Source of the DNA: Candidatus Aenigmatarchaeota archaeon
Lineage (GTDB): Archaea > Aenigmatarchaeota > Aenigmatarchaeia > Aenigmatarchaeales > Aenigmatarchaeaceae
Direction of reading: 5' to 3'
Assembly: GCA_043802485.1 (NCBI GenBank)
Contig: JAZDKZ010000005.1
Location: forward strand, 15,485 to 79,484
Length of the DNA stretch: 64,000 nucleotides
In this document: positions 1 through 64,000 of the stretch, in pieces
Numbering within the stretch: position 1 is the first letter of the stretch
Layout of the letters: each line of letters opens with the position of its first letter
The notes under the pieces: generated by a model
The model's input: the letters and a program-made list of their open reading frames with translations, nothing else
The model's database searches: none
Told to the model about the DNA's origin: nothing
Made by a program: the position numbers and the translations under genes

Positions 1-1
1 G

Positions 2-805
2 AAGAAGAAGGCAAAGAAAGCGACAAAACCTGTCAAAAAGGTGAAAAAAGTCATGCTTAGGAAGCCTGTCATAGGCGCCAAAAAGGTTAAAAGTAAGAAA
101 AGCAAAGTTAAGAAGATGTCTATTAAAAAATCCGTGAAGCGGACAGTAAAGAAAGCCAAAGTAATCAAGCCTGATTTCAAAAAGATGCCAGACGAAAAGG
201 CATACCTTATTCTCAAGAGATACAAGATAAACCTGCCAAAATATGAATTTTGCAAGAACGAAAAGCAATTGGCAATGGCTCTGAAGAAGGTGGGCTTCCC
301 GTGCGTCATGAAGGTTTCTGGAGACATCATACACAAGACCGACGTGAACGGCGTCAGGAAGAATGTAAGCAGCGAAGAGGAAGCTGTAAAGGTCTTCGGC
401 GAATTAATGAAGATCAAAGGATGTGAAACAGTACTTGTTCAGGAGTCTATCGAAGAAGGCTACGAGCTCATAGTGGGCGGGAAGAAGGATTCGCAGTTCG
501 GCAGGGTTATTGCATTGGGAGCTGGCGGCATATTCACCGACTTTCTAAAGGACGTCAGCTTCAGGATAGTGCCGTTGGGCAGGGAGGATGCGGAGGATAT
601 GCTAAATGAAGTAAAGTTCTCTGACCTCATACTGAAAGGTTTCAGGGACAAGAAGCCGGCAAACCAGAAGGCGATAGTAGATTCCATAATCTCTGTATCA
701 AAGATAATGGAAAAATATCCCAACATAAAGGAGATAGACATAAACCCGCTTTTTGCAACTCCTACCAAGACTATAGCAGCCGACGTCAGAATAATTTTGG
801 AATAG
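2..805 (+). CDS. acdB: ADP-forming acetate/acyl-CoA ligase beta subunit (ATP-grasp) with long Lys-rich N-terminal region; probably 5'-partial
   Basis: Motifs GFPCVMKV, HKTDVNGV, ELIVG, FG.VIALGAGGIF and EIDINPL. The frame is open to the window edge (KKKAKKATKPVKKVKK...), so the true start may lie upstream. Confidence 0.85.
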   Translation, partial: KKKAKKATKPVKKVKKVMLRKPVIGAKKVKSKKSKVKKMSIKKSVKRTVKKAKVIKPDFKKMPDEKAYLILKRYKINLPKYEFCKNEKQLAMALKKVGFPCVMKVSGDIIHKTDVNGVRKNVSSEEEAVKVFGELMKIKGCETVLVQESIEEGYELIVGGKKDSQFGRVIALGAGGIFTDFLKDVSFRIVPLGREDAEDMLNEVKFSDLILKGFRDKKPANQKAIVDSIISVSKIMEKYPNIKEIDINPLFATPTKTIAADVRIILE

Positions 806-823
806 TTGAGGTCTGAGAATCTG

Positions 824-837
824 TTTTTTTTCTTTTT
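824..837 (+). terminator. oligo-T archaeal terminator candidate
   Basis: TTTTTTTTCTTTTT about 18 nt after the acdB stop, between convergent genes. Confidence 0.5.
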
Positions 838-1029
838 CTAATATTTCTGGTTAGGACACCATACGAATTCTTCTGAAGTTTCGTTCAATTCCACATCAAA
901 GGACTCGCCACATTCATCGCAGATAACTTCTGTGTTGTGGAGGTCTATTTTGAACTGGCTGCTGCAGCACGGGCATGAAACAATCTTGCTGTTCTTGACG
1001 AATTCGTCATCAAAGAAAGTTTGTCCCAT
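838..1029 (-). CDS. small zinc-ribbon protein
   Basis: CPCC...CDEC pairs in a 63-aa acidic ORF with ATG start. Confidence 0.6.
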   Translation of the reverse strand: MGQTFFDDEFVKNSKIVSCPCCSSQFKIDLHNTEVICDECGESFDVELNETSEEFVWCPNQKY

Positions 1030-1123
1030 AAGCTACAAATGCTTTCTAAACCTATTTAATCTTTTCTGAGCCATGAAAATATGTTTTTATAGCTGCGAAT
1101 TCAAATATTTTCTAGGTGAATCA

Positions 1124-1381
1124 ATGGCTGAAAAAAAGTTTATTGGTAGCATAACGCATTTTTTTCCCAAACCTTCGGTTGCTGTTGTCGAATTGGAGGA
1201 TGTTCTGAGGGCAGGAGACAGAATACTTGTGAAAAGAGGAGAAGCAAGCTTTGAGCAAGTTGCCAGCTCTATGCAGATCGAGCACCAGAACATACAGGAA
1301 GCAAAGTCAGGAGACGCTGTCGGACTAAAACTTGACCAGGCAACCAAAGCGGGCGCAAAGGTCTACAAAATAATAGAATAG
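1124..1381 (+). CDS. translation elongation factor-like beta-barrel protein (U32 peptidase C-terminal-like)
   Basis: IG.ITHFF.K.SVAVVEL...L..GD.I...FEQ...SMQIEH..I.EAK.GD.VGLK; SD AGGTGA at 1114-1119 supports ATG 1124. Confidence 0.8.
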   Translation: MAEKKFIGSITHFFPKPSVAVVELEDVLRAGDRILVKRGEASFEQVASSMQIEHQNIQEAKSGDAVGLKLDQATKAGAKVYKIIE

Positions 1382-1413
1382 AAATAAATACCATGAAAAC
1401 AATATAAGTTTCC

Positions 1414-2775
1414 ATGTCATTAAACAAATTCTTTAATCCTAGCTCTATAGCTGTAATAGGAGCCAGCAGAACGCCTGGTGAAATAGGGTACACAATACTT
1501 GAAAACCTTAAATTTTCTTTTAAAGAAAAAATATACCCTATTAATCCTAATGCGGGTGAAATACTTGGTTTAACGGCTTATTCTTCTGTATTAGATATCG
1601 AGGAACCAATTGATTTGGCTGTAATAGCAGTTCCGGCCGAAATAGTAAAAGATGTGCTTTTAGAATGTAAACAAAAGAAAATAGGAGCTGTTGTTATAAT
1701 ATCGTCTGGTTTTTCAGAGATAGGAGAAAAAGAAAGAGAATTAGAGCTTAAAAACATATTAAAGAACAGCAAAATGAGGGTTATTGGTCCTAACTGTATA
1801 GGTGTATACAAAAATGAATTAGACATGATTTTCTTCCCAAGAAACAAGCTTAAAAGACCTCCTTCTGGTTCCATATCGTTTATAACACAGTCCGGAGCAT
1901 TCGGTTCAATTTTATTGGATACTATGGCATATAACGGCATAGGCGTTTCAAAGTTCATATCCATTGGCAACAAGATAGATGTCAATGAGATAGACCTTAT
2001 CAACTATCTGGAAAAGGATTTAAAGACCCGTTGCATTGCTATCTATCTGGAATCGGTTTCTGATGGTGAGGAGTTCATAAAAGTCGCCAAAAGGACTGTC
2101 AAGAGCAAGCCTATCGTCGTCTTCAAGGCAGGCAAGACTGAGAAAGGCAATGAGGCAGTGGCTTCCCACACCGGATCCCTAGCAGGCTCTGCAAAGATAT
2201 ACTCTGCAGCTTTCAAGCAGGCAGGCATAATAGAGGCGCAGGATTCTGAAGAGATATTTGACTTTGCCAAGGTGCTGGCAAACCAACCTGTCATGAAGGA
2301 TAAAAAAATCGCGATTGTTACAGACGGCGGAGGCTTTGGTATAGTGGCAACAGACGCCGCAGTAAAGTACGGCCTTGATTTGGCAGAGTTCGAGGAGAAT
2401 ACTGTAAAGGCTTTGAAGAAGGCTCTTCCTGCTTACGGCATTGCCAAGAATCCTGTTGATCTGACAGGTGATGCAAATGTTGAAAGATATCAAAAGGCTC
2501 TGGAAGCAGTATTGAAAGACAAGAATGTTTCTGGCGTGGTGTGCATCGCCCTGATGCAGCTGCCCACGCTGACAGACGAGATAATCAGCGTGATAAGGGA
2601 CTGTAAGATGGCAGGCAAGCCGATAACAGTCTGCTCTGCTGGCAGCGATTATGTAATGGAGAGGAACAGGAAGCTGGAGATGTACGGAGTTCCTGTCTAT
2701 CCGACACCTGAAAGGGCTGTCAATGCCTTGAAGGTTCCATACCAATACGGCAAGATTCTGAAGAAATCATTGTAA
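1414..2775 (+). CDS. acdA: ADP-forming acetate/acyl-CoA ligase alpha subunit
   Basis: CoA-binding FNP.SIAVIGAS, GPNCIG, TQSGA, GNK.D, phospho-His motif SHTGSLAG, NPVDLTGDA. Confidence 0.92.
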   Translation: MSLNKFFNPSSIAVIGASRTPGEIGYTILENLKFSFKEKIYPINPNAGEILGLTAYSSVLDIEEPIDLAVIAVPAEIVKDVLLECKQKKIGAVVIISSGFSEIGEKERELELKNILKNSKMRVIGPNCIGVYKNELDMIFFPRNKLKRPPSGSISFITQSGAFGSILLDTMAYNGIGVSKFISIGNKIDVNEIDLINYLEKDLKTRCIAIYLESVSDGEEFIKVAKRTVKSKPIVVFKAGKTEKGNEAVASHTGSLAGSAKIYSAAFKQAGIIEAQDSEEIFDFAKVLANQPVMKDKKIAIVTDGGGFGIVATDAAVKYGLDLAEFEENTVKALKKALPAYGIAKNPVDLTGDANVERYQKALEAVLKDKNVSGVVCIALMQLPTLTDEIISVIRDCKMAGKPITVCSAGSDYVMERNRKLEMYGVPVYPTPERAVNALKVPYQYGKILKKSL

Positions 2776-2834
2776 CAATTCACCACTTGTAGTCGTCAAG
2801 GATTAATTAGCCACAGTTTGTTCTTAGAAGTGTT

Positions 2835-3275
2835 ATGAGCAAAAAAGTTTTGCTGTTGGTAGGCGTTTTGACAATGGCGGCTCTGGCAGGGGCAGCCATA
2901 TCCAGCTACGGTTCAATAACAGGTTACGCTACGGTCGAGCAGGGGATAACGATAGACATATACGGTTCTTCAAACGACGAGACCTACACCTTGAGCTCTG
3001 TACACCAGGGAGAGACTGTCTATTCGCCCAAGATCAAGTTGAAGAACAGCATAGACGGTGATGTCAATGTCAGCATAGTTTTCGAGATATTGCCTGGGAG
3101 TGCTGGCGACGAGGAGGACCTGACGTTCTCGATAGTCAACGAAGGCAAGAATGTGACCCTGACAAACCCAGTGACCATCCCGGAAGACGACCTCTACTTC
3201 TACATAGAACATAATTTCCAGCCCTATGCTGAGCTAGGGAACTATAGCTTCAGCGTGAATGTGATACCTGCCTAA
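2835..3275 (+). CDS. secreted hypothetical protein, beta-sandwich-like
   Basis: N-terminal signal peptide, 'SYGSITGYATV' motif, NxS/T sequons. Confidence 0.7.
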   Translation: MSKKVLLLVGVLTMAALAGAAISSYGSITGYATVEQGITIDIYGSSNDETYTLSSVHQGETVYSPKIKLKNSIDGDVNVSIVFEILPGSAGDEEDLTFSIVNEGKNVTLTNPVTIPEDDLYFYIEHNFQPYAELGNYSFSVNVIPA

Positions 3276-3311
3276 TTTTTAATTTTTTAAATGGCAAATC
3301 AATAATAGATT

Positions 3312-3509
3312 ATGGCAAAAAGGAAGAGCAGCAAGAAAAGCACGCTCATGGGCAAGCATGTCAGGATAGTTGTGAACCTGGGCAACCTAACGATAAAATA
3401 CGACGGAATTCTGAAAGAGCTTGATGACTGGGTTATTGTTGACACAAAAGAAGGCATAAAGCTCATAAACAAGAATGACTGTGTTCTGATAGAGGAATTC
3501 AAACCTTAA
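3312..3509 (+). CDS. small Sm/LSm-like or SH3-like beta-barrel protein
   Basis: LMGKHVRIVV...YDGILKELDDWVIVD...LINKN pattern resembles the Sm fold. Confidence 0.5.
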   Translation: MAKRKSSKKSTLMGKHVRIVVNLGNLTIKYDGILKELDDWVIVDTKEGIKLINKNDCVLIEEFKP

Positions 3510-4155
3510 AGTCTTTTTGTTTGTAGGCTCTGCAGAAACCCGAGAAAGGGCAGCTGTTCTTATCCTTCTTGCACACAGGATTTATAGGCTTACATATTTC
3601 TTTTCCAAAATTAACAAACCCTAAATTGATAATATACCATTTCTTTTTAGGAAACAACTCTTCCAGTTTCTGCTTGACCTGCTCCACATTGGCCTTCTTG
3701 TCAACTATTCCGATTCTTTTCGGCACTCGATTGCAGTGCGTGTCAACAGCAATGGACGGTATGCTGAAGCCGTACATCAGAACTATGTCAGCTGTCTTGG
3801 GTCCGACGCCATAAAGCCCCATCAGTTCATCCCTAGTTCTGGGAACTTTGCCATTGTACTTTTCGATGATGGTTTTGGTGGTTCTCTTTATTTTCTTGGC
3901 CTTCTGCTTGTACGGTCCAGATACTCTTATCAGTTTTTGTAATTTTCTCATGGGAAGCTTCATTATGTCTTTAGGTTTTCTGGCAACCGAAAACAAGCTT
4001 CGGGCTGCTTTCTCAGTGCTCTCGTCCCTGTTTCTCTGTGACAGGATAGTTCCTATCAGCAACTCGTATATTTCCTGGTTGCTGGATTTGGAGGTATCAA
4101 TATACTTGTCGTATTCCTTCTCAAGAAATTTCAAAATAATCTCTGGTTTTTCCAT
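3499..4155 (-). CDS. nth: endonuclease III (HhH-GPD DNA glycosylase/AP lyase)
   Basis: ILSQR..D, HhH L.GVGPKTA, catalytic VDTH, C-terminal 4-Cys FeS motif. Confidence 0.92.
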   Translation of the reverse strand: MEKPEIILKFLEKEYDKYIDTSKSSNQEIYELLIGTILSQRNRDESTEKAARSLFSVARKPKDIMKLPMRKLQKLIRVSGPYKQKAKKIKRTTKTIIEKYNGKVPRTRDELMGLYGVGPKTADIVLMYGFSIPSIAVDTHCNRVPKRIGIVDKKANVEQVKQKLEELFPKKKWYIINLGFVNFGKEICKPINPVCKKDKNSCPFSGFCRAYKQKDFKV

Positions 4156-4236
4156 ATTATTATTTGCAATCGATTTTTTAATACTGAAGCGTTTTTAAAA
4201 ACTTCAGAGAAGACTCTCTAATTAGAAGTGGGGGAA

Positions 4237-7041
4237 ATGGCAAACGTATTCGACATATTAGATAATAGGATAAAAGAGCTAGCAGTATCTCGATTCAAAG
4301 TTCCCACCCCTGTGCAGGAATTGGCCATACCAAAGGTCCTGGAAGGCAAAAATGTTCTGGTTATAGCTGAAACTGGTTCTGGCAAGACCGAATCGGTCAT
4401 GCTCGGCCTGTTCAACAACCTTATCAAGAAGGAGCATAAACCGATAGCTCTTCTATATCTAACGCCTATGAAGGCCCTTAACAGGGACCTAATGGACAGG
4501 CTGGTTTGGTGGTGCAGCAAGCTTGACTTGGACATTTCTGTTAGGCACGGCGACACAACACAGCACCAGAGGAAGCTGCAGGTCGAGCATCCGCCGCACA
4601 TCATGATATCAACACCTGAGCAGATCGGGGCGATGCTGTCAGGCAAAAACCTTAGAGAGCTGCTGAAGAACATAAAGTACATTGTCATCGACGAGGTTCA
4701 TGAGCTTGTGACAAGCAAGAGAGGAGTTCAATTAACACTTTCGTTAGAAAGGCTGAAAAGATACTGCGGCAATCCCCAGATAATAGCTCTGTCAGCTACA
4801 GTCGGCTCTCCAGAACTGGCTGCCAAGTTCATCTTCTCGGACAACAAGCACGAGATTGTCAAAGCTATCACAGAGAAGGACATACAGATAAGGGTGGAGA
4901 GCCCGTACCCTGGCAAGCAGGACAAAATCATCGCAGAAAAGATATTCATAGGCGAGTCTGTTGTGGCAAGACTGAGAAGGATTTATGATTTGATAAACGA
5001 ACACAAATCTGCTCTGATATTTACAAACACGAGGGAAGCAGCTGAAATATTGTCTTCCAGGCTAAGGATGCTTGACGAGAATTTTCCCCACGAGATACAC
5101 CATTCTTCGCTCAGCAAGGATGTCAGGATAAAAGCTGAGACTGGTTTTAAGGGAGAGGAGCTGAAAGCTCTGATAGCAACATCGAGCCTGGAGCTGGGAA
5201 TCGACATAGGCAGTATCGACTTGGTTCTTCAGTACATGTCGCCAAGACAGGTGTCAAAGATAACGCAAAGGGTAGGAAGGAGCGGCCACGGCGTTGGCAG
5301 GCTTTCAAAAGGCTTCATAATCACAGGCGACGGTGACGACATATTCGAGTCGTCCGTCATATCGAGAAAGGCCTTGGCAGGAGAGCTTGAAAAGCTCAGA
5401 GTACATACAAAATCTCTGGATGTATTAACACAACAGATAATGGGGCTTTTGATAGAAAACTACAAGATGAACCCGAAGGAGATATACAAAACGTTTGTCA
5501 AGGCATACCCCTTCAAGGACATGACTGAGGATGAGTTTGATAGGTTGCTCAAATTCTTGGTTCAGCTAAGGCTCGTCTATTGGGACGAAGAGGTGAAGAG
5601 GAGCAGGAAGGCGTTCGAATATTATTTTGAAAATCTGTCTGTGATACCAGACCAAAAGAACTACAAAATAATCGACACAGCTTCCAACACCTTTGTTGGA
5701 ACCTTGGACGAGGAATTCATAGCAACGCACGGCAATGTCGGCTCCAGCTTTATTGTTAGAGGCAGACCTTGGAGGATAGTTGCTGTGGAGGATGACAAGG
5801 TGTTCGTGGAGAGGGACAGTGACATTGAATCGTCTGTACCTGCGTGGGAGGGCGAGCTGATACCGGTCCAGTTCAATATCACGCAGGAAGTCGGGGAGCT
5901 TAGGAAGAGTATTGGTAACATGCTTGAAAAGAAATTAGACAGGAAGAGCATGGTTGCGAAAATCAAGGAGAAATATCCTGTGTCAACCCAAACTGCCACA
6001 AGAATGATAAAGCTGATAGAGGAGCAGGTGAAAACACATCCTGTGCCTGACGGCGACAGCATCATTGTGGAAGGTTATCAGAACTATCTGGTATTGCACA
6101 CGCTTTTTGGTTCGATGGTCAACGAGACGCTTTCAAGGTTCCTGACATCGATACTGTCCGCAGAGCGCGGAGAGGTCATGACAAGCCGCGTGGACCCGTA
6201 CAGGATAATATTAAGGGGAGCGTCGTTCGATGAGGTCAAGAGTATTCTAATGAAGTACAAGCCGGATGACATGGAGGTCATCCTCGAGAAGACCTTGCCC
6301 AGGTCTTCATTGTTCAAGTTCAGGTTCATACATGTTGCCAAAAGATTCGGCGCTATCAGCAGGAGGGCCAGCTTTGGCATGATAAACCTGGAAAGGCTAA
6401 TCGACGCTTACTGGAAAACCCCTATATATGAGGAGACCTTCCACGAATTATTCACGGAAAAGCTTGACATGGAAAAGACAAAGGAGATTCTGAAAGACAT
6501 CCAGAAAGGCAGGATAAAGATGAGCTATGTTGAGGGGCTGTCGCCCCTTGCCAAATTGGGCTTCAGGTACGAGCTGCAGGATGCGGTCAAGCCTGACAGA
6601 CCGGAAAAGGAGATATTCAAGCTATTCAGAAACAGGCTCATGAACACCAAGGTCAGACTATTGTGCATAAACTGCGGCGAGTACAGTCTTGCCGGCTGCG
6701 TGAATGACATTGAGGACGAGCCAAAATGCGGGAAATGCCGCTCAAAGCTCATAGCCGTGACAAAGCACCACAGGCTGGAAAACCAGAAGATTGTCAAAAA
6801 ATGGCTCAAGGGTAAGGAGCTTGACAACGACGAAAAGGTAAGGCTTGATACAATAAAAAAGTCAGCAGATTTGTGCATAGTGTACGGCAAGCTGGCCTGT
6901 ATCGTGCTGGCAGGCAGGGGTGTCGGACCGTCCACGGCCTTCAGGATACTTTCAAAACCGAGGAAGGAAGAGGAAGACTTGCTAAAGTACATCCTAGAGG
7001 CAGAGCGGCAGTTCATAAAGAACAAAAGATTCTGGCAATAA
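4237..7041 (+). CDS. lhr: Lhr-family SF2 DEAD/DEAH helicase with C-terminal Zn finger
   Basis: AETGSGKT, PMKALNRD, DEVH, SAT, HHSSLS, QRVGRSGH, WEGE, CxxC...CxxC, LAGRGVGP. Start is ATG 4237 or GTG 4228. Confidence 0.92.
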   Translation: MANVFDILDNRIKELAVSRFKVPTPVQELAIPKVLEGKNVLVIAETGSGKTESVMLGLFNNLIKKEHKPIALLYLTPMKALNRDLMDRLVWWCSKLDLDISVRHGDTTQHQRKLQVEHPPHIMISTPEQIGAMLSGKNLRELLKNIKYIVIDEVHELVTSKRGVQLTLSLERLKRYCGNPQIIALSATVGSPELAAKFIFSDNKHEIVKAITEKDIQIRVESPYPGKQDKIIAEKIFIGESVVARLRRIYDLINEHKSALIFTNTREAAEILSSRLRMLDENFPHEIHHSSLSKDVRIKAETGFKGEELKALIATSSLELGIDIGSIDLVLQYMSPRQVSKITQRVGRSGHGVGRLSKGFIITGDGDDIFESSVISRKALAGELEKLRVHTKSLDVLTQQIMGLLIENYKMNPKEIYKTFVKAYPFKDMTEDEFDRLLKFLVQLRLVYWDEEVKRSRKAFEYYFENLSVIPDQKNYKIIDTASNTFVGTLDEEFIATHGNVGSSFIVRGRPWRIVAVEDDKVFVERDSDIESSVPAWEGELIPVQFNITQEVGELRKSIGNMLEKKLDRKSMVAKIKEKYPVSTQTATRMIKLIEEQVKTHPVPDGDSIIVEGYQNYLVLHTLFGSMVNETLSRFLTSILSAERGEVMTSRVDPYRIILRGASFDEVKSILMKYKPDDMEVILEKTLPRSSLFKFRFIHVAKRFGAISRRASFGMINLERLIDAYWKTPIYEETFHELFTEKLDMEKTKEILKDIQKGRIKMSYVEGLSPLAKLGFRYELQDAVKPDRPEKEIFKLFRNRLMNTKVRLLCINCGEYSLAGCVNDIEDEPKCGKCRSKLIAVTKHHRLENQKIVKKWLKGKELDNDEKVRLDTIKKSADLCIVYGKLACIVLAGRGVGPSTAFRILSKPRKEEEDLLKYILEAERQFIKNKRFWQ

Positions 7042-7176
7042 GCCCTATTCATTTGACTTGTTATTCGTAGAAATAATTTGACACGACCCAAATAAAAGCA
7101 ATGCCTCTGACGCACAAAGAAAAATAGAATAAAATATAAAAAAATCTAAAAATTCCGGTCAGTCGCTATCGCTATA

Positions 7177-7704
7177 TTATGTTACCCAGATAGTCCAAGT
7201 AACATTTATTTGGTCAGCATTTTGCAATGAAACATTTGTGAATGTGTTGTACGCGAACATTGTGTTGTTTGTTGGGAAGGTTGCATTGAACAAAGCGGTT
7301 GTGTTAATAAATCCAACAGCGCCTGATGCTGTGAACGTCTTTGTTATTGACCAATTTCCTGTGCCGACAGAGTTGAATGTACCCAGTGCTCTGCCAAGAC
7401 TAGCTTCGCCTATCTCTTGAGCCAAATTTGTCGAGCCTGCTCCTGGTGTGGAACCGTTTCCTAAAGCTATATAGTTAAAAGCTGCTCCAGCCGTACCACT
7501 GCCTAACAGATCCTTGATAGCGTTCTTGCCAGCATCGGTCAAGGCGTTCTCACTACATTCAATCATTTCGCCGTTCTTGTAGATACAGACCATAGAGTTG
7601 TATTCCAATCCTTGGTTCTGAGACGCAATTTGGACGCCTGGCATCATTGTTGCCAACAAAGCAACTGACATCAAAACTATCCCTAAAATGTATACTTTTT
7701 TCAT
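7177..7704 (-). CDS. secreted protein resembling a phage tail-collar/fibre N-terminal domain
   Basis: Signal peptide followed by LTDAGKNAI...YIALGNG....T.L..EI...ALFNA...MFAY..F...QINVTWTI. Confidence 0.6.
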   Translation of the reverse strand: MKKVYILGIVLMSVALLATMMPGVQIASQNQGLEYNSMVCIYKNGEMIECSENALTDAGKNAIKDLLGSGTAGAAFNYIALGNGSTPGAGSTNLAQEIGEASLGRALGTFNSVGTGNWSITKTFTASGAVGFINTTALFNATFPTNNTMFAYNTFTNVSLQNADQINVTWTIWVT

Positions 7705-7714
7705 GTTATTACCT

Positions 7715-8203
7715 CTATTTTCTTAATTTATATTCTAGATACATGACTAATAAACCTATCACAATGCTCGAAGCATCGCCTGAAAGTATGTACGCTAACA
7801 GTGTAAAGAGCATTCCCCACACGATAGGCATAACTATTTTCTTCCAGTCAAAATTACTTGATTTTTTAGCCATTTTTTCACCTCTCCTCTTTTTGTTATA
7901 TTTGACTTCTTGTATAATAAAGATTACGGTTAGTATCATAATGAAATAGCTGAATATCTCATGGAATATCCCTATTTCTCCGAACAGGGCGCTGTAGACA
8001 GGGAGTCTCACAGTGCCGAAAAAATAGGTCCTTGACACAGAAACTGATACAATGTCCCCCATGCCCAGGGTCTGGGCAGTGCCGCCAGACATGCTTTGGC
8101 TGACCTGGCTGACAGAAGCTGGTATCTGGGATATGAAGTTGATGAAAAGGACATATGCTATTATCAGAACAGGTATAAGCAGGAACTTTTTCACATTCAC
8201 CAT
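7715..8203 (-). CDS. multi-pass membrane protein, hypothetical
   Basis: About four hydrophobic segments; ATG 8203 chosen as start; internal SD+ATG at 7873. Confidence 0.65.
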   Translation of the reverse strand: MVNVKKFLLIPVLIIAYVLFINFISQIPASVSQVSQSMSGGTAQTLGMGDIVSVSVSRTYFFGTVRLPVYSALFGEIGIFHEIFSYFIMILTVIFIIQEVKYNKKRRGEKMAKKSSNFDWKKIVMPIVWGMLFTLLAYILSGDASSIVIGLLVMYLEYKLRK

Positions 8204-8282
8204 ACAAATTGATTTCTGCTTCCCGGTATAAAAATATATCTCAAGCCCTGATTTTTTAATTCTGGAAACCAACTCATATATT

Positions 8283-10673
8283 ATGAAGCTGTATCTGTTG
8301 GATGCAGACTATTTTGACGAGAACAATAGGTCTGTCATAAGGCTTTTCTGCAAGGATTCGAAAGGTGGGACAGTGGTTGCCTTGGATTATGACTTCTACC
8401 CATACTTCTATGTGTTGCCTAAGAAAGGCAAGATGAAGGAGCTGAAAAAAAGGATTGAAGGCATACAGTCTGTGAAGATCAAGGGAACTGAAATAGTCAA
8501 GAAAACCCTTGAAGCCGAGCAAAAGCTTGTCAAGGTTTACTGCTATCTAGCAAGTGACATCTCAAAGGCAAGGGACATAATAAAGGCCTGGAGGGATTTG
8601 GTCGATGGCTCTTACGAATATTCATTGAACTTCTACAAAAGGTACCTCATAGACAAGGGCATTGAAGGCTGGATAGATGTTGAGGGCAAAGAAGTGAAGA
8701 AAAGTTATCAGGCTGTCAAGATTGTCAGAATAAGCAAGCTGGAAGCTTTGGATGAAAACGACCTGCCCAAGCTAAAGCTTATGGCATTTGACACAGAGAC
8801 CATAGACGAGGGCGGCAAGCAGAAGCTGATAATGATATCATTAAAGTCAGATAGTTTTGAAAGGGTTCTGACCTACAAGAAAGGCAAGGGTAAGTTCTTG
8901 GAGGTTCTTGAGAGCGAAGAAAGGCTTCTAGAAAGGTTCGTGGAGCTTGTCAATGAACAGGACCCTGACATACTGTTTGGCTACAACACAGACGAGTTCG
9001 ACTTCCAGGTCCTCAGGGACAGGGCAGACGCTTACCCCAACTTCAAGCTGGTGCTTTCAAGAGACGGCTCAAGAATGAAGTTCTCCAGAAGGGCCAGAGT
9101 CTCCACAGCCAAGCTGAACGGAAGGGTCCACATAGACCTTTTCCAGTTCATCAGAACAGTGCTGTCACCGCAGCTGCAGACAGAGGTGCTCACCCTAGAC
9201 GCGGTTTCATCAGAACTGCTGAACGACAAGAAGATCGAGAAAGATTATGCAGAGATTAATGATGCTTGGAAAAAAGGAAAGGGAATCGGAAAGCTGGCAG
9301 AATATTGCCTGAAGGACTCGGAACTTGCATTAAATCTAGGAAAGTTCATGCTTCCCCAGATTTATCAGCTGGCAAAGCTTTCCGGCCAGCTGCTGTTTGA
9401 CGCCTCGAGGATGACCTACTCCCAGCTGGTGGAAGGCTATCTTTCCAAAAAGGCGTTCGCAATGAACATGATAATTCCCAACCAACCCAAGTGGTCAGAC
9501 GTCCAGGAAAGAAGGAACTATTCTCCCTATGTAGGAGGCTTTGTCAAGGAACCTATAGGAGGCCTGCATGACGACATAGCTGTGCTGGATTTCAGGAGCC
9601 TTTATCCGTCGATAATAGCCACCTTCAATATATCACCTGAAACCTTCAACTGCTCCTGCTGCAAAAAGAACGGCTTCCAAGTTCCTGATAGAGATTATTG
9701 GTTCTGTAAAAAGAGGAAAGGTTTTGTCTCTTCTGTGATAAGGGAACTGATAGAAAGAAGGGAGAGAACAAAGGAAAGGATGAAGACTGGCTCTGACCAC
9801 AACGGTCTGGACAACGAGCAGTTTGCTGTCAAGACGGTCGCAAATGCAACATACGGCTATTTCGGCTTCCCTGGCTCGAAATGGTACTGCAGGGAATGCG
9901 CTGACTCTTCTGCTGCTTTCGGGAGGTTCTACATCAAAAAAGTCATTGAAGAGGGGGTGAAGGAAGGCTTTGAGGTCATATACGCTGACACTGACTCCAT
10001 GTTTGTGAAGAGTAATGGCGACCTGAAAAGAAAGGTGAACGCCTTCCTGAAGAAGACGAACAAGATACTTCCAGGAATATTGAAGCTGGAATTACAGGGC
10101 ATCTATAGGAGGGGTATATTCATACCAAGAGGGGTCGGTCCAGGAACTGCCAAGAAGAGGTACGCTTTGATAGACAGGAAAGGCGTGTTGACGATAAGGG
10201 GCTTGGAAAAGGTAAGGAAGGACTGGAGCAATGTCGCCAAGGACACACAGGAGCAGGTGCTAAAGCTGATCCTGGAAAAGAAGGATGTTGACGGTTCGGT
10301 AAAATATGTAAGAAATGTCATCAGGAATCTTAGAAACGGAAAGATTCCTCTCAAGGACCTGATAATCATCGAGCAGCTAACAAAGCCGTTGTCAGAATAC
10401 AGGTTAAAAAGTCCTCATGTAGTTGCCGCGCAAAAGATAAAGGAAAGGGGGCGTCCCATAGGAGCAGGCATGCCCATACTTTTCGTTATAACAAAAGGCA
10501 AAGGATCAATATCCGACAGGGCCGAGCCTTTCGAGGACGCTGCCTTGAAGGACATTGACAACAGCTATTATATCTCAAATCAGATTGTCCCGGCCGCCCT
10601 GAGGGTCCTGACTGTCCTGGGCGTGACAGAGCAGGACTTGCTGGGCGAAAGCCTGAAGAGCTTTCTGAAATAA
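8283..10673 (+). CDS. polB: family B DNA polymerase with intact 3'-5' exonuclease motifs
   Basis: ExoI AFDTET, ExoII GYNTDEFDF, ExoIII YCLKD; pol motifs DFRSLYPSII, K.VANATYGY, YADTDS, KKRY; PIP-box-like C-terminus SLKSFL. Confidence 0.96.
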   Translation: MKLYLLDADYFDENNRSVIRLFCKDSKGGTVVALDYDFYPYFYVLPKKGKMKELKKRIEGIQSVKIKGTEIVKKTLEAEQKLVKVYCYLASDISKARDIIKAWRDLVDGSYEYSLNFYKRYLIDKGIEGWIDVEGKEVKKSYQAVKIVRISKLEALDENDLPKLKLMAFDTETIDEGGKQKLIMISLKSDSFERVLTYKKGKGKFLEVLESEERLLERFVELVNEQDPDILFGYNTDEFDFQVLRDRADAYPNFKLVLSRDGSRMKFSRRARVSTAKLNGRVHIDLFQFIRTVLSPQLQTEVLTLDAVSSELLNDKKIEKDYAEINDAWKKGKGIGKLAEYCLKDSELALNLGKFMLPQIYQLAKLSGQLLFDASRMTYSQLVEGYLSKKAFAMNMIIPNQPKWSDVQERRNYSPYVGGFVKEPIGGLHDDIAVLDFRSLYPSIIATFNISPETFNCSCCKKNGFQVPDRDYWFCKKRKGFVSSVIRELIERRERTKERMKTGSDHNGLDNEQFAVKTVANATYGYFGFPGSKWYCRECADSSAAFGRFYIKKVIEEGVKEGFEVIYADTDSMFVKSNGDLKRKVNAFLKKTNKILPGILKLELQGIYRRGIFIPRGVGPGTAKKRYALIDRKGVLTIRGLEKVRKDWSNVAKDTQEQVLKLILEKKDVDGSVKYVRNVIRNLRNGKIPLKDLIIIEQLTKPLSEYRLKSPHVVAAQKIKERGRPIGAGMPILFVITKGKGSISDRAEPFEDAALKDIDNSYYISNQIVPAALRVLTVLGVTEQDLLGESLKSFLK

Positions 10674-10711
10674 TAAGAACCGGTTTTCCCATAAGATGTT
10701 AAAGTGTTTGG

Positions 10712-11044
10712 ATGAAAATCAGGATAAAAAACAGGGTAATAGAAGCAGAGGTTGCAGACAACCTTTTCAAGAGAATGATGGGCCTGAGCTTCTCCAGAAG
10801 GAAGAACATGTTCTTTCCCATGGAATTCGAGTCCAGATGGTCCCTGTGGATGTTTGCTGTAAAGTATCCGTTGAAGATGATATTCATAGACAAGAAAAAA
10901 AGAGTAGTTGACATAAAGAACGGGATGCCCATAACATCGGACCCGGAGACGTGGAAAACTTACACGCCATCTGAACCGTGCAAATATATTCTGGAGACGC
11001 CGTTTGTTTTGGATGTTAAAGTCGGAGACATGCTAAGCTGGTAG
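10712..11044 (+). CDS. DUF192 family protein
   Basis: EVAD....RM.GL, MFF, WM..VKYPL.MIFID, YILE, GD. Confidence 0.85.
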   Translation: MKIRIKNRVIEAEVADNLFKRMMGLSFSRRKNMFFPMEFESRWSLWMFAVKYPLKMIFIDKKKRVVDIKNGMPITSDPETWKTYTPSEPCKYILETPFVLDVKVGDMLSW

Positions 11045-11046
11045 CA

Positions 11047-11526
11047 ATGACAAAGGTCTTCATTGGAAAAACGGAGAGTAAGGGTAGAGGCCTTTTTGTA
11101 AAAGCAGACATCAAAAAATACGAAAGAATTTTTTCTTTCAATGGAAAGAAAACAAAGGCTTCTTACGATTCCAACTATACAATCGGAAGCAGGTGGCTTG
11201 GAATAGGCAGATTTACATGGCTTGCTGTTTCTAGCAAAAACCCTGGTTATTACATAAATCATTCCTGCAAACCAAATGCTGGTTTGAAGGGCGTACTTAC
11301 AGTGGTTGCAATGCGCAACATAAAAAAAGGTGAGGAAATAACGATAGACTATTCAACAACAGAAGAAGATCCTTATTGGAAAATGGTATGCAGATGCGGG
11401 GAGAAAAAATGCAGAAAGACGATAAGAAACATACAGTTTATTCCAAAAAAGTCGTTTAGAAAATATAAGGAATTTATACAAGTTTTTCCAAAGGGCTTAC
11501 CTAAAACATGCTGGCAAGTCCCCTAA
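11047..11526 (+). CDS. SET-domain protein-lysine methyltransferase with post-SET Zn motif
   Basis: GRGLF, YINHSCKPN, A.RNIKKGEEITIDY, post-SET CRCGEKKCR. Confidence 0.9.
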   Translation: MTKVFIGKTESKGRGLFVKADIKKYERIFSFNGKKTKASYDSNYTIGSRWLGIGRFTWLAVSSKNPGYYINHSCKPNAGLKGVLTVVAMRNIKKGEEITIDYSTTEEDPYWKMVCRCGEKKCRKTIRNIQFIPKKSFRKYKEFIQVFPKGLPKTCWQVP

Positions 11527-11640
11527 ACCTTTATGATGCCTTACGCAGAGGCAGCAGACGCCGTGCCTCTCACAAGAAGTGTAGGTGCACGGACAGTCCT
11601 CTTCGTTCTTTTTCTGATTGGAACATTTTTCTCTGGACAT
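11497..11640 (-). CDS. small Cys-rich protein (DUF6485-like), not in the ORF track
   Basis: Manual translation MSREKCSNQKKNEEDCPCTYTSCERHGVCCLCVRHHKGLGDLPACFR* (47 aa; CxC..C...G.CC.C..H....LPACF). Confidence 0.75.
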   Translation of the reverse strand: MSREKCSNQKKNEEDCPCTYTSCERHGVCCLCVRHHKGLGDLPACFR

Positions 11641-11681
11641 GATATCTTGAATATAAATATTGTCAGCCAAATAAAAGTCTT

Positions 11682-12416
11682 ATGGAATCCGATAAAGTAA
11701 AGGAACTCGTTAAGAAGCGTTATTCCGAAATAGCGAAAGGTAAAGTGTGTTGCAGCTGTAAAAGCTGTAACAATGATGTGTCAAAATCAATCGGTTATTC
11801 TGACGACGAATTGAAGAATTTCTCTGAAGCTAACATGGGGCTTGGCTGCGGCAGTCCGACCGCGCTGGGAAGGCTAAAGGAAGGTGATACTGTTCTTGAT
11901 TTGGGAAGCGGGGCAGGACTGGACTGCTTCCTAGCAGCCAAAAAGGTCGGCAACAGTGGAAGAGTTATAGGAGTTGACATGACAGAGGAGATGATAAATA
12001 AAGCCAGGGGAAACGCTGAAAAATACGGCTTTAGTAATGTGGAATTCATGCTCGGAGAAATAGAGAACCTTCCGTTAGAAGACCTATCGGTGGACGTGAT
12101 AATAAGCAACTGTGTGATAAACCTGTCGCCGAACAAGGACAAGGTTTTCGGAGAGGCCTATCGCGTCCTCAGGAAAGGTGGACGCTTGTTCGTATCTGAT
12201 ATAGTATTACTAGAGGAGTTGTCTGAGGAACAGAAGAACAATGTTGACCTGCTTACAGGATGTGTTGCAGGCGCACTTATGAAAGATGATTATATGAGAA
12301 GAATAAAGGATGCCGGCTTCTCTGTGGGTATAATAAAGGAAAATAAAAGCATAAGCAAGGAACAGTATAATGGAATAGCATTGGAAAGTTTAGGTATTGA
12401 AGCCACAAAGGATTGA
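11682..12416 (+). CDS. arsM: arsenite S-adenosylmethionine methyltransferase
   Basis: GLGCGSP, VLDLGSGAGLDCFLAA, GVDMT..M, SNCVINL, GCVAGA. Confidence 0.88.
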   Translation: MESDKVKELVKKRYSEIAKGKVCCSCKSCNNDVSKSIGYSDDELKNFSEANMGLGCGSPTALGRLKEGDTVLDLGSGAGLDCFLAAKKVGNSGRVIGVDMTEEMINKARGNAEKYGFSNVEFMLGEIENLPLEDLSVDVIISNCVINLSPNKDKVFGEAYRVLRKGGRLFVSDIVLLEELSEEQKNNVDLLTGCVAGALMKDDYMRRIKDAGFSVGIIKENKSISKEQYNGIALESLGIEATKD

Positions 12417-12420
12417 TAAC

Positions 12421-13308
12421 ATGGAAAAAGAAATAGAAGAAAAATACTTGAAAGCCGGCAAGATAGCCAGGCAAGTTAGGGATTATGCCTGCGAGCTTGT
12501 GCAGCCCGGTGCATTCGTCGTCGACATCGCAGAGAAGGCAGAACAAAGAGTTAGGATGCTCGGCGGCGAGATTGCCTTCCCGATTAACATTTCCATAAAC
12601 GACATGGCTGCCCATTATCATCCCGAACAAAATGACCAGACATCCATCAAGGAAGAGGACTATGTCAAGATAGACGTCGGCATCCATGTTGACGGCTACA
12701 TAGGAGACACTGCAAGGACTGTAAGGATAGCAGGCAAGGACGATTTGATAATATGTTCTGAGAAGATGCTTGAGGTTGCGATAGCATTGGCAAAGCCTGG
12801 AACCACTATCGGCGATTTAGGTGAGGCAATCGAGAACGTTGCCAAGGAGTTCGGCTTCAATTCTGTGAGGAACCTAACAGGCCACAGCCTCGGAAGGCTT
12901 GACGTCCATGCTGGCCTGATAGTACCCAACATAAAGAACGACTCACAGTATCAACTGAGGGAAGACGAGGTGATAGCAATAGAGCCGTTCTGCACTGCCG
13001 GCAGCGGCATTGTGAAGGATTCAGGCAAGCCGCTGATACTGAGGTGGATAATCGACAGGCCTACCAGATTGCCTGAGGCAAGGAAGATTCTGGAAATGGC
13101 AAGGAACGATTTCCAGAGGCTGCCTTTTGCCAAAAGGTGGCTGCAGAAAAAATTCTCGCCGCTGAAGGTTGAACTGAGCCTCAAGGAGCTGCTGAACTCC
13201 AACGCTCTTTATGGCTACGAGCCTTTGAGGGAAGTATCTGGCAAGCCTGTGGCGCAGGCTGAACATACAGTGATTGTGAAAGAGAAGCCGCTTGTCACAA
13301 CATATTAG
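12421..13308 (+). CDS. map: methionine aminopeptidase type II
   Basis: AFP.NIS.N..AAHY, KIDVG.HVDGYIGDTA, NLTGH, AIEPF, AQAEHT. Confidence 0.95.
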   Translation: MEKEIEEKYLKAGKIARQVRDYACELVQPGAFVVDIAEKAEQRVRMLGGEIAFPINISINDMAAHYHPEQNDQTSIKEEDYVKIDVGIHVDGYIGDTARTVRIAGKDDLIICSEKMLEVAIALAKPGTTIGDLGEAIENVAKEFGFNSVRNLTGHSLGRLDVHAGLIVPNIKNDSQYQLREDEVIAIEPFCTAGSGIVKDSGKPLILRWIIDRPTRLPEARKILEMARNDFQRLPFAKRWLQKKFSPLKVELSLKELLNSNALYGYEPLREVSGKPVAQAEHTVIVKEKPLVTTY

Positions 13309-13459
13309 CTATCGCCAACAGCACCTGCTTTAGAATCTGCTTGAATATGGCTATTATCGAAGTGGACAGGCTGACGAAAAAACCCGTCACGCTTGAAGGC
13401 ATCTCGAATGCTACTGCCATGACAACTATTGCTAGAATTAAAATAGCAACCTTTCTCAT
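13295..13459 (-). CDS. small membrane/secreted protein, not in the ORF track
   Basis: Manual translation MRKVAILILAIVVMAVAFEMPSSVTGFFVSLSTSIIAIFKQILKQVLLAIANML* (54 aa). Confidence 0.55.
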   Translation of the reverse strand: MRKVAILILAIVVMAVAFEMPSSVTGFFVSLSTSIIAIFKQILKQVLLAIANML

Positions 13460-13487
13460 AGAATATATTTGACTGGGACTGCTTTAA

Positions 13488-15623
13488 TTATTTTCTATTC
13501 TTCTTTATCTTCTTCTCGCTTTCCATTATGTTCTTCAGTTCCTTTATGTCCTTTGTTATCTCCGTCTCAAGGTCCTTGACCTTCTCCTCCTTGAGCTCCA
13601 AGGTCTTTGGCTTTGCCTTGTTTATTTTAGGCAGGTTGGCAGAAAACATTTTCTTTATGCCGCTCAGACCGCTCTTTGATTTTTTCCCGGATTTTGCACC
13701 GCCCATTTTCATCAGATTCTGCGTCAGCATACCCCTCTTCATGAAGACTATCAGCGAAAGCGCAATGCCCAGAACAAGAATCATATAAGGGAAGTATTCC
13801 GAACTCATTGACAGCAGGCCTGTAGGCAGGGCCCATCCGCTCGTCTCGTTGCCATTATCAGAAAGGACCTCCAACTCGGCATCTTCACTGGTAACAGCAG
13901 CGACCACAACCTCCTCCGCCGTATTGTTTGAGCTGACTGTCAGGGTTACTATGGTTTCCCTGGTAAGGCTTGCCCCTGAGAAAAGGTTCTTTCCAAGGGC
14001 CTTTACCTTTATGCTGTAAGTGTCTGCCGTGGCATTTGCAGGAATGTTAAGCGTCATCTTGACTTTTTCCGTTGTGCCATCCTTTAATCTCGATATCATT
14101 GTTTTGTCAAGAGCATACCAACCAGAGTCGATGCCTGAAACTGTTATGCTGGTTACGTTTATGTCGTTTTCATAGGTGTTGATTAAGGAGAATGATATTA
14201 CCTTGCTCGAGCCTGCATCCATTGTTATCGTAGATTCGGACGCAGACAGGGTGAACTGGCCCTGGACTGAAGTTGTGTCGCTACTTGTATCAGCACCACC
14301 TAGCGTATCGCCACCATCAAAAGTAGCAACAACAAGATTTTTAGAATCATAGCCAATAGAATAGTTCCTATTACCTACACTATTACAATTATAGGTAAAT
14401 GTTCCTGTACTAGAAGGTACAACAAAAGAACATGAAACAGAATTATTTCCTGAACAAGTAGATATTCCTGAACCTGTTATATATAGAGTTAGATTATGTG
14501 CTGGAGAAACAGAACATGTTGCAACAACATTACTCGACGGTGTTGTTGTATATGTATCAAGGCCTAAACTCACAACAACCACTATCCTATTTATCAAAAA
14601 TGTCAATGAATCGGTTGATATTTCTATGCTGTTGTTATCAACAGCTATCCATCTGTAATCGTAACTACCGCCTCCCAAGTCAGTAAAGTTTATCCAATAA
14701 ATATCACCACTCTGATTAATGGTTATATTATTATAAGTTGTAGAATTATCAACTGTGTAATTTTGAGTCCCATTTATAAAATCTGCCTCAAAGATAACTT
14801 GAGAAACATTTCCTGTAATATCTATCTGGAAACCATAATTCCTTCCTTGTGTATAATTTGAACCTGAAGCTACACTTGTCTGATTATCAGACCAAATAAT
14901 ATTTGCAATATTAAAGAAATATGTCTTTGATCCATTGGTATAGTTTTCGTCACTATCATCCCAATATGAAGTAATGTAAAACGTTCCGATACTAGTCAGA
15001 TTTATAGAATCTGTAACAAAGGATGTGTTGTTGCTAAGAATAGTCCATCCAGTGTAATTAGAATCCAAATAAACTGTTTTATTAGGTAATAACAGATAAG
15101 ATGAGAAGTTTACTGTTTGATTCAAGAAATATGTCTTGTTGCCTTCTTCGCCATTTAGTTTTAGTGTGACGTTTGTCGAATTTTGAGCTACCTCATAAAT
15201 CCAGTATTCTCCATTATTTGTAACATTAGAGTCATCTGTCTCGTCATTGGCATAAAATTTCCACACATAAGTTCCTACTGCTAAATCGCTTACGTTAAAA
15301 TAATATACATCACTTTCGTTTGTAATTACTGTATCATTATGGGGAATCGTGTTTCCTGTAAAATTATGCTCTATAAGGACGAGATTGACTTGGTTTATAG
15401 CATCGGTCCAAGTCACGTTAAACTGATAATTCTGTCCAGGAGAGTATTGAGACCCAGAAGTAACTGAAGTTGTATTATTAGACCATTGAGGTGTATTATC
15501 CATAAAACCGATATTGACATCCATTCCTATCCCAAAACCATCTTCGGCAGCATACACTGTGAAAGAAAACACTGCCAAAAATAGGAAAACTGATAGAACC
15601 GCGGTAATGTTGTTGTTTTTCAT
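13488..15623 (-). CDS. cell-surface glycoprotein with Ig-like domains and C-terminal membrane anchor
   Basis: Signal peptide, many NxS/T sequons, repeated 'WSxNxTSV.SGS.Y..G.NY.F' module, TM helix and Lys-rich cytoplasmic tail. Confidence 0.8.
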   Translation of the reverse strand: MKNNNITAVLSVFLFLAVFSFTVYAAEDGFGIGMDVNIGFMDNTPQWSNNTTSVTSGSQYSPGQNYQFNVTWTDAINQVNLVLIEHNFTGNTIPHNDTVITNESDVYYFNVSDLAVGTYVWKFYANDETDDSNVTNNGEYWIYEVAQNSTNVTLKLNGEEGNKTYFLNQTVNFSSYLLLPNKTVYLDSNYTGWTILSNNTSFVTDSINLTSIGTFYITSYWDDSDENYTNGSKTYFFNIANIIWSDNQTSVASGSNYTQGRNYGFQIDITGNVSQVIFEADFINGTQNYTVDNSTTYNNITINQSGDIYWINFTDLGGGSYDYRWIAVDNNSIEISTDSLTFLINRIVVVVSLGLDTYTTTPSSNVVATCSVSPAHNLTLYITGSGISTCSGNNSVSCSFVVPSSTGTFTYNCNSVGNRNYSIGYDSKNLVVATFDGGDTLGGADTSSDTTSVQGQFTLSASESTITMDAGSSKVISFSLINTYENDINVTSITVSGIDSGWYALDKTMISRLKDGTTEKVKMTLNIPANATADTYSIKVKALGKNLFSGASLTRETIVTLTVSSNNTAEEVVVAAVTSEDAELEVLSDNGNETSGWALPTGLLSMSSEYFPYMILVLGIALSLIVFMKRGMLTQNLMKMGGAKSGKKSKSGLSGIKKMFSANLPKINKAKPKTLELKEEKVKDLETEITKDIKELKNIMESEKKIKKNRK

Positions 15624-15680
15624 AGGCTCACATTAAGGTTTTATTTGAAATCTATTTAAACCTATTAATTATAAGCATAC

Positions 15681-15688
15681 TTATAAAT
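15681..15688 (+). promoter_or_regulatory. TATA box candidate of the histone gene (leaderless geometry)
   Basis: TTATAAAT ending 24 nt before ATG 15712. Confidence 0.5.
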
Positions 15689-15711
15689 ATTTCTTTAGTC
15701 ATAGAATCATT

Positions 15712-15930
15712 ATGCCTAGAAAAAGGTCCATTATAGCAGCTGCCCCAATGGCAGAAATCCTGAAGAGCGCAGGGGCAGAAAGGGTCTCAGAACCGGCCGC
15801 CCGAGCTCTGGCTGAAATAGTCAAGGAATATACCTTCGAGCTGGCCAAGGATGCTGTCAAGTTCGCAAAGCACGCTGGTAGAAAGACTGTAAAAAGGGAA
15901 GATATAGAATTGGCCAGAAAAAGGGTTTAA
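15712..15930 (+). CDS. archaeal histone (HMf-like)
   Basis: AP...ILK.AGAERVS..A..AL......[18 protein letters not shown] histone fold. Confidence 0.95.
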
Positions 15931-15931
15931 A

Positions 15932-16264
15932 ATGGGATTTTTTCATAAAAAATGGTCCTGGATTATTCTATTTTTGCTACTAATTCTTTTTCTAGCTTGG
16001 TCACCTTGGCTAACAAAAGGCTTTGCAGAACAAAGAGTTGTAGATGATTTTAATGAAAAATGGTACGGTGTGATGGACGGTTGTGGATTCAATTGTGATG
16101 GTTGTGGTGTCTATAGGTCAAATAAGATATTTTTTGGATATGAAGTAATTATTATGTACAGTTGTGGTATGACTTTGTCCCCAATTCCTGAATGGCAAGA
16201 TAAAATGTTCGTGTCGTCTTTAGGAACTGTACACACTCAAAGTCATGAAACTAATTTGGACTGA
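15932..16264 (+). CDS. membrane-anchored hypothetical protein with CGFNCDGC motif
   Basis: N-terminal TM helix, Cys cluster; starts 1 nt after the histone stop. Confidence 0.65.
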   Translation: MGFFHKKWSWIILFLLLILFLAWSPWLTKGFAEQRVVDDFNEKWYGVMDGCGFNCDGCGVYRSNKIFFGYEVIIMYSCGMTLSPIPEWQDKMFVSSLGTVHTQSHETNLD

Positions 16265-16266
16265 AA

Positions 16267-16764
16267 TCAACCAATGTACCTTGTACAGGACCTGTCAAAG
16301 CCCTTTACAAGCCTGACCGGCTCTTCTATCTTCGGTGCGCCTTCTGGATAGACAAAATTAGGAAAGAACTTTCTAATGTCCTTTGATATCTCTGTTACGA
16401 CGTTCTTCTCGCCAAATATCTCCTTGCTTATCTCATACGCAAGCTCGCAGACATCATGCTCGTCGTAAATGCCAAGGCTGTGCAGATACTCGTGTAATAG
16501 AACGTGGAAGATGTACGGGTTCAGCAGTTTCGAATCAGTCTCCTGTATCCTTTTCAGCGGCGTCTCGTTCATCACTATCATGTTTGAGCCTGTGACATAG
16601 TAGGCTCCCACAAAGCCTTGCGGCTGGTTGCCCATTTCCACAAGGCCGAGCTCCAAACCTGCACGGCTCCTCCTGAGGCTCTTCCAGACTGCGTCTTTCA
16701 CAACCTCGAATATGTCAGGAATCGAAGTCGATTCGTTTATCTTGCAAATAAAATCTCTGTCCAT
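16267..16764 (-). CDS. minimal zincin-like metallopeptidase (HEXXH), C-terminus RYIG
   Basis: VGAYY strand, VLLHEYLHSLG..DE; ATG 16764 lies just downstream of the preceding gene's stop. Confidence 0.75.
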   Translation of the reverse strand: MDRDFICKINESTSIPDIFEVVKDAVWKSLRRSRAGLELGLVEMGNQPQGFVGAYYVTGSNMIVMNETPLKRIQETDSKLLNPYIFHVLLHEYLHSLGIYDEHDVCELAYEISKEIFGEKNVVTEISKDIRKFFPNFVYPEGAPKIEEPVRLVKGFDRSCTRYIG

Positions 16765-16768
16765 AAAT

Positions 16769-17107
16769 CTAACCAATGTACCTTGTGTTCTCAACGTCTT
16801 TGTATTTCTTCTTCACAGCTTCTGCCTTGGGAAGCGCGATCTTCCCGAACTTTTTCTCATAGTTCTTGACGTTCTTCTGCAGGATGTCCGCAAAGGACTT
16901 GGCAAACTGCGGGTCCAGTATCACCGTGTTGTGCTTTATGGTGAAGGTCTGCTGCATCTTGCCGTTTATGTTGTCCAATCTCGGAACTGTTTGGGAAAAG
17001 TCTATGATGAACTTGTTCGGATTGTGCAGCACCGAGACGTTGTCAGTGAAGAACGCGTCATTGTTGTGATCGATTTTTAGATTAACTCTTTCTTGTTTTT
17101 CAGCCAT
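16769..17107 (-). CDS. DUF3467-like protein, C-terminus RYIG
   Basis: F.D.VSV.H....FIIDF...VILDP..AK.F..IL..NV..YEKKFGKI; SD GGTGA before ATG 17107. Confidence 0.8.
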   Translation of the reverse strand: MAEKQERVNLKIDHNNDAFFTDNVSVLHNPNKFIIDFSQTVPRLDNINGKMQQTFTIKHNTVILDPQFAKSFADILQKNVKNYEKKFGKIALPKAEAVKKKYKDVENTRYIG

Positions 17108-17117
17108 TATTATCACC

Positions 17118-20100
17118 TTATCCTATGTACCTTGCCTGATCGTCCATCTCTGTCTTCTTCAGGTTCTCGACAGCCTTTTTGTATTTGCACGCCGGGTCCT
17201 CAGTTATTGAAGGCTTTATTCTTTTTAAAGCTTTTTCAAAGTGCTTTGAGGCAACTTCCTTTGCATTCTTGTTCTCCCTCAAAGCGAACAGGGCTGCTTC
17301 CCTGACCAGAGCCTCGATGTCAGCTCCTGAGAACTTGTCAGTCTCCTTGGCAATCTTACCTAGGTTGACGCCTTTCAGCGGCATGTTCTTTGTGTGTATC
17401 TTCAGTATGTCTTCCCTAGTCTTTTCATCCGGAGCAGGAACATATATCAGCCTGTCGAACCTGCCTGGCCTTAGCAATGCCGAGTCCAGTATGTCCGGTC
17501 GGTTGGTTGTCGCGATGACAGAGACTCCTTCCATGTCCTCTATCCCTGACATCTCTGTCAGTAGTTGTGAAACCACCTGCTCGGTCACATGCGAACCAGA
17601 TGACATGCCCCTCTTAGGAGCCAGCGAGTCTATCTCGTCAAACAAAATTATGGCCGGAGCGACCTGCTTGGCCCTTCTGAAGACGTCCCTGACATGCTGC
17701 TCGGATTCTCCGACCCACTTGGAGTTGTGCAATAACATTGGTATGTTACCGCCAATAAAAGAGTGATGCTCCGTTTCAACATCATACATAATTTGCGCTT
17801 TTGTTTTGGCTTTCTTTACAACAGTCGTCCATAAGAAATCACCCTTTGCAATCATTTGTAAAGTTTTGAAATCTTTGTTTTGTTTTATTTCATCGGAAAC
17901 TTGTTTTTCGAATATCCGCATAATCCTCTGCAATCTCAGCAACCCTATTTTTCTCCTTCCCGAAATCACATGCTCAAACGAACCATCAGGAATCTCTTTA
18001 TCATATGTTAATCCAGATAGTTGTTTGATTTTTTTCAAAAGTGAAGCAACAGGTGGTATTTCATATTGTCCATTATATTCGTCTCTAACCTCACTATTGT
18101 CGTCAGTACCTAAAACTAGACTCTTAAATTTATGAAGTTCAAGTGCTCCTGATATTGTCAACATATACATGTCGTCTTTTCTTTTCCAGAACTTTGTTTT
18201 AATGCCTAAAATTGTAGTCAGATATGCAATCCCCTCTGTAAGTGACTTGGATTTTGAGCTGTATTCTATCTTGGTTTGGGAAATTGAACCGTCGCCTCTA
18301 TACACTGCTTTGAGGAAAGAGGTTATTACATCTTTTGTTGATTTGGCGATTATTGAAGGGCATTTTATATTATGTGATTTCTTCTCGCCAAGGGGTTGGT
18401 CTAAAAGTTGTTCTAAATATTTAACCAGCGGCATGGAATAAACGATAATTCTATCTTTGTATACTGTAATTCTGCTTCCATCAACAAACTGCTTAAACAG
18501 CTTGATAATCTCATTTTGGTTTGCTTTATTGTAATTGCAGATTGTGACAGCTTCTTCAGAGACATTGCCTTCAGAGACAAACCATCCTAAGAATGCAGCT
18601 AGATTTTTTGTCAAGTATTTTGGCAGGCGTGTTGTTGTGTTTGTTGAAAATATCTTTACATAATATGCATCGTTGTCCTCCTTGACGAGTCTTAGGTGCT
18701 CGTACTTTGGCAGAGGAATCTGAACTACCTTATCAAGCGTATCCAATCTACAGGGATAAGAAACGTAATCCCCTTCCTTGATTTCAGACATCTTGATCCA
18801 TTGGACATATCCATTTCTATAAACAAGTAATGGTTGGTTTGCTGAACCTGTTAATTCTGAGTTGTTTTTCAATTCAATATGGTATGCATCTTTCACGAAA
18901 AGCTTGTGCATCGTCTTTACCTGCGTCTTGACAGCTTCTCCGTTATCACCAATTGCAAACGTATAAACAGGCTGAGTTAGTTTTCTGACCTCATAATTTT
19001 CATTTTTCTCAATAAGCTTTGAAATTGGTGTAATATTTTCATAAAACCTTTCAATTGGAATTGTACCACAATGATTTGTCAAAATCTTTGTGTCTGGAGA
19101 AACACACAACAACTCAGGTCCCTTTATTGAAATGAAGTTCACCCCTGCCTCGTTCGCTAGTGCTTTCACAACATAAGTCTTGCCGCATCCTGCCGGACCG
19201 TACAATAAAATTCCTCTGGGCGGCCTGATGCCCACTCGTTTGAAGCTCTCTGGATTTTCCAAAGGCCATATGACAGACTCCTTCAATGCCTCCTTGACAT
19301 CGTCCAGTCCTCCCACTTCATCCCATTTTACCTTCGGGATCTCGATGAGGACTTCCCTCATGGCAGACGGCTGGACTATTCTAAGCGCATAGTCGAAATC
19401 ATCTGCCTTTACCTTGAGCTTTTCTAAAACATCTTTCGGTATGGGCTCGTCCTCTTTCAGTGTGGAGATGGTCGGTATCACCCTTCTCAGGGCATGCATT
19501 GCAGCCTCCTTTGCAAGACCGGCAATGTCAGCACCTACGTAACCATACGTTACTTCGGCCAATTTGTCAAGGTCAACGCCCTTTTCCAAAGGCATGTAAC
19601 GGCTGTGTATCTGCAGTATCTCCTTCCTGCCCTTTTTATTCGGTACAGGAATCTCTATCTCCCTGTCAAACCTTCCTGACCTTCTCAGGGCAGGGTCCAA
19701 GGCGTTGACGCGGTTCGTTGCTGCTATGACGATGACTCTTCCTCTGGACTTTAGACCGTCCATCAGTGTCAGCAGTTGGGAAACAGTCCTTCTCTCAACC
19801 TCGCCTGTAACCTGCTCCCTGTTCGGAGCTATCGCGTCAATCTCATCAATGAAAATAATGCTTGGCGCTGACTTTTCAGCCTCGTCGAAAACCTTTCTCA
19901 GGTTCTGCTCTGTCTGGCCGTACCATTTGGAAAATATCTCAGGGCCTGCCAGTGAGATGAAATGAGCTCCCGACTCGTTGGCAACAGCCTTTGCTATCAG
20001 AGTTTTTCCAGTTCCGGGCGGGCCGTGCAGCAGAACTCCTTTCGGCGGCTCGATGCCCAACCTTTCAAACACCTCAGGCCTTCTCAGCGGCACCTCAATC

Positions 20101-20762
20101 ATCTCCCTTATCTTGGGAACTATCTCGCCCAAACCGCCAATGTCCTCATAAGTAACTGTAGGCATTTTCTCCTCTGATATCTCGACAGCCTCCGGCAGCA
20201 TCTCGACCTCGGTCATCTCAGTTATCTTCGTGATGCCGTCAGGACTGGTCTTGACTACTACAAGACGCATCTCTGTTCCCATGGGCAGGAAAACCTCCTG
20301 TATGTCTATGCCAAAGAACTGCGAAAAGACGTCGTCGCCTCTAGATTTTGTCTTGAACACAGGAGACGTGGTTATGATGTCACCCTTTGCCATGGGTCGC
20401 ATGAAAAGATTCTGCTTAATCAAATTAGGCGAGATGTGCAGCATGATTCCCTGCTGCGCAGGAGCCAATGTAACCTTCTTGGCCTCCTTTGCTTCAGCCT
20501 TCCTGACAGTGACAAACTCGCCTATGGTAGCGTTACAGTTCTTCCTTACCAGTCCATCCACTCTTAATATGTTAAGCCCTATGTCAGCAGGATAGCTTCT
20601 TATCGCGACGACTCCTGTCTTTCTCTTGCCCTCTATCTCGAGAATTTCGCCTTCATTTACTCCCAGCTTCTTCATTATTTTCGAATCAATCCTGGCAATG
20701 CCCCTTCCGAAATCCTCCCTGCCTGTAAGCTCCCCAACTTTTAGTTTTATATCATCAGCCAT
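17118..20762 (-). CDS. cdc48: CDC48/VAT AAA+ ATPase (753 aa after splicing) containing an intein; C-terminus RYIG
   Basis: N-domain; D1 [16 protein letters not shown]2 [17 protein letters not shown] motifs ALRRSGRFD and ALLRPGRFD. Confidence 0.95.
17724..19106 (-). mobile_element. 461-aa intein with LAGLIDADG homing endonuclease in the CDC48 D2 domain
   Basis: Interrupts [15 protein letters not shown]; begins with Cys (CVSPDT), ends MYDVET.HHSFIG....LHN followed by Ser; endonuclease blocks [12 protein letters not shown] and [11 protein letters not shown]. Confidence 0.95.
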
Positions 20763-20772
20763 AAAATCACCC

Positions 20773-21114
20773 TTATTGTTTTAACTCCTCTTCCTCCTTT
20801 TTATCTAGCAGAACGGGAAATGTCTTCAGCTCTACCTTGTCATCCCATTCGTCGAAAAAGCTCATCATCCTCTTCATGTGCTCCATGGCAACTATGAAGA
20901 CCGAATCAGCAACTTTAATATGAGGAATTTCCTCTAATAAACCTTCCTTCTGATAAACATACCTCTTGGAATGCCTGAAAACGACCTGCCTCCTGCCGTG
21001 CAGCTGCCAGTAAAATCGGTTCCTTTCCGATGCAGAGTCAAACTTTTCCTTGACCGTGTCAAAGCTTATCAGGACAGCCGTCTTGCCATCTGTCTTCTTT
21101 ATCTCAATCCTCAT
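20773..21114 (-). CDS. Cas2/VapD-like ferredoxin-fold protein, first gene of the cdc48 operon
   Basis: LISFD resembles Cas2 'lv.YD'/VapD 'IAFD'; VADSVFIV resembles Cas2 'vQ.SVF'. Confidence 0.55.
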
Positions 21115-21139
21115 AGTTAGTATATATGTATATCTAAAA

Positions 21140-21147
21140 TATATAAA
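21140..21147 (-). promoter_or_regulatory. TATA box candidate for the cdc48 operon
   Basis: TTTATATA on the minus strand about 25 nt upstream of ATG 21114. Confidence 0.5.
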
Positions 21148-21184
21148 GATAACTGTTTAAATTTTTTCATCTTCCGTTATTAGT

Positions 21185-21634
21185 ATGAAAAAATATGGGG
21201 CGTCTTATAGCACACTGCCAAAAAACGATAGAAACAGGCTGGAACTGATAGACGCTGCCGAATATCTAAAGGGCCTTTTTGACGGCATTGAGAGAAAGGA
21301 GGTCCTATGGGTAGATGCAAGTGATAAAGATTTCTGTAGATATTTGAAGGGGAATTCGCAAGGCGAGAAGGTTAGGATAATTGGCGGCTACAAATACGGC
21401 TCTGGACAGAACAAAATGATTATGAAGAGTCTTGTCGTGTTAGCAGAGAACAACGGCCTTCGAAAAGCAATGCATGGGGAAGATTTCAAATTTATGGTTT
21501 CAGCAAACGAGTCATTTGACAGAAGTAATGTTAACTTTTGGCTTAAAGGCAAAAGCGCTAAAAAAATACTTGAAATAAACAATATGACCAATAAAGTAAA
21601 GCTGAGATATCCTATAACAGGGGTTCTGAAGTAG
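21185..21634 (+). CDS. hypothetical protein
   Basis: 149-aa ATG-initiated ORF filling the gap; no recognised motif. Confidence 0.6.
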   Translation: MKKYGASYSTLPKNDRNRLELIDAAEYLKGLFDGIERKEVLWVDASDKDFCRYLKGNSQGEKVRIIGGYKYGSGQNKMIMKSLVVLAENNGLRKAMHGEDFKFMVSANESFDRSNVNFWLKGKSAKKILEINNMTNKVKLRYPITGVLK

Positions 21635-21667
21635 TAATAAATTTTTAACATTGCAATATTGATTAAT

Positions 21668-22345
21668 ATGAAAAACATTTCTTTAGAGATCAAAAGGGGG
21701 AACATAGCGTACCAGAATGTGGATTCGTCTATCAATTCTTCTAACGGTTATTGTATACACGGCTCTGGAACCGCAAAACAATTTAGAGAGGTATGTGGTT
21801 ATCTGCCCGTAGGTGATACGTCTTACCAGAGCTTGGTCGACAAGGCAAAACATCCCTTGGATAAAGTTTTAGCTTATGTCAACAATGTAAGGCCAAGACC
21901 GTCCGTATTTCAGAAAGAATGCCTTGAACACATAATAGATGTTAGAGATTCCAAGCCTCTGGAATTAGGTGATGCACTTGTCACGTCCAGCGGAGACCTG
22001 GCAAAAGTACCGAAAAAGGCAAAATATATTATCAACGCAATAGGTATGGATTATAGCTGGGAAAAAGAACCGCCTGCTGTAATCAAGGCAACACACAATT
22101 CTGTCAGGGACTCGCTGATAAAGTGTTTTGACATAGCAAACAGAAAAAAGTGCAAAAGCGTTGCAATGCCCATAATGTGCACGTCGAAAGGCGGGATGAG
22201 CCTAGAAGAAAGCCTTTACGCTTCAAATGAAGCTTTGCAAGCACTGGATATGACAACCAGCTATGTCACAAAGGTTGTAATAGTTCTCCACAGCAAGGAG
22301 CTGTTAAAGGAAGAGAAAGTAATCAGGGATTTTTTCAAGTTATAG
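21668..22345 (+). CDS. macrodomain protein (divergent)
   Basis: GNIA..VD..INSSN....HGSG.A, LGDALVT.SGDL, AKYIINA, SVAMP.MCT..GG correspond to the macro motifs GDI, NAAN, GGG, P.igTG. Confidence 0.8.
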   Translation: MKNISLEIKRGNIAYQNVDSSINSSNGYCIHGSGTAKQFREVCGYLPVGDTSYQSLVDKAKHPLDKVLAYVNNVRPRPSVFQKECLEHIIDVRDSKPLELGDALVTSSGDLAKVPKKAKYIINAIGMDYSWEKEPPAVIKATHNSVRDSLIKCFDIANRKKCKSVAMPIMCTSKGGMSLEESLYASNEALQALDMTTSYVTKVVIVLHSKELLKEEKVIRDFFKL

Positions 22346-22853
22346 ATATTCCCAAATCATTAACAGTCAATATGGTTCTAAGCTCTATGTCCGCTTTGCC
22401 GAGATTCTGCACGGCACCCTCGCACCTGTCAACAATCCCTCTGGCCTTCTCGTCCTCAATGTAGGGATATGCTTGTCTTAACAGAGCACTACACTTTAGA
22501 ACAGTGCCTCCTTTGGTGAAAATATCATCAAAGTAACACACGTTATTTTTAACAAGCTTGCCTTTTATGTCTCCTGTATGTGGGTTGATGCTGATTATAT
22601 CTCTTTTGGCTATTTCTGCAACCATCTTGGCAAACTCGTTTCCTCCTGTCACGATGCCCACAATATCATAAGTTTTTCCATTCTCTATTTCCTGAAACAT
22701 CTCATAGCCTCGTTTGCAAAGAATTTCCCTTGCTTCCCTGTTCTTGAAAAGGGGGTCGCAAAACACCTTGTATTTGGAAGTTCCGCCAGAAGCAAGCTTG
22801 AACCCTTCATTAGAATATTTAATGCATTCAAGTTCATGGAACAATTGTTTCAA
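22335..22853 (-). CDS. pyrE: orotate phosphoribosyltransferase-like (divergent)
   Basis: FKLASG..S.Y, PRPP loop DDIFTKGGT, IVDR.EGA; adjacent to pyrD. Confidence 0.7.
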   Translation of the reverse strand: MKQLFHELECIKYSNEGFKLASGGTSKYKVFCDPLFKNREAREILCKRGYEMFQEIENGKTYDIVGIVTGGNEFAKMVAEIAKRDIISINPHTGDIKGKLVKNNVCYFDDIFTKGGTVLKCSALLRQAYPYIEDEKARGIVDRCEGAVQNLGKADIELRTILTVNDLGISIT

Positions 22854-22872
22854 TCTTTCGTTTATCGTAACA

Positions 22873-23703
22873 TCACAATCCTTTCATTACGTTCTTGACA
22901 AAATCATCTATTGTTTTGTATTCGGCCAGGCCTGAACCTAGCTGGTAGGCGTTTGCCCCAACACCTTCGAATCTCTTGACATCATATGAGCCGACTATCC
23001 CACCGCTGGCAATTATCGGAAGCTTTGTTAGTTTTCTTATGTTTCTGACTTGGAAAAGAGACATGTGATGTATCGAATGGCCTGACTGACCACCTATTAT
23101 GATGTACCTTTTCAGTTCAGGTGAATAGTCCATTGCACCTACACTGTTCATAGAGGTTATTCCGTCCATTCCTGTATCCTCTATCACTCCTACGACGTCT
23201 CTCAGCTTTTCATAGTCGCTAGAATAATAGGGAAGCTTGACAAATATGGGCTTGTCAGTCGACTTTCTTGTCTTCTTCAGAACATCCTTAAGGACTTTTG
23301 TTTTGAAACCAATCCTATAACCGCCATAGTTTGAATGGGAACACGACACATTCAGTTCAAACGCATCACAAACCTTTTCAGTCTTTCTAGCCAGAAAAGA
23401 GAACTCTTTCCCATCCATTCCAAGCAACTGGTTTATTAGGGGGATTTCAAATTCATACTCCTCTCTCTCCATAATGAAATGTTTATGACCTGGGCTGGGA
23501 TTCTTCATGCAGTTGAGAATAAGACCGTGATACGGGTTTGTCGCTTTGACCCCACTGCCGCCATAATTCTCGTACACTGTGGTGCCTTTTGTCACCACTG
23601 CTCCAACACCAGACCTTTCCCAAACTTTCAACATATCAAAATTAGAACATATGCCAGAACCGTTCATCAAAGGATTTTTCAGTTCAAGGCCGGCCAACTT
23701 CAT
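22873..23703 (-). CDS. pyrD: dihydroorotate dehydrogenase family 1, catalytic subunit (divergent)
   Basis: LKNPLMNGSG, GAVVTK, ELNVSC, P.FVKL, NS, GG.SG, PIIASGGI, GANAYQLG. Confidence 0.8.
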   Translation of the reverse strand: MKLAGLELKNPLMNGSGICSNFDMLKVWERSGVGAVVTKGTTVYENYGGSGVKATNPYHGLILNCMKNPSPGHKHFIMEREEYEFEIPLINQLLGMDGKEFSFLARKTEKVCDAFELNVSCSHSNYGGYRIGFKTKVLKDVLKKTRKSTDKPIFVKLPYYSSDYEKLRDVVGVIEDTGMDGITSMNSVGAMDYSPELKRYIIIGGQSGHSIHHMSLFQVRNIRKLTKLPIIASGGIVGSYDVKRFEGVGANAYQLGSGLAEYKTIDDFVKNVMKGL

Positions 23704-23762
23704 TGCTATCACACTACAATGAGTTACAAAAAGATATATACATTACTCTCAAATTGTTAATC

Positions 23763-24029
23763 ATGCTGTTCCTGCTTGGCATCCTGGACATTCTTGGAGG
23801 AATCTTCATGTTCTTCCCAGGATCGATAGCCTTCTTCCTGGGAATACTGATACTCCTGAAAGGGGTTTCATCGATGTTAGGAATGCTCACCGGAGATCTG
23901 GGAGTGATAATCATGGGCATACTTGACCTGATAACGGGAATAGCGCTGGTATTCGGTTTCTTCGTCCCGTGGCTCTGGCTGCTGATGGTAATCAAGGGCG
24001 CATATTCTCTGGTAGCAGGACTGAGTTAA
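23763..24029 (+). CDS. small hydrophobic membrane protein with internal repeat
   Basis: Repeated GILD....G and L.KG..S helices. Confidence 0.7.
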   Translation: MLFLLGILDILGGIFMFFPGSIAFFLGILILLKGVSSMLGMLTGDLGVIIMGILDLITGIALVFGFFVPWLWLLMVIKGAYSLVAGLS

Positions 24030-24034
24030 GAGTT

Positions 24035-26227
24035 TTATTTCTTCTTGGAGAATTTTCTGGGCTTGCCCCAGTTGGCCTTTGTCTCGCATGTAGTCTCAAG
24101 GCACATCTTGAACGGCCTTCTGCCCTTTCTGTAAACCATTATTATCGGGGTCTTGCACTTGTAACATGTCTTGCCAGTCCTCTGTATTGACGAGCCGCCG
24201 GGCAGGGGATAGGTCCTGCTGCAGGAGGGTTGCCAATCCTTCTCCCTCCAGCCGCATTTGCATCTGCCCTTCTGCTTACCGCACTTGGGGCACTTACACT
24301 TGCATTCGGTCTTTGATAGGCCACAGACCTTGCACTTTGACCAGCTGTCGCAACCGACGAACATTTTTTTGGTCAGCGGACTGTACATCATCTTGAGCAC
24401 GCCTCCACATGAAGGGCAGACACCCAATACAGACATGTCATTCTGTGTCTTCAGTATCGCTTCACCTAATTCCTTGCCTATCTCGTCTTCGTGTTCTCTG
24501 AATTCATCACATATTTTGTTCAGTGATTTCTTGGCCTTGTTAAGAACCGTCTGGCTTTTTATCTTTCCATTAGCTATCTTCTCGATGTCCTTTTCAAAAG
24601 TCCTGGTCAGCTTCTCGTCAACAAAATCAGGAACATAGTTCTCCAAAGCGTTAGCCACCTTCATGCCAAGGGTGGTTACCTTGATGCTCTTTCCTAGAAT
24701 ATAATCCCTGTCATAGAGGGTCTGCAGAATGTTGGCTCGGGTAGCCCTTGTGCCTAATCCTCTTTTCTCCATCTCCTTTATTATCGATGCCTGGGAATAC
24801 CGGGAAGGCGGTGTTGTCTCTTTTCTCATCATCTCCAAGGCTTTGATGTCCAACTTGTCGCCTTTCTTGATGTTCGGAAAAATAATTTCCTCGAACCTTG
24901 CGTAAGGCATGTAGAACTCAATCCAGCCTTTCTCAACAGTCCTTGTCCCGGATGCAAGGAACTTGTTTTTGTTGACGTCAATGATTATTTTTTCTGTCTC
25001 CCTTACAGCAGGCTCACCGAAGCAGGAGAAGTATCTCCTGCATATAAGGTCGTAGATTCTCTGGGCAGGGATGCCCATCTTCCTCTTTGGCGGCTCCACT
25101 GTCGGGTGTATTGCCTCGTGCGCAGGGTCTGTCCTCTTGCCCTCTGTGGGGTTCAAAATTTTCATTGCCAGGAGCTTTTTGCAAATCTTGCTGTAATTCT
25201 TTAACTTTGAAAGGGCTTTCAGTATCTCGCTGTAGCCGATTTGAGGGGGCAGCTTCTCCGAAGAAGTCCTTGGGTAGGATATGTAGGCGCTGGTATAGAG
25301 CTTCTGGGCAATCTTTAAGGTCTGCTGCGGCGAATAGCCGAACAGTCTGTAAGCTTCGGTCTGCAGGGAGGTTATGTTGAAGGGCGCTGGAGGATTCAGC
25401 CTGTACTTTTTCTTCTCTACAGAATCAACAATAGCAGGCTTGTCCTTACAAGATTCGAATATCTTCTTTGCCTTTTCCTCCTCCCATATCTTGTCCTCCT
25501 CGTAGATAGCGACAATCTCCATTCCGTCTTTGATAAGCAGTAGTTGCAGTTGCCAATAAGGGATTGGCTTGAACTCTTGTATCTCTTTCTCTCTGTTGGC
25601 GAGCATTGTCAATGTGGGTCCCTGAACCCTGCCAGCAGAGACTATGGAGAATCTTTGCGAGAATTTTTTCGCAGCCAGCGTCAACGCTCGGGTGATTGAC
25701 ATGCCGTAATAGTAATCTAGAAAGTGCCTTGTTATTCCTGACTCGATGTTGCCATCGTCGAGATGGGGAGACATCTCATCATATGCCTTCACTAAATCCT
25801 GCTTTGTCAGGGTGGAGAACTTCATCCTGCCAGCGTCCTTCTTGTTGAATATGAACCTGATAATGTTAGCAGCTATGACTGATCCTTCAGTATCGTAGTC
25901 TGTGGCGCTCACCAGTTCCAGATCCTTCTGCTTTGCCACTTCCTCTATTGTCCTGTAATACCTCTCTGTGAAGGCGGCTGTCTTGTTGGTTTTGAAAGTA
26001 GGCAACCATTCCACATCAAAAATAGGATAGGTCCATCCTTTACCTATCTGCTTCAGGCCGAACAGATGACCGACTGCTGAAACGACGATATGGGTCTTAC
26101 CGTTCCTCTCAAACTCATAGTAGTCGACCCTGTACCTGCCAGTCCTCTTCTTCAAACCTTTCTCGGCAAGCGCCTTTGCTATACGCTCCATAGCATCTGG
26201 CTTTTCTGCTATTATTACGACTGTCAT
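24035..26227 (-). CDS. topA: DNA topoisomerase IA
   Basis: IAEKP, GHL, ATDYDTEG, SAGRVQ.P, catalytic ISYPRT, AHEAIHPT, GLGT.ATR, C-terminal Zn ribbons. Confidence 0.96.
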   Translation of the reverse strand: MTVVIIAEKPDAMERIAKALAEKGLKKRTGRYRVDYYEFERNGKTHIVVSAVGHLFGLKQIGKGWTYPIFDVEWLPTFKTNKTAAFTERYYRTIEEVAKQKDLELVSATDYDTEGSVIAANIIRFIFNKKDAGRMKFSTLTKQDLVKAYDEMSPHLDDGNIESGITRHFLDYYYGMSITRALTLAAKKFSQRFSIVSAGRVQGPTLTMLANREKEIQEFKPIPYWQLQLLLIKDGMEIVAIYEEDKIWEEEKAKKIFESCKDKPAIVDSVEKKKYRLNPPAPFNITSLQTEAYRLFGYSPQQTLKIAQKLYTSAYISYPRTSSEKLPPQIGYSEILKALSKLKNYSKICKKLLAMKILNPTEGKRTDPAHEAIHPTVEPPKRKMGIPAQRIYDLICRRYFSCFGEPAVRETEKIIIDVNKNKFLASGTRTVEKGWIEFYMPYARFEEIIFPNIKKGDKLDIKALEMMRKETTPPSRYSQASIIKEMEKRGLGTRATRANILQTLYDRDYILGKSIKVTTLGMKVANALENYVPDFVDEKLTRTFEKDIEKIANGKIKSQTVLNKAKKSLNKICDEFREHEDEIGKELGEAILKTQNDMSVLGVCPSCGGVLKMMYSPLTKKMFVGCDSWSKCKVCGLSKTECKCKCPKCGKQKGRCKCGWREKDWQPSCSRTYPLPGGSSIQRTGKTCYKCKTPIIMVYRKGRRPFKMCLETTCETKANWGKPRKFSKKK

Positions 26228-26283
26228 AGAAACCGTTCAGAATATAGATTATGTTCGAAACTTAAAAGGTTTTTTGACTATAG

Positions 26284-26311
26284 TGTGGAGGGCAGGATTT
26301 GAACTAGCGAA
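26284..26311 (-). other. degenerate tRNA 3'-end fragment (T-arm plus acceptor strand); possible att remnant
   Basis: Minus strand TTCGCTAGTTCAAATCCTGCCCTCCACA contains GTTCAAATC T-loop plus 3' acceptor strand; no 5' half nearby. Confidence 0.6.
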
Positions 26312-26313
26312 CA

Positions 26314-26745
26314 TCAACCCAAAGTCACTAAGATAGCGCCAACGACCATCAAGGCGGTTCCTATCGATATTTTCAAACTGATTTTCTCCCCTAGTACTAG
26401 GAAAGCCAGTATTATGACAAAAACTATGCTCAACCTGTCTATCGGAGCAACCTGAGACACTTTACCTATCTTTAGAGCTAGGAAATAGAATAGCCATGAC
26501 AACGCGCCTGCAATACCGCTCAAGAATATGTAAGATAACGCCTTTGTGTTGGAAAATATTGTTGCAACGTTCTCGACCTTCCCTGTGAAGGCTATAACTA
26601 AGACAAGAAGCCCAAACATTATACCTGCCCTTATCATCGTGGCCGTGTTGGCATCAATTCCTTCCAAACCGATTTTACCAAATATAGCTACAATGGCTGC
26701 AAAAACCGCTGACAGTACCGCAAATATCAGCCATGTATAATCCAT
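26314..26745 (-). CDS. EamA/DMT family transporter (single EamA domain)
   Basis: A.LSA.FAA...IF.K.G, LSG.AGALSWLFYF.AL..G.VS.VAPID.LS, LGEK. Confidence 0.9.
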   Translation of the reverse strand: MDYTWLIFAVLSAVFAAIVAIFGKIGLEGIDANTATMIRAGIMFGLLVLVIAFTGKVENVATIFSNTKALSYIFLSGIAGALSWLFYFLALKIGKVSQVAPIDRLSIVFVIILAFLVLGEKISLKISIGTALMVVGAILVTLG

Positions 26746-26749
26746 AATA

Positions 26750-28036
26750 TCATTTTAGTTTTTCCAGCTTCTTTATCCCGCACATATATGGTAAAAGAAC
26801 TTTCGGAATGAGAACTGTCCCGTCCTTCTGCTGGTACTGCTCTATTATAGAGACCATAATCCTGGAAGTTGCCAGAGCCGTATTGTTCAAGGTGTGCACA
26901 TAACCAGCAGGAGCCTGGCCTTCTTTTTCTCTGTACTTTATGTTGAGCCTTCTTGCCTGATAGTCGGTGCAGTTGGAATTGGAGCCTGTCTCCCTGAACA
27001 CGCCGTCAGCCATCCAAGAAAGTATGTCATACTTCTTGGCAGCTATGCTGCCAATGTCTCCAGTGCATACGTTGACAACCTGATAGTGCAGCCCCAAGCC
27101 TTGGTAAAGTTCCTCAGAATTCTTCTGCAACTCTTCGTGGTACTTCCAAGAATTCTTCGGCTGGCAGAATATGAACTGCTCAACTTTGTTGAATTGGTGG
27201 ACACGGAAAAGGCCTCTGGTGTACTTGCCGTGCGCTCCAATCTCCCTTCTAAAGTTGGTGCTCAAGCCGACAAACTTTAACGGCAAATCATCCTTGTTCA
27301 GAACTTCTCCTTTGAACATCGAACCCACAGGATGCTCGGCCGTTGCAATCATGTACAAATCATCATTTTCAATCTTGTACATAACGCTCTCGAAATCGGC
27401 TAGGTCGACCATGCCCTCGTAAGCGTCCCTTCTCATCATGTGTGGAGGTATGACAAAAACATAGCCCTTCTTGACAAGCGATTCGACCGCGTACCTTATT
27501 ATCGCCTGGTCAAGCAAAGCCAACGAACCTTTCAGATAGTAGAATCCGGAACCAGCAATCTTTGCCGCTCGCTCCTCGTCCAATAAACCCAGATTAGTAA
27601 CAATGTCGGCATGATTCTTCGGCTCGAAATCGAACTGCGGCTTCTTGCCCCAGGCCTTTAGAATAACATTGTTGTCCTCACCCTCTCCGACAGGAACCGA
27701 CTCATGTAATATGTTCGGAATCCTCATCATGGCATAGTCAATCTTTTCCTTCAGCTCCTCCATTTCATCTTCCGAGATATTTAGCTTGTCTGGTATATCC
27801 TTGGCTTCCTGCATCTTGGAGGAAGCGTCTTTTTTCTCCTTCTTCAGTTTGGATATCTCCTTGGAAAGGCTGTTCCTCTTGTGCTTGAGGTCTTCGACCT
27901 GCTGCAGGAGCTCCCTGTATTTCTTGTCGTTTGCTATCAGGTCGTTTAGCATCTTTATTTTCTCTGGGTCCTTTCTCTTCTTCAGGTCGTCCATAACGAC
28001 CTTGGGGTTCTCCCTTATCAGTTTTATGTCAAGCAT
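26750..28036 (-). CDS. serS: seryl-tRNA synthetase
   Basis: MLDIKLIR, IPN, IATAEHP, FRREIG, GLFRVHQF.KVEQF, SNCTDYQARRL, HTLN.T.LA..R. Confidence 0.97.
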   Translation of the reverse strand: MLDIKLIRENPKVVMDDLKKRKDPEKIKMLNDLIANDKKYRELLQQVEDLKHKRNSLSKEISKLKKEKKDASSKMQEAKDIPDKLNISEDEMEELKEKIDYAMMRIPNILHESVPVGEGEDNNVILKAWGKKPQFDFEPKNHADIVTNLGLLDEERAAKIAGSGFYYLKGSLALLDQAIIRYAVESLVKKGYVFVIPPHMMRRDAYEGMVDLADFESVMYKIENDDLYMIATAEHPVGSMFKGEVLNKDDLPLKFVGLSTNFRREIGAHGKYTRGLFRVHQFNKVEQFIFCQPKNSWKYHEELQKNSEELYQGLGLHYQVVNVCTGDIGSIAAKKYDILSWMADGVFRETGSNSNCTDYQARRLNIKYREKEGQAPAGYVHTLNNTALATSRIMVSIIEQYQQKDGTVLIPKVLLPYMCGIKKLEKLK

Positions 28037-28049
28037 GTTATCACAATAA

Positions 28050-29126
28050 TTATCTTGTTATCTTGGCTTTCTTCATGACCTCATGAAGTTCTCTTGCTTT
28101 CTTGTTCTTTTCAAAATGGTCACGAACAGGTTCTATTAGTTTGTCAATGTAAATAGCCACAGCATTCTTCAGGTCGAGTGGAAAAAGCTTTCCTGATGCA
28201 TAGTCCTTGCTCAGTTCTTCATAGCTTGTGTATGTCACGTCGCCACCGAACTTGGCAGGCCTCTCTATCTTTATTTTATCGAACCTTTCAAAAATAATAT
28301 ACTTGCAGTATTCGAGTATGGGATTCTCGTCGACCTGCTTATCCGGGCAGTATGCTGCCCTTATTTTCTTGGTTATCTCATCATTCGTGTCTGTCATGAA
28401 GATTGCCGAGCTCGGTATCGACTTTGACATCTTCATTGCAATCTTCCTTTCAATAGAATCCTTTATATCAAACGCAGGAGCTGAAAGCCCCATAAGCATG
28501 TGATAGTTAAGAACAACAGGTTTCTTCAAACCCAGTTTGGGAGCAATCTCCCTGGCAAGCATGTTCACCTTTCTCTGGTCCATCCCTAGGTTTGTTATAT
28601 CAACATCAAGCTCGAAAATGTCAGAAGTCTGCATGCAAGGATATAATATCTGAGCAGCGCTTAGATTGTCCTTCTCGCTTCTTCCCATTATCTGCACTGT
28701 CCTTAGAACTCTGCTTAGTGTGACCTCTCTCCCTATACTGACAACCCTTTTCCAATAGTCCTCTTTTCCCATAACTTCTTTTGACCATATGAACTCGACC
28801 TTGTCAGTGTCCATGCCACAAGCCTTCCACACTTCTATAAAGTACTCTCCGGCAGTCCTGATTTTTTCCATGTCGCCTCCCATCTTGTTGTTCATCCAGG
28901 CGAACCAGTCTGCAACCCAGAATTTGAACTTACAGCCAGCATCAAGAAGTTTGTTAGTGTTGATGGCCCTCATAATACCTTGTGCTATGTGCATTTGGCC
29001 AGAAGGCTCGAAGCCGTCATAAACAATAGGATGTTTATTGGTTTGAAGGAGCTGTCTCAGCTCCTCCTCTGTAATTATCTCCTCTCCAACGCTTTTTATG
29101 AGCTCTAATCTTTTCTCGACATCCAT
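28050..29126 (-). CDS. tyrS: tyrosyl-tRNA synthetase (archaeal type)
   Basis: YDGFEPSG.MHIAQ, YP.MQ..D, GMDQRK, KMSKS. Confidence 0.96.
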   Translation of the reverse strand: MDVEKRLELIKSVGEEIITEEELRQLLQTNKHPIVYDGFEPSGQMHIAQGIMRAINTNKLLDAGCKFKFWVADWFAWMNNKMGGDMEKIRTAGEYFIEVWKACGMDTDKVEFIWSKEVMGKEDYWKRVVSIGREVTLSRVLRTVQIMGRSEKDNLSAAQILYPCMQTSDIFELDVDITNLGMDQRKVNMLAREIAPKLGLKKPVVLNYHMLMGLSAPAFDIKDSIERKIAMKMSKSIPSSAIFMTDTNDEITKKIRAAYCPDKQVDENPILEYCKYIIFERFDKIKIERPAKFGGDVTYTSYEELSKDYASGKLFPLDLKNAVAIYIDKLIEPVRDHFEKNKKARELHEVMKKAKITR

Positions 29127-29187
29127 CTAATCACTATTATCATTTTGAGTCGCATGATATAAATATTTGAAATTCGATTAAAGTTTT

Positions 29188-29313
29188 ATGGAAAATTTCG
29201 AGTGCTGGATGCCTGACTGGAACTATCTGAACAAGGTCTGTAAAAAGGCGGTCAAGGACATGAAGCAGCATTTTCCAACAAGCCAGAATCATATAGCCCT
29301 GTGCCGCCTATGA
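29188..29313 (+). pseudogene. possible N-terminal remnant of an archaeal phosphoribosyltransferase
   Basis: MENFECWMPDWNYLNKVCKKAVKDMK...IALCR* resembles 'f.c...sW......c..la..i....kPd.iial.RGG'; an alternative frame gives NKPE. Confidence 0.35.
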
Positions 29314-29393
29314 AGCCTATTTCAACCTTTTCCATAAACCTTATGAATATTGGGAAAATATTAATTTATCTATTCCAACTGGTTAAGATTAAT

Positions 29394-30635
29394 ATGAATT
29401 TAAAATGTTTGGGTGGTTTCAGGGAAGTGGGCAAGAATGCCGTCTTGGTTGACACCAAGAAGAAGATAATGTTCGACTACGGCATAAAGGTAGAGACAGG
29501 CGAGCCTCCGCTCAAAACGGACAAGGTCGACGCAATAGTGCTGAACCACGCTCACCTGGACCATGTGGGTTCTGTACCGTCCCTATACAAGAAGCAGAAA
29601 CCAGACATCATATCAACATCAACAACGTTCGATCTGGCCCATCTCATAATAAAGGACAGCTTAAAGGTGGCCAGAATAAGGGGCATGACAAAGCATTTTG
29701 ACAAGAGTGACATTGAGAAGATGAAGAAAAAGGAAATCATGATAACCTACGGTCAGAAATACGAGACTGAAGACTATACGATGGAGTTCTTCAACGCGGG
29801 CCACATACCAGGCAGCTTCTGCTGCCTGCTGGAAATAGGCGGCAAGAGGCTATTCTATACTTCCGATTTTAACACCAACGATTCAAGGCTGCTGAAAGGC
29901 GCGAACATAAAGGTGAAGGACATCGACGTCCTGATAATGGAGAGCACGTATTCCAACAGGGAGCACCCTCCAAGAAAGGATACTGAAAAGAAGTTCTTCG
30001 AGGCTGTGCAGGACACCATCTCTAATGAAGGAGTCGCAGTGATACCTTCATTCGCTATCGGCCGAGCTGCCGAGGTACTCATGGTTCTGGATTCTTTCAA
30101 GCATGATTTTCCCATATATCTGGACGGCATGGCAAGAGTAGCCACAGAATTGTCGTTAGAGCATCCGGAATTCATCAGGGACCCGAAGGCATTGAAAAAC
30201 GCGTTCAGAAGGGTCAAGGTGGTTGAAAGCGATTTGATGAGGAAGAAGATAACCAAAACCCCTTGCGCGATCGTCACGACTTCCGGTTTATTGGAAGGCG
30301 GCCCATCTGTCAGGTATGTCAAGTCGCTTTACAACAACGTCGAGAGCTCTATAATATTCACAGGCTTCTTGATTCCAAAGACCGCAGGCAGATATCTGGT
30401 CGACACGGGCAGGTTCGTGACAGAGGGCTTTGACCTGAAGATAAAGATGGGCATAGAAAAAATGGATTTCTCTGCGCACACTGGAAGAGACGGCCTGTTC
30501 AATTTTGTCAACAAGATGAACCCGGAGAAGGTGATATGCATGCACGGGGACTATTGTGAGAGGTTTGCAAGCGAGCTCAGGGGAAGGGGTTTTGACGCCA
30601 TCGCTCCTGTGAACGGGGACGTTGTAAACATCTAG
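29394..30635 (+). CDS. beta-CASP metallo-beta-lactamase ribonuclease (aCPSF2-like, no KH domains)
   Basis: LGG..EVG, D.G, HAHLDH, AGHIPGS, ESTY, P.FAIGR..E, FSAH, MHG. Confidence 0.9.
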   Translation: MNLKCLGGFREVGKNAVLVDTKKKIMFDYGIKVETGEPPLKTDKVDAIVLNHAHLDHVGSVPSLYKKQKPDIISTSTTFDLAHLIIKDSLKVARIRGMTKHFDKSDIEKMKKKEIMITYGQKYETEDYTMEFFNAGHIPGSFCCLLEIGGKRLFYTSDFNTNDSRLLKGANIKVKDIDVLIMESTYSNREHPPRKDTEKKFFEAVQDTISNEGVAVIPSFAIGRAAEVLMVLDSFKHDFPIYLDGMARVATELSLEHPEFIRDPKALKNAFRRVKVVESDLMRKKITKTPCAIVTTSGLLEGGPSVRYVKSLYNNVESSIIFTGFLIPKTAGRYLVDTGRFVTEGFDLKIKMGIEKMDFSAHTGRDGLFNFVNKMNPEKVICMHGDYCERFASELRGRGFDAIAPVNGDVVNI

Positions 30636-30666
30636 TTTTTTATGATAGGGTTTCTAAATTAGGTAT

Positions 30667-31158
30667 ATGGCTGTAAAAATACGAAAGTTCAGTTTAATTC
30701 ACGCCAAGGATTACAAGAAGATTCTTGACAACAAGGATATAAAATGGCATGGAAAGTATACAGTCAAACCGATTCCGTTGTCTGACATAAAGAAATATAT
30801 CAGGCAACAGATGAAGATAAAAAATTATTGTGAATTCGCAATAATTGTTGATGATAAATTTGTTGGAACGATAAGTATAGAAAAAATAGACAAATTAAAT
30901 AAAAACGCTAACATTGGTTACTGGGTAGCAAAATCTTACAGGGGCAAAGGCATAGCGACAAAAGCAGTCAAACTGGCTGTTAAATTTGGTTTCAGTAAAT
31001 TCAAGCTAAAAAGGATTTACGCTACTGTTAGAAAAGACAACGTTGCTTCATGTAAGGTTTTAGAGAATGTAGGGTTTGATAGAGAAGGCTTACTAAGAAA
31101 GAGTGTTTTCAGAAAAGGAAAATTCTATGACGAGCGTCTTTATTCTGTTTTAAAATGA
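30667..31158 (+). CDS. GNAT acetyltransferase (RimJ/RimL-like)
   Basis: IGYWV...YRGKGIAT.A, N.AS.KVLE..GF..EG.LR. Confidence 0.9.
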   Translation: MAVKIRKFSLIHAKDYKKILDNKDIKWHGKYTVKPIPLSDIKKYIRQQMKIKNYCEFAIIVDDKFVGTISIEKIDKLNKNANIGYWVAKSYRGKGIATKAVKLAVKFGFSKFKLKRIYATVRKDNVASCKVLENVGFDREGLLRKSVFRKGKFYDERLYSVLK

Positions 31159-31160
31159 AT

Positions 31161-31922
31161 TCACTTTCTGTTAACTATCCATATCATTTCTCTACTTTTT
31201 TCATTAATCCTATGCCTATTAAAGTCACCATAAACATTTTTGACTTTAAACCCACAGAGTTCCAATAAATATTTAATCTCGGTAAAAAAACAATATCTCA
31301 AAGTTATCCTATTTCTTTTCTCATAGATTTTTCTATTATTTTTAATTTTTTTTATAATATATTCAGAATAAGATATCTGATTAAGTCTGTCTATTCTAGA
31401 CTTGTAATAAAGTTTTATGGTTTCTTTGTTTTTCTTGTCAAAAAATGTTTTTAATAGTTCTTCTTTAGAATTCTGTTGTGATATTATTTTACAATCTGGA
31501 ACAAAAATATTAAAAATCAATCTGCCCCCTTTTTTCAAATGCCTTTTACAACAAAGAAGAGTGTTTTTTTGGTCTTTATCCGTAACTGCATTTAGGAAGC
31601 TTCTGTTAGCTATTATAATCAAATCAAATTTCTTTCTCAAATTGAATTTTTTCATGTCTCTTTGTAAAAATTTGACTTTGTTTCCCAAACCATCTGCTTT
31701 AGCCTTATTTCTAGCAATGTCAATCATTTTCTTTGACATATCAATACCAACTACCTTAATACCTTTTTTTGCTATTGGTATTGCCAAGCGTCCTGTTCCA
31801 CAACCTACATCTAGTACTGTACTGGATTTAGAAGCTTCTTTTTGATAGAATTTCAAATCCCCTTCATTTCCCTTATGAAACATATCATAGTATTTTGCTA
31901 TAGAGTCAAATTCGCTTTTCAT
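31161..31922 (-). CDS. class I SAM-dependent methyltransferase (very AT-rich)
   Basis: VLDVGCGTGR, GID.S..M, DM..F.L...FD, HLK.GG.L, YGDF. Confidence 0.9.
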   Translation of the reverse strand: MKSEFDSIAKYYDMFHKGNEGDLKFYQKEASKSSTVLDVGCGTGRLAIPIAKKGIKVVGIDMSKKMIDIARNKAKADGLGNKVKFLQRDMKKFNLRKKFDLIIIANRSFLNAVTDKDQKNTLLCCKRHLKKGGRLIFNIFVPDCKIISQQNSKEELLKTFFDKKNKETIKLYYKSRIDRLNQISYSEYIIKKIKNNRKIYEKRNRITLRYCFFTEIKYLLELCGFKVKNVYGDFNRHRINEKSREMIWIVNRK

Positions 31923-32007
31923 ATTGAATATATTGAAGAACCGTCTTTTAAATCCTGTGTGGTTTGAACAAAACTGTGAACCTATTCATGAGGACTCTAA
32001 GTATGAA

Positions 32008-32886
32008 TTATTCTATGGGTTGAAAAACATTAGTTATGGTAAAGTCAATCCAATATAATCCTCTACAATTAGGCACATTCTCTATCAAGTCGTTCCCTAT
32101 CTGACCTGCAGGGTCGTCAAACGTTTCCCATAAATGTTTGTCGATCTCATAACCGTACTGGAAGCCGACTTCAGCATCGGAGAAATGTTCTCCCCACATT
32201 TGGAAATCCTCCAACATTTCTGAATAGCTTTCAAACTCCTGGCTGTCTGATATGAAGACAACGTCTTCAGGATATGATTTAGGCATCTTTTCTATTTCCC
32301 AGTGCTTTAGGAACAATTTGTAATCCGGATTATATGTCTTCACTTTGTCAAGCCATGCTTTCGCTTCATTGCTTGTTACAGGTCTGCCGTCTTCATAATT
32401 TCCGACATCAATCCACTCCACATCAACACCGAACCCGATAACAGAAGGATGATTTTTGTACCTGCTAAGGACCAAATCGATAAGCGTTCCTACATCGGCT
32501 TTGGCAGGTTCCACCTGCAGCCAAATGTTCAGTCCTGCCGCATCAAAAGCATCAAGGTATTCTTCGTTCATGTCGGTTTCGGAAAATGTGATGTGTTCAA
32601 TCATGTTGTCTTCGCCAGGAAACTGCAGATTGCACATGTCCAATCCTTGTTTTGTTCCAACAATCCATATGCCTGCCGGCACATAGCCTTCAAACTTGGA
32701 GGACATTTGGTTTGCAACATCTATCCAGTATTCAGGACCCTGCTCTTGCTGATAACCGTATTCCGAGGACCTCCAGCCAGCCATGCCAGAATCGGTTAGT
32801 ACAGGCTTGTCCCCACTTTGTGCAAAGTATAGAAAAATGATTGATGCAACAATGAACAAAAGTGCAACTAATGCTATTTTTCTCAT
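32008..32886 (-). CDS. membrane-anchored/secreted acidic protein, possible glycoside-hydrolase-like TIM barrel
   Basis: N-terminal signal anchor; WLQVEP; GFGVDVEW resembles the GH18 DxE strand. Confidence 0.55.
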   Translation of the reverse strand: MRKIALVALLFIVASIIFLYFAQSGDKPVLTDSGMAGWRSSEYGYQQEQGPEYWIDVANQMSSKFEGYVPAGIWIVGTKQGLDMCNLQFPGEDNMIEHITFSETDMNEEYLDAFDAAGLNIWLQVEPAKADVGTLIDLVLSRYKNHPSVIGFGVDVEWIDVGNYEDGRPVTSNEAKAWLDKVKTYNPDYKLFLKHWEIEKMPKSYPEDVVFISDSQEFESYSEMLEDFQMWGEHFSDAEVGFQYGYEIDKHLWETFDDPAGQIGNDLIENVPNCRGLYWIDFTITNVFQPIE

Positions 32887-32922
32887 AAAGAACAACTTGG
32901 TCTGCTTCCTATTTATTGAAAG

Positions 32923-35900
32923 CTATTTTTTCTTCTTGGTTACTTTCTTATTATCTATTTTGTTTTGCTTCTTGTTTCTGATAATTCTAAAGGCCATAAA
33001 AGTAACAGGCATTGCCATAATAGCTACAACAGCAAGTCCTATGGGCGTTGTAAAGACTGAAAACAAACCCGTTGCCTGCGATTGGTCATCACATTCCATG
33101 AATTCCATGGACGTGTCAGGTTCAGTGCCGCATTCGTTCGAATCGACGCATGTTCTTATCTGGCTGCCTTCCCTGCAGGCAGACCACCCTGAACATATCC
33201 ACTCCTCTATGCATGGCTCTTCTGTTGAAATCAACTCTTCTTCTGGCTCTTCTGTTGTGGTTTCATTCGTATCAGCATTATCTTCGTCATCCTTTGTCGT
33301 TACAGGAGGCACGTAACCTCCGCCGCCCCCACCACCGCCTCCAGAAGGCAATGAATTGGAAGGCACTTGAACAGTCAACAATGACCATATTCCATCAAAA
33401 TTCGCCGTCCAGTTGGCTCCGCCGCTGGCGTTGAAGTTGTAATTGTGTTTTCCTAATTCACCGTTTGTTTCGTTGACAGAATAGCTGACATTGCCTGTGA
33501 CATTCCCTATCAGGAAGCCATCCCTTCTGAACTCGTAAAAAACATCAACATCGCCAACATTATTTTCTATTCCCGCTACCAATGCTTGTGATCCCAATAT
33601 AACAGTGTCTGATGGGTTAAAGCTAATTGACAGACTCAACACCCCTTTGTTGACAAATGCATAGTATTTGACGCCTGTTGCGTTGGAAGAGTAGTTGGCG
33701 TTGCCGGTGGCGTTGACCTTGTAAGTATAAGTCCCATTACCGAGCAATACCTGTTCGATTGCGTTTACAATCTGTGTTTCGTCTCTATACAGATATGCTG
33801 TACCAAACGCAGACATTGCTGTCGCGTTTATTGCTTCCGGATAGGTGTATGTGACGTTTGTGTTGTTGGTTCCGTTCAGGTAGAGGTAGACGGGATTGTC
33901 TGCTTTTGTGACTGTTATATTATATTCCTTTGAGAAATTGGTGGAATAATTCTGGTTGCCTGTTGTATTGAGAGTGTATTGCCAAGTCCCTGCTCCCAGC
34001 GTGACTTCTGTGTTGTTCTCTGAGATGCCAGTATCATTGCGGTAAAGGTTGCATGCACCTACAGTACACATACCTGTCACGTTTATCGGTGTGGCGTACA
34101 CTATGTCAACGTTCTGATTCATGTATTCTGTGCCGTTGTTAAAGTACAAGTCGGTAGGATTGACCGCCTTGTTTATTGTGAACATAAGAGTTTGTGTGGC
34201 GTTCTGGCTGTTGTTGGAGTCGTTGGCAACGAACCTGTATTGGTATGTGCCGGCTGCCATGGGTGTTGTGTTATAATAATAGTTCGGGTAAGTGCCGTTC
34301 ATTGAAGTGTTTACCAATGAGCCGGTAAAGTTGTTCTCAATGTATGCTCCGCTGAGCGAACTAGTATTGTTGCTCCATGTTATGCTAAAGTTGCTGTAGC
34401 CTGACGGCGTATAGCTGTTGACCAGCTGCGCTTGGCTGTTGCTCCATGAAAGCGACTTGTTTACAGGAATGAAATTGAAGCTGAACGTTTCAGTCGTATT
34501 TCCATTACCAGAAGTGTCATTGGCAAAGACCTTCCAGCCTACGACCTTTCCAAAAGGAACTGAATCGTTCCTCCATGTAAAGTTTGTCCATGCTTCGTAT
34601 GTCCTTGGGAACCTTGGGGAATTGTAATAATTAGAGGCATTGATAACCTTGTTCGAATAGTCTATTGTGAAATAGTCCAACATACTCCAGTTGTTTTGCG
34701 CAACTACTGTTATGTTGTGGAATCCTACATCGATTTGAATGTTCCAAAGTATCTGACTTCCCCATACATATCCCCAGACAGTGACATTGTCATCACCAAG
34801 AACAGTATGAGTGTCATTCACAAAGTTCTGAGCTGTAGGCAGAGTATATTGTGTATTGTCTATATAGTAAGCATAAGTGTTGGATAAAGGTGAGTAGCTA
34901 CTTGGGTCTGTCAGATTCATTCCACCAGTAAGAACCCTGAAAGTTATATTGTATCGATCTGTGGAAGGTATGAGAACGCCGACCGTCACACTGTCTCCAG
35001 CATCCGGCAAAGCAATGCTCGAGAAGCTGTCCGCTTCGAACTGGTCCTCGAGAGAGATGTTGCCGTTTATGTCAAGGTCGGAAACAGTCACATACATGTC
35101 CTCAAACTCGTTCCTCTTGGTGTAGTTTACCAGCTTCTCAAAACTAACAGCTGAACTGCCGTTAAAGGTCGTGTTGGCATCTATTATGTTCGAACCTATT
35201 GTGAACTTGCTTTCCTCGTCATTGGAAGCCTTAAGCCATGCAAACCTGGGCTCAATCCAACCCTCCCCAACACCGTCCTTCTCTATGGCCCTTGCTCCTA
35301 TGAAGTCATTTCCCTTCACCCACTCTATTATGCTATCATCAAATACACCTTCTGGGTATGCAAAGACCTTGGGGCAGTCTCCATCCAACCATCCACATAT
35401 GTCATTCTTGCTTTCGTTGATCTCTAAGCTGAGGTTAAGGCCAGGGTTGGCAGTCAGATTTAGACCACCTATAGGATGGGTCTTGGAATGGCAGGCTATA
35501 TCCATGCCGCCGGCATGCAGCGCCTGAACATCTGCAATACCCATGTAACCAGGATAGTAGTTATTGTTGATCGTGTAATTCGTTATTATGAAGAACGTGG
35601 CAGTAAAGCCATATCTCTTGAGAATTGGAAAGGCGTTATCGTATTGGTCCTTCCAGCCGTCGTCAAAGGTTATGACAACAGCCTTCTCAGGCAGCTTCTT
35701 GTTGCTGTTCATATACTCCAAAAGTTCGGCAAACGTTATGGTGTTGTAGTTGTTCTTGTACAAGTAGTCCATATGGGATATAAAGTCACTCACCTTCGTG
35801 TTGTAGGGTGATGGGTATGTTTCGCCTATACCGTGATAGTAGAGTATGGGCACCAGCTCTTCTGTATACTCTATAGGCTTTACATATTCTATCCAAACAC

Positions 35901-36099
35901 CTGTCTCGTTCGTAGAAAGAACGGCGGTTGACAGTGGTTCTGTACTGTTCCAGAAGACGCTGAGGACCGTATAGTTGCCTTCGACTGTAACCACGGTATT
36001 TGCCGCATTGGACGAATACGATGGCGCTGCTAAGGCTATGCTAGCAGTACCCAATATGATCATAAAACTGAATATAAGCAGTTTTAACTCCTTAGTCAT
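32923..36099 (-). CDS. surface-anchored polysaccharide deacetylase (CE4, PgaB/IcaB-like) with Ig-like stalk
   Basis: Signal peptide; VPILYYH, ITFDDG, CHSKTH, FAYPEG; Asn-rich repeats, poly-Gly linker, Cys module, TM, Lys tail. Confidence 0.85.
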   Translation of the reverse strand: MTKELKLLIFSFMIILGTASIALAAPSYSSNAANTVVTVEGNYTVLSVFWNSTEPLSTAVLSTNETGVWIEYVKPIEYTEELVPILYYHGIGETYPSPYNTKVSDFISHMDYLYKNNYNTITFAELLEYMNSNKKLPEKAVVITFDDGWKDQYDNAFPILKRYGFTATFFIITNYTINNNYYPGYMGIADVQALHAGGMDIACHSKTHPIGGLNLTANPGLNLSLEINESKNDICGWLDGDCPKVFAYPEGVFDDSIIEWVKGNDFIGARAIEKDGVGEGWIEPRFAWLKASNDEESKFTIGSNIIDANTTFNGSSAVSFEKLVNYTKRNEFEDMYVTVSDLDINGNISLEDQFEADSFSSIALPDAGDSVTVGVLIPSTDRYNITFRVLTGGMNLTDPSSYSPLSNTYAYYIDNTQYTLPTAQNFVNDTHTVLGDDNVTVWGYVWGSQILWNIQIDVGFHNITVVAQNNWSMLDYFTIDYSNKVINASNYYNSPRFPRTYEAWTNFTWRNDSVPFGKVVGWKVFANDTSGNGNTTETFSFNFIPVNKSLSWSNSQAQLVNSYTPSGYSNFSITWSNNTSSLSGAYIENNFTGSLVNTSMNGTYPNYYYNTTPMAAGTYQYRFVANDSNNSQNATQTLMFTINKAVNPTDLYFNNGTEYMNQNVDIVYATPINVTGMCTVGACNLYRNDTGISENNTEVTLGAGTWQYTLNTTGNQNYSTNFSKEYNITVTKADNPVYLYLNGTNNTNVTYTYPEAINATAMSAFGTAYLYRDETQIVNAIEQVLLGNGTYTYKVNATGNANYSSNATGVKYYAFVNKGVLSLSISFNPSDTVILGSQALVAGIENNVGDVDVFYEFRRDGFLIGNVTGNVSYSVNETNGELGKHNYNFNASGGANWTANFDGIWSLLTVQVPSNSLPSGGGGGGGGGYVPPVTTKDDEDNADTNETTTEEPEEELISTEEPCIEEWICSGWSACREGSQIRTCVDSNECGTEPDTSMEFMECDDQSQATGLFSVFTTPIGLAVVAIMAMPVTFMAFRIIRNKKQNKIDNKKVTKKKK

Positions 36100-36157
36100 A
36101 GTAACACTCAGACTTCTATTATGACCAAAGTTTTAAATAGCTATCTTCAGAGAAAAT

Positions 36158-37732
36158 TCACTGCTCTTCCAGCTCTCGTTCTATGTAGTACATGTTCTCG
36201 TTAGGCTTTGCTTCCTCTTTTTTCTTCTTTTTAAAAAGCTGTTTTAGGATGTTGAGGTTGATATGCCCTGTCACTTCCAGCAAAACGAAGATTAAGAGTA
36301 GGACTATCAGGACTGCCACAATAGAGACCTCGAAGACCGGGAAATCTGTTGCAACCGCCGATATGGTCTCGCAGGGCTGGTTCTCCGCAGACTTGTCAGC
36401 GGTTGTTCCGCAGGCATTGGCATCAGTGCATGTCCTTGTCTGTAAGTCGTTCTCACATTCGCTCCAATCTGCACAAGACCAGACCTCTGCACAAGCAGCC
36501 TGACTTTCGTTTATTGTTCCTGCGCCGCCAGACCCTATGACAAAGGTCGAGAAGCCTGGAGACTCTGCCTGATAAAGAACTTCGGAATCATCTTCGCTTA
36601 TGTATGTTGTGGGCAATTCGTTCCATCCTTCACCTTCCCATCTATATAGGCTGATATTTTGTATTTCTATGCCGTTTTCATCAAACCATGTTCTGTTTAA
36701 AGCGAATTCTATGTAAACTTTGCTAAAGTCTCCATCTGTTATATTTTCCTTCTCTATGCTGATGTAATTATATACCTTGCCTTGTATGTCATGACCTACT
36801 GACTCTGGCAATGACATGATTCTGTTGATAATTATTTTTGTGTTGTTGACAGTTCTTGCAACAGAAACGTTGATTTGCCTGAATGCTATGTCGTCTGTCT
36901 TTGCTATTGTAAAGTTCATTATGCTGTTGGCAACCATTGATGGCGCGGTTATGTTGCAGTTTCCTTTTTTGTACCTCAATGTAAAAGTTCTAGAAGCTGC
37001 GCCGCCCCCTCCCCCTCCGCCGCCACCCGCAGGAAGTTGGGAACCGGAAGAGCTTACTGTCAATGACTTGGATGTTGTCAGCGTCTGACCGTTCCCGCTT
37101 ATGGTAGCAGTCGATGTAAAGGCGCCAGCACTTGTCGAGGTCACAGTAAACGTGTGATAAACTATAGTGTTCCCGTCTATGCTTGTGCTTGAAACAGAAG
37201 ACGGTGAGCATGAAAGTCCTGTGCAAGACATGGATATGCTATATGTCGTCGACGTTCCGCCTGCGTTGTTCACGCCTACCGTAAATGTGGTCAAGCTGCC
37301 TGCAACTATGCTTGAAGACGCTATCGATGATGATGACGTTAGAGAGGCAGGCGTCATAACCTGCAGGCCTGTCTGGAGGCTGTCAGAAAGAGGCTGGCCT
37401 GTTCCGGAATCCAATGCGCCCACGCTTGCGGTTATCTGGTTTGTATAATCGCCTGAGACCGACGCGGTGCATGACCAGCTTGTGCTTCCAGAGCCACCTG
37501 ACATTGATATGGACTGCGACCCTGACGGGGTGCAGCCAAGTCCTGTCGGCAAAGTCAGCGAACCGCTTACATCGCTGACCTCGGTGCCTGTGACGGACAT
37601 TGTAATTGTAAAGGTGTCTCCTGTAGTCACACTGGAAGGCATGCTCACGCTCGATATTGATATCGAACCTGTCGCGAATGCTGGAAAAGACAACGCAACC
37701 AAAAACACAATTAATAATATTGCTGCTTTCAT
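36158..37732 (-). CDS. PGF-pre-PGF domain surface protein
   Basis: Signal peptide, Ser/Thr-rich Ig-like domains, poly-Gly linker, VY.Y..I...W.ELPT...Y.A.SPGFS.FVI, Cys module, TM. Confidence 0.85.
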   Translation of the reverse strand: MKAAILLIVFLVALSFPAFATGSISISSVSMPSSVTTGDTFTITMSVTGTEVSDVSGSLTLPTGLGCTPSGSQSISMSGGSGSTSWSCTASVSGDYTNQITASVGALDSGTGQPLSDSLQTGLQVMTPASLTSSSSIASSSIVAGSLTTFTVGVNNAGGTSTTYSISMSCTGLSCSPSSVSSTSIDGNTIVYHTFTVTSTSAGAFTSTATISGNGQTLTTSKSLTVSSSGSQLPAGGGGGGGGGAASRTFTLRYKKGNCNITAPSMVANSIMNFTIAKTDDIAFRQINVSVARTVNNTKIIINRIMSLPESVGHDIQGKVYNYISIEKENITDGDFSKVYIEFALNRTWFDENGIEIQNISLYRWEGEGWNELPTTYISEDDSEVLYQAESPGFSTFVIGSGGAGTINESQAACAEVWSCADWSECENDLQTRTCTDANACGTTADKSAENQPCETISAVATDFPVFEVSIVAVLIVLLLIFVLLEVTGHINLNILKQLFKKKKKEEAKPNENMYYIERELEEQ

Positions 37733-37734
37733 TT

Positions 37735-40700
37735 TCAGTTCACCGTAAACATCGTATTGTAGACTCCTGTGGACGTGTTAGTGTCAAGGCGCACAAAATA
37801 TTTCCTTCCGCTGACGAGCACCGTGCTGTTTAGTATGCTATAATAATTGCTTCCTGTTGTTAAGGACAGAGGCACTTGCATAGTTATTGTCGTGTTCTCG
37901 TCTAAGGTAAGAACAGACGCTATCGCGTTTGGTATGTTGCAAAGTATGTAGACATTGTCCGTTGCATCGAACGTTGTTGCGTTTGTTGTCAAAGCAGAGC
38001 CTGTCCATAACGCAGGTATGGTTCCGCTTGTCGGTGGTAACACTGTGACAACCTGCGTTGTCATGCCTATGCCGCTGACAAATACATTAAACACGTACAC
38101 GCCCGGATCTGTTATTGACATGTTTATCGTGGCGTTCGGCAACGAACCTGTGCTCAGTGATATGCTCGTATTCTCGTACATCAGGCTTGATGCCGTTGGC
38201 GAGAAGGTTCTCATAGTTGCTGTACCGTTGAGGCTCGAGCTTATGTTGACAAGGAAGTATGTTCCAGCATCTATTGAATTGGGCATTGTCATGTTCAGGC
38301 TTTGTGAGGCGTTTTTGACGTCGACCATCACGAATCCAAAGCCCTGCGACTGGTTAACGAACATGTTAACAGCAATCGGATAAGTTCCTATGGCATTGGC
38401 TTCGTTGGGTATCGAGATGTTCACCTGGTATGGCTGCACCTGTCCAGATGTGTCGACATACTGCTGTATCTCTCCCTTCTCCTTGTTGAAGATGAAAAGG
38501 AATCCGCTTGTCGCGTTTATTCGTGATCCCGATGTCCTGTTGTAAACAGTTATATTCAGCACCACATTGTCTCCAGGTGAATATGTGTTGCTGTTTGTGC
38601 TTGCTTCTACCCGAAGACTGCTCACAAAAAAGCCTGAGTAAGAATGTACATCACTACTGTTTGTAAGGTAAACATGCAAAAAGTAAGGGCCGTCAGTATA
38701 GTTGCCCGTTATTGCTATAATCTTTCTTGCCGTACCGTCGCTTCCAGTGGTGGATGTTCCGACAACACGCGGGGTTGTTCCGTCTGATCCGACCTCGAAG
38801 GTTACATTATAGCCGCTCACTCCAGTGCCGTTCATGTAAGTCAACTTTGCTGTCAAGGTCGCAGTGTCTCCTGTCTTGTAATGACTGTTGAAAGACCTGT
38901 CGGATAAGGAGCTCAGTCGTAGCGCTGCTCCACCTGTAACTGTGACCGTCGCCTGCGGGGCGAATCCTTGCTCGCCGTCTGGAGACGTTAGCCTAACTTC
39001 CAACCCATACTTTTGAAGTGGCGAGAACGCCGGTATACCCAAGGAAATGGTCGCGTTTCCGTTTGTGGTGGTGTTGGACGGTATCTCGATATAGTTTCCG
39101 AATGACCATAGCTTTGCCGTGACGACTGTACCGTCGGGCACAACGGCACCGCCTCTAGTGGCGTTGACATAAATTGTAACAGTGCCGCCCGGCAAGACAT
39201 CATAGTTGTCTACTATAGAAACGCCTGGTCCGGGCTCGCCTGAAAGAAGAGTTGCCTTTAGTGTTGAAACTTGAACGCCTATGAACTGCTTCTGCCCTTC
39301 CATGTTTACCATTATGTAGTTGAAGCCGGGCTTTGTTGCGTTCAATGTGACAATTGCATGCCCCGTAGAGTTCGTAGTAGCGTTTGCCCCAGCGACAAGT
39401 ATGTCGTTTGGCGACTGTGCCTTGTAAAGAGTGGCAGTAAGGTTCTGGCCTGATATAGCTGTGCCGCTTATTGTTGTCGCCTTAATGCTTAGCGTTATGT
39501 TTTCGTTCAAATCATAACTGAACTTGTCTGTTGATGTCATGATGTTGAAAGAGTTCACGTCAAAGCCTACATAGAATTTCTGCTGGCCTCCGCCTGTGGA
39601 GGATGTTATTTCGACGTTGTGATGCCCGACAGACCAGTTCCCAATCTTTACTTCCTTCGAGCCGCTGCTCCAAGCATCGTTTATGCAGAATGTCACGTTC
39701 GGCGTTGGGTTGCAAGGTCCCTGCGAAAGCGTTGTACCGTCCACCTTGACGCCTGACGGCGGTATCGTGAAACTTTCTATAGGACCGTACATAAGTATTG
39801 TCACGTTGTCAGATGTCTGGTACGACGGTCTTTCAGGCCTGACAAACAGATCTGTTCCCCTGACATCAAAGCCGAACCACGTCTCCAGCTTGACGATATT
39901 ACTTCCAATGTTCTTTGATATTTTTATCTTAAGGTTATGCCATCCATATGACCATGAAGTGCTTCCTGAATGTGTGGAAGAGTTAAGCGTTATAGTGGCC
40001 TTTCCGTTGGAACCTGTGGTTCCTATTGCAGGGGTGTTGCTGCTGTCAGCCACAACCTCAACCGATGCGCCCTCTATTGCCGCACCCGTTGTTGAATTGG
40101 AAACCTGAATAGTTAAAACAACATTGTCTGAGGTTTGATAACTCTGCCTGTCTGTCGTGGTCTTAATGTTTACATTGCTTATCTGAACCCAGTTGTCAGA
40201 CACTCCTACAGTGCCGTTTGTGCAACCTTCTGAGAAACAGTTGTCAGCTGTCACAGATGTCACTATCTGGTAGAATCCTAAAGCCGTTGGCATCGTCAGG
40301 TTCATGTATCCCTGGCCGTCCGTTATGTTGGATGCACTATAGGTGGCCGAAACCTCTGTACCAATGGAGTCGTACATCTTGACTGTCACATTCTTGTTGG
40401 CGCCTATGCTTGAGGAGTTGATGCCTGTTGGCGGATTAGTGCTCGTGTTAAAGACGAATATCTTCCCGTTCACAGTCTGGTTCGTGCCAAAGGTGAAACC
40501 GCCAAGGTCCATGCCGACCTGGAAATCGTACGCATTGAACTGCATGATATTGGTAGCAGTGTACAAAGTGTTTCCGCTAAAGTTGCTTGCATTGAGAAGA
40601 ATTTTGTACTTGCCTGCATCAAGATTAAAGGAAGCAGGTCTGAAAGTAAGGTTGTAGAACGTATTCCTGCTAGAGTCGTAGCTGAATGTTATTGTTGTTG

Positions 40701-43095
40701 CATTTGCTACAGTTTTGTTTAGGAAAAGTATTTTAGCTGTCAAAACAACATTCGTGCCGTTTAGCATCGTGCCCTGCTTTGTCATTATCGAAACATTGAT
40801 ATTATTGTTGTCCGAAAGCGCCATTGACGGATTGAACATGGGCTGTATGTTCCAGTTGTCAGCCCTGACAAGGTTCATAACAACAGTTTCTCCTGGCGTT
40901 ATTGAGATGTTCGTCTTGTTGTAAACATTGAGATACTGGCTGAAATCGAATGATGATGTTAGCTCTAGCGTGTAGTTTCCCGCAGGAAGCGGCATGCTAA
41001 GCGTCGGAGACTGACTCCCGAAACCAACCAAATTCTCAAGCAAAACGCCTTCAGGATTTATCAAGCTTACAATCTGACCGTTGCTATTGCGGAGAATGCC
41101 GCTTGTCTCGAACCAAAAGTCAAAGGAGCCTGCCTTGTTCCTGTTCATCGTGTTCTGCAAGTTTGAGCATTTGGACTCGTCAGAAATATTATAATCGAAT
41201 ATGTCATTGCATGTGTAAACGGTAAGGTTCAGATAACCCGGTTCTGTGAGATTGCACTTTATGGAGGTTATGCTGCCCTGTGTAACGTTTGCAGAAGTGT
41301 TGAAGCATGTCCTGATTATTGAGCCTGTCATCGGATCCCCCATTGTCATGTTCTTGCCAAAAAAGTTAATGACCAACTCGTTTCCGATAGGGGAAAGGAA
41401 AGACATATTCATGGATGATGGTGGGTTCACATTATCGAACATTGACGTCATTGAGAACTTTCCCGTGACAGCGTCCCTTTGAATACCCGTCCCTGTGGAC
41501 GAGAACTTGCTAAGCTCGCTTATGATCATTCTTGCGCTGTTGAGCGTAAGGTTGGCCTCGACAAGACCACCGGCCTTAAGAGTCAGGGGCGGAAGCACGA
41601 CTGTATCACCTATTGCAAAGTACCCCCTGTTATTGTTGTTGTCTATCGTGGGAAAGTAAATCGGCACACCGTTGTTTGTCTTGTCGCTGACTATGAAGAA
41701 CTGATACTGCGGGAAGTACATGTCCCCTTGCGAATTCTCGCTCGGAGACAGCGATCTTGGAACCCTCATAGAGAACATGCCGTTCTCATCGGTTACGGAA
41801 GAGTTGAAGAACTGTATTCCGAACGCACCGCTTGGGCCCTTGAAGAACTGGGCGTAGACTGTGGCGTTCGGCACAGGATACTTGTTGCCTGAAGGGTCGG
41901 ATGTCTGGTTTACTACCTTTCCAACAACCGTTCTATAATCGGAATCTGTGTATATGGTGCTGTTTGCCAAAAAGATTTGCGCTCCTGTCATGCCTGAAAC
42001 AGGCGTCATGAACGGGAAGCTATAGTTCCTCCCGCCATAGTTAAACTTTATCTTATAGTGTCTGTACGGCTCTAGGAAGGCAGGCATTGTTTCTTCCTGC
42101 CCTGTAACAATGAATAATAGCTCGTCAGTCGTGTTGTCGTGGACGTTTATCTGGCTTGGTATGTTCTGCTGCTGGAACGATTCCGGTGACCAGACTGAAA
42201 CCATTACCATGGCCATGGACGCAGGCGTGTCAAGGTTTAGCAAAAGTGGTGTGCCCGGAGTGACGTTTTGCTTGGACTTGTTTGAAGATATAAAGTCCAA
42301 GGCGATGATAGTAGTTGTCTGGTTTATGGCGCATATGGGAGCTATGTCGTTAGAGGGGAAGCTTATTCCGTGGTAAAGGCACCAGTTAGGCTCTACTAGC
42401 GGTGTCAGGTTGACGCATTCGCCCGCAGCCACAACACCCATACAGTGCTCGGCCCAATAGCCGTCTGTGTCTGAGAGAGCAGGACCTTCCAACAAAAACG
42501 ATTTGGTGCTATTGTCAAATGCCATGAACGCTGTGTTCGGCAGCCCTGCCGACCCCGAAGCGTCGTAGGCCTGCAAAGAGACATAATTTATCGTGAACAT
42601 GGTGCCGTTGCAGCCTGAAAGACCGCACTCTGCCGAGGCCGTAGCATAGTCTGTCTTGTTGCCGACCGTGGCATTGATTTGCATGGTCTGATTGGTAAAT
42701 GGCGCATCGGTTCCGTTCAGAACAAGCAGCACGCATGACGGATCAGATGAATTGCTCAGCAGCTCGTTATTGTAATCAGTTCCGTTTGCAGTGCCAACAC
42801 TGTAATCATAATACTGCGAGCTTATTATGCCGCCGTTTGTGGTGTTTAGCGCGGTTCCGTTGTACCACACGTTAAACCAGTTAACTTCCTCTGACATGCC
42901 GGCGCAAACGACAACGCTTTCATTGCCTTCTGTGCCAAAGGCATCAACTAGACAGAACTTTAACGAATCCAATCCGCATGGATTTTCTTCAGGTGCCGCA
43001 AAAGTCAATACGCTAAAGGAAAGAAGAAATATGAGAGATGACGCAATTAACAATGAAAAAATATTCAAACCGCCAGCAAGACATCTTTTGTTCAA
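37735..43095 (-). CDS. very large secreted glycoprotein with macroglobulin(MG)-like repeats
   Basis: TTG start, signal peptide, repeated TDR/K.SY...D.V.L motifs, dense NxS/T, no C-terminal TM. Confidence 0.8.
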   Translation of the reverse strand: MNKRCLAGGLNIFSLLIASSLIFLLSFSVLTFAAPEENPCGLDSLKFCLVDAFGTEGNESVVVCAGMSEEVNWFNVWYNGTALNTTNGGIISSQYYDYSVGTANGTDYNNELLSNSSDPSCVLLVLNGTDAPFTNQTMQINATVGNKTDYATASAECGLSGCNGTMFTINYVSLQAYDASGSAGLPNTAFMAFDNSTKSFLLEGPALSDTDGYWAEHCMGVVAAGECVNLTPLVEPNWCLYHGISFPSNDIAPICAINQTTTIIALDFISSNKSKQNVTPGTPLLLNLDTPASMAMVMVSVWSPESFQQQNIPSQINVHDNTTDELLFIVTGQEETMPAFLEPYRHYKIKFNYGGRNYSFPFMTPVSGMTGAQIFLANSTIYTDSDYRTVVGKVVNQTSDPSGNKYPVPNATVYAQFFKGPSGAFGIQFFNSSVTDENGMFSMRVPRSLSPSENSQGDMYFPQYQFFIVSDKTNNGVPIYFPTIDNNNNRGYFAIGDTVVLPPLTLKAGGLVEANLTLNSARMIISELSKFSSTGTGIQRDAVTGKFSMTSMFDNVNPPSSMNMSFLSPIGNELVINFFGKNMTMGDPMTGSIIRTCFNTSANVTQGSITSIKCNLTEPGYLNLTVYTCNDIFDYNISDESKCSNLQNTMNRNKAGSFDFWFETSGILRNSNGQIVSLINPEGVLLENLVGFGSQSPTLSMPLPAGNYTLELTSSFDFSQYLNVYNKTNISITPGETVVMNLVRADNWNIQPMFNPSMALSDNNNINVSIMTKQGTMLNGTNVVLTAKILFLNKTVANATTITFSYDSSRNTFYNLTFRPASFNLDAGKYKILLNASNFSGNTLYTATNIMQFNAYDFQVGMDLGGFTFGTNQTVNGKIFVFNTSTNPPTGINSSSIGANKNVTVKMYDSIGTEVSATYSASNITDGQGYMNLTMPTALGFYQIVTSVTADNCFSEGCTNGTVGVSDNWVQISNVNIKTTTDRQSYQTSDNVVLTIQVSNSTTGAAIEGASVEVVADSSNTPAIGTTGSNGKATITLNSSTHSGSTSWSYGWHNLKIKISKNIGSNIVKLETWFGFDVRGTDLFVRPERPSYQTSDNVTILMYGPIESFTIPPSGVKVDGTTLSQGPCNPTPNVTFCINDAWSSGSKEVKIGNWSVGHHNVEITSSTGGGQQKFYVGFDVNSFNIMTSTDKFSYDLNENITLSIKATTISGTAISGQNLTATLYKAQSPNDILVAGANATTNSTGHAIVTLNATKPGFNYIMVNMEGQKQFIGVQVSTLKATLLSGEPGPGVSIVDNYDVLPGGTVTIYVNATRGGAVVPDGTVVTAKLWSFGNYIEIPSNTTTNGNATISLGIPAFSPLQKYGLEVRLTSPDGEQGFAPQATVTVTGGAALRLSSLSDRSFNSHYKTGDTATLTAKLTYMNGTGVSGYNVTFEVGSDGTTPRVVGTSTTGSDGTARKIIAITGNYTDGPYFLHVYLTNSSDVHSYSGFFVSSLRVEASTNSNTYSPGDNVVLNITVYNRTSGSRINATSGFLFIFNKEKGEIQQYVDTSGQVQPYQVNISIPNEANAIGTYPIAVNMFVNQSQGFGFVMVDVKNASQSLNMTMPNSIDAGTYFLVNISSSLNGTATMRTFSPTASSLMYENTSISLSTGSLPNATINMSITDPGVYVFNVFVSGIGMTTQVVTVLPPTSGTIPALWTGSALTTNATTFDATDNVYILCNIPNAIASVLTLDENTTITMQVPLSLTTGSNYYSILNSTVLVSGRKYFVRLDTNTSTGVYNTMFTVN

Positions 43096-43098
43096 AGA

Positions 43099-43133
43099 AC
43101 CACTAACACTTATTTAGAAAACCGGCTTATAAA
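43099..43133 (-). repeat. 35-bp duplicated promoter/leader, copy 1
   Basis: ACCACTAACACTTATTTAGAAAACCGGCTTATAAA, identical to 47425-47459; contains TTTATAA on the minus strand. Confidence 0.9.
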
Positions 43134-43157
43134 CTTTTGTTTAAACGTCTAAAAAAA

Positions 43158-46100
43158 TCATTGCTCTTCCAGCTCTTCTTCTATGTCGTACATGTTTTCA
43201 TAAAGGCTTGTTTTTTTTGTCTTATTTCTTTTGAACAGTTCCTTTAGAATACCGAGGTTGATGTGACCTGTCACTTCCAGTAAAACAAAGATTAAAAGCA
43301 AAACTATCAGAACCGCAACGATGGTAACCTCGAAAATCGGGAAATCTGTTACAACTGCCGCTATAATCTCACAGGGCTGGTTCTCCACAGGCTTGCTGTC
43401 GGTTGTTCCGCAGGCATTGGTATCAGTGCATGTCCTTGTCTGCAGGTCGTTGGCACATTCAGACCAGTCAGTACATGACCAAGCCTCTGCACAAACAACA
43501 GTAAGTTCCGGCTCCACCGAACCGCCGCTGGTTCCTATGACAAAGGTCGAGAAGCCTGGCGAAACCGCCTCGTAAAAGTGCTCGAACGAGTCGTTGCTCA
43601 CATAGGTTGTGGGCAATTCGTTCCACCTGTCGCTCTCCCATCTGTATAAACTAATATCAGAATAATTAATGCCGTTCTCCTCCATCCAGGTCTTGTTGAC
43701 AGCGAACCTTATCACGGTCCTGTTAATGTCTGCGTCCTGGATGTTTTCCTTTTCTATGTTGATGTAATGATAGACCTTGCCTTCAATCTCGTGCGAGACT
43801 GAGGCAGGCGCGCCTGCAATTTTAGTTATTCTTATCTGTATGTCGTTGGCGCTGTTCCTCACGGATATGCTTATTTTTCTGACCGCCATGTCCTCTATCT
43901 TTGCTATGGAGACGTTTGTCGTGCCCCCTGCAGAAATCGAACCAATGCTCACATTAGCATTGCCCTTTTTCCTGTCAACATCAATAACAACAGGAACTGG
44001 TCCTCCACCTCCTGTAGGCACAAAGCTGGCTGCGGGAGCAGTCTGAACTGTTAATATCGATGATATACCGGTCGTGTTAGCCGTCCAGTTATTGCCGCCC
44101 GTTGCATTGAAAGTGTAGTTGTATGTTCCTACAGCAAGAGTGGCAACCTCGGAATAAGGCGTGGTGTTGTCGGCAAGAGCACCGTCCCTTCTCAGCTCAT
44201 AAACAACACCGTCGTCACCAACATTGCTCTCAGTAGCGTTCGCAGTTGTCTGGTTGCCAAAAGTAACTGTACTGGAGGGGCTGAAATTAATTAACAGACT
44301 CAGCACACCCTTGTTTACAAGGGCATAGAAAGTGACTCCTGTTGCGTTATCCGACCAGTTGGCGTCGCCTGTTACATTGACCTTGTACGGGAAAGTGTCG
44401 TTGCCTAGTCTTATGTTCTCCGCTTGTGGAGATGTTCCATTTGCAACATGTGTTCCGTTTCTATACAAGAACACCGTGCCGCCGGACGATGTTCCGGTCG
44501 AATTAATTGATTCAGGATAAGTATATGTCACGTTCTGGTTGGTAGAGCCATTCAGATAAAGATTAACCAAGTTAACTCCTTTGTTTACTAAAGCGTAAAA
44601 CGTAACGCCCGTGCTGTTGTCAGAGTAGTTGGCATTGCCTGTCGCATTTACTTTGTAAGGGTGTGTGTCGTTGCCTAACAGCACCAGCTCAGACTGTGGG
44701 GAGGTTCCGTTGGCTACCAGGCTGTCGTTCCTGTACAGATATACTGTGCCTATGTTTGTTGTCACTGTCGCATTTACAGCCTCTGGATAGGTGTATGTTA
44801 CATTCTGATCTGCAGAGTCGTTCAAGATAAGGCTTACTGGATTAGATGCCTTGTTCACAAACATGTGTATGCTGCTGTTCGAAGCAGTTGACCAGTTGGC
44901 ATTGCCGGAAGTGTTGTATATAACCTGATAGGTTCCGTTGCCCAAAACTAGTTCTAAAGATGCCGGGTTGTTGGATGTATTTGAAAGCGCAATGGCAGGT
45001 GAGGATTCGGAAACGTTAACGACATAAAGGCTAAAGTCTGGTGGTGTCACAGTTGTTGTTGAGTTGCCGCTTATGTTTGCGCTTGTTGAATATGTTATGG
45101 TAGAGTTCGCACCATCACCACCTATGAATATTTGTACGTCAGGCGTCCCCTGAGCCATTGCCAATATGTTTGCAGTCGTGTTTGAGGAATAATTGGCATT
45201 GCCGGAAGTGTTGTAAGTATAATTATATGCGCCCACACCCAAAAGAGCCAGACCAGGATTAGAGACAGCGGTAGAGTTCCTGTACAGATTACATGTTATC
45301 TGCGCTGGGCAGCCGGTTCCCGTCGTGTTTGAGCCTTCTGGGTATGTTCCAGACCATGAAAGGTTATTGCTCAGCTGCAAGATAACCGGAGCCTGGTTGA
45401 CTATAACATAATATGTTGTCGAATTTGCAGAATAGTTCTGATTTCCTGTTGTATTTACAGTATACTCCCACGAGCCTGTGCCCAAAGTGATTTGTGTGTC
45501 GTTCTCGGAGGATACATCAGAGTCGTTGCGGTAAATATTACATGTTCCTGCAGAGCAAACGCCTGTCGCATTTGTTTGCGTGCCGTAAACGACAACAATG
45601 TTCTGGTTCGCGTACTCTGTGCTGTTATTCAGGTAAAGGTTAATCTGATTGTCTGCCTGGCCAATTGTGAATGACCAAGTATCGGTGTCGTCCCAGTTGC
45701 CCGCGGAATCATTGGCGTAGGACGTCCAGTTGAAAGTTCCTGCTGGCAGGACTAGAGAATAGTTATAGATTGAACCGTTAAAGGTGTCGTTTGTCATGGA
45801 GGCATTGCTTATCAGGACAGCGGTAGAGTTCCTGATTGTTATCAGGACATTTGATATGTCGCTGTTGGTGTCATTCCAAGTAACATTAAATAACGAGGGG
45901 GACGAAGCAGAGTATGAAGACTGTGGGGTTGTGACATTGTTATACCATCCAGGGGCTGTGCTGTCCACTTTGACAGTGTAATTGGCAGTTCCAGCGTCTC
46001 CCAAACCCGTATTGTCATAGCACTCGACATTCCATATATATGCCTCGTCTGTAGGAACCGTGTTTGTTATAAAGTTCGCAGACCCGTTCACAAGAGGCGT

Positions 46101-47420
46101 GGTGTTGCTTACGTTTTCCAGCCAGCTACCTGTGAAGTTCCCGTAAAGGGTGCAGTTGTCCATTGTAACAGAAGAGTTCCATACAGGATTGTAAGTAAAG
46201 TTGATTGTCTTTACACTTGACCAGTTATTGTCCCCGGGTGAGACAAGCGACACATTTATGGCGTCCGTGGCCGTGTAACTGGAGAAACTTGAAACCGTGA
46301 ATGTGAGGTTCTCGCCGTCCCAGACAACATCCGAGCATATGCTTGGCAGGCATGATTGTGGATTGGAACCGTCATATCCTGTTCTGATTATCTGGGGCTT
46401 TCCGCTAATACCCAGCTGACCGGAAATATTGTATATGGTCAGCCTTGCTGATAGATTCAAATTCGGCCTGTCAGGCTGGCCGCAGCTGTCTCCGCAGAAT
46501 TCCGTGTCGTTAATCCCTACCCTTCCCGCGCCCATGACGCTCTTCATGGCGAATTCCATTATGGCCTGGGATTGCTGCTGTGAATCAAAGCTGATGTTTG
46601 TCTGGAAAACTATTTTAGCCTTTCCAGGAACATCTATTGTAAAGTTTTGGATTGCTGAAAAGTTGCCGCTTTCCGCTATATCCGTAAAGTTTGTCGTCGC
46701 CCCACCAAAGCTGGGCGCGCACACCATCCAATGCGTGCCATTCCATGTTCCAGGGCCGTATGTGTCCGTATATGAACATAGAGAAACATTCTGCGTGCAA
46801 CCAACCGCCTGCACAGGGCTGAGCACTGGAGACGAATTCGACTCGTTCCATCCAGGAACCTCTGGGAAGGACGCTCCTGGCTGGCCCTCGGGCGGGCAGC
46901 CGAAGGTTGACATGTTGACCAGCAATGCAACTGCAAAGAAACCGGGCAGGTCAAACGTTTCGTTCAGTCCGGAAGTATCGTTAATGACTGTTGCGTTCAT
47001 CGTTATGTTCTTGGGCTGAATCTGCTGTACTGACAACGTTGTGAAATTTACAGTATCATTAAACTCGAAAATAGCCCAGCTTGCGTCTGTCCCGTTTTGT
47101 TTGAATACACCAGGCATAAGTTCGTTTCCTCCTATCTGAGAAAAATTGGCATCGACCAGCATGCTTGAATTGCAAACATGTGGTGAAGAACAACTGATGT
47201 TGGCAATGATATAGACGTCGTTCCCGTCCGCAAAGAACATGTCCCCTCTTGACAAATTAACCCATGTTGGGCAAGGATTTCCACCGCAAAAGTCATAGCC
47301 CTGCAGTCCCCCCGGATTGACATCAGCAAATGCTGGCAGGACAATTACGAGGCATATTATAATTGACAGAATTAGTACCGAAAATAAGCTCAAACTCCCC
47401 AAAAGGCCTCTTTTGTTCAA
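43158..47420 (-). CDS. large PGF-pre-PGF domain surface glycoprotein with Ig-like repeats
   Basis: TTG start (MNKRGLLG) homologous to the 43095 start; about 85-aa NVTYTYPE..NAT repeats; SPGFSTFVI; Cys module; TM. Confidence 0.85.
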   Translation of the reverse strand: MNKRGLLGSLSLFSVLILSIIICLVIVLPAFADVNPGGLQGYDFCGGNPCPTWVNLSRGDMFFADGNDVYIIANISCSSPHVCNSSMLVDANFSQIGGNELMPGVFKQNGTDASWAIFEFNDTVNFTTLSVQQIQPKNITMNATVINDTSGLNETFDLPGFFAVALLVNMSTFGCPPEGQPGASFPEVPGWNESNSSPVLSPVQAVGCTQNVSLCSYTDTYGPGTWNGTHWMVCAPSFGGATTNFTDIAESGNFSAIQNFTIDVPGKAKIVFQTNISFDSQQQSQAIMEFAMKSVMGAGRVGINDTEFCGDSCGQPDRPNLNLSARLTIYNISGQLGISGKPQIIRTGYDGSNPQSCLPSICSDVVWDGENLTFTVSSFSSYTATDAINVSLVSPGDNNWSSVKTINFTYNPVWNSSVTMDNCTLYGNFTGSWLENVSNTTPLVNGSANFITNTVPTDEAYIWNVECYDNTGLGDAGTANYTVKVDSTAPGWYNNVTTPQSSYSASSPSLFNVTWNDTNSDISNVLITIRNSTAVLISNASMTNDTFNGSIYNYSLVLPAGTFNWTSYANDSAGNWDDTDTWSFTIGQADNQINLYLNNSTEYANQNIVVVYGTQTNATGVCSAGTCNIYRNDSDVSSENDTQITLGTGSWEYTVNTTGNQNYSANSTTYYVIVNQAPVILQLSNNLSWSGTYPEGSNTTGTGCPAQITCNLYRNSTAVSNPGLALLGVGAYNYTYNTSGNANYSSNTTANILAMAQGTPDVQIFIGGDGANSTITYSTSANISGNSTTTVTPPDFSLYVVNVSESSPAIALSNTSNNPASLELVLGNGTYQVIYNTSGNANWSTASNSSIHMFVNKASNPVSLILNDSADQNVTYTYPEAVNATVTTNIGTVYLYRNDSLVANGTSPQSELVLLGNDTHPYKVNATGNANYSDNSTGVTFYALVNKGVNLVNLYLNGSTNQNVTYTYPESINSTGTSSGGTVFLYRNGTHVANGTSPQAENIRLGNDTFPYKVNVTGDANWSDNATGVTFYALVNKGVLSLLINFSPSSTVTFGNQTTANATESNVGDDGVVYELRRDGALADNTTPYSEVATLAVGTYNYTFNATGGNNWTANTTGISSILTVQTAPAASFVPTGGGGPVPVVIDVDRKKGNANVSIGSISAGGTTNVSIAKIEDMAVRKISISVRNSANDIQIRITKIAGAPASVSHEIEGKVYHYINIEKENIQDADINRTVIRFAVNKTWMEENGINYSDISLYRWESDRWNELPTTYVSNDSFEHFYEAVSPGFSTFVIGTSGGSVEPELTVVCAEAWSCTDWSECANDLQTRTCTDTNACGTTDSKPVENQPCEIIAAVVTDFPIFEVTIVAVLIVLLLIFVLLEVTGHINLGILKELFKRNKTKKTSLYENMYDIEEELEEQ

Positions 47421-47424
47421 AAAC

Positions 47425-47459
47425 ACCACTAACACTTATTTAGAAAACCGGCTTATAAA
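47425..47459 (-). repeat. 35-bp duplicated promoter/leader, copy 2
   Basis: Identical to 43099-43133. Confidence 0.9.
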
Positions 47460-47506
47460 GATTGCTAACAAAAAACCTTTATCTTCTGCATGTCTTATTT
47501 AATTTA

Positions 47507-48667
47507 ATGAAAAAGTTTATTTTGTCTGCTTTGAAGACAGATATAGCAAAAAGCAGCGGCCTGATATTCATAGCGTCCTTGGCGGCGAACCTGATAGTTT
47601 TTCTGGTCGACATCTTCATATCAAACGTGCTCAGCCCGGAGGGGTTCGGCGTCTTTAGGACACTCTTCTATCTTTTCGCCTTCCTGCCGCTCATTATGGA
47701 CCTTGGCGTCAACATCACTTTGACAAAATACATCTCCCAGTTCAAGAAAAGGAGCAGCGAGAAGATAGGCTACCTGATAAGCTACTTTTTGAAGATAAAG
47801 CTGGTCTCGTATGCGGTGCTCGTGGTTTCTGTCATCGTGCTGAAGGACCAAATAGCGCTTCTGTTCCTAAATGACGTGAGCCTCAGCTATCTCATATTCC
47901 CAGGCGCCATCCTTTCAGCCCTATTCTTCTTTAACAGCTTCCAGAACATCGTCATGGGATTCCAAAAGTTCAAGATTTTCGCCCTTTCGCAGTTCCTTGT
48001 GTCAGTAAGCTCCGCGATGCTGGGCTATATGTTAAGCTTCTTTGGCATTTTTTACTTGATCCTTGGTTGGGGCATAGGCTATTTTGTGGGCAATGTTTTT
48101 GCTTTGCGCTTCTTCTTCAAGCTAAAGTTAAGCCCAACAAAAAGGTTCGACGCAAGGAAAATATTCAAAACATTCAGCCTGCCGCTACACGCGGTGTACA
48201 TAATAAACAGCGTATACTATGTCATCGTTCCCATACTAAGCATCTTCTTCTCGCAGGAGGCCATAGGCTACTTCTCCTTCGCCTTCCTCTTCTATTTCGC
48301 TACAATGCTTATACCTAACGCCATATCATTTGTGGTGATGCCCAAAGTGTCGGAAATGCAGGGAATGGACAAGATTGGAGATGCCAAAAGGCTTCTGAGG
48401 AAAGTTTTCATGCTTTACACGCCCATAGTTGTTGCAGGCATTTTGTTCGTTCTTTTAGCTTCAGACATGCTTTTCAACGTTTTTTTCCAGAGCTATCTGC
48501 CCAGTCTGTCTTTCTTCAAGATAGTTGTCATAATGGGCCTGCTTTTCGGATATAATGTAATATACACCTACTATCTGCAGGGCGTTGGTAGGATAAAGCG
48601 GTTCGCCTTTTTCGCAATATTGCAGAACTTGATAATACTGGCAGTAAGCTTTGGCATGCTGTCATGA
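47507..48667 (+). CDS. oligosaccharide flippase (Wzx/AglR-like, MOP superfamily)
   Basis: Polytopic; LSPE.FG, DLG....LTKYIS, IGYF..A, P.VSE; directly upstream of aglB. Confidence 0.85.
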   Translation: MKKFILSALKTDIAKSSGLIFIASLAANLIVFLVDIFISNVLSPEGFGVFRTLFYLFAFLPLIMDLGVNITLTKYISQFKKRSSEKIGYLISYFLKIKLVSYAVLVVSVIVLKDQIALLFLNDVSLSYLIFPGAILSALFFFNSFQNIVMGFQKFKIFALSQFLVSVSSAMLGYMLSFFGIFYLILGWGIGYFVGNVFALRFFFKLKLSPTKRFDARKIFKTFSLPLHAVYIINSVYYVIVPILSIFFSQEAIGYFSFAFLFYFATMLIPNAISFVVMPKVSEMQGMDKIGDAKRLLRKVFMLYTPIVVAGILFVLLASDMLFNVFFQSYLPSLSFFKIVVIMGLLFGYNVIYTYYLQGVGRIKRFAFFAILQNLIILAVSFGMLS

Positions 48668-48717
48668 AGCCGAATAAAACTTTTTATAGTTCTATTTCTA
48701 ATTCTTGTTAGTTAATC

Positions 48718-50796
48718 ATGGATGTAATAAATGTTCTAAAGGGCAAATGGTGGGTGTTTGTACTATTGGCTATTCTATTCTTCTCTTATCATATAAGGGC
48801 TATCAACATAGTAGAGGATAGAGTGCTTTCGTTCGACCCGATTTTCCAGTACAGATACACAAAGTATTTTGCTGACTGGGGCCACATGCCTGCTTGGGAC
48901 GAATTGACTTATTACACAGGAAGGCTGATAGAAATCAACACAAGCCCGACTCTGATGTTCTACATGACTTCTGTCATATACTGGATTCTGGCGCCAATGG
49001 GGATGAGCCTGTTAACCGTATGCGCTTACATGTCAGCCGTATATGGAGCCATGATAATTATCCCAGCGTTCCTATTGGGGAGAGAGCTCTCCAACAAGTA
49101 CGGCGGACTGCTTACAGCGCTTCTGGTCGGAACAGCGCCACAGATTCTTACAAGAACCTTCGGAAGCTCCTACGACACTGACCAGGTTGTGCTGTTCTTC
49201 CTAGTCCTCACACTTTATCTTGGCTATTATGCACTGAAGAAAAAGAGCATCTTCAGCTACTGCATGGCGCTCATAGGCTTTGCAGGCTTCCTGATGACGT
49301 GGGGTTATTCGTTCTACTCTTTTGCCATACTTGCGATTTTCGCGATAATATACTTTTTAATGAAAACGCTGCTAGGTGACAAGGGCTTCAGGAAAGCAGA
49401 TTTAACAAAAAACCTCAAGGGCGCCCTAGAAGAGCTAAAACAGAACATATTGATGCTTGTAGCGCTTCTTTCAGGATTGGCTGTGTTCGCAGCCATAAAC
49501 TATGAAAACATAATATTCCACATAACAAACGTTATTGGCTTCGCCTTTAGTGCGGAGGCATGGATAGTCAACATATCAATAGCCGAACTGCAGCCTTTCA
49601 ACATATTCAGCTTGGAGGGTTGGATAACTGCCACAGGCAGATTTGTTATGGGCAACAGCTTCATCGACATAACAATACTCCTTATATTCGCTCTGTTCAT
49701 AATAGCCGGCTTTGCGCTAAAGTACAGAAAAATTGACACGATAAGTCTGTCTTTCATGCTGACGCTGTTCTTGATAGGGATATACACGACTTTTAAGGGA
49801 ATAAGGTTCACGGAATTGACATCGACTTTCTTCATAACACTAATAGGGGTCGGTTTCGGCTCTTTGGTAGAGATGGTTGATAAAAAGGACGCAATATACA
49901 AAGCAACTATCTTCGGCATTGCACTGTTTTTGGCTTTCAACGTTCTGCAGATAGGCAATGATCTCGGGACCCAGCTCGGACCGGACATAAACGCCAACTG
50001 GGACAGCGCATGGGAATTCCTAAAGACTGACACACCAGAGCTTTCCATAGTGGGGACTTGGTGGGATCCGGGCCACATGATAAACAGCCTTGCTGAGAGA
50101 AGAAATTACGCGGACGGAGCTCACTGCCACAACCAGTGCCTTTACACCATAAACGACAGGATAACTGACTTGGGCAAGATAATGGCAACAACGGACGAGA
50201 ACAAGTCATTTGAGCTGGTGAGAAAGTACCAGGGCAGCTCTCCAGCATCTTACTGGATAGCGTCTGACGACCTGATAGGAAAGTTCAGATGGCTGCAATA
50301 TTTCGGTATGGGCTGTGACGGGGTAACTGACCCTTCCTGTCCGCTATACATACAGCTGGGCCAGACGTCCCAGTCAGTTGACGAGAACAATAATGTTATG
50401 TTTGTGAACTATGACATGAGCCAAACCTCAAAGGTGGCAATATATAACGCACAGCTGCCCATACCCATCTTTGTCGAGGGCATAAACATAGCGCTTTTCG
50501 ACGAGTTCATATTCTATAATGGAACAACACCTGTTCCTGTAAAGTTCTCCCAAGAGGAGTTGGAGGATGTCATCATCGCGCTAAAGCCTTTGGAAAGCCA
50601 GCTGAACGCGAGGTTCACCAACCAGACAATACCTATGACTATTTGGCTGCCGAGGCATTACCAGTACATTGTCATAATACCGCCCAACCTCAGGAATGTG
50701 GTATTCACCAAGATGTTCATGCTTGAGGGTCAGGGCTTGGATCATTTCAAGCAGGTTTTCAGAAACGAGCAGGTAAAGATATATGAGGTTATTTAA
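48718..50796 (+). CDS. aglB: oligosaccharyltransferase AglB/STT3
   Basis: FDP..., RT....YDTD, SIAELQP, GIRF, WWDPGH motif, DDLIGK. Confidence 0.93.
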   Translation: MDVINVLKGKWWVFVLLAILFFSYHIRAINIVEDRVLSFDPIFQYRYTKYFADWGHMPAWDELTYYTGRLIEINTSPTLMFYMTSVIYWILAPMGMSLLTVCAYMSAVYGAMIIIPAFLLGRELSNKYGGLLTALLVGTAPQILTRTFGSSYDTDQVVLFFLVLTLYLGYYALKKKSIFSYCMALIGFAGFLMTWGYSFYSFAILAIFAIIYFLMKTLLGDKGFRKADLTKNLKGALEELKQNILMLVALLSGLAVFAAINYENIIFHITNVIGFAFSAEAWIVNISIAELQPFNIFSLEGWITATGRFVMGNSFIDITILLIFALFIIAGFALKYRKIDTISLSFMLTLFLIGIYTTFKGIRFTELTSTFFITLIGVGFGSLVEMVDKKDAIYKATIFGIALFLAFNVLQIGNDLGTQLGPDINANWDSAWEFLKTDTPELSIVGTWWDPGHMINSLAERRNYADGAHCHNQCLYTINDRITDLGKIMATTDENKSFELVRKYQGSSPASYWIASDDLIGKFRWLQYFGMGCDGVTDPSCPLYIQLGQTSQSVDENNNVMFVNYDMSQTSKVAIYNAQLPIPIFVEGINIALFDEFIFYNGTTPVPVKFSQEELEDVIIALKPLESQLNARFTNQTIPMTIWLPRHYQYIVIIPPNLRNVVFTKMFMLEGQGLDHFKQVFRNEQVKIYEVI

Positions 50797-50866
50797 TATA
50801 TGATTTTGGTTTCAAGTCTTTAAGGTGATTATGAAATTTTAACAGTTGGTTTAGGGGCAAATTATC

Positions 50867-51823
50867 ATGAAAATATCAGTAGTTGTGTCAACTTACAATT
50901 CAGAGAACTTACTGCCAAGATTGTTAAAGTCTTTGGTTGCCCAGGATTATAGGAATAAGGAAATAATCGTTGTGGACGACGGCTCGACGGACAGAACTGT
51001 CGAGGCTGCAAAAAAGTTCAAAAATGTCAAGGTTTTCTCACGCAAGCACATGGGTCCTGCGGCTCAGCGAACCTTTGGAGCAAAGGCCGCAAAGGGGGAC
51101 ATTGTCTTCTTTACTGACAGCGATTGCGTCGCCCCGAAAGGATTGTTGAAAGGAATTGCTATGAACTTTCAAAAGCACGACATCGCCGGCTGCGGCGGTA
51201 CCTACAAGACGCTAAACAAAAAAAGCTCTGTGGCAAGGTTTGTTGGGTATGAGATAGGGTGGAGGCACTCGAAACAAGTTGGATATACTGACTTTCTGGG
51301 GACCTACTGCTGCGCGTACAAGCGTGATATATTCCTAAAGTTCGGAGGGTTTAACCCGACATTCAAGACCGCCTCTGGAGAGGATCCTGAGCTCTCCTTC
51401 AAGATTTTTAGCGGAGGGCACAAGCTTCTCTTTGACAAAACGCTCTTTGTTTGGCATTCTCATCCAAACAGCTTGAAAAAATACCTAAAACAACAGTTCT
51501 ACAGGGCTTATTGGAGGGTCAGCCTTTACAACAAGCACCCAAAGAAGATGGGTGGCGACGTCTATACAGGAAGAGAAATTCCCTATTCGCCTATAATGAT
51601 GGCTGCGTTCATATTCAGTCTATTTTCAAGCGCTGTAATGCCGGTATCTGCATACTTGTCTGTTATCAGCATTGCGGCTTTCTTTGCAATATATTTAGGA
51701 TTCTTCAATTTCGTCTATAAAAGGGAGCGACGCATGTTGCCGATTTCAATAGCAATAATATTTTTGAGGACAATATCATGGCTGTTCGGATTCGCGTATG
51801 GTTTGAAACTGCTAAAAAAATGA
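50867..51823 (+). CDS. glycosyltransferase family 2
   Basis: ISVVV.TYN, VDDGSTD, FTDSDC, GED.EL, C-terminal TMs. Confidence 0.92.
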   Translation: MKISVVVSTYNSENLLPRLLKSLVAQDYRNKEIIVVDDGSTDRTVEAAKKFKNVKVFSRKHMGPAAQRTFGAKAAKGDIVFFTDSDCVAPKGLLKGIAMNFQKHDIAGCGGTYKTLNKKSSVARFVGYEIGWRHSKQVGYTDFLGTYCCAYKRDIFLKFGGFNPTFKTASGEDPELSFKIFSGGHKLLFDKTLFVWHSHPNSLKKYLKQQFYRAYWRVSLYNKHPKKMGGDVYTGREIPYSPIMMAAFIFSLFSSAVMPVSAYLSVISIAAFFAIYLGFFNFVYKRERRMLPISIAIIFLRTISWLFGFAYGLKLLKK

Positions 51824-51827
51824 TTTT

Positions 51828-53258
51828 ATGTCAAAAGTATCTGTGATAATACCAAGCTATGGGGAGAACTTTTCAAAGTCCGCCAGATGGTACACCAAAG
51901 CCAGGTCCAGATGCTTCAGGCATCCGGAATACCTTCTGACCGCTGTTGCCGTTCTGGAGAAGGTCGGGCATGATGTCCAGTTCATTGACGCGACAATAAA
52001 GAATTTGTCAAAGAAAATGTTGGTAGGAAAGGTCCTGAAATTCAATTCTGACATGGTCGTGGTTTACTGCACAACGCCGTCCATATACAGCGACATAGAG
52101 CACGGCTCGATGATAAAGAAAGGGAACAGGAAAATAAGAACCGTCCTGATAGGCTCTCATGTTTCTGCTTTGCCTAGAGAGACTATGGCGATTGACAAAA
52201 GCATTGACGTGGTTGCTTACAGCGAGTATGACTACACGTTAAGGGACTTGGCAAGCAAGAAGCCGTTGAAAAAAATACTTGGGATAGCCTACAGAAAGGG
52301 CGGTAGGATAATTAAGAACCGGCCCAGGCCAACAATAAAAAGCCTGGACGAGATGCCGTTCCCCGCATGGCGCCACATAAACATAGAAGACTATCCTGAC
52401 CCTGGAAAGCTATACCCGTTCATAACCCTGCTAACAGGAAGGGGATGCCCCAACAACTGCACGTTCTGCGTTAACACGCCTGTAATGTTCAAGAGGAAGT
52501 TCAGGTCAAGGTCTGCAAAGAGTATAGTCGACGAGATTGAATACGACTTGAAGCTTTTTCCGAACATCAAGGAGTTCATGTTCGAAACCGATACCTTCAC
52601 CGCTAATCCAGAGCATGTTAAAGAATTCTGCAAGGAGCTGGATAGAAGGAAGCTGAAGATAAAATGGAGCTGCAACGTCAGGGTGGATGTTGATCTCTCG
52701 CTGCTTCCGGTAATGAAAAGGCACGGCTGCAGGATGCTTATGGTGGGCTACGAATCAGGGAACCAAAGATGCCTGGACAGTGTCTGCAAGAGAGTGTCAT
52801 TAAGACAGAGCAAAAGGTTCACAGAAACCGCCCATCGGTTAGGTTTCATAATTCATGGCTGTTTCATGTTCGGCTTTCCTGGCGAGACTCCTGAAGAGGC
52901 GCAAAGAACGATAGACTTTACAAAAAGCCTGCCATTAGACACGATTCAGGTTAGCGGCATAGCGGCCTATCCAGGCACTGCCATTTATGAATGGGCAAAG
53001 CGAAACAAATATCTTGTTCCGAAAGATTGGACTGAATGGGTCTCGCCTGAAAAGGAGCAGGTAACTGTGCTCAGTTATCCTCAGTTTACAAAGGAGCAGA
53101 TAGATTACTATATAGACAAGGCCCTGAAGGAGTTTTATCTGAGACCAAACCAAATGTTAAGAATGGTCATCAATATCAGAAATGTCTCAGATATAAAGAG
53201 GAAGTTATTTGGATTCAAGGCATTTCTCGATTATTTTAGGGGTGTACACAATGACTGA
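51828..53258 (+). CDS. B12-binding domain radical SAM protein (HpnJ-like)
   Basis: N-terminal B12-binding-like domain, RGCPNNCTFC, DTFT, GYESG, FMFG.PGET. Confidence 0.88.
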   Translation: MSKVSVIIPSYGENFSKSARWYTKARSRCFRHPEYLLTAVAVLEKVGHDVQFIDATIKNLSKKMLVGKVLKFNSDMVVVYCTTPSIYSDIEHGSMIKKGNRKIRTVLIGSHVSALPRETMAIDKSIDVVAYSEYDYTLRDLASKKPLKKILGIAYRKGGRIIKNRPRPTIKSLDEMPFPAWRHINIEDYPDPGKLYPFITLLTGRGCPNNCTFCVNTPVMFKRKFRSRSAKSIVDEIEYDLKLFPNIKEFMFETDTFTANPEHVKEFCKELDRRKLKIKWSCNVRVDVDLSLLPVMKRHGCRMLMVGYESGNQRCLDSVCKRVSLRQSKRFTETAHRLGFIIHGCFMFGFPGETPEEAQRTIDFTKSLPLDTIQVSGIAAYPGTAIYEWAKRNKYLVPKDWTEWVSPEKEQVTVLSYPQFTKEQIDYYIDKALKEFYLRPNQMLRMVINIRNVSDIKRKLFGFKAFLDYFRGVHND

Positions 53259-54672
53259 TATCATTTTAATAAACCCAAGTTATACAAGGCTCCATCAGGG
53301 ATGGATAGAGGAGATAGCCAAAGGGTCTGAGCCGTTTTTGGGTATAGCGTATATAGCTGCAATGCTAGAGAAGAATGGGTTTGATGTAAAGATACTTGAC
53401 GCTCTTGCAGAAGGCAGCACTGCCAACGATATCAAGAAATTCATCAAGAGAGAGAATCCGAAAATAGTGGGGATAACAGTTACAACGCCCATGATACCTT
53501 ACGCGTCAGACATTGCAAAGATGACAAAGAAGATAAATAAAAACATCAAGGTGTTGGTAGGCGGAGCGCACCCTTCAGCAGTACCGAAAGAGACGCTGAA
53601 AAACTATAAGCATATCGACTATTGTATCATCGGTGAGGGAGAAATGACTTCAGTTGAATTGTGCGAAGCTATATTGCGCAGTTATCCTATAAAAAAATTC
53701 TACAATATAAAGGGGATAGCTTTCAGGGACAAAAGAAAAGTAAAGATAACAGAGCCGAGGCCGTTGATATCCAATTTGGACGACATACCGTTCCCTTCAA
53801 GGGACCTGCTGCCTATGAAAAAATATTCTTTCTCCCCGATAAAATACAGGATTTCCCCAGGAACAAACATGATAACATCAAGAGGATGCCCGTACAACTG
53901 CCTGTTCTGCACAAAGCATGTTTTCGGCCAAAGGTTCAGGCAAAGATCTGTTAAAAACATTATAGACGAGATAAAATTGCTGCAGGAAAAGTATGACATC
54001 AAGGAGATTCATTTTTACGACGACACGTTCACCATAAGCGAGAAGCACGTCAATGAGTTCTGCAGGGCAATAAAGAAGGAGAAGATTGATATAAAGTTCT
54101 GGATAAACGGCAGGGTCAACACTGTCAACAAGAAGATGTTGGCTATGCTGAAGAAGGCAGGATGCTACAGGATTTATTACGGCTTCGAGTCGGCAACCCC
54201 GAGGATAATCAAAATACTCAACAAGCAGGATACGATTGAACAGTCAATGAACGCTTCAAAAATGACAAGGGAGGCCGGTATAGAGGTATATGGCTTCTTC
54301 ATACTAGGCAACCCAACTGAAACTGTGAAAGAGATGAATGCCACCATCGACTTTGCCAAAAAATATTGCGACTATGCTCACTTTACATCATTGACACCAT
54401 ACCCAGGAACAAGACTTTGGGCGGATGCCAAAAAATACGGCAAGCTGAAGATAAGGGGATGGGAGGACTTTGTGCAGATAGCGATGGAAAAGCCCCTGTT
54501 TGTACCATACACTCTAAAGCAGAAGGAGCTGACTGATGCTCTAAGCAGGGCTTACAAATCTTTTATATTTAGACCTTCGTTTGTATTTAACATCCTGAAG
54601 GAAATAGTTTATCAACCAAGCAAGATAATAAAATATTCCAAGGGTTTTTTCGCCCTTGTTTCAGGCAAGTGA
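53251..54672 (+). CDS. B12-binding domain radical SAM protein
   Basis: P.LGIAYIAA.L, GG.HPS, GEGE, SRGCPYNCLFC, DDTF, GFES, PYPGT; ATG 53251 overlaps the previous stop. Confidence 0.9.
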   Translation: MTDIILINPSYTRLHQGWIEEIAKGSEPFLGIAYIAAMLEKNGFDVKILDALAEGSTANDIKKFIKRENPKIVGITVTTPMIPYASDIAKMTKKINKNIKVLVGGAHPSAVPKETLKNYKHIDYCIIGEGEMTSVELCEAILRSYPIKKFYNIKGIAFRDKRKVKITEPRPLISNLDDIPFPSRDLLPMKKYSFSPIKYRISPGTNMITSRGCPYNCLFCTKHVFGQRFRQRSVKNIIDEIKLLQEKYDIKEIHFYDDTFTISEKHVNEFCRAIKKEKIDIKFWINGRVNTVNKKMLAMLKKAGCYRIYYGFESATPRIIKILNKQDTIEQSMNASKMTREAGIEVYGFFILGNPTETVKEMNATIDFAKKYCDYAHFTSLTPYPGTRLWADAKKYGKLKIRGWEDFVQIAMEKPLFVPYTLKQKELTDALSRAYKSFIFRPSFVFNILKEIVYQPSKIIKYSKGFFALVSGK

Positions 54673-54707
54673 TTGTATGAAAAAAATAAAAAAGGAGGTG
54701 AACGGCG

Positions 54708-56150
54708 ATGGTGGAATGTTTGTTAATAGAGCCTCCGATCTTCGGTAGCAAGTTCGGTGTCATGAGGCAGATAGCTAGCATTGGCCGCTTCAAGAGTCTT
54801 GTTAAATATCCTCCCCTAGACCTGATGATAATCGGAGGTCTTCTGAGAAAGAACGGCATAGACTTTAAGATTATCGACTCCATAAACATGAAGCACACCA
54901 AGCAGGACATCAAAAAAATAATAGAGAATGAAAAGCCAAAGTGTGTTGCTTTCACGACAACAGTCCCGACGTTGGATAATGACACCTCCATTGCCGACAT
55001 ATGCAAGTCAGTTGACAAGAACATCAAGACTATCCAGGTTAATATGGCAACAGAGTCCGCTTCATTCAACCTGCTTGAAAGGTACCCTAATCTCGATTTC
55101 GTTCCTTACAGGGATCCAGAGATGCCTATATTGAAACTAATCCAGAACGATTATGACGGCAGCAAGGTTCCAGGCATATACTGGAGGGACAGCGGTGAGA
55201 TAAGGAAGAACGAAGGTGGTATATGCGCAGACATAAACCAGTTCGGCACCCCTGCGCACGACATGGTGCCTCTGAAGATGTACGAGGACTACCTCTCCAA
55301 GAAGAAGCCCATGACAATGACAATCTGCTCAAGGGGCTGTAAGAACCAGTGCTACCACTGCATGACGCGCTACCTGAACCCGCTGAGGCACAGGACCATT
55401 GAGAGTATGGAGGAGGAGTTCAATTTCCTCAAAAGGTTGGGGATAAAGGAGATAAAGTTCCTGGATTGCGAATTGCCTTTCGGGGACACGGAAGAGATTT
55501 TAAATTGGGCAAGGGAATTGTTCAACATGATGATCAGGAACAAATACAACTTTTCCTGGTTCTGTAATGGCAGGGCAGACTGCCTGCCGATTGACATACT
55601 GAAGCTTATGAAAGAGGCTGGTTGTCATACTGTATGCCTTGGCGCAGACAGCAACACCCAGGAGGTTCTTGACAGCATGGGCAAGAATGAGAAGGTCGAG
55701 GACATAGAGGCGGCGGCTGACAACATCAAGAAGATTGGCATGAGACTCATGACCTTTGTTACCCTGGGCCATCCCAAAGAGAGCAAGGAATCGATAAAGA
55801 AGACGGCTGACTGGATAATACATAAGATAAATCCCGACATCACTTCATTCTCCTTGGCTGTTCCGATAAGAGGGACTGTGTTTTACAACTATCTCAAGAA
55901 AAACAACTTTATGAAAGATGTGCCAGAGGGCGAAGAATGGGACGCATCCAAGCCTCCGGTATACGACTATCCCAATCTTTCTTCCGAGGAGATGTATAGA
56001 CTGGCTATCCGGTCGTACAGAAAGTTCTACCTCAGACCCGCCTTTGTGTGGAAGAGGATGAAGAACTGGAGGAAGCTCTGGTTCGATTTCAAGTCATTCA
56101 TCTACTTTTTGGACATGTACTTCTTAGAGTCGCGAAGGACAAAGAGCTAA
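54708..56150 (+). CDS. B12-binding domain radical SAM protein (divergent)
   Basis: YPPLDL, SRGCKNQCYHC, GADS, LG.P.ES, P..GT; SD GGAGGTGA upstream. Confidence 0.85.
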   Translation: MVECLLIEPPIFGSKFGVMRQIASIGRFKSLVKYPPLDLMIIGGLLRKNGIDFKIIDSINMKHTKQDIKKIIENEKPKCVAFTTTVPTLDNDTSIADICKSVDKNIKTIQVNMATESASFNLLERYPNLDFVPYRDPEMPILKLIQNDYDGSKVPGIYWRDSGEIRKNEGGICADINQFGTPAHDMVPLKMYEDYLSKKKPMTMTICSRGCKNQCYHCMTRYLNPLRHRTIESMEEEFNFLKRLGIKEIKFLDCELPFGDTEEILNWARELFNMMIRNKYNFSWFCNGRADCLPIDILKLMKEAGCHTVCLGADSNTQEVLDSMGKNEKVEDIEAAADNIKKIGMRLMTFVTLGHPKESKESIKKTADWIIHKINPDITSFSLAVPIRGTVFYNYLKKNNFMKDVPEGEEWDASKPPVYDYPNLSSEEMYRLAIRSYRKFYLRPAFVWKRMKNWRKLWFDFKSFIYFLDMYFLESRRTKS

Positions 56151-56201
56151 TAGTTAGATTTTTAAGTCCCATATGATAATTTTTAACATTACGTTGATTT
56201 C

Positions 56202-57203
56202 ATGGCCAAGAAAAATCCCAAAGTGTCAGTAATAATTCCTAGATTTTTACAAATGGAGTGTTCGGCAACTAAAAAGTTTCCTTATTTCACGCCCTTTGTA
56301 CCATTGAAAGAGTGTATAGAGTCTGTTAAAAATCAGGATTACAAGAACAAGGAAATAATATTCACTAAGGAAACTCATCCTAAGGGCACCGGGGCAATAA
56401 GAAACGAGGCAATAAAAAAAGCGACAGGCGACATCATACTTTGCATATGTCCAGACTCTGTTATGGTTGGTAAGAACTGCATCTCAAACTTCGTGAAGGT
56501 GTTTAACGAAAGGGATGTGGACGTTGTTGTCGGAAGCAGCATACCATCGAAAAAGCTTTCTTCTCCGTTCGTTTACCTCTTGACTTTGGAGTATGCTGAG
56601 AGGGAGAGAAATATGGGCGAGGGTTACACAAATGCCGGCGCAACATCATATTTTGCAATCAAGAAGGACGTCCTAAAAAAGATTGGCGGCTTTCCTCTGA
56701 GGAGCCCGGCGATAAACACCGGCAACCCACTTTTCGATTCCGGCTTCCCTGACTGGGATATTTGTGGGATACTTGTAGAAAAAGGCTATAAGATATGGCA
56801 TACGAACAAGGCCAAATTCTACCATATTTACCAAACCGATGCCATCTCTTACTTCAAAAAGCAGATGATGCAGACCTGGTACAGAGTGGCCTATCTTAAG
56901 AGGTTTAAGGTAGTGAAGGAAGGTTACATATCTAATAAGATAATTGTACAGCCATTTCTGTTCCTATTGCTGCCTGTGTGGCTTGCATTAGGCCTTCTTA
57001 TTCCGTCCGGAATTTGGCCAGCTGCCTTTCTGCTAAATCTATTGGCTATATTGTTTTGGGATGTTAGTTCTGTATTAAGTTTTTATAAGAAAACCAAAAA
57101 CTGGAAAGTGGCTCTTCTGTTTCCAATTTCTTTCATAAGAAGCTTTTCATGGCTGTTCGGCGTAATCAAGGGTATTATAGACTTTTACATACTCAAAGCT
57201 TGA
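56202..57203 (+). CDS. glycosyltransferase family 2 (divergent DxD region)
   Basis: KVSVIIP, RN.AI..A.GD, ICPDS in place of DxD, GGF, C-terminal TMs. Confidence 0.8.
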   Translation: MAKKNPKVSVIIPRFLQMECSATKKFPYFTPFVPLKECIESVKNQDYKNKEIIFTKETHPKGTGAIRNEAIKKATGDIILCICPDSVMVGKNCISNFVKVFNERDVDVVVGSSIPSKKLSSPFVYLLTLEYAERERNMGEGYTNAGATSYFAIKKDVLKKIGGFPLRSPAINTGNPLFDSGFPDWDICGILVEKGYKIWHTNKAKFYHIYQTDAISYFKKQMMQTWYRVAYLKRFKVVKEGYISNKIIVQPFLFLLLPVWLALGLLIPSGIWPAAFLLNLLAILFWDVSSVLSFYKKTKNWKVALLFPISFIRSFSWLFGVIKGIIDFYILKA

Positions 57204-57774
57204 TTGCCCTGAGCCTCATCTCGTTTATAGTTATTCTGTCCCTTAAGAATTTTGGAGAAAGTGGAAAGTATGACACCTCGGTCACTTTGAATCCAGAATC
57301 TTCCAAAAGATTTGTTAGCCTTTCTTTGTCCCAGTACTTTACATGCGTCTTGTCCCTCTCATAGCCCTTTCTATTCGGAACTATTATTATCAGCAAACCT
57401 TTCTTCTTCAGGATCCTTCTGAATTCCCTTATAGCGTCAACCGGCCTTTTTAGATGCTCGATGAGATGTGACGCAAAAACCGTCCTGAAAGTTCCTGCCT
57501 TGAAAGGGATTTTAGAAGCATTTCCCAAAAAGCACTTTAGCTTTCTGGATTTGCAGTAATCCACGACCATCGGGTTGCTATCGATGCCATAGACATTCTT
57601 GTACATTTCTAGTATCTCGCCCAGACCACAACCGACATCCAAAGTCTTGCCTCTGAATTCCTTTACAATCGACCTGTACATGAACTTTCGCAAAACAAAG
57701 CTCAACCTGCTTCTTTTGGCAAGATAGCTAAAGTATTCATCGTCTGTGGTTTTCATTGTATCAACTATATTCAC
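57193..57774 (-). CDS. class I SAM-dependent methyltransferase
   Basis: LDVGCGLG, GID, HLIEHL, RILK..G.L...VPN, TH; start may be ATG 57756. Confidence 0.88.
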   Translation of the reverse strand: MNIVDTMKTTDDEYFSYLAKRSRLSFVLRKFMYRSIVKEFRGKTLDVGCGLGEILEMYKNVYGIDSNPMVVDYCKSRKLKCFLGNASKIPFKAGTFRTVFASHLIEHLKRPVDAIREFRRILKKKGLLIIIVPNRKGYERDKTHVKYWDKERLTNLLEDSGFKVTEVSYFPLSPKFLRDRITINEMRLRAIKL

Positions 57775-57815
57775 TTACCTAACATTATTAAAAAACGGCT
57801 ATTTAATATATTTCT

Positions 57816-58466
57816 ATGAAAGCAGTCTGCATAATAGCCGCTTATAACGAGGAAGGAAGGATAGTGCCTGTCATAAGAGGCGTGAGAAAATTCATCAAAG
57901 GTGTGATAGTTGTTGATGACGGCTCAAAGGACAAGACAAGTGCTGTTTCAAAAAAGGCTGGTGCAAAAGTCATAAGCTACAAAGTCAATAGGGGGAAGGG
58001 ATACGCTCTCAGGCTTGGATTAAAAGCAGCTATGAAGATGAAACCTGATGTCATCATTATTCTGGATGCTGACGGTCAGCACGACCCCAAATACATCCCA
58101 GACTTTATCAAAAAAATAAAAAGTGGCGCAGACTATGTCTACGGAAAAAGGGATCTTTCCAACTATCCGTTGGACAGAAAGGTTGGGAACTGGGGCCTCA
58201 AGACACTTACTAATCTTTTATTCCCGACAGGAATCCAGGACACTGAATCAGGCTATAGGGCCATGAGCACGGAAGCTGCAAAAAAACTGAAGCTGAAGGG
58301 TAACAGATATGAAGTTGAGATGAGCTTCGCATACGAGGTCTGGAGAAACAAGTTCAATGTAAGCTGCGTCAGTATCAAAGTTCCGGTATTCCACAAGAAG
58401 TTCGCTGTTGATAGGGGCATCAAGAACTTTGTCTACCTATTGAAAATGAGATTCGGAACAGCTTAG
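57816..58466 (+). CDS. GT2, polyprenol-phosphate glycosyltransferase (DPM1-like)
   Basis: AYNE, VDDGSKD, NRGKG.A, LDADGQHDP, DTESGYRA. Confidence 0.9.
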   Translation: MKAVCIIAAYNEEGRIVPVIRGVRKFIKGVIVVDDGSKDKTSAVSKKAGAKVISYKVNRGKGYALRLGLKAAMKMKPDVIIILDADGQHDPKYIPDFIKKIKSGADYVYGKRDLSNYPLDRKVGNWGLKTLTNLLFPTGIQDTESGYRAMSTEAAKKLKLKGNRYEVEMSFAYEVWRNKFNVSCVSIKVPVFHKKFAVDRGIKNFVYLLKMRFGTA

Positions 58467-59485
58467 ATGAATTTCTTTACCAAAAACCAGTATATTTTGA
58501 GAAAATGACTGGCAAATTTATTAAGGGCGACGCTCTCCTGGGCGTAGGAAATATCAGACGTAAAACTCTTTGTGATTTCTCTGTCACTGACTTTCCTCAG
58601 TCTCTGAAGCTTTGCTCTTTTTGCCATGATTTTTCCAAAGTTCGAAACAATGAAGAAGTAGCTTCCCAACTTGAAAGACAGCCAACCTCGTATTGCAGAG
58701 TAAGCAATCATTGGTATTTCTGTCAGTATCAGCATAGGAAGAACCAGCATAAGGCTCTTGGTGTTGTAGTTCTTTAGGATTGTGACCAGCCTGTTCCTCT
58801 CCAGAAGGTACATCTTTTTGGGCCTTCTCTTGAACTTGAAGTAGTGGTATATGAGTGATGTTGGGACGTAGATGACTTTGTATCCTGCCAGCCTCGCCCT
58901 CCAGCTTAGGTCCACGTCCTCATGGTAGATGAAATAGTCTTCATCGAAGAGGCCTATCTTTTTTACAAGGTCTCTTCTTATCATGAGAGCGGCGCCTGAC
59001 GCGAAAGCCGTCTCCTCTATCTCCGTTTGCTTAAAGTTCTTCTTATACATATTAAGTGTGTAAGCAAAGCCAAGATAGTTTATGGCGCTGCCAGCATAGA
59101 GTATTGTCTTCTTGTCACCCATAAGCTGTTTCGGCGTGCATATGCCTATCTGTGGATCGCTTTCCATGACGCTCACCATGTTCGTCAACCAGTCTCTAGC
59201 GACTTCGGTGTCATTGTTCAGGCACAATATGTATTTGCCTTTGGCGGCCTTTGCACCAGTGTTATGACCCCCAGTGTATCCTAGGTTCTTTCCGTTTTCT
59301 ATAAGTTTTACTTTAGGGTAATTCCTTCTTACAAATTCCTGACTTCCGTCAATCGACCCATTGTCAACGAGTATTACCTCATATCCGTAGGGAAACTTCA
59401 TCTTCATTATAGAACCGAGGCACTTTGGAAGATAGTGCTTTTCATTGAAGTTAACTATGATTATCGAAACCATTATTTTTTTCAT
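58463..59485 (-). CDS. glycosyltransferase family 2
   Basis: VSIIIVN, VDNGS.D, LNNDT, GAAL, FDE.YF.Y.EDVDL. Confidence 0.92.
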   Translation of the reverse strand: MKKIMVSIIIVNFNEKHYLPKCLGSIMKMKFPYGYEVILVDNGSIDGSQEFVRRNYPKVKLIENGKNLGYTGGHNTGAKAAKGKYILCLNNDTEVARDWLTNMVSVMESDPQIGICTPKQLMGDKKTILYAGSAINYLGFAYTLNMYKKNFKQTEIEETAFASGAALMIRRDLVKKIGLFDEDYFIYHEDVDLSWRARLAGYKVIYVPTSLIYHYFKFKRRPKKMYLLERNRLVTILKNYNTKSLMLVLPMLILTEIPMIAYSAIRGWLSFKLGSYFFIVSNFGKIMAKRAKLQRLRKVSDREITKSFTSDISYAQESVALNKFASHFLKIYWFLVKKFI

Positions 59486-59677
59486 TTATTCACCTTTAAC
59501 TGTATTGTATCATAGTAAATTTTGTTAAGTGTCCTACCACACCTCTTCATGAAAATTTCGGTAAAGAGCCCATGCCAGGCTGTATGAAATTTTTATCTCT
59601 ATTCTGATAGGCGTATTCTTCATGGTCGGCACGCCGCTTTTCGGTTTGCCCTCGTTCCCCTTGATAGAGCTCGTCAT

Positions 59678-60931
59678 TTATACACCTGTAGTATTATTGG
59701 TAAGGTACAACGAGCCTTGATCTAAATCGAATGTCCATTTACTTTCAGCCTGTTGTGTGTAGTTCAAGTCGCATCTGTAAATTATGTACCATTTCTGGAA
59801 ATAAATGACATAAACCGGATCAGACCCGATGTTGAGTTTTGTGTAGCTACAGACTTGGGACATTTGTGAGTCCATATCATTCCATGCATACTTTGGCAAA
59901 CTAAAAGCAAAAAAGACGAACATTACCAAGCACATAATATAGACGAACTTCATGTATTTTTTTGGCAACCCCCTTGATATCTGGATGGCCAGCAGCGGGA
60001 ATATTGGCAGATAGTACCGTATTGTTATCAAAAATTCAAACGAAAGTATCTGCATTGCAAAGTAAGTCAAAACGAATATGAATATGAAGATGTGATCCTT
60101 CTCCAGTTTTCTTGTTTTACAAAGACCGTACGCTGTAAAGGCTATACCTATGTAGAACAGAAGGTCTATTGGAAGTGGATAGTAGCCTGATGTATCGAAC
60201 CAATACCTTTCTGGTTGGTTCTTCTGGAAATCAGTCTCTAACCAATTTTCAACGCTGCTTATGTCAGAAGCGCTATAACCGACAACAGTGGCTACAATAT
60301 CTCCATGAAAATATATGAAATTGCCTATGTACCATGGGAGCATGACAGCAAATGCCACTAGTATTGCGAGAAAGAACTTGCTTTTGTAGAAGTCTTTTCT
60401 AAATATATCGAATCTCTTGAAAATCAGAATAGCTATTATATAAGCGCCAAAAAATAGAAATCCTGTGCCCTTAGTCAGCGTAGTCAGTCCTGCGAATATG
60501 CCCCCCACTATAGGCTTCTTTTCGAAGTAATATATTGCCAGCAAGGACATAACAAGCAAGAATATGTCAACTCCCCCTTGTACAGAAACCCTCAAGAATA
60601 AGAACGACAGCATCATAAGAGGAACGGCTTTTTTCTCTATTTTGTAAAGGACAACCAAAGCGACTATGATTGAAATAATATCCAAAAGCTTAAATGGAAG
60701 TTGAACGGAAAGAAGAAGCGCATAAAGTATGTGTAGCAAAGGCGGATATAATCCTGCTAGATATTGGGCATTCGCATCAAAATCTCTTAGGAAGTTGGGG
60801 TTCTCTAGTATTCTTTCTGAAACTGTGTAATGTAAATAATTGTCAGAAAGTGGTGTTACAAGGATTGCACATAATGAGGCTAAGCCTAAAATTAATACAA
60901 TTAACAATATTTTTTCTGCTTCTACCTTCAT
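59678..60931 (-). CDS. GT-C superfamily membrane glycosyltransferase (ArnT/PMT-like)
   Basis: Polytopic; D..H, YPPL, D.F, G...L.K, PW, RY.LP..P. Confidence 0.75.
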   Translation of the reverse strand: MKVEAEKILLIVLILGLASLCAILVTPLSDNYLHYTVSERILENPNFLRDFDANAQYLAGLYPPLLHILYALLLSVQLPFKLLDIISIIVALVVLYKIEKKAVPLMMLSFLFLRVSVQGGVDIFLLVMSLLAIYYFEKKPIVGGIFAGLTTLTKGTGFLFFGAYIIAILIFKRFDIFRKDFYKSKFFLAILVAFAVMLPWYIGNFIYFHGDIVATVVGYSASDISSVENWLETDFQKNQPERYWFDTSGYYPLPIDLLFYIGIAFTAYGLCKTRKLEKDHIFIFIFVLTYFAMQILSFEFLITIRYYLPIFPLLAIQISRGLPKKYMKFVYIMCLVMFVFFAFSLPKYAWNDMDSQMSQVCSYTKLNIGSDPVYVIYFQKWYIIYRCDLNYTQQAESKWTFDLDQGSLYLTNNTTGV

Positions 60932-60969
60932 AAAAATCTATAACTTATATGTGATTAAATGCTTTAAAA

Positions 60970-61881
60970 TCATCTTTTCATCCTTATTTTCCAGCCCTCC
61001 TTTGTGGAGAACTTCTTAGTCCTTGCGGAAATCGATGCTATTCCTGCTATGAACAAATAGAATAACACACCAAGAACCACCTTTGCCAGCTGCTTTATGA
61101 CGTATAGAAATGAAGGCAGGTAAAAGTTCGAGACTGAGGCATTGTACTCCTTGTAGTGTTTTTGTACCTGCTTTTTTGCTATATAGCCTCTTATCTTATG
61201 ACGGTAGAATGTACCAAAGGAAAGTTTTGAAAACCTTATCGAAAAAAATGGCACGTCATCCTCCGGCGGAACTGCCACAAGATAGCCGTTCTTCATTATC
61301 TGTATAGTTCTTTCTCCGTCGTCGCATAATGTGACTTGGGTTTGTTTTAGGGCGGACTTTCTGAATATGTTGACAAAGAAGGGGAAGCGCGAACTCTTAA
61401 CATAGAGCTTACCGTCTATTGTCTGGGTCTGTTTCTTTACCTTGTACTCATGTAGCCACTTTATTATGAAATTGTTGCCAAAGGCCAGAATGGGATCATT
61501 CTCCTTTAGCTTGACTGTCGGACTGTCCTCAACGCCGCCAACTCTTTTGTCTTCAAAATATTTTATGAGGTTTTTGAAGTTATTGTTAGTAACAAGCACC
61601 CAGTCTGCGTCATGAATTATTATTATCTCGCCTCTGGCTATCTTGTAGAGCTTTTTTAGCATTAGGTGCTTTCCCGACCTTTTCTTTGACTTGTATATCT
61701 TGGCAAAAGGGAACTTTTTGACGACCTTCTCTGTTCCGTCTGTGCATCCGTCCAGCCCCACTATGACCTCCAGATTCTTGTATTCCTCTCTTCTTATCTT
61801 TTGGAGTCTCTTTAGCGGCTCTTCTATTATCTTCTCCTCGTTATGCGCAGGCAACAGAACCGAAACTAACAATTTTTTCAT
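60970..61881 (-). CDS. glycosyltransferase family 2
   Basis: VSVLLPAHNEE, DG.TDGT, GK, HDAD, DD. Confidence 0.85.
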   Translation of the reverse strand: MKKLLVSVLLPAHNEEKIIEEPLKRLQKIRREEYKNLEVIVGLDGCTDGTEKVVKKFPFAKIYKSKKRSGKHLMLKKLYKIARGEIIIIHDADWVLVTNNNFKNLIKYFEDKRVGGVEDSPTVKLKENDPILAFGNNFIIKWLHEYKVKKQTQTIDGKLYVKSSRFPFFVNIFRKSALKQTQVTLCDDGERTIQIMKNGYLVAVPPEDDVPFFSIRFSKLSFGTFYRHKIRGYIAKKQVQKHYKEYNASVSNFYLPSFLYVIKQLAKVVLGVLFYLFIAGIASISARTKKFSTKEGWKIRMKR

Positions 61882-61969
61882 TAAAATCACTATGTTTGTA
61901 GTAGTATAATAATATTAACTATTACTGATTGATGAATTTTGACTTATTATACATTATATTAGAATTTAT

Positions 61970-62956
61970 TTAGTCGTAACTTTTTCCAACCTTCTGTCTA
62001 AGTTTTTTGAAATCATCTATAGTTCTACTCAACCCATCATCCAAAGAAACCACAGGCTCCCAACCAAGTATTTTCTTGGCTTTAGTATTATCAGCGCATC
62101 TGTCATGAACACCTTCCGGCTTTGTGGTGTCGAATAAAATTTTCTTGGGCTTGAAATCACATACTTCAAGGATTTTGTATGCAAGATCCTTTATCTTAAC
62201 CTTCTCCGGCGTTCCGAGATTTATGGGGTCTGCATTATGGGATTTTTCAATGCCTAGAAGTATACCTCTGACAACGTCATCCGCATGAATAAAGCTTCTT
62301 GTCTGCTCGCCCGTACCCCATATAACAAAGGGGTCCATCTCATTAAGAGCCTTGTATGTTAAACCTGGTATTACATGGCTTTTAAGGCTGAACTCTTCTT
62401 TTCCCGAGTATACATTAAAGAATCTGAATATTGTAGCCTTCATCCCATACGCCTTTGCGTATTCCTTGACCAAAAACTCGCTGTAATGCTTTGTTCTGCC
62501 GTACATTGAGTCGTATGTCCCACCTGCGTTTTCTTCTTTGGCTGGTAACGGCGCTTCCTTTCCGTATGTACAGGCTGTTGACGAGAAAACGATGTGTTTC
62601 ACTCCGTTTTCAGCAGCAGCCTTCATCGTGTATTGATCGATAAGAGAATTCTGATAAGAAGCAAATGTTTGGTTCTTCAAGAGTTCGACGATACCTGCCA
62701 AGTATGCGGCAAGGGCGACAACCACGTCTTGGTCCTTTATGTGAGTTTTGGCAACGTTTTCCTTTGTCAGGTCGGCATGAACGAATTTAACATTAGGAAG
62801 TAAATTTCCGTCCCTGTATATGTTCTTTAAGTTTCCTCTAGAGAGGTCGTCTATGACTAAAACCTCAGCGCCTAAATCAGATAGCTTTTCGACAAGGGGA
62901 GACCCTATGTTCCCGCAACCCCCAGTCACACACACTCGCATTCCTTCCCAATTCAT
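61970..62956 (-). CDS. NAD-dependent nucleotide-sugar epimerase/dehydratase (extended SDR)
   Basis: TGG.G.IG, SST...YG, YGRTK, RFFNVY, WG.G.QTR.FI..DD. Confidence 0.92.
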   Translation of the reverse strand: MNWEGMRVCVTGGCGNIGSPLVEKLSDLGAEVLVIDDLSRGNLKNIYRDGNLLPNVKFVHADLTKENVAKTHIKDQDVVVALAAYLAGIVELLKNQTFASYQNSLIDQYTMKAAAENGVKHIVFSSTACTYGKEAPLPAKEENAGGTYDSMYGRTKHYSEFLVKEYAKAYGMKATIFRFFNVYSGKEEFSLKSHVIPGLTYKALNEMDPFVIWGTGEQTRSFIHADDVVRGILLGIEKSHNADPINLGTPEKVKIKDLAYKILEVCDFKPKKILFDTTKPEGVHDRCADNTKAKKILGWEPVVSLDDGLSRTIDDFKKLRQKVGKSYD

Positions 62957-63008
62957 AAAATCACCTGCTTATTTTATAATATCTATAATATTTGTTATTA
63001 TAAATAAT

Positions 63009-63920
63009 TCACCTTTTTAAAAAGCCCTTCAAAATACCTATCGAGTAAGGGAATATCAATATCCATCTGGCTATGTATCTTGGTAATGCTTTTTTTATTG
63101 ACCTTAATCTCAAAATCCAATAAAGAAGTGTCCCGCCAAAAACAATTACAAACAGTGGTAGGTTCAATGTGAACACTGAGACCAGACCAAGCAAAGCAGT
63201 AACAGGTAACAAAAGGGTATAGTAGTATAGCCAGTTCCTTCTTTTTTGGGCTTGCATCATAATTACAATGTCATGTCCCATCTTTATCGATTGATTCCAA
63301 AGTTTTTTGAAATCTTTGCGATAGCCTTTGTGGTAAACTATAATCTTTTCGTCAAGCCATATCTTGTATCCTGCGTCAGTCAATTTTTGGGATACATTAA
63401 CGTCTTCTGCGGCCATCAGCTTCAGACCTGACCAGCCTCCGACCTTCTTCAAAGCGCTAACTCTGAAATAACTGTTCGCACCTATGACGCCTTCAACATA
63501 GCCCTCGTCCCAAGTCTCTACCAAATACCACATATGATGCAGCCATGAGACCCAGTTTACCTTACCGTAAGGTGGATGCCTGCCTGTTCCTGCCCCAACT
63601 TCAGGATGCTCCTTGAACACATTTAAGATGTTTTTGATAAAGTTTTTGTTCAGAACGCAGTCAGAATCAGTAAATGCCAAAAATTCTGTCTTACAGTTTT
63701 TAAGGGCAACATTCCTTGCGTTGTAAAGTTTGCCTTTGGGGTTTAGCAACACCCTAAAGTTGTATTTCTTCGCCACAGGTATAGTGGTATCGTCCTTTGT
63801 ATCAACTATTATGAAGACTTGTTTCGGTTTTATCGTCTGTCTTTTAATACTATTTAGACAACTTATTATTTCTTTTTCTGCATTTCTAGCCGAAATTGCA
63901 ATTGTTATTTTGTTTTTCAT
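63009..63920 (-). CDS. glycosyltransferase family 2
   Basis: ARN, FTDSDC, GAN, AED, C-terminal TMs; ATG 63920 forms an ATGA overlap with the upstream gene. Confidence 0.88.
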   Translation of the reverse strand: MKNKITIAISARNAEKEIISCLNSIKRQTIKPKQVFIIVDTKDDTTIPVAKKYNFRVLLNPKGKLYNARNVALKNCKTEFLAFTDSDCVLNKNFIKNILNVFKEHPEVGAGTGRHPPYGKVNWVSWLHHMWYLVETWDEGYVEGVIGANSYFRVSALKKVGGWSGLKLMAAEDVNVSQKLTDAGYKIWLDEKIIVYHKGYRKDFKKLWNQSIKMGHDIVIMMQAQKRRNWLYYYTLLLPVTALLGLVSVFTLNLPLFVIVFGGTLLYWILRLRSIKKALPRYIARWILIFPYSIGILKGFLKR

Positions 63921-64000
63921 AATCTTACCTTTTGACATCTACCAAAAATCATATAAGGAAATATTTTAGCTATAATATTATTTAATTTTTTTCTAAATTT
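63917..64000 (-). CDS. 3' end of an upstream gene (partial)
   Basis: Open frame KFRKKLNNIIAKIFPYMIFGRCQKVRL* whose TGA overlaps the next ATG. Confidence 0.5.
   Translation of the reverse strand, partial: KFRKKLNNIIAKIFPYMIFGRCQKVRL

Follow-up and report, generated by a model that had tools for sequence, protein, structure and literature searches.

Gene layout at the cdc48 locus

The window, by which we mean the whole 64,000-nt stretch of DNA analyzed here, contains four closely packed ORFs on its minus strand, the last three of which encode proteins ending in the same tetrapeptide, RYIG. The genes and features of the locus are as follows:

20773-21114, minus strand: gene of a conserved 113-aa protein, the first of the four packed ORFs
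17118-20762, minus strand: cdc48 ORF, 1214 aa, ending DQARYIG (TIGR01243 and Pfam domains)
17724..19106, minus strand: LAGLIDADG intein within cdc48 (Pfam Intein_splicing and LAGLIDADG_3)
16769-17107, minus strand: DUF3467 ORF, 112 aa from its ATG, ending ENTRYIG (PF11950)
16267-16764, minus strand: zincin ORF, 165 aa from its ATG, ending SCTRYIG (HExxH motif and fold)
17118..17132, minus strand: Cdc48 tail, R-Y-I-G-stop in the sequence
16769..16783, minus strand: DUF3467 tail, R-Y-I-G-stop in the sequence
16267..16281, minus strand: zincin tail, R-Y-I-G-stop in the sequence
21115..21190, minus strand: AT-rich sequence upstream of the first gene, containing the TATA-like TTTATATA and a candidate promoter for these genes

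An earlier note on this DNA had described four packed minus-strand genes and the three RYIG ends. The coordinates and the intergenic gaps of 10, 10, and 4 nt (in the order 113-aa protein, cdc48, DUF3467, zincin) agree with that layout, and DQARYIG, ENTRYIG, and SCTRYIG match exactly, each directly preceding its stop codon. We place the zincin start at ATG 16764 rather than at TTG 16794, in keeping with homologues of 165 aa. The AT-rich stretch is a candidate archaeal promoter from which the run could be co-transcribed. The cdc48-DUF3467-zincin run occurs in 5 of 121 genomes, all within one family.

The label “Cas2/VapD-like”, previously given to the first gene, finds no profile support: the 113-aa protein matches no Pfam, NCBIfam, or PDB profile (PDB profiles to E 10), and Cas2/VapD is absent from the Pfam matches of 27 members of its family. 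The protein ends without a YIG tail. A single-protein query recovers it in 72 of 121 genomes, and in 68 of the 71 genomes with a listed cdc48 it lies on the same strand, at most 6 kb upstream of cdc48.

Cdc48 scores 995 bits against TIGR01243 (cut-off 803) and contains the Pfam domains CDC48_N, CDC48_2, and AAA, arranged as an N domain and two AAA modules with Walker A/B motifs. Its 1214 aa include a 461-aa intein absent from the earlier description (residues 553-1013, C553...HN1013, then Ser), which lies inside the second AAA domain and leaves a spliced chain of 753 aa. Cdc48 is the only Cdc48/PAN-type ATPase in this genome (769 kb, 89% complete) and its only candidate proteasomal unfoldase. 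PAN exceeded the TIGR01242 cut-off in none of the 121 genomes, in comparison with four archaeal controls. Twenty-two matches to the PAN OB domain fall in frames of 102-134 aa; the three that were scanned are aIF-1A.

The DUF3467 label of the third gene is borne out by a PF11950 score of 48 bits (gathering cut-off 25). The predicted fold (pLDDT 77.5) consists of a beta-meander and a long helix spanning residues 9-87, followed by a variable, low-confidence linker and RYIG. Structural comparison gave no match at Z ≥5 and no Foldseek match at E 0.001; likeness to COMM/PUR/PC4-like folds is weak (best Z 4.5, rmsd 2.3, 58 aligned). In 63 of 79 metagenome loci the gene lies within 3 kb of dnaK/grpE/dnaJ. 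The YIG tail is found in 59 of 61 homologues and 41 of 43 phylum loci, and the six most distant homologues (L372-L377, probably bacterial) are tailless.

The last gene had been labeled HEXXH, and both the H91-E92-x-x-H95 motif and a predicted zincin-like fold agree. We consider its product a minigluzincin-like zinc metallopeptidase with predicted peptidase activity. H91, E92, and H95 are invariant and E102, a putative third zinc ligand, nearly so; HExxH-x6-E is present in 54 of 57 loci. The model (pLDDT 91.8) comes closest to proabylysin, with 100 residues aligned at rmsd 2.6 (Z 9.3), and to selecase, with 101 at rmsd 3.1 (Z 8.8); YbeY nucleases are close behind (Z 8.1), then SPRTN 6mdx (Z 7.6) and Wss1, reportedly a partner of Cdc48 (Z 5.6); Foldseek matched it to the minimal zincin fold at E 0.05 and probability 0.98. 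The Pfam Zincin_1 score of 19 bits falls under the 22.4 cut-off, with weak matches in 22 of 59 members, and comparison with solved chains gave no significant sequence match. Among the matches listed, 118 of 120 homologues have the YIG tail. The free tail looks short, with low model confidence only at residues 163-165.

Rarity, conservation, and variants of the tail

The rarity of the ending among ORFs, also remarked earlier, extends to the whole genome: among 2771 ORFs of at least 60 aa, 3 end in RYIG and 4 in YIG. Against 0.13-0.15 expected YIG ends among 757 genes of at least 100 aa, the four observed correspond to P(≥4) of about 1-2e-5, a value for a motif picked after being seen. We considered whether the identity could be due to chance or to a feature of the nucleic acid, such as repeated DNA, a local duplication, or an overlapping ribosome-binding site. 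In the window, 16 nucleotides are indeed identical between the ends of the DUF3467 and zincin genes, but across orthologues the 12-nt YIG-stop takes many synonymous forms (20 distinct forms in 28 Cdc48 loci, 23 in 30 for DUF3467, 13 in 18 for zincin, and 21 in 30 for PAC2), drawing on both codons for Tyr, all three for Ile, three or four for Gly, and each of the three stops. Because of these varied synonymous forms, the nucleic acid explanation is largely refuted; YIG tails also persist where the genes are unlinked, and with chance estimated at about 1e-5 we regard either origin as extremely improbable. On the sequence evidence, the tail is conserved by selection at the protein level in the Cdc48, DUF3467, and zincin families.

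Conservation across orthologues centers on the tyrosine. Tyr at -3 is kept in 221 of 224 phylum tails (88/91 Cdc48, 43/43 DUF3467, 25/25 zincin, and 65/65 PAC2) and in 24/24 zincin loci from other archaea, and the tail is conserved beyond a variable linker. The published HbYX pattern (Tyr/Phe penultimate, small or hydrophobic residue third-last; PMC3493965) is matched by 0/91, 0/43, 3/25, and 0/65 of the same phylum tails, and in each of the three window tails position -2 is Ile, in agreement with the earlier statement that RYIG is not a canonical HbYX. Tyr/Phe at -2 appears only in relatives: as YFG in 33 of 68 DUF3467 metagenome loci, as YF[A/S/G] in 17 of 24 zincin loci from other archaea, and in 5 of 30 PbaB tails. 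The shared tail code proposed in the note stands as rare, conserved, and selected at the protein level, but its signal is Y-[IVLFMT]-small rather than RYIG; the Arg before Tyr falls outside it.

These variable positions bear on two other readings of the tail. First, YIG could be latent, its Gly trimmed (possibly by the zincin) to leave an HbYX-like x-Y-I end, or it could be a C-terminal degron for turnover. Gly removal would indeed leave a penultimate Tyr, as in the GYL of Pyrococcus furiosus PbaB, and a peptidase is encoded in the same gene run. However, what precedes Tyr is variable and polar (R, S, D, G, K), as an Hb position would not be; Tyr remains at -3 even where the final residue differs (R, V, A, S, Q, E, D); and the zincin occurs in only 25 of 121 genomes whereas the tails are phylum-wide; we find this reading quite unlikely. 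Second, the terminal Gly might be activated and conjugated as in a ubiquitin-like modifier. Gly is the last residue in 78/91 Cdc48, 42/43 DUF3467, 22/25 zincin, and 64/65 PAC2 phylum tails, but a di-Gly end is absent, no ThiF/E1 enzyme scored above the cut-off in this 89% complete genome, and non-Gly ends are common in other archaea, which makes conjugation scarcely credible.

Nor is the tail specific to this operon: it is the usual archaeal PbaB tail, and DUF3467 and zincin retain it when encoded elsewhere. Within-genome co-variation of tails, a check named in advance, was absent as a general signal, with counts for the last three residues close to those of shuffles (Cdc48-DUF3467, 12 versus 10.7; Cdc48-PAC2, 19 versus 19.3).

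The genome-wide YIG count suggested in the note yielded a single extra carrier, a PAC2 protein on another contig (…ELKYIG), encoded near eIF2-alpha and scoring 222 bits against TIGR00162 (cut-off 200). In the PDB it is closest to 3vr0 (E 7e-58, 283 aa), which from its 280-aa length we take to be P. furiosus PbaB, versus E 8e-20 for 3wz2 PbaA. Profile comparison indicates that this fourth YIG protein is a PbaB orthologue, closer to PbaB than to PbaA, and hence an orthologue of a proven 20S activator. In P. furiosus, PbaB attaches to 20S and activates it via the C-terminal tripeptide GYL (Kumoi et al. 2013, PMC3605417). In a Halobacteriota-like sample of 30 PbaB tails, we counted YIG 15, YIR 7, YFR 3, YIV 3, and YYV 2 times; Y-hydrophobic-small is the usual PbaB ending in other archaea too. 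PAN-bearing archaea keep two tail classes, the PbaA/PAN type (LMYG, SMFA) and the PbaB-type YIG. Leu at -5 is found in the PbaB tail of this genome, in 40/65 phylum PbaB tails, and in 27/30 of the Halobacteriota-like sample; in the window, this position is Ala in Cdc48 and Thr in both DUF3467 and the zincin.

Possible docking on the 20S proteasome

We consider it likely, reasoning from the tails and their orthologues, that YIG tails dock in the 20S alpha pockets, and we likewise think the tail is probably a Y-hydrophobic-small variant of the 20S docking tail. If the tails do dock there, DUF3467 and the zincin become candidate 20S partners. The tail would slot into the inter-subunit alpha pockets in the usual register, its terminal carboxylate pairing with K66; Tyr at -3 would fill the hydrophobic (Hb) pocket at L21/V24 and could form a hydrogen bond to E25, like the Tyr of the Rpt5/PA200-type YΦ motif, and Ile at -2 would occupy the site held by Tyr in canonical HbYX. 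In this PAN-less lineage, Cdc48 would serve as the ATP-dependent cap and PbaB as the ATP-independent cap, with DUF3467 and zincin competing for the same pockets. DUF3467, which is small, probably oligomeric, flexible-tailed, and linked to heat shock genes, would probably be a substrate-delivery or gate-regulating adaptor, and the zincin probably a peptidase for pre-cutting or clearing. The tails of PbaB, which often have Leu at -5, may open the gate, whereas the Cdc48, DUF3467, and zincin tails, mostly without it, may only dock.

Published work bears on this scheme from several sides. In the YΦ motif, Tyr is needed at -3, where it hydrogen-bonds E25, together with Tyr/Phe at -2 (bioRxiv 2021.04.28.441858), and human 20S cannot be opened in the Rpt5 manner without Leu at -5 (bioRxiv 10.64898/2026.04.13.718244). 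The archaeal gate opens when the Hb pocket receives an aromatic group, and the penultimate Tyr is described as key to that opening (PMC10349882). The window tails lack the canonical penultimate Tyr, and their aliphatic -2 residue lies outside the YΦ preference, which counts against docking. Moreover, a tail alone is no proof of binding, because P. furiosus PbaA has an HbYX yet leaves mature 20S unbound (PMC3605417, PMC6992696).

Alternatively, the tails could bind one common receptor other than 20S (for instance Cdc48, PbaB, the 113-aa protein, or another archaeal protein), forming a proteostasis hub independent of the alpha pockets. The failure of the tail to fit canonical HbYX, the coexistence of two tail classes in PAN-bearing archaea, which could mean two receptors, and the tight linkage of the 113-aa protein to cdc48 (68/71) all point this way. 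Any such receptor would need to occur almost throughout the archaea, as PbaB-YIG does, but the 113-aa protein reaches only 72/121 genomes by single-protein query; no PDZ_2 domain was found in the 89% complete genome; and natural tail variants grade into known YΦ/HbYX activator sequences (YF-X, YY-X, GYL) proven to bind 20S. We consider a non-20S receptor unlikely.

Returning to docking, we compared the alpha pocket, numbering residues via alignment to Thermoplasma acidophilum. P17, G19, V24, E25, K66, and G80 are invariant in 31/31 phylum alphas, and changes fall in the back-loop and at T13, L81, and V82; the back-loop, T13, and V82 account for five of the six columns that have eroded most among the 89 conserved in the outgroup. 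Where alpha substitutions accompany unusual tails, they come down to individual lineages (the K32E group forms one clade with support 85/81, and family f10 another). The pocket changes may be general DPANN divergence, because PbaB tails of the form Y-I-X also accompany canonical pockets. They fall where mutants of model archaeal proteasomes alter gating, and thus offer a ready-made test of tail-pocket fit.

A broader reading joining these observations is possible, though we hold it only tentatively. Archaea would have a second ancient proteasome tail class, Y-hydrophobic-small with Leu at -5 in PbaB, paralleling the eukaryotic Rpt5/PA200 YΦ. In Aenigmatarchaeota, PAN and all caps with a canonical HbYX would be gone, and a re-tuned 20S (altered back-loop, T13V, L81F/V82L) would be served only by this class. 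DUF3467 would be an undescribed ATP-independent cap or adaptor connecting 20S with the DnaK system, the zincin would be a 20S-docked, Wss1-like peptidase, and the tail could lead to further partners, such as micro-proteins of 50 and 67 aa that we saw. Should the docking reading hold, the published rule of a canonical-HbYX Cdc48 in PAN-less archaea would fail for an entire archaeal phylum, and the commonest archaeal PbaB tail would be a variant resembling the human YΦ activation motif. DUF3467 and an unnamed archaeal zincin family would gain a testable function as 20S partners, and the tail would provide a three-residue key for finding proteasome partners missed by HbYX-pattern databases.

Comparison with known systems

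The zincin shares with the minigluzincins (proabylysin, selecase/projannalysin) the same minimal HExxH fold, to which it adds a C-terminal strand and the tail, and it resembles the DNA-protein crosslink proteases Wss1/SPRTN in fold alone. DUF3467 is a PF11950 member by the Pfam cut-off; the archaeal members examined carry the Y-hydrophobic-small tail and adjoin cdc48 or dnaK, whereas the most distant members examined lack the tail. With PbaB (TIGR00162) the common element is a docking-type set of last three residues, proven for P. furiosus PbaB; the tail tested there was GYL, whereas most orthologues end in YIG, YIS, or YIR, endings for which we found no published test in the PbaB literature examined.

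Archaeal 20S regulators with HbYX tails include PAN, Cdc48/VAT, and AMA (Forouzan et al. 2012, PMC3493965), and PAN-less archaea are stated to encode Cdc48 with a canonical HbYX (PMC3493965). The present system has the same free C-terminal tripeptide with Tyr on a ring-shaped Cdc48 unfoldase, the same pocket residues (K66, G19, P17, G80), and the same proposed Cdc48-as-cap arrangement in a PAN-less lineage, but Tyr stands at -3 with an aliphatic residue following it at -2, and the 0 of 91 Cdc48 tails that fit the HbYX pattern run counter to that statement. In the YΦ motif of Rpt5 and PA200/Blm10, acting on human 20S, Tyr is likewise at -3 and the last residue small, and E25 and R20 are conserved; Leu at -5 is common to most PbaB tails, and the YF-X variants of DUF3467 and zincin match the motif exactly. 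YΦ is defined on a eukaryotic heteromeric ring and requires Tyr/Phe at -2 for ring stacking, whereas the window tails have Ile.

Composition of the gene run

The following features were delimited in the window.

Features of the gene run and its flanks
15712-15930, plus strand: archaeal histone (Pfam), flanking
15932-16264, plus strand: ORF without Pfam match, flanking
16267-16764, minus strand: zincin, a 165-aa HExxH minigluzincin-like protein
16769-17107, minus strand: DUF3467 protein
17118-20762, minus strand: cdc48
17724-19106, minus strand: 461-aa LAGLIDADG intein in the second AAA domain of Cdc48
20773-21114, minus strand: unnamed 113-aa family, without the YIG tail
21185-21634, plus strand: ORF without Pfam match, flanking
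21659-22345, plus strand: Macro-domain protein (Pfam), flanking

The four minus-strand genes reported in the earlier note are present, with spacings of 10, 10 and 4 nt, and RYIG followed by a stop closes Cdc48, DUF3467 and the HExxH protein, as it had described. GGTGA precedes cdc48 and DUF3467. The genome, G000, is 769 kb and 89% complete, and most close homologs bearing names are labeled Aenigmatarchaeota (hereafter the phylum, of which 121 genomes were searched). Four other loci (L004, L006, L040, L050) likewise have a histone-like gene close to the run.

Cdc48 scores above the TIGR01243 cut-off; many Cdc48 frames across the phylum reach 1095-1885 aa, lengths suggesting that its inteins are frequent and multiple. 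The DUF3467 assignment was borne out by a match passing the PF11950 cut-off. The predicted model of this protein shows a beta-meander and a helix, with ~25 low-confidence residues after them; fold comparison yielded COMM/PUR-like matches that were weak (Z no higher than 4.5) and none that was clear, and in the 139 tailed homologs whose linkers were measured the length is 15-38 residues. The proposed metallopeptidase identity is supported by HExxH-x6-E in 54 of 57 loci and by a confidently predicted minigluzincin-like fold (Z of 9.3 to proabylysin, 8.8 to selecase, 8.1 to YbeY and 7.6 to SPRTN). In three zincin homologs (L015, L228, L230) the initial His of the HExxH motif is gone but a tail with Tyr at -3, counted from the C-terminus, is kept, so catalysis may be only part of the zincin's role. 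The Cas2/VapD label given to the first gene was not upheld: no profile for Cas2/VapD or any other family matched over the cut-off, and Atlas matches were to unnamed archaeal clusters only. This gene is the most faithful cdc48 neighbor, lying upstream of it in 68 of 71 genomes, and its family could regulate Cdc48 or serve as its cofactor.

Conservation and rarity of the YIG tail

YIG ends, whose proteome-wide count the earlier note had proposed as a check, proved rare in G000: there are four, three of them RYIG, among 2771 ORFs of at least 60 aa. The fourth belongs to a PAC2 protein on a different contig. About 0.14 YIG ends would be expected among 757 genes of at least 100 aa (P for four or more ~1e-5, for a motif picked post hoc). 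Orthologs also retain the tail, another point raised earlier: among DUF3467 homologs YIG closes 59 of 61, and among the 120 zincin homologs listed (311 found) it closes 118. Among the 121 phylum genomes, Cdc48 occurs in 117, PAC2 in 118, DUF3467 in 44 and the zincin in 25. We read Cdc48 tails at 92 loci spread over 90 genomes, 91 of these tails being complete, together with 43 of 44 DUF3467 matches, all 25 zincins and PAC2 from 65 of 118 genomes. Tyr occupies -3 in 88/91 Cdc48, 43/43 DUF3467, 25/25 zincin and 65/65 PAC2 tails. The Cdc48 tail is the loosest of the four (YIG 35, YVG 26, YTG 9, YLG 6, and others) and departs from Tyr at -3 three times, in two second paralogs and in a single SYG tail. 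No conservation is seen for Arg at -4.

Across loci the tail is encoded by freely varying codons and stops, and a DNA or RNA motif is thereby excluded. A DNA motif or chance as the source of the shared ending is hardly credible. The YIG tails are real and conserved, and the compared sequences place the signal at the protein level and make it wider than the operon. The cdc48-DUF3467-zincin run itself is found in 5 genomes, every one in the window's family; DUF3467 adjoins cdc48 in 10 of 30 loci, and cdc48 is directly followed by the zincin gene in 6 more loci, which belong to other families, and has it upstream in one.

DUF3467 has a second genomic setting. Of 79 metagenome loci with the gene, which we infer to come from other DPANN archaea, 63 have dnaK, grpE or dnaJ no more than 3 kb away and none has cdc48 there; a 134-aa HTH regulator often accompanies DUF3467 in these clusters (37/79 loci; L298-L371, L377). 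The tail is absent from the six most distant DUF3467 homologs, and one of these, probably bacterial, sits between dnaK and dnaJ. This linkage, the tail-less homolog included, ties DUF3467 to protein quality control independently of the tail. No dnaK match was found in G000.

Several further sequences came to light during these comparisons. Two related 67-aa micro-proteins with YIG ends (L393:1309-1512 and L493:1309-1512, both plus strand, in genomes G105 and G057) share a conserved basic/aromatic N-terminal part and differ in their linkers; they match no Pfam family and are possibly a fifth tail-bearing family. A single 50-aa basic ORF in G045 (L384:1501-1653, minus strand) ends in ELTYIG, like PbaB tails. 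Outside the phylum, non-HbYX Cdc48 tails include AYIS and TMIG on the paralogs of one Caldarchaeales genome and TMVA on one Bathyarchaeota Cdc48 (L189, L194, L190). A 373-aa single-AAA ATPase with a weak Vps4_C match (G071, L175:179-1300, minus strand) may correspond to the third AAA match of family f13. Two apparent fusions were set aside: P0059, joining DUF3467 to PDZ, is a single short-contig record and a probable assembly or frameshift artifact, and P0124 (283 aa, DUF3467 running into the zincin) is a lone record on one 1.7-kb contig, probably a frameshift.

The 20S alpha pocket and the proposed docking model

We consider it probable that the tails act at the 20S proteasome. Those of Cdc48, PbaB (the PAC2 protein), DUF3467 and the zincin would insert into the 20S alpha pockets in the normal register, with Cdc48 and PbaB acting as caps and with DUF3467, as an adaptor, and the zincin, as a peptidase, each competing for the pockets. 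We compared 31 phylum with 31 outgroup alphas, numbering residues as in Thermoplasma acidophilum by alignment.

L002:1435-2130, minus strand: G000 20S alpha, on contig C1 at 101840-102535 (other alphas with the phylum-wide changes: L268-L297, L562-L566)

P17, G19, V24, E25, K66 and G80 are invariant in 31/31 phylum alphas; in G000 the counterparts of V24, E25 and K66 are V20, E21 and K62. Val takes the place of T13 in 26, V82 survives in 3 (versus 31 in the outgroup), and L81 does so in 13 (versus 29), with Phe in 10, G000 included. In all 31 the back-loop is shorter by one residue in its first half, and a compensating insertion precedes K66 in 10 of 26, again including G000. When 89 outgroup-conserved columns were scored over 26 alphas, five of the six that had eroded most belonged to the back-loop or to T13 and V82, and L81 came only fifteenth. 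Gating of the T. acidophilum model proteasome is changed by deletion of one back-loop residue, by T13I and by L81Y (PMC10349882). The alignment fits a pocket that still anchors the -3 Tyr and the carboxylate and no longer needs a -2 Tyr. The changes are those of one lineage and may in part reflect general divergence.

Within-genome co-variation of the tails, proposed earlier as a test, did not appear: over the last three residues, none of six protein pairs rose above shuffles. The sole excess, at -4 between Cdc48 and DUF3467 (13 versus 6.2 expected, 3/2000 shuffles), is explained by relatedness, Arg being the residue of the window's order. Alpha K32E occurs in six genomes, all with Cdc48 ending YT[GQ]; we rejected it as independent tail-pocket co-evolution because the six form one clade in the treekit tree, although an IQ-TREE run split them on a weakly supported backbone. 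In genome G097 (L544, L535, L163, L566), Cdc48 ends in YTS, DUF3467 in YID and PAC2 in YIE, the last two being the only non-Gly ends of their families; terminal Gly is thus absent from all three, and alpha carries K at position 35 and L at position 33. The pocket is most altered in the family of this genome (S35K/R, K33L), which is a single lineage, as is the K32E group.

The absence of co-variation above shuffles, the confinement of pocket and tail oddities to single lineages, and the occurrence of PbaB ends of the form Y-I-X where alpha pockets are canonical all count against docking. Binding to a shared receptor other than the 20S is unlikely in our judgment. A latent tail trimmed of its Gly, or a degron, strikes us as improbable. 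Ubiquitin-like conjugation through the tail is scarcely conceivable. G000 (89% complete) yielded no PDZ_2, ThiF or PF04322 match over the cut-off, the last being presumably the PF0014 family. The penultimate Tyr is central to gate opening in archaeal studies (PMC10349882), so under the favored 20S model YIG tails may dock without opening the gate. Even an HbYX tail is no guarantee of binding, as PMC3605417 and PMC6992696 indicate for PbaA.

Relation to known docking tails

The fourth YIG protein of G000 is a TIGR00162 member near eIF2-alpha, and its best solved match is 3vr0, which we take, from its length, to be Pyrococcus furiosus PbaB. Through its final three residues, GYL, that PbaB binds 20S and activates it (PMC3605417). 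Across 30 genomes from G121's phylum, inferred to be Halobacteriota, PbaB-type ends are YIG (15), YIR (7), YFR (3), YIV (3) and YYV (2); in the phylum of G124 they are often YIS, YIG or YVS, and several paralogs differ. PbaA-type paralogs have the canonical ends LMYG or AVYL. PbaA and PbaB were reportedly defined by Kusmierczyk et al. 2011. We found no description in the literature of a YIG tail on Cdc48, PbaB, DUF3467 or the zincin, although the alignments of that 2011 study could show the PbaB tail; the available portions of PMC11475706, PMC9540759, PMC2948915, PMC6514570 and bioRxiv 10.64898/2026.05.13.725050 hold nothing on it.

No PAN scored over the cut-off in the 121 phylum genomes, leaving Cdc48 as the sole candidate ATP-dependent cap. 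PF16450 matches, considered as PAN N-domain-only proteins, were dismissed as short frames, the 3 scanned out of 22 all being aIF-1A. Forouzan et al. (PMC3493965) state that Cdc48 of PAN-less archaea has a canonical HbYX, whereas 0/91 Cdc48 tails in this PAN-less phylum meet their HbYX pattern, in agreement with the earlier description of RYIG as a non-canonical variant.

DUF3467 and the zincin both have relatives with YF-X ends, the YΦ motif of Rpt5 and PA200. DUF3467 ends in YFG in 33 of 68 complete tails (74 metagenome loci), a share enriched because the query was built from such sequences, and among 24 zincin loci of other archaea 17 end in YF-X, most of them from one lineage. The YΦ Tyr at -3 is required and hydrogen-bonds E25 (bioRxiv 2021.04.28.441858), the T. 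acidophilum gate opens when an aromatic group occupies the Hb pocket (PMC10349882), and human 20S cannot be opened in the Rpt5 manner without Leu at -5 (bioRxiv 10.64898/2026.04.13.718244). Leu occupies -5 in 40/65 and 27/30 PbaB tails and in 7/91 Cdc48 tails. On these comparisons, the YIG tail is proposed to work like HbYX and YΦ tails but belongs to neither motif as defined.
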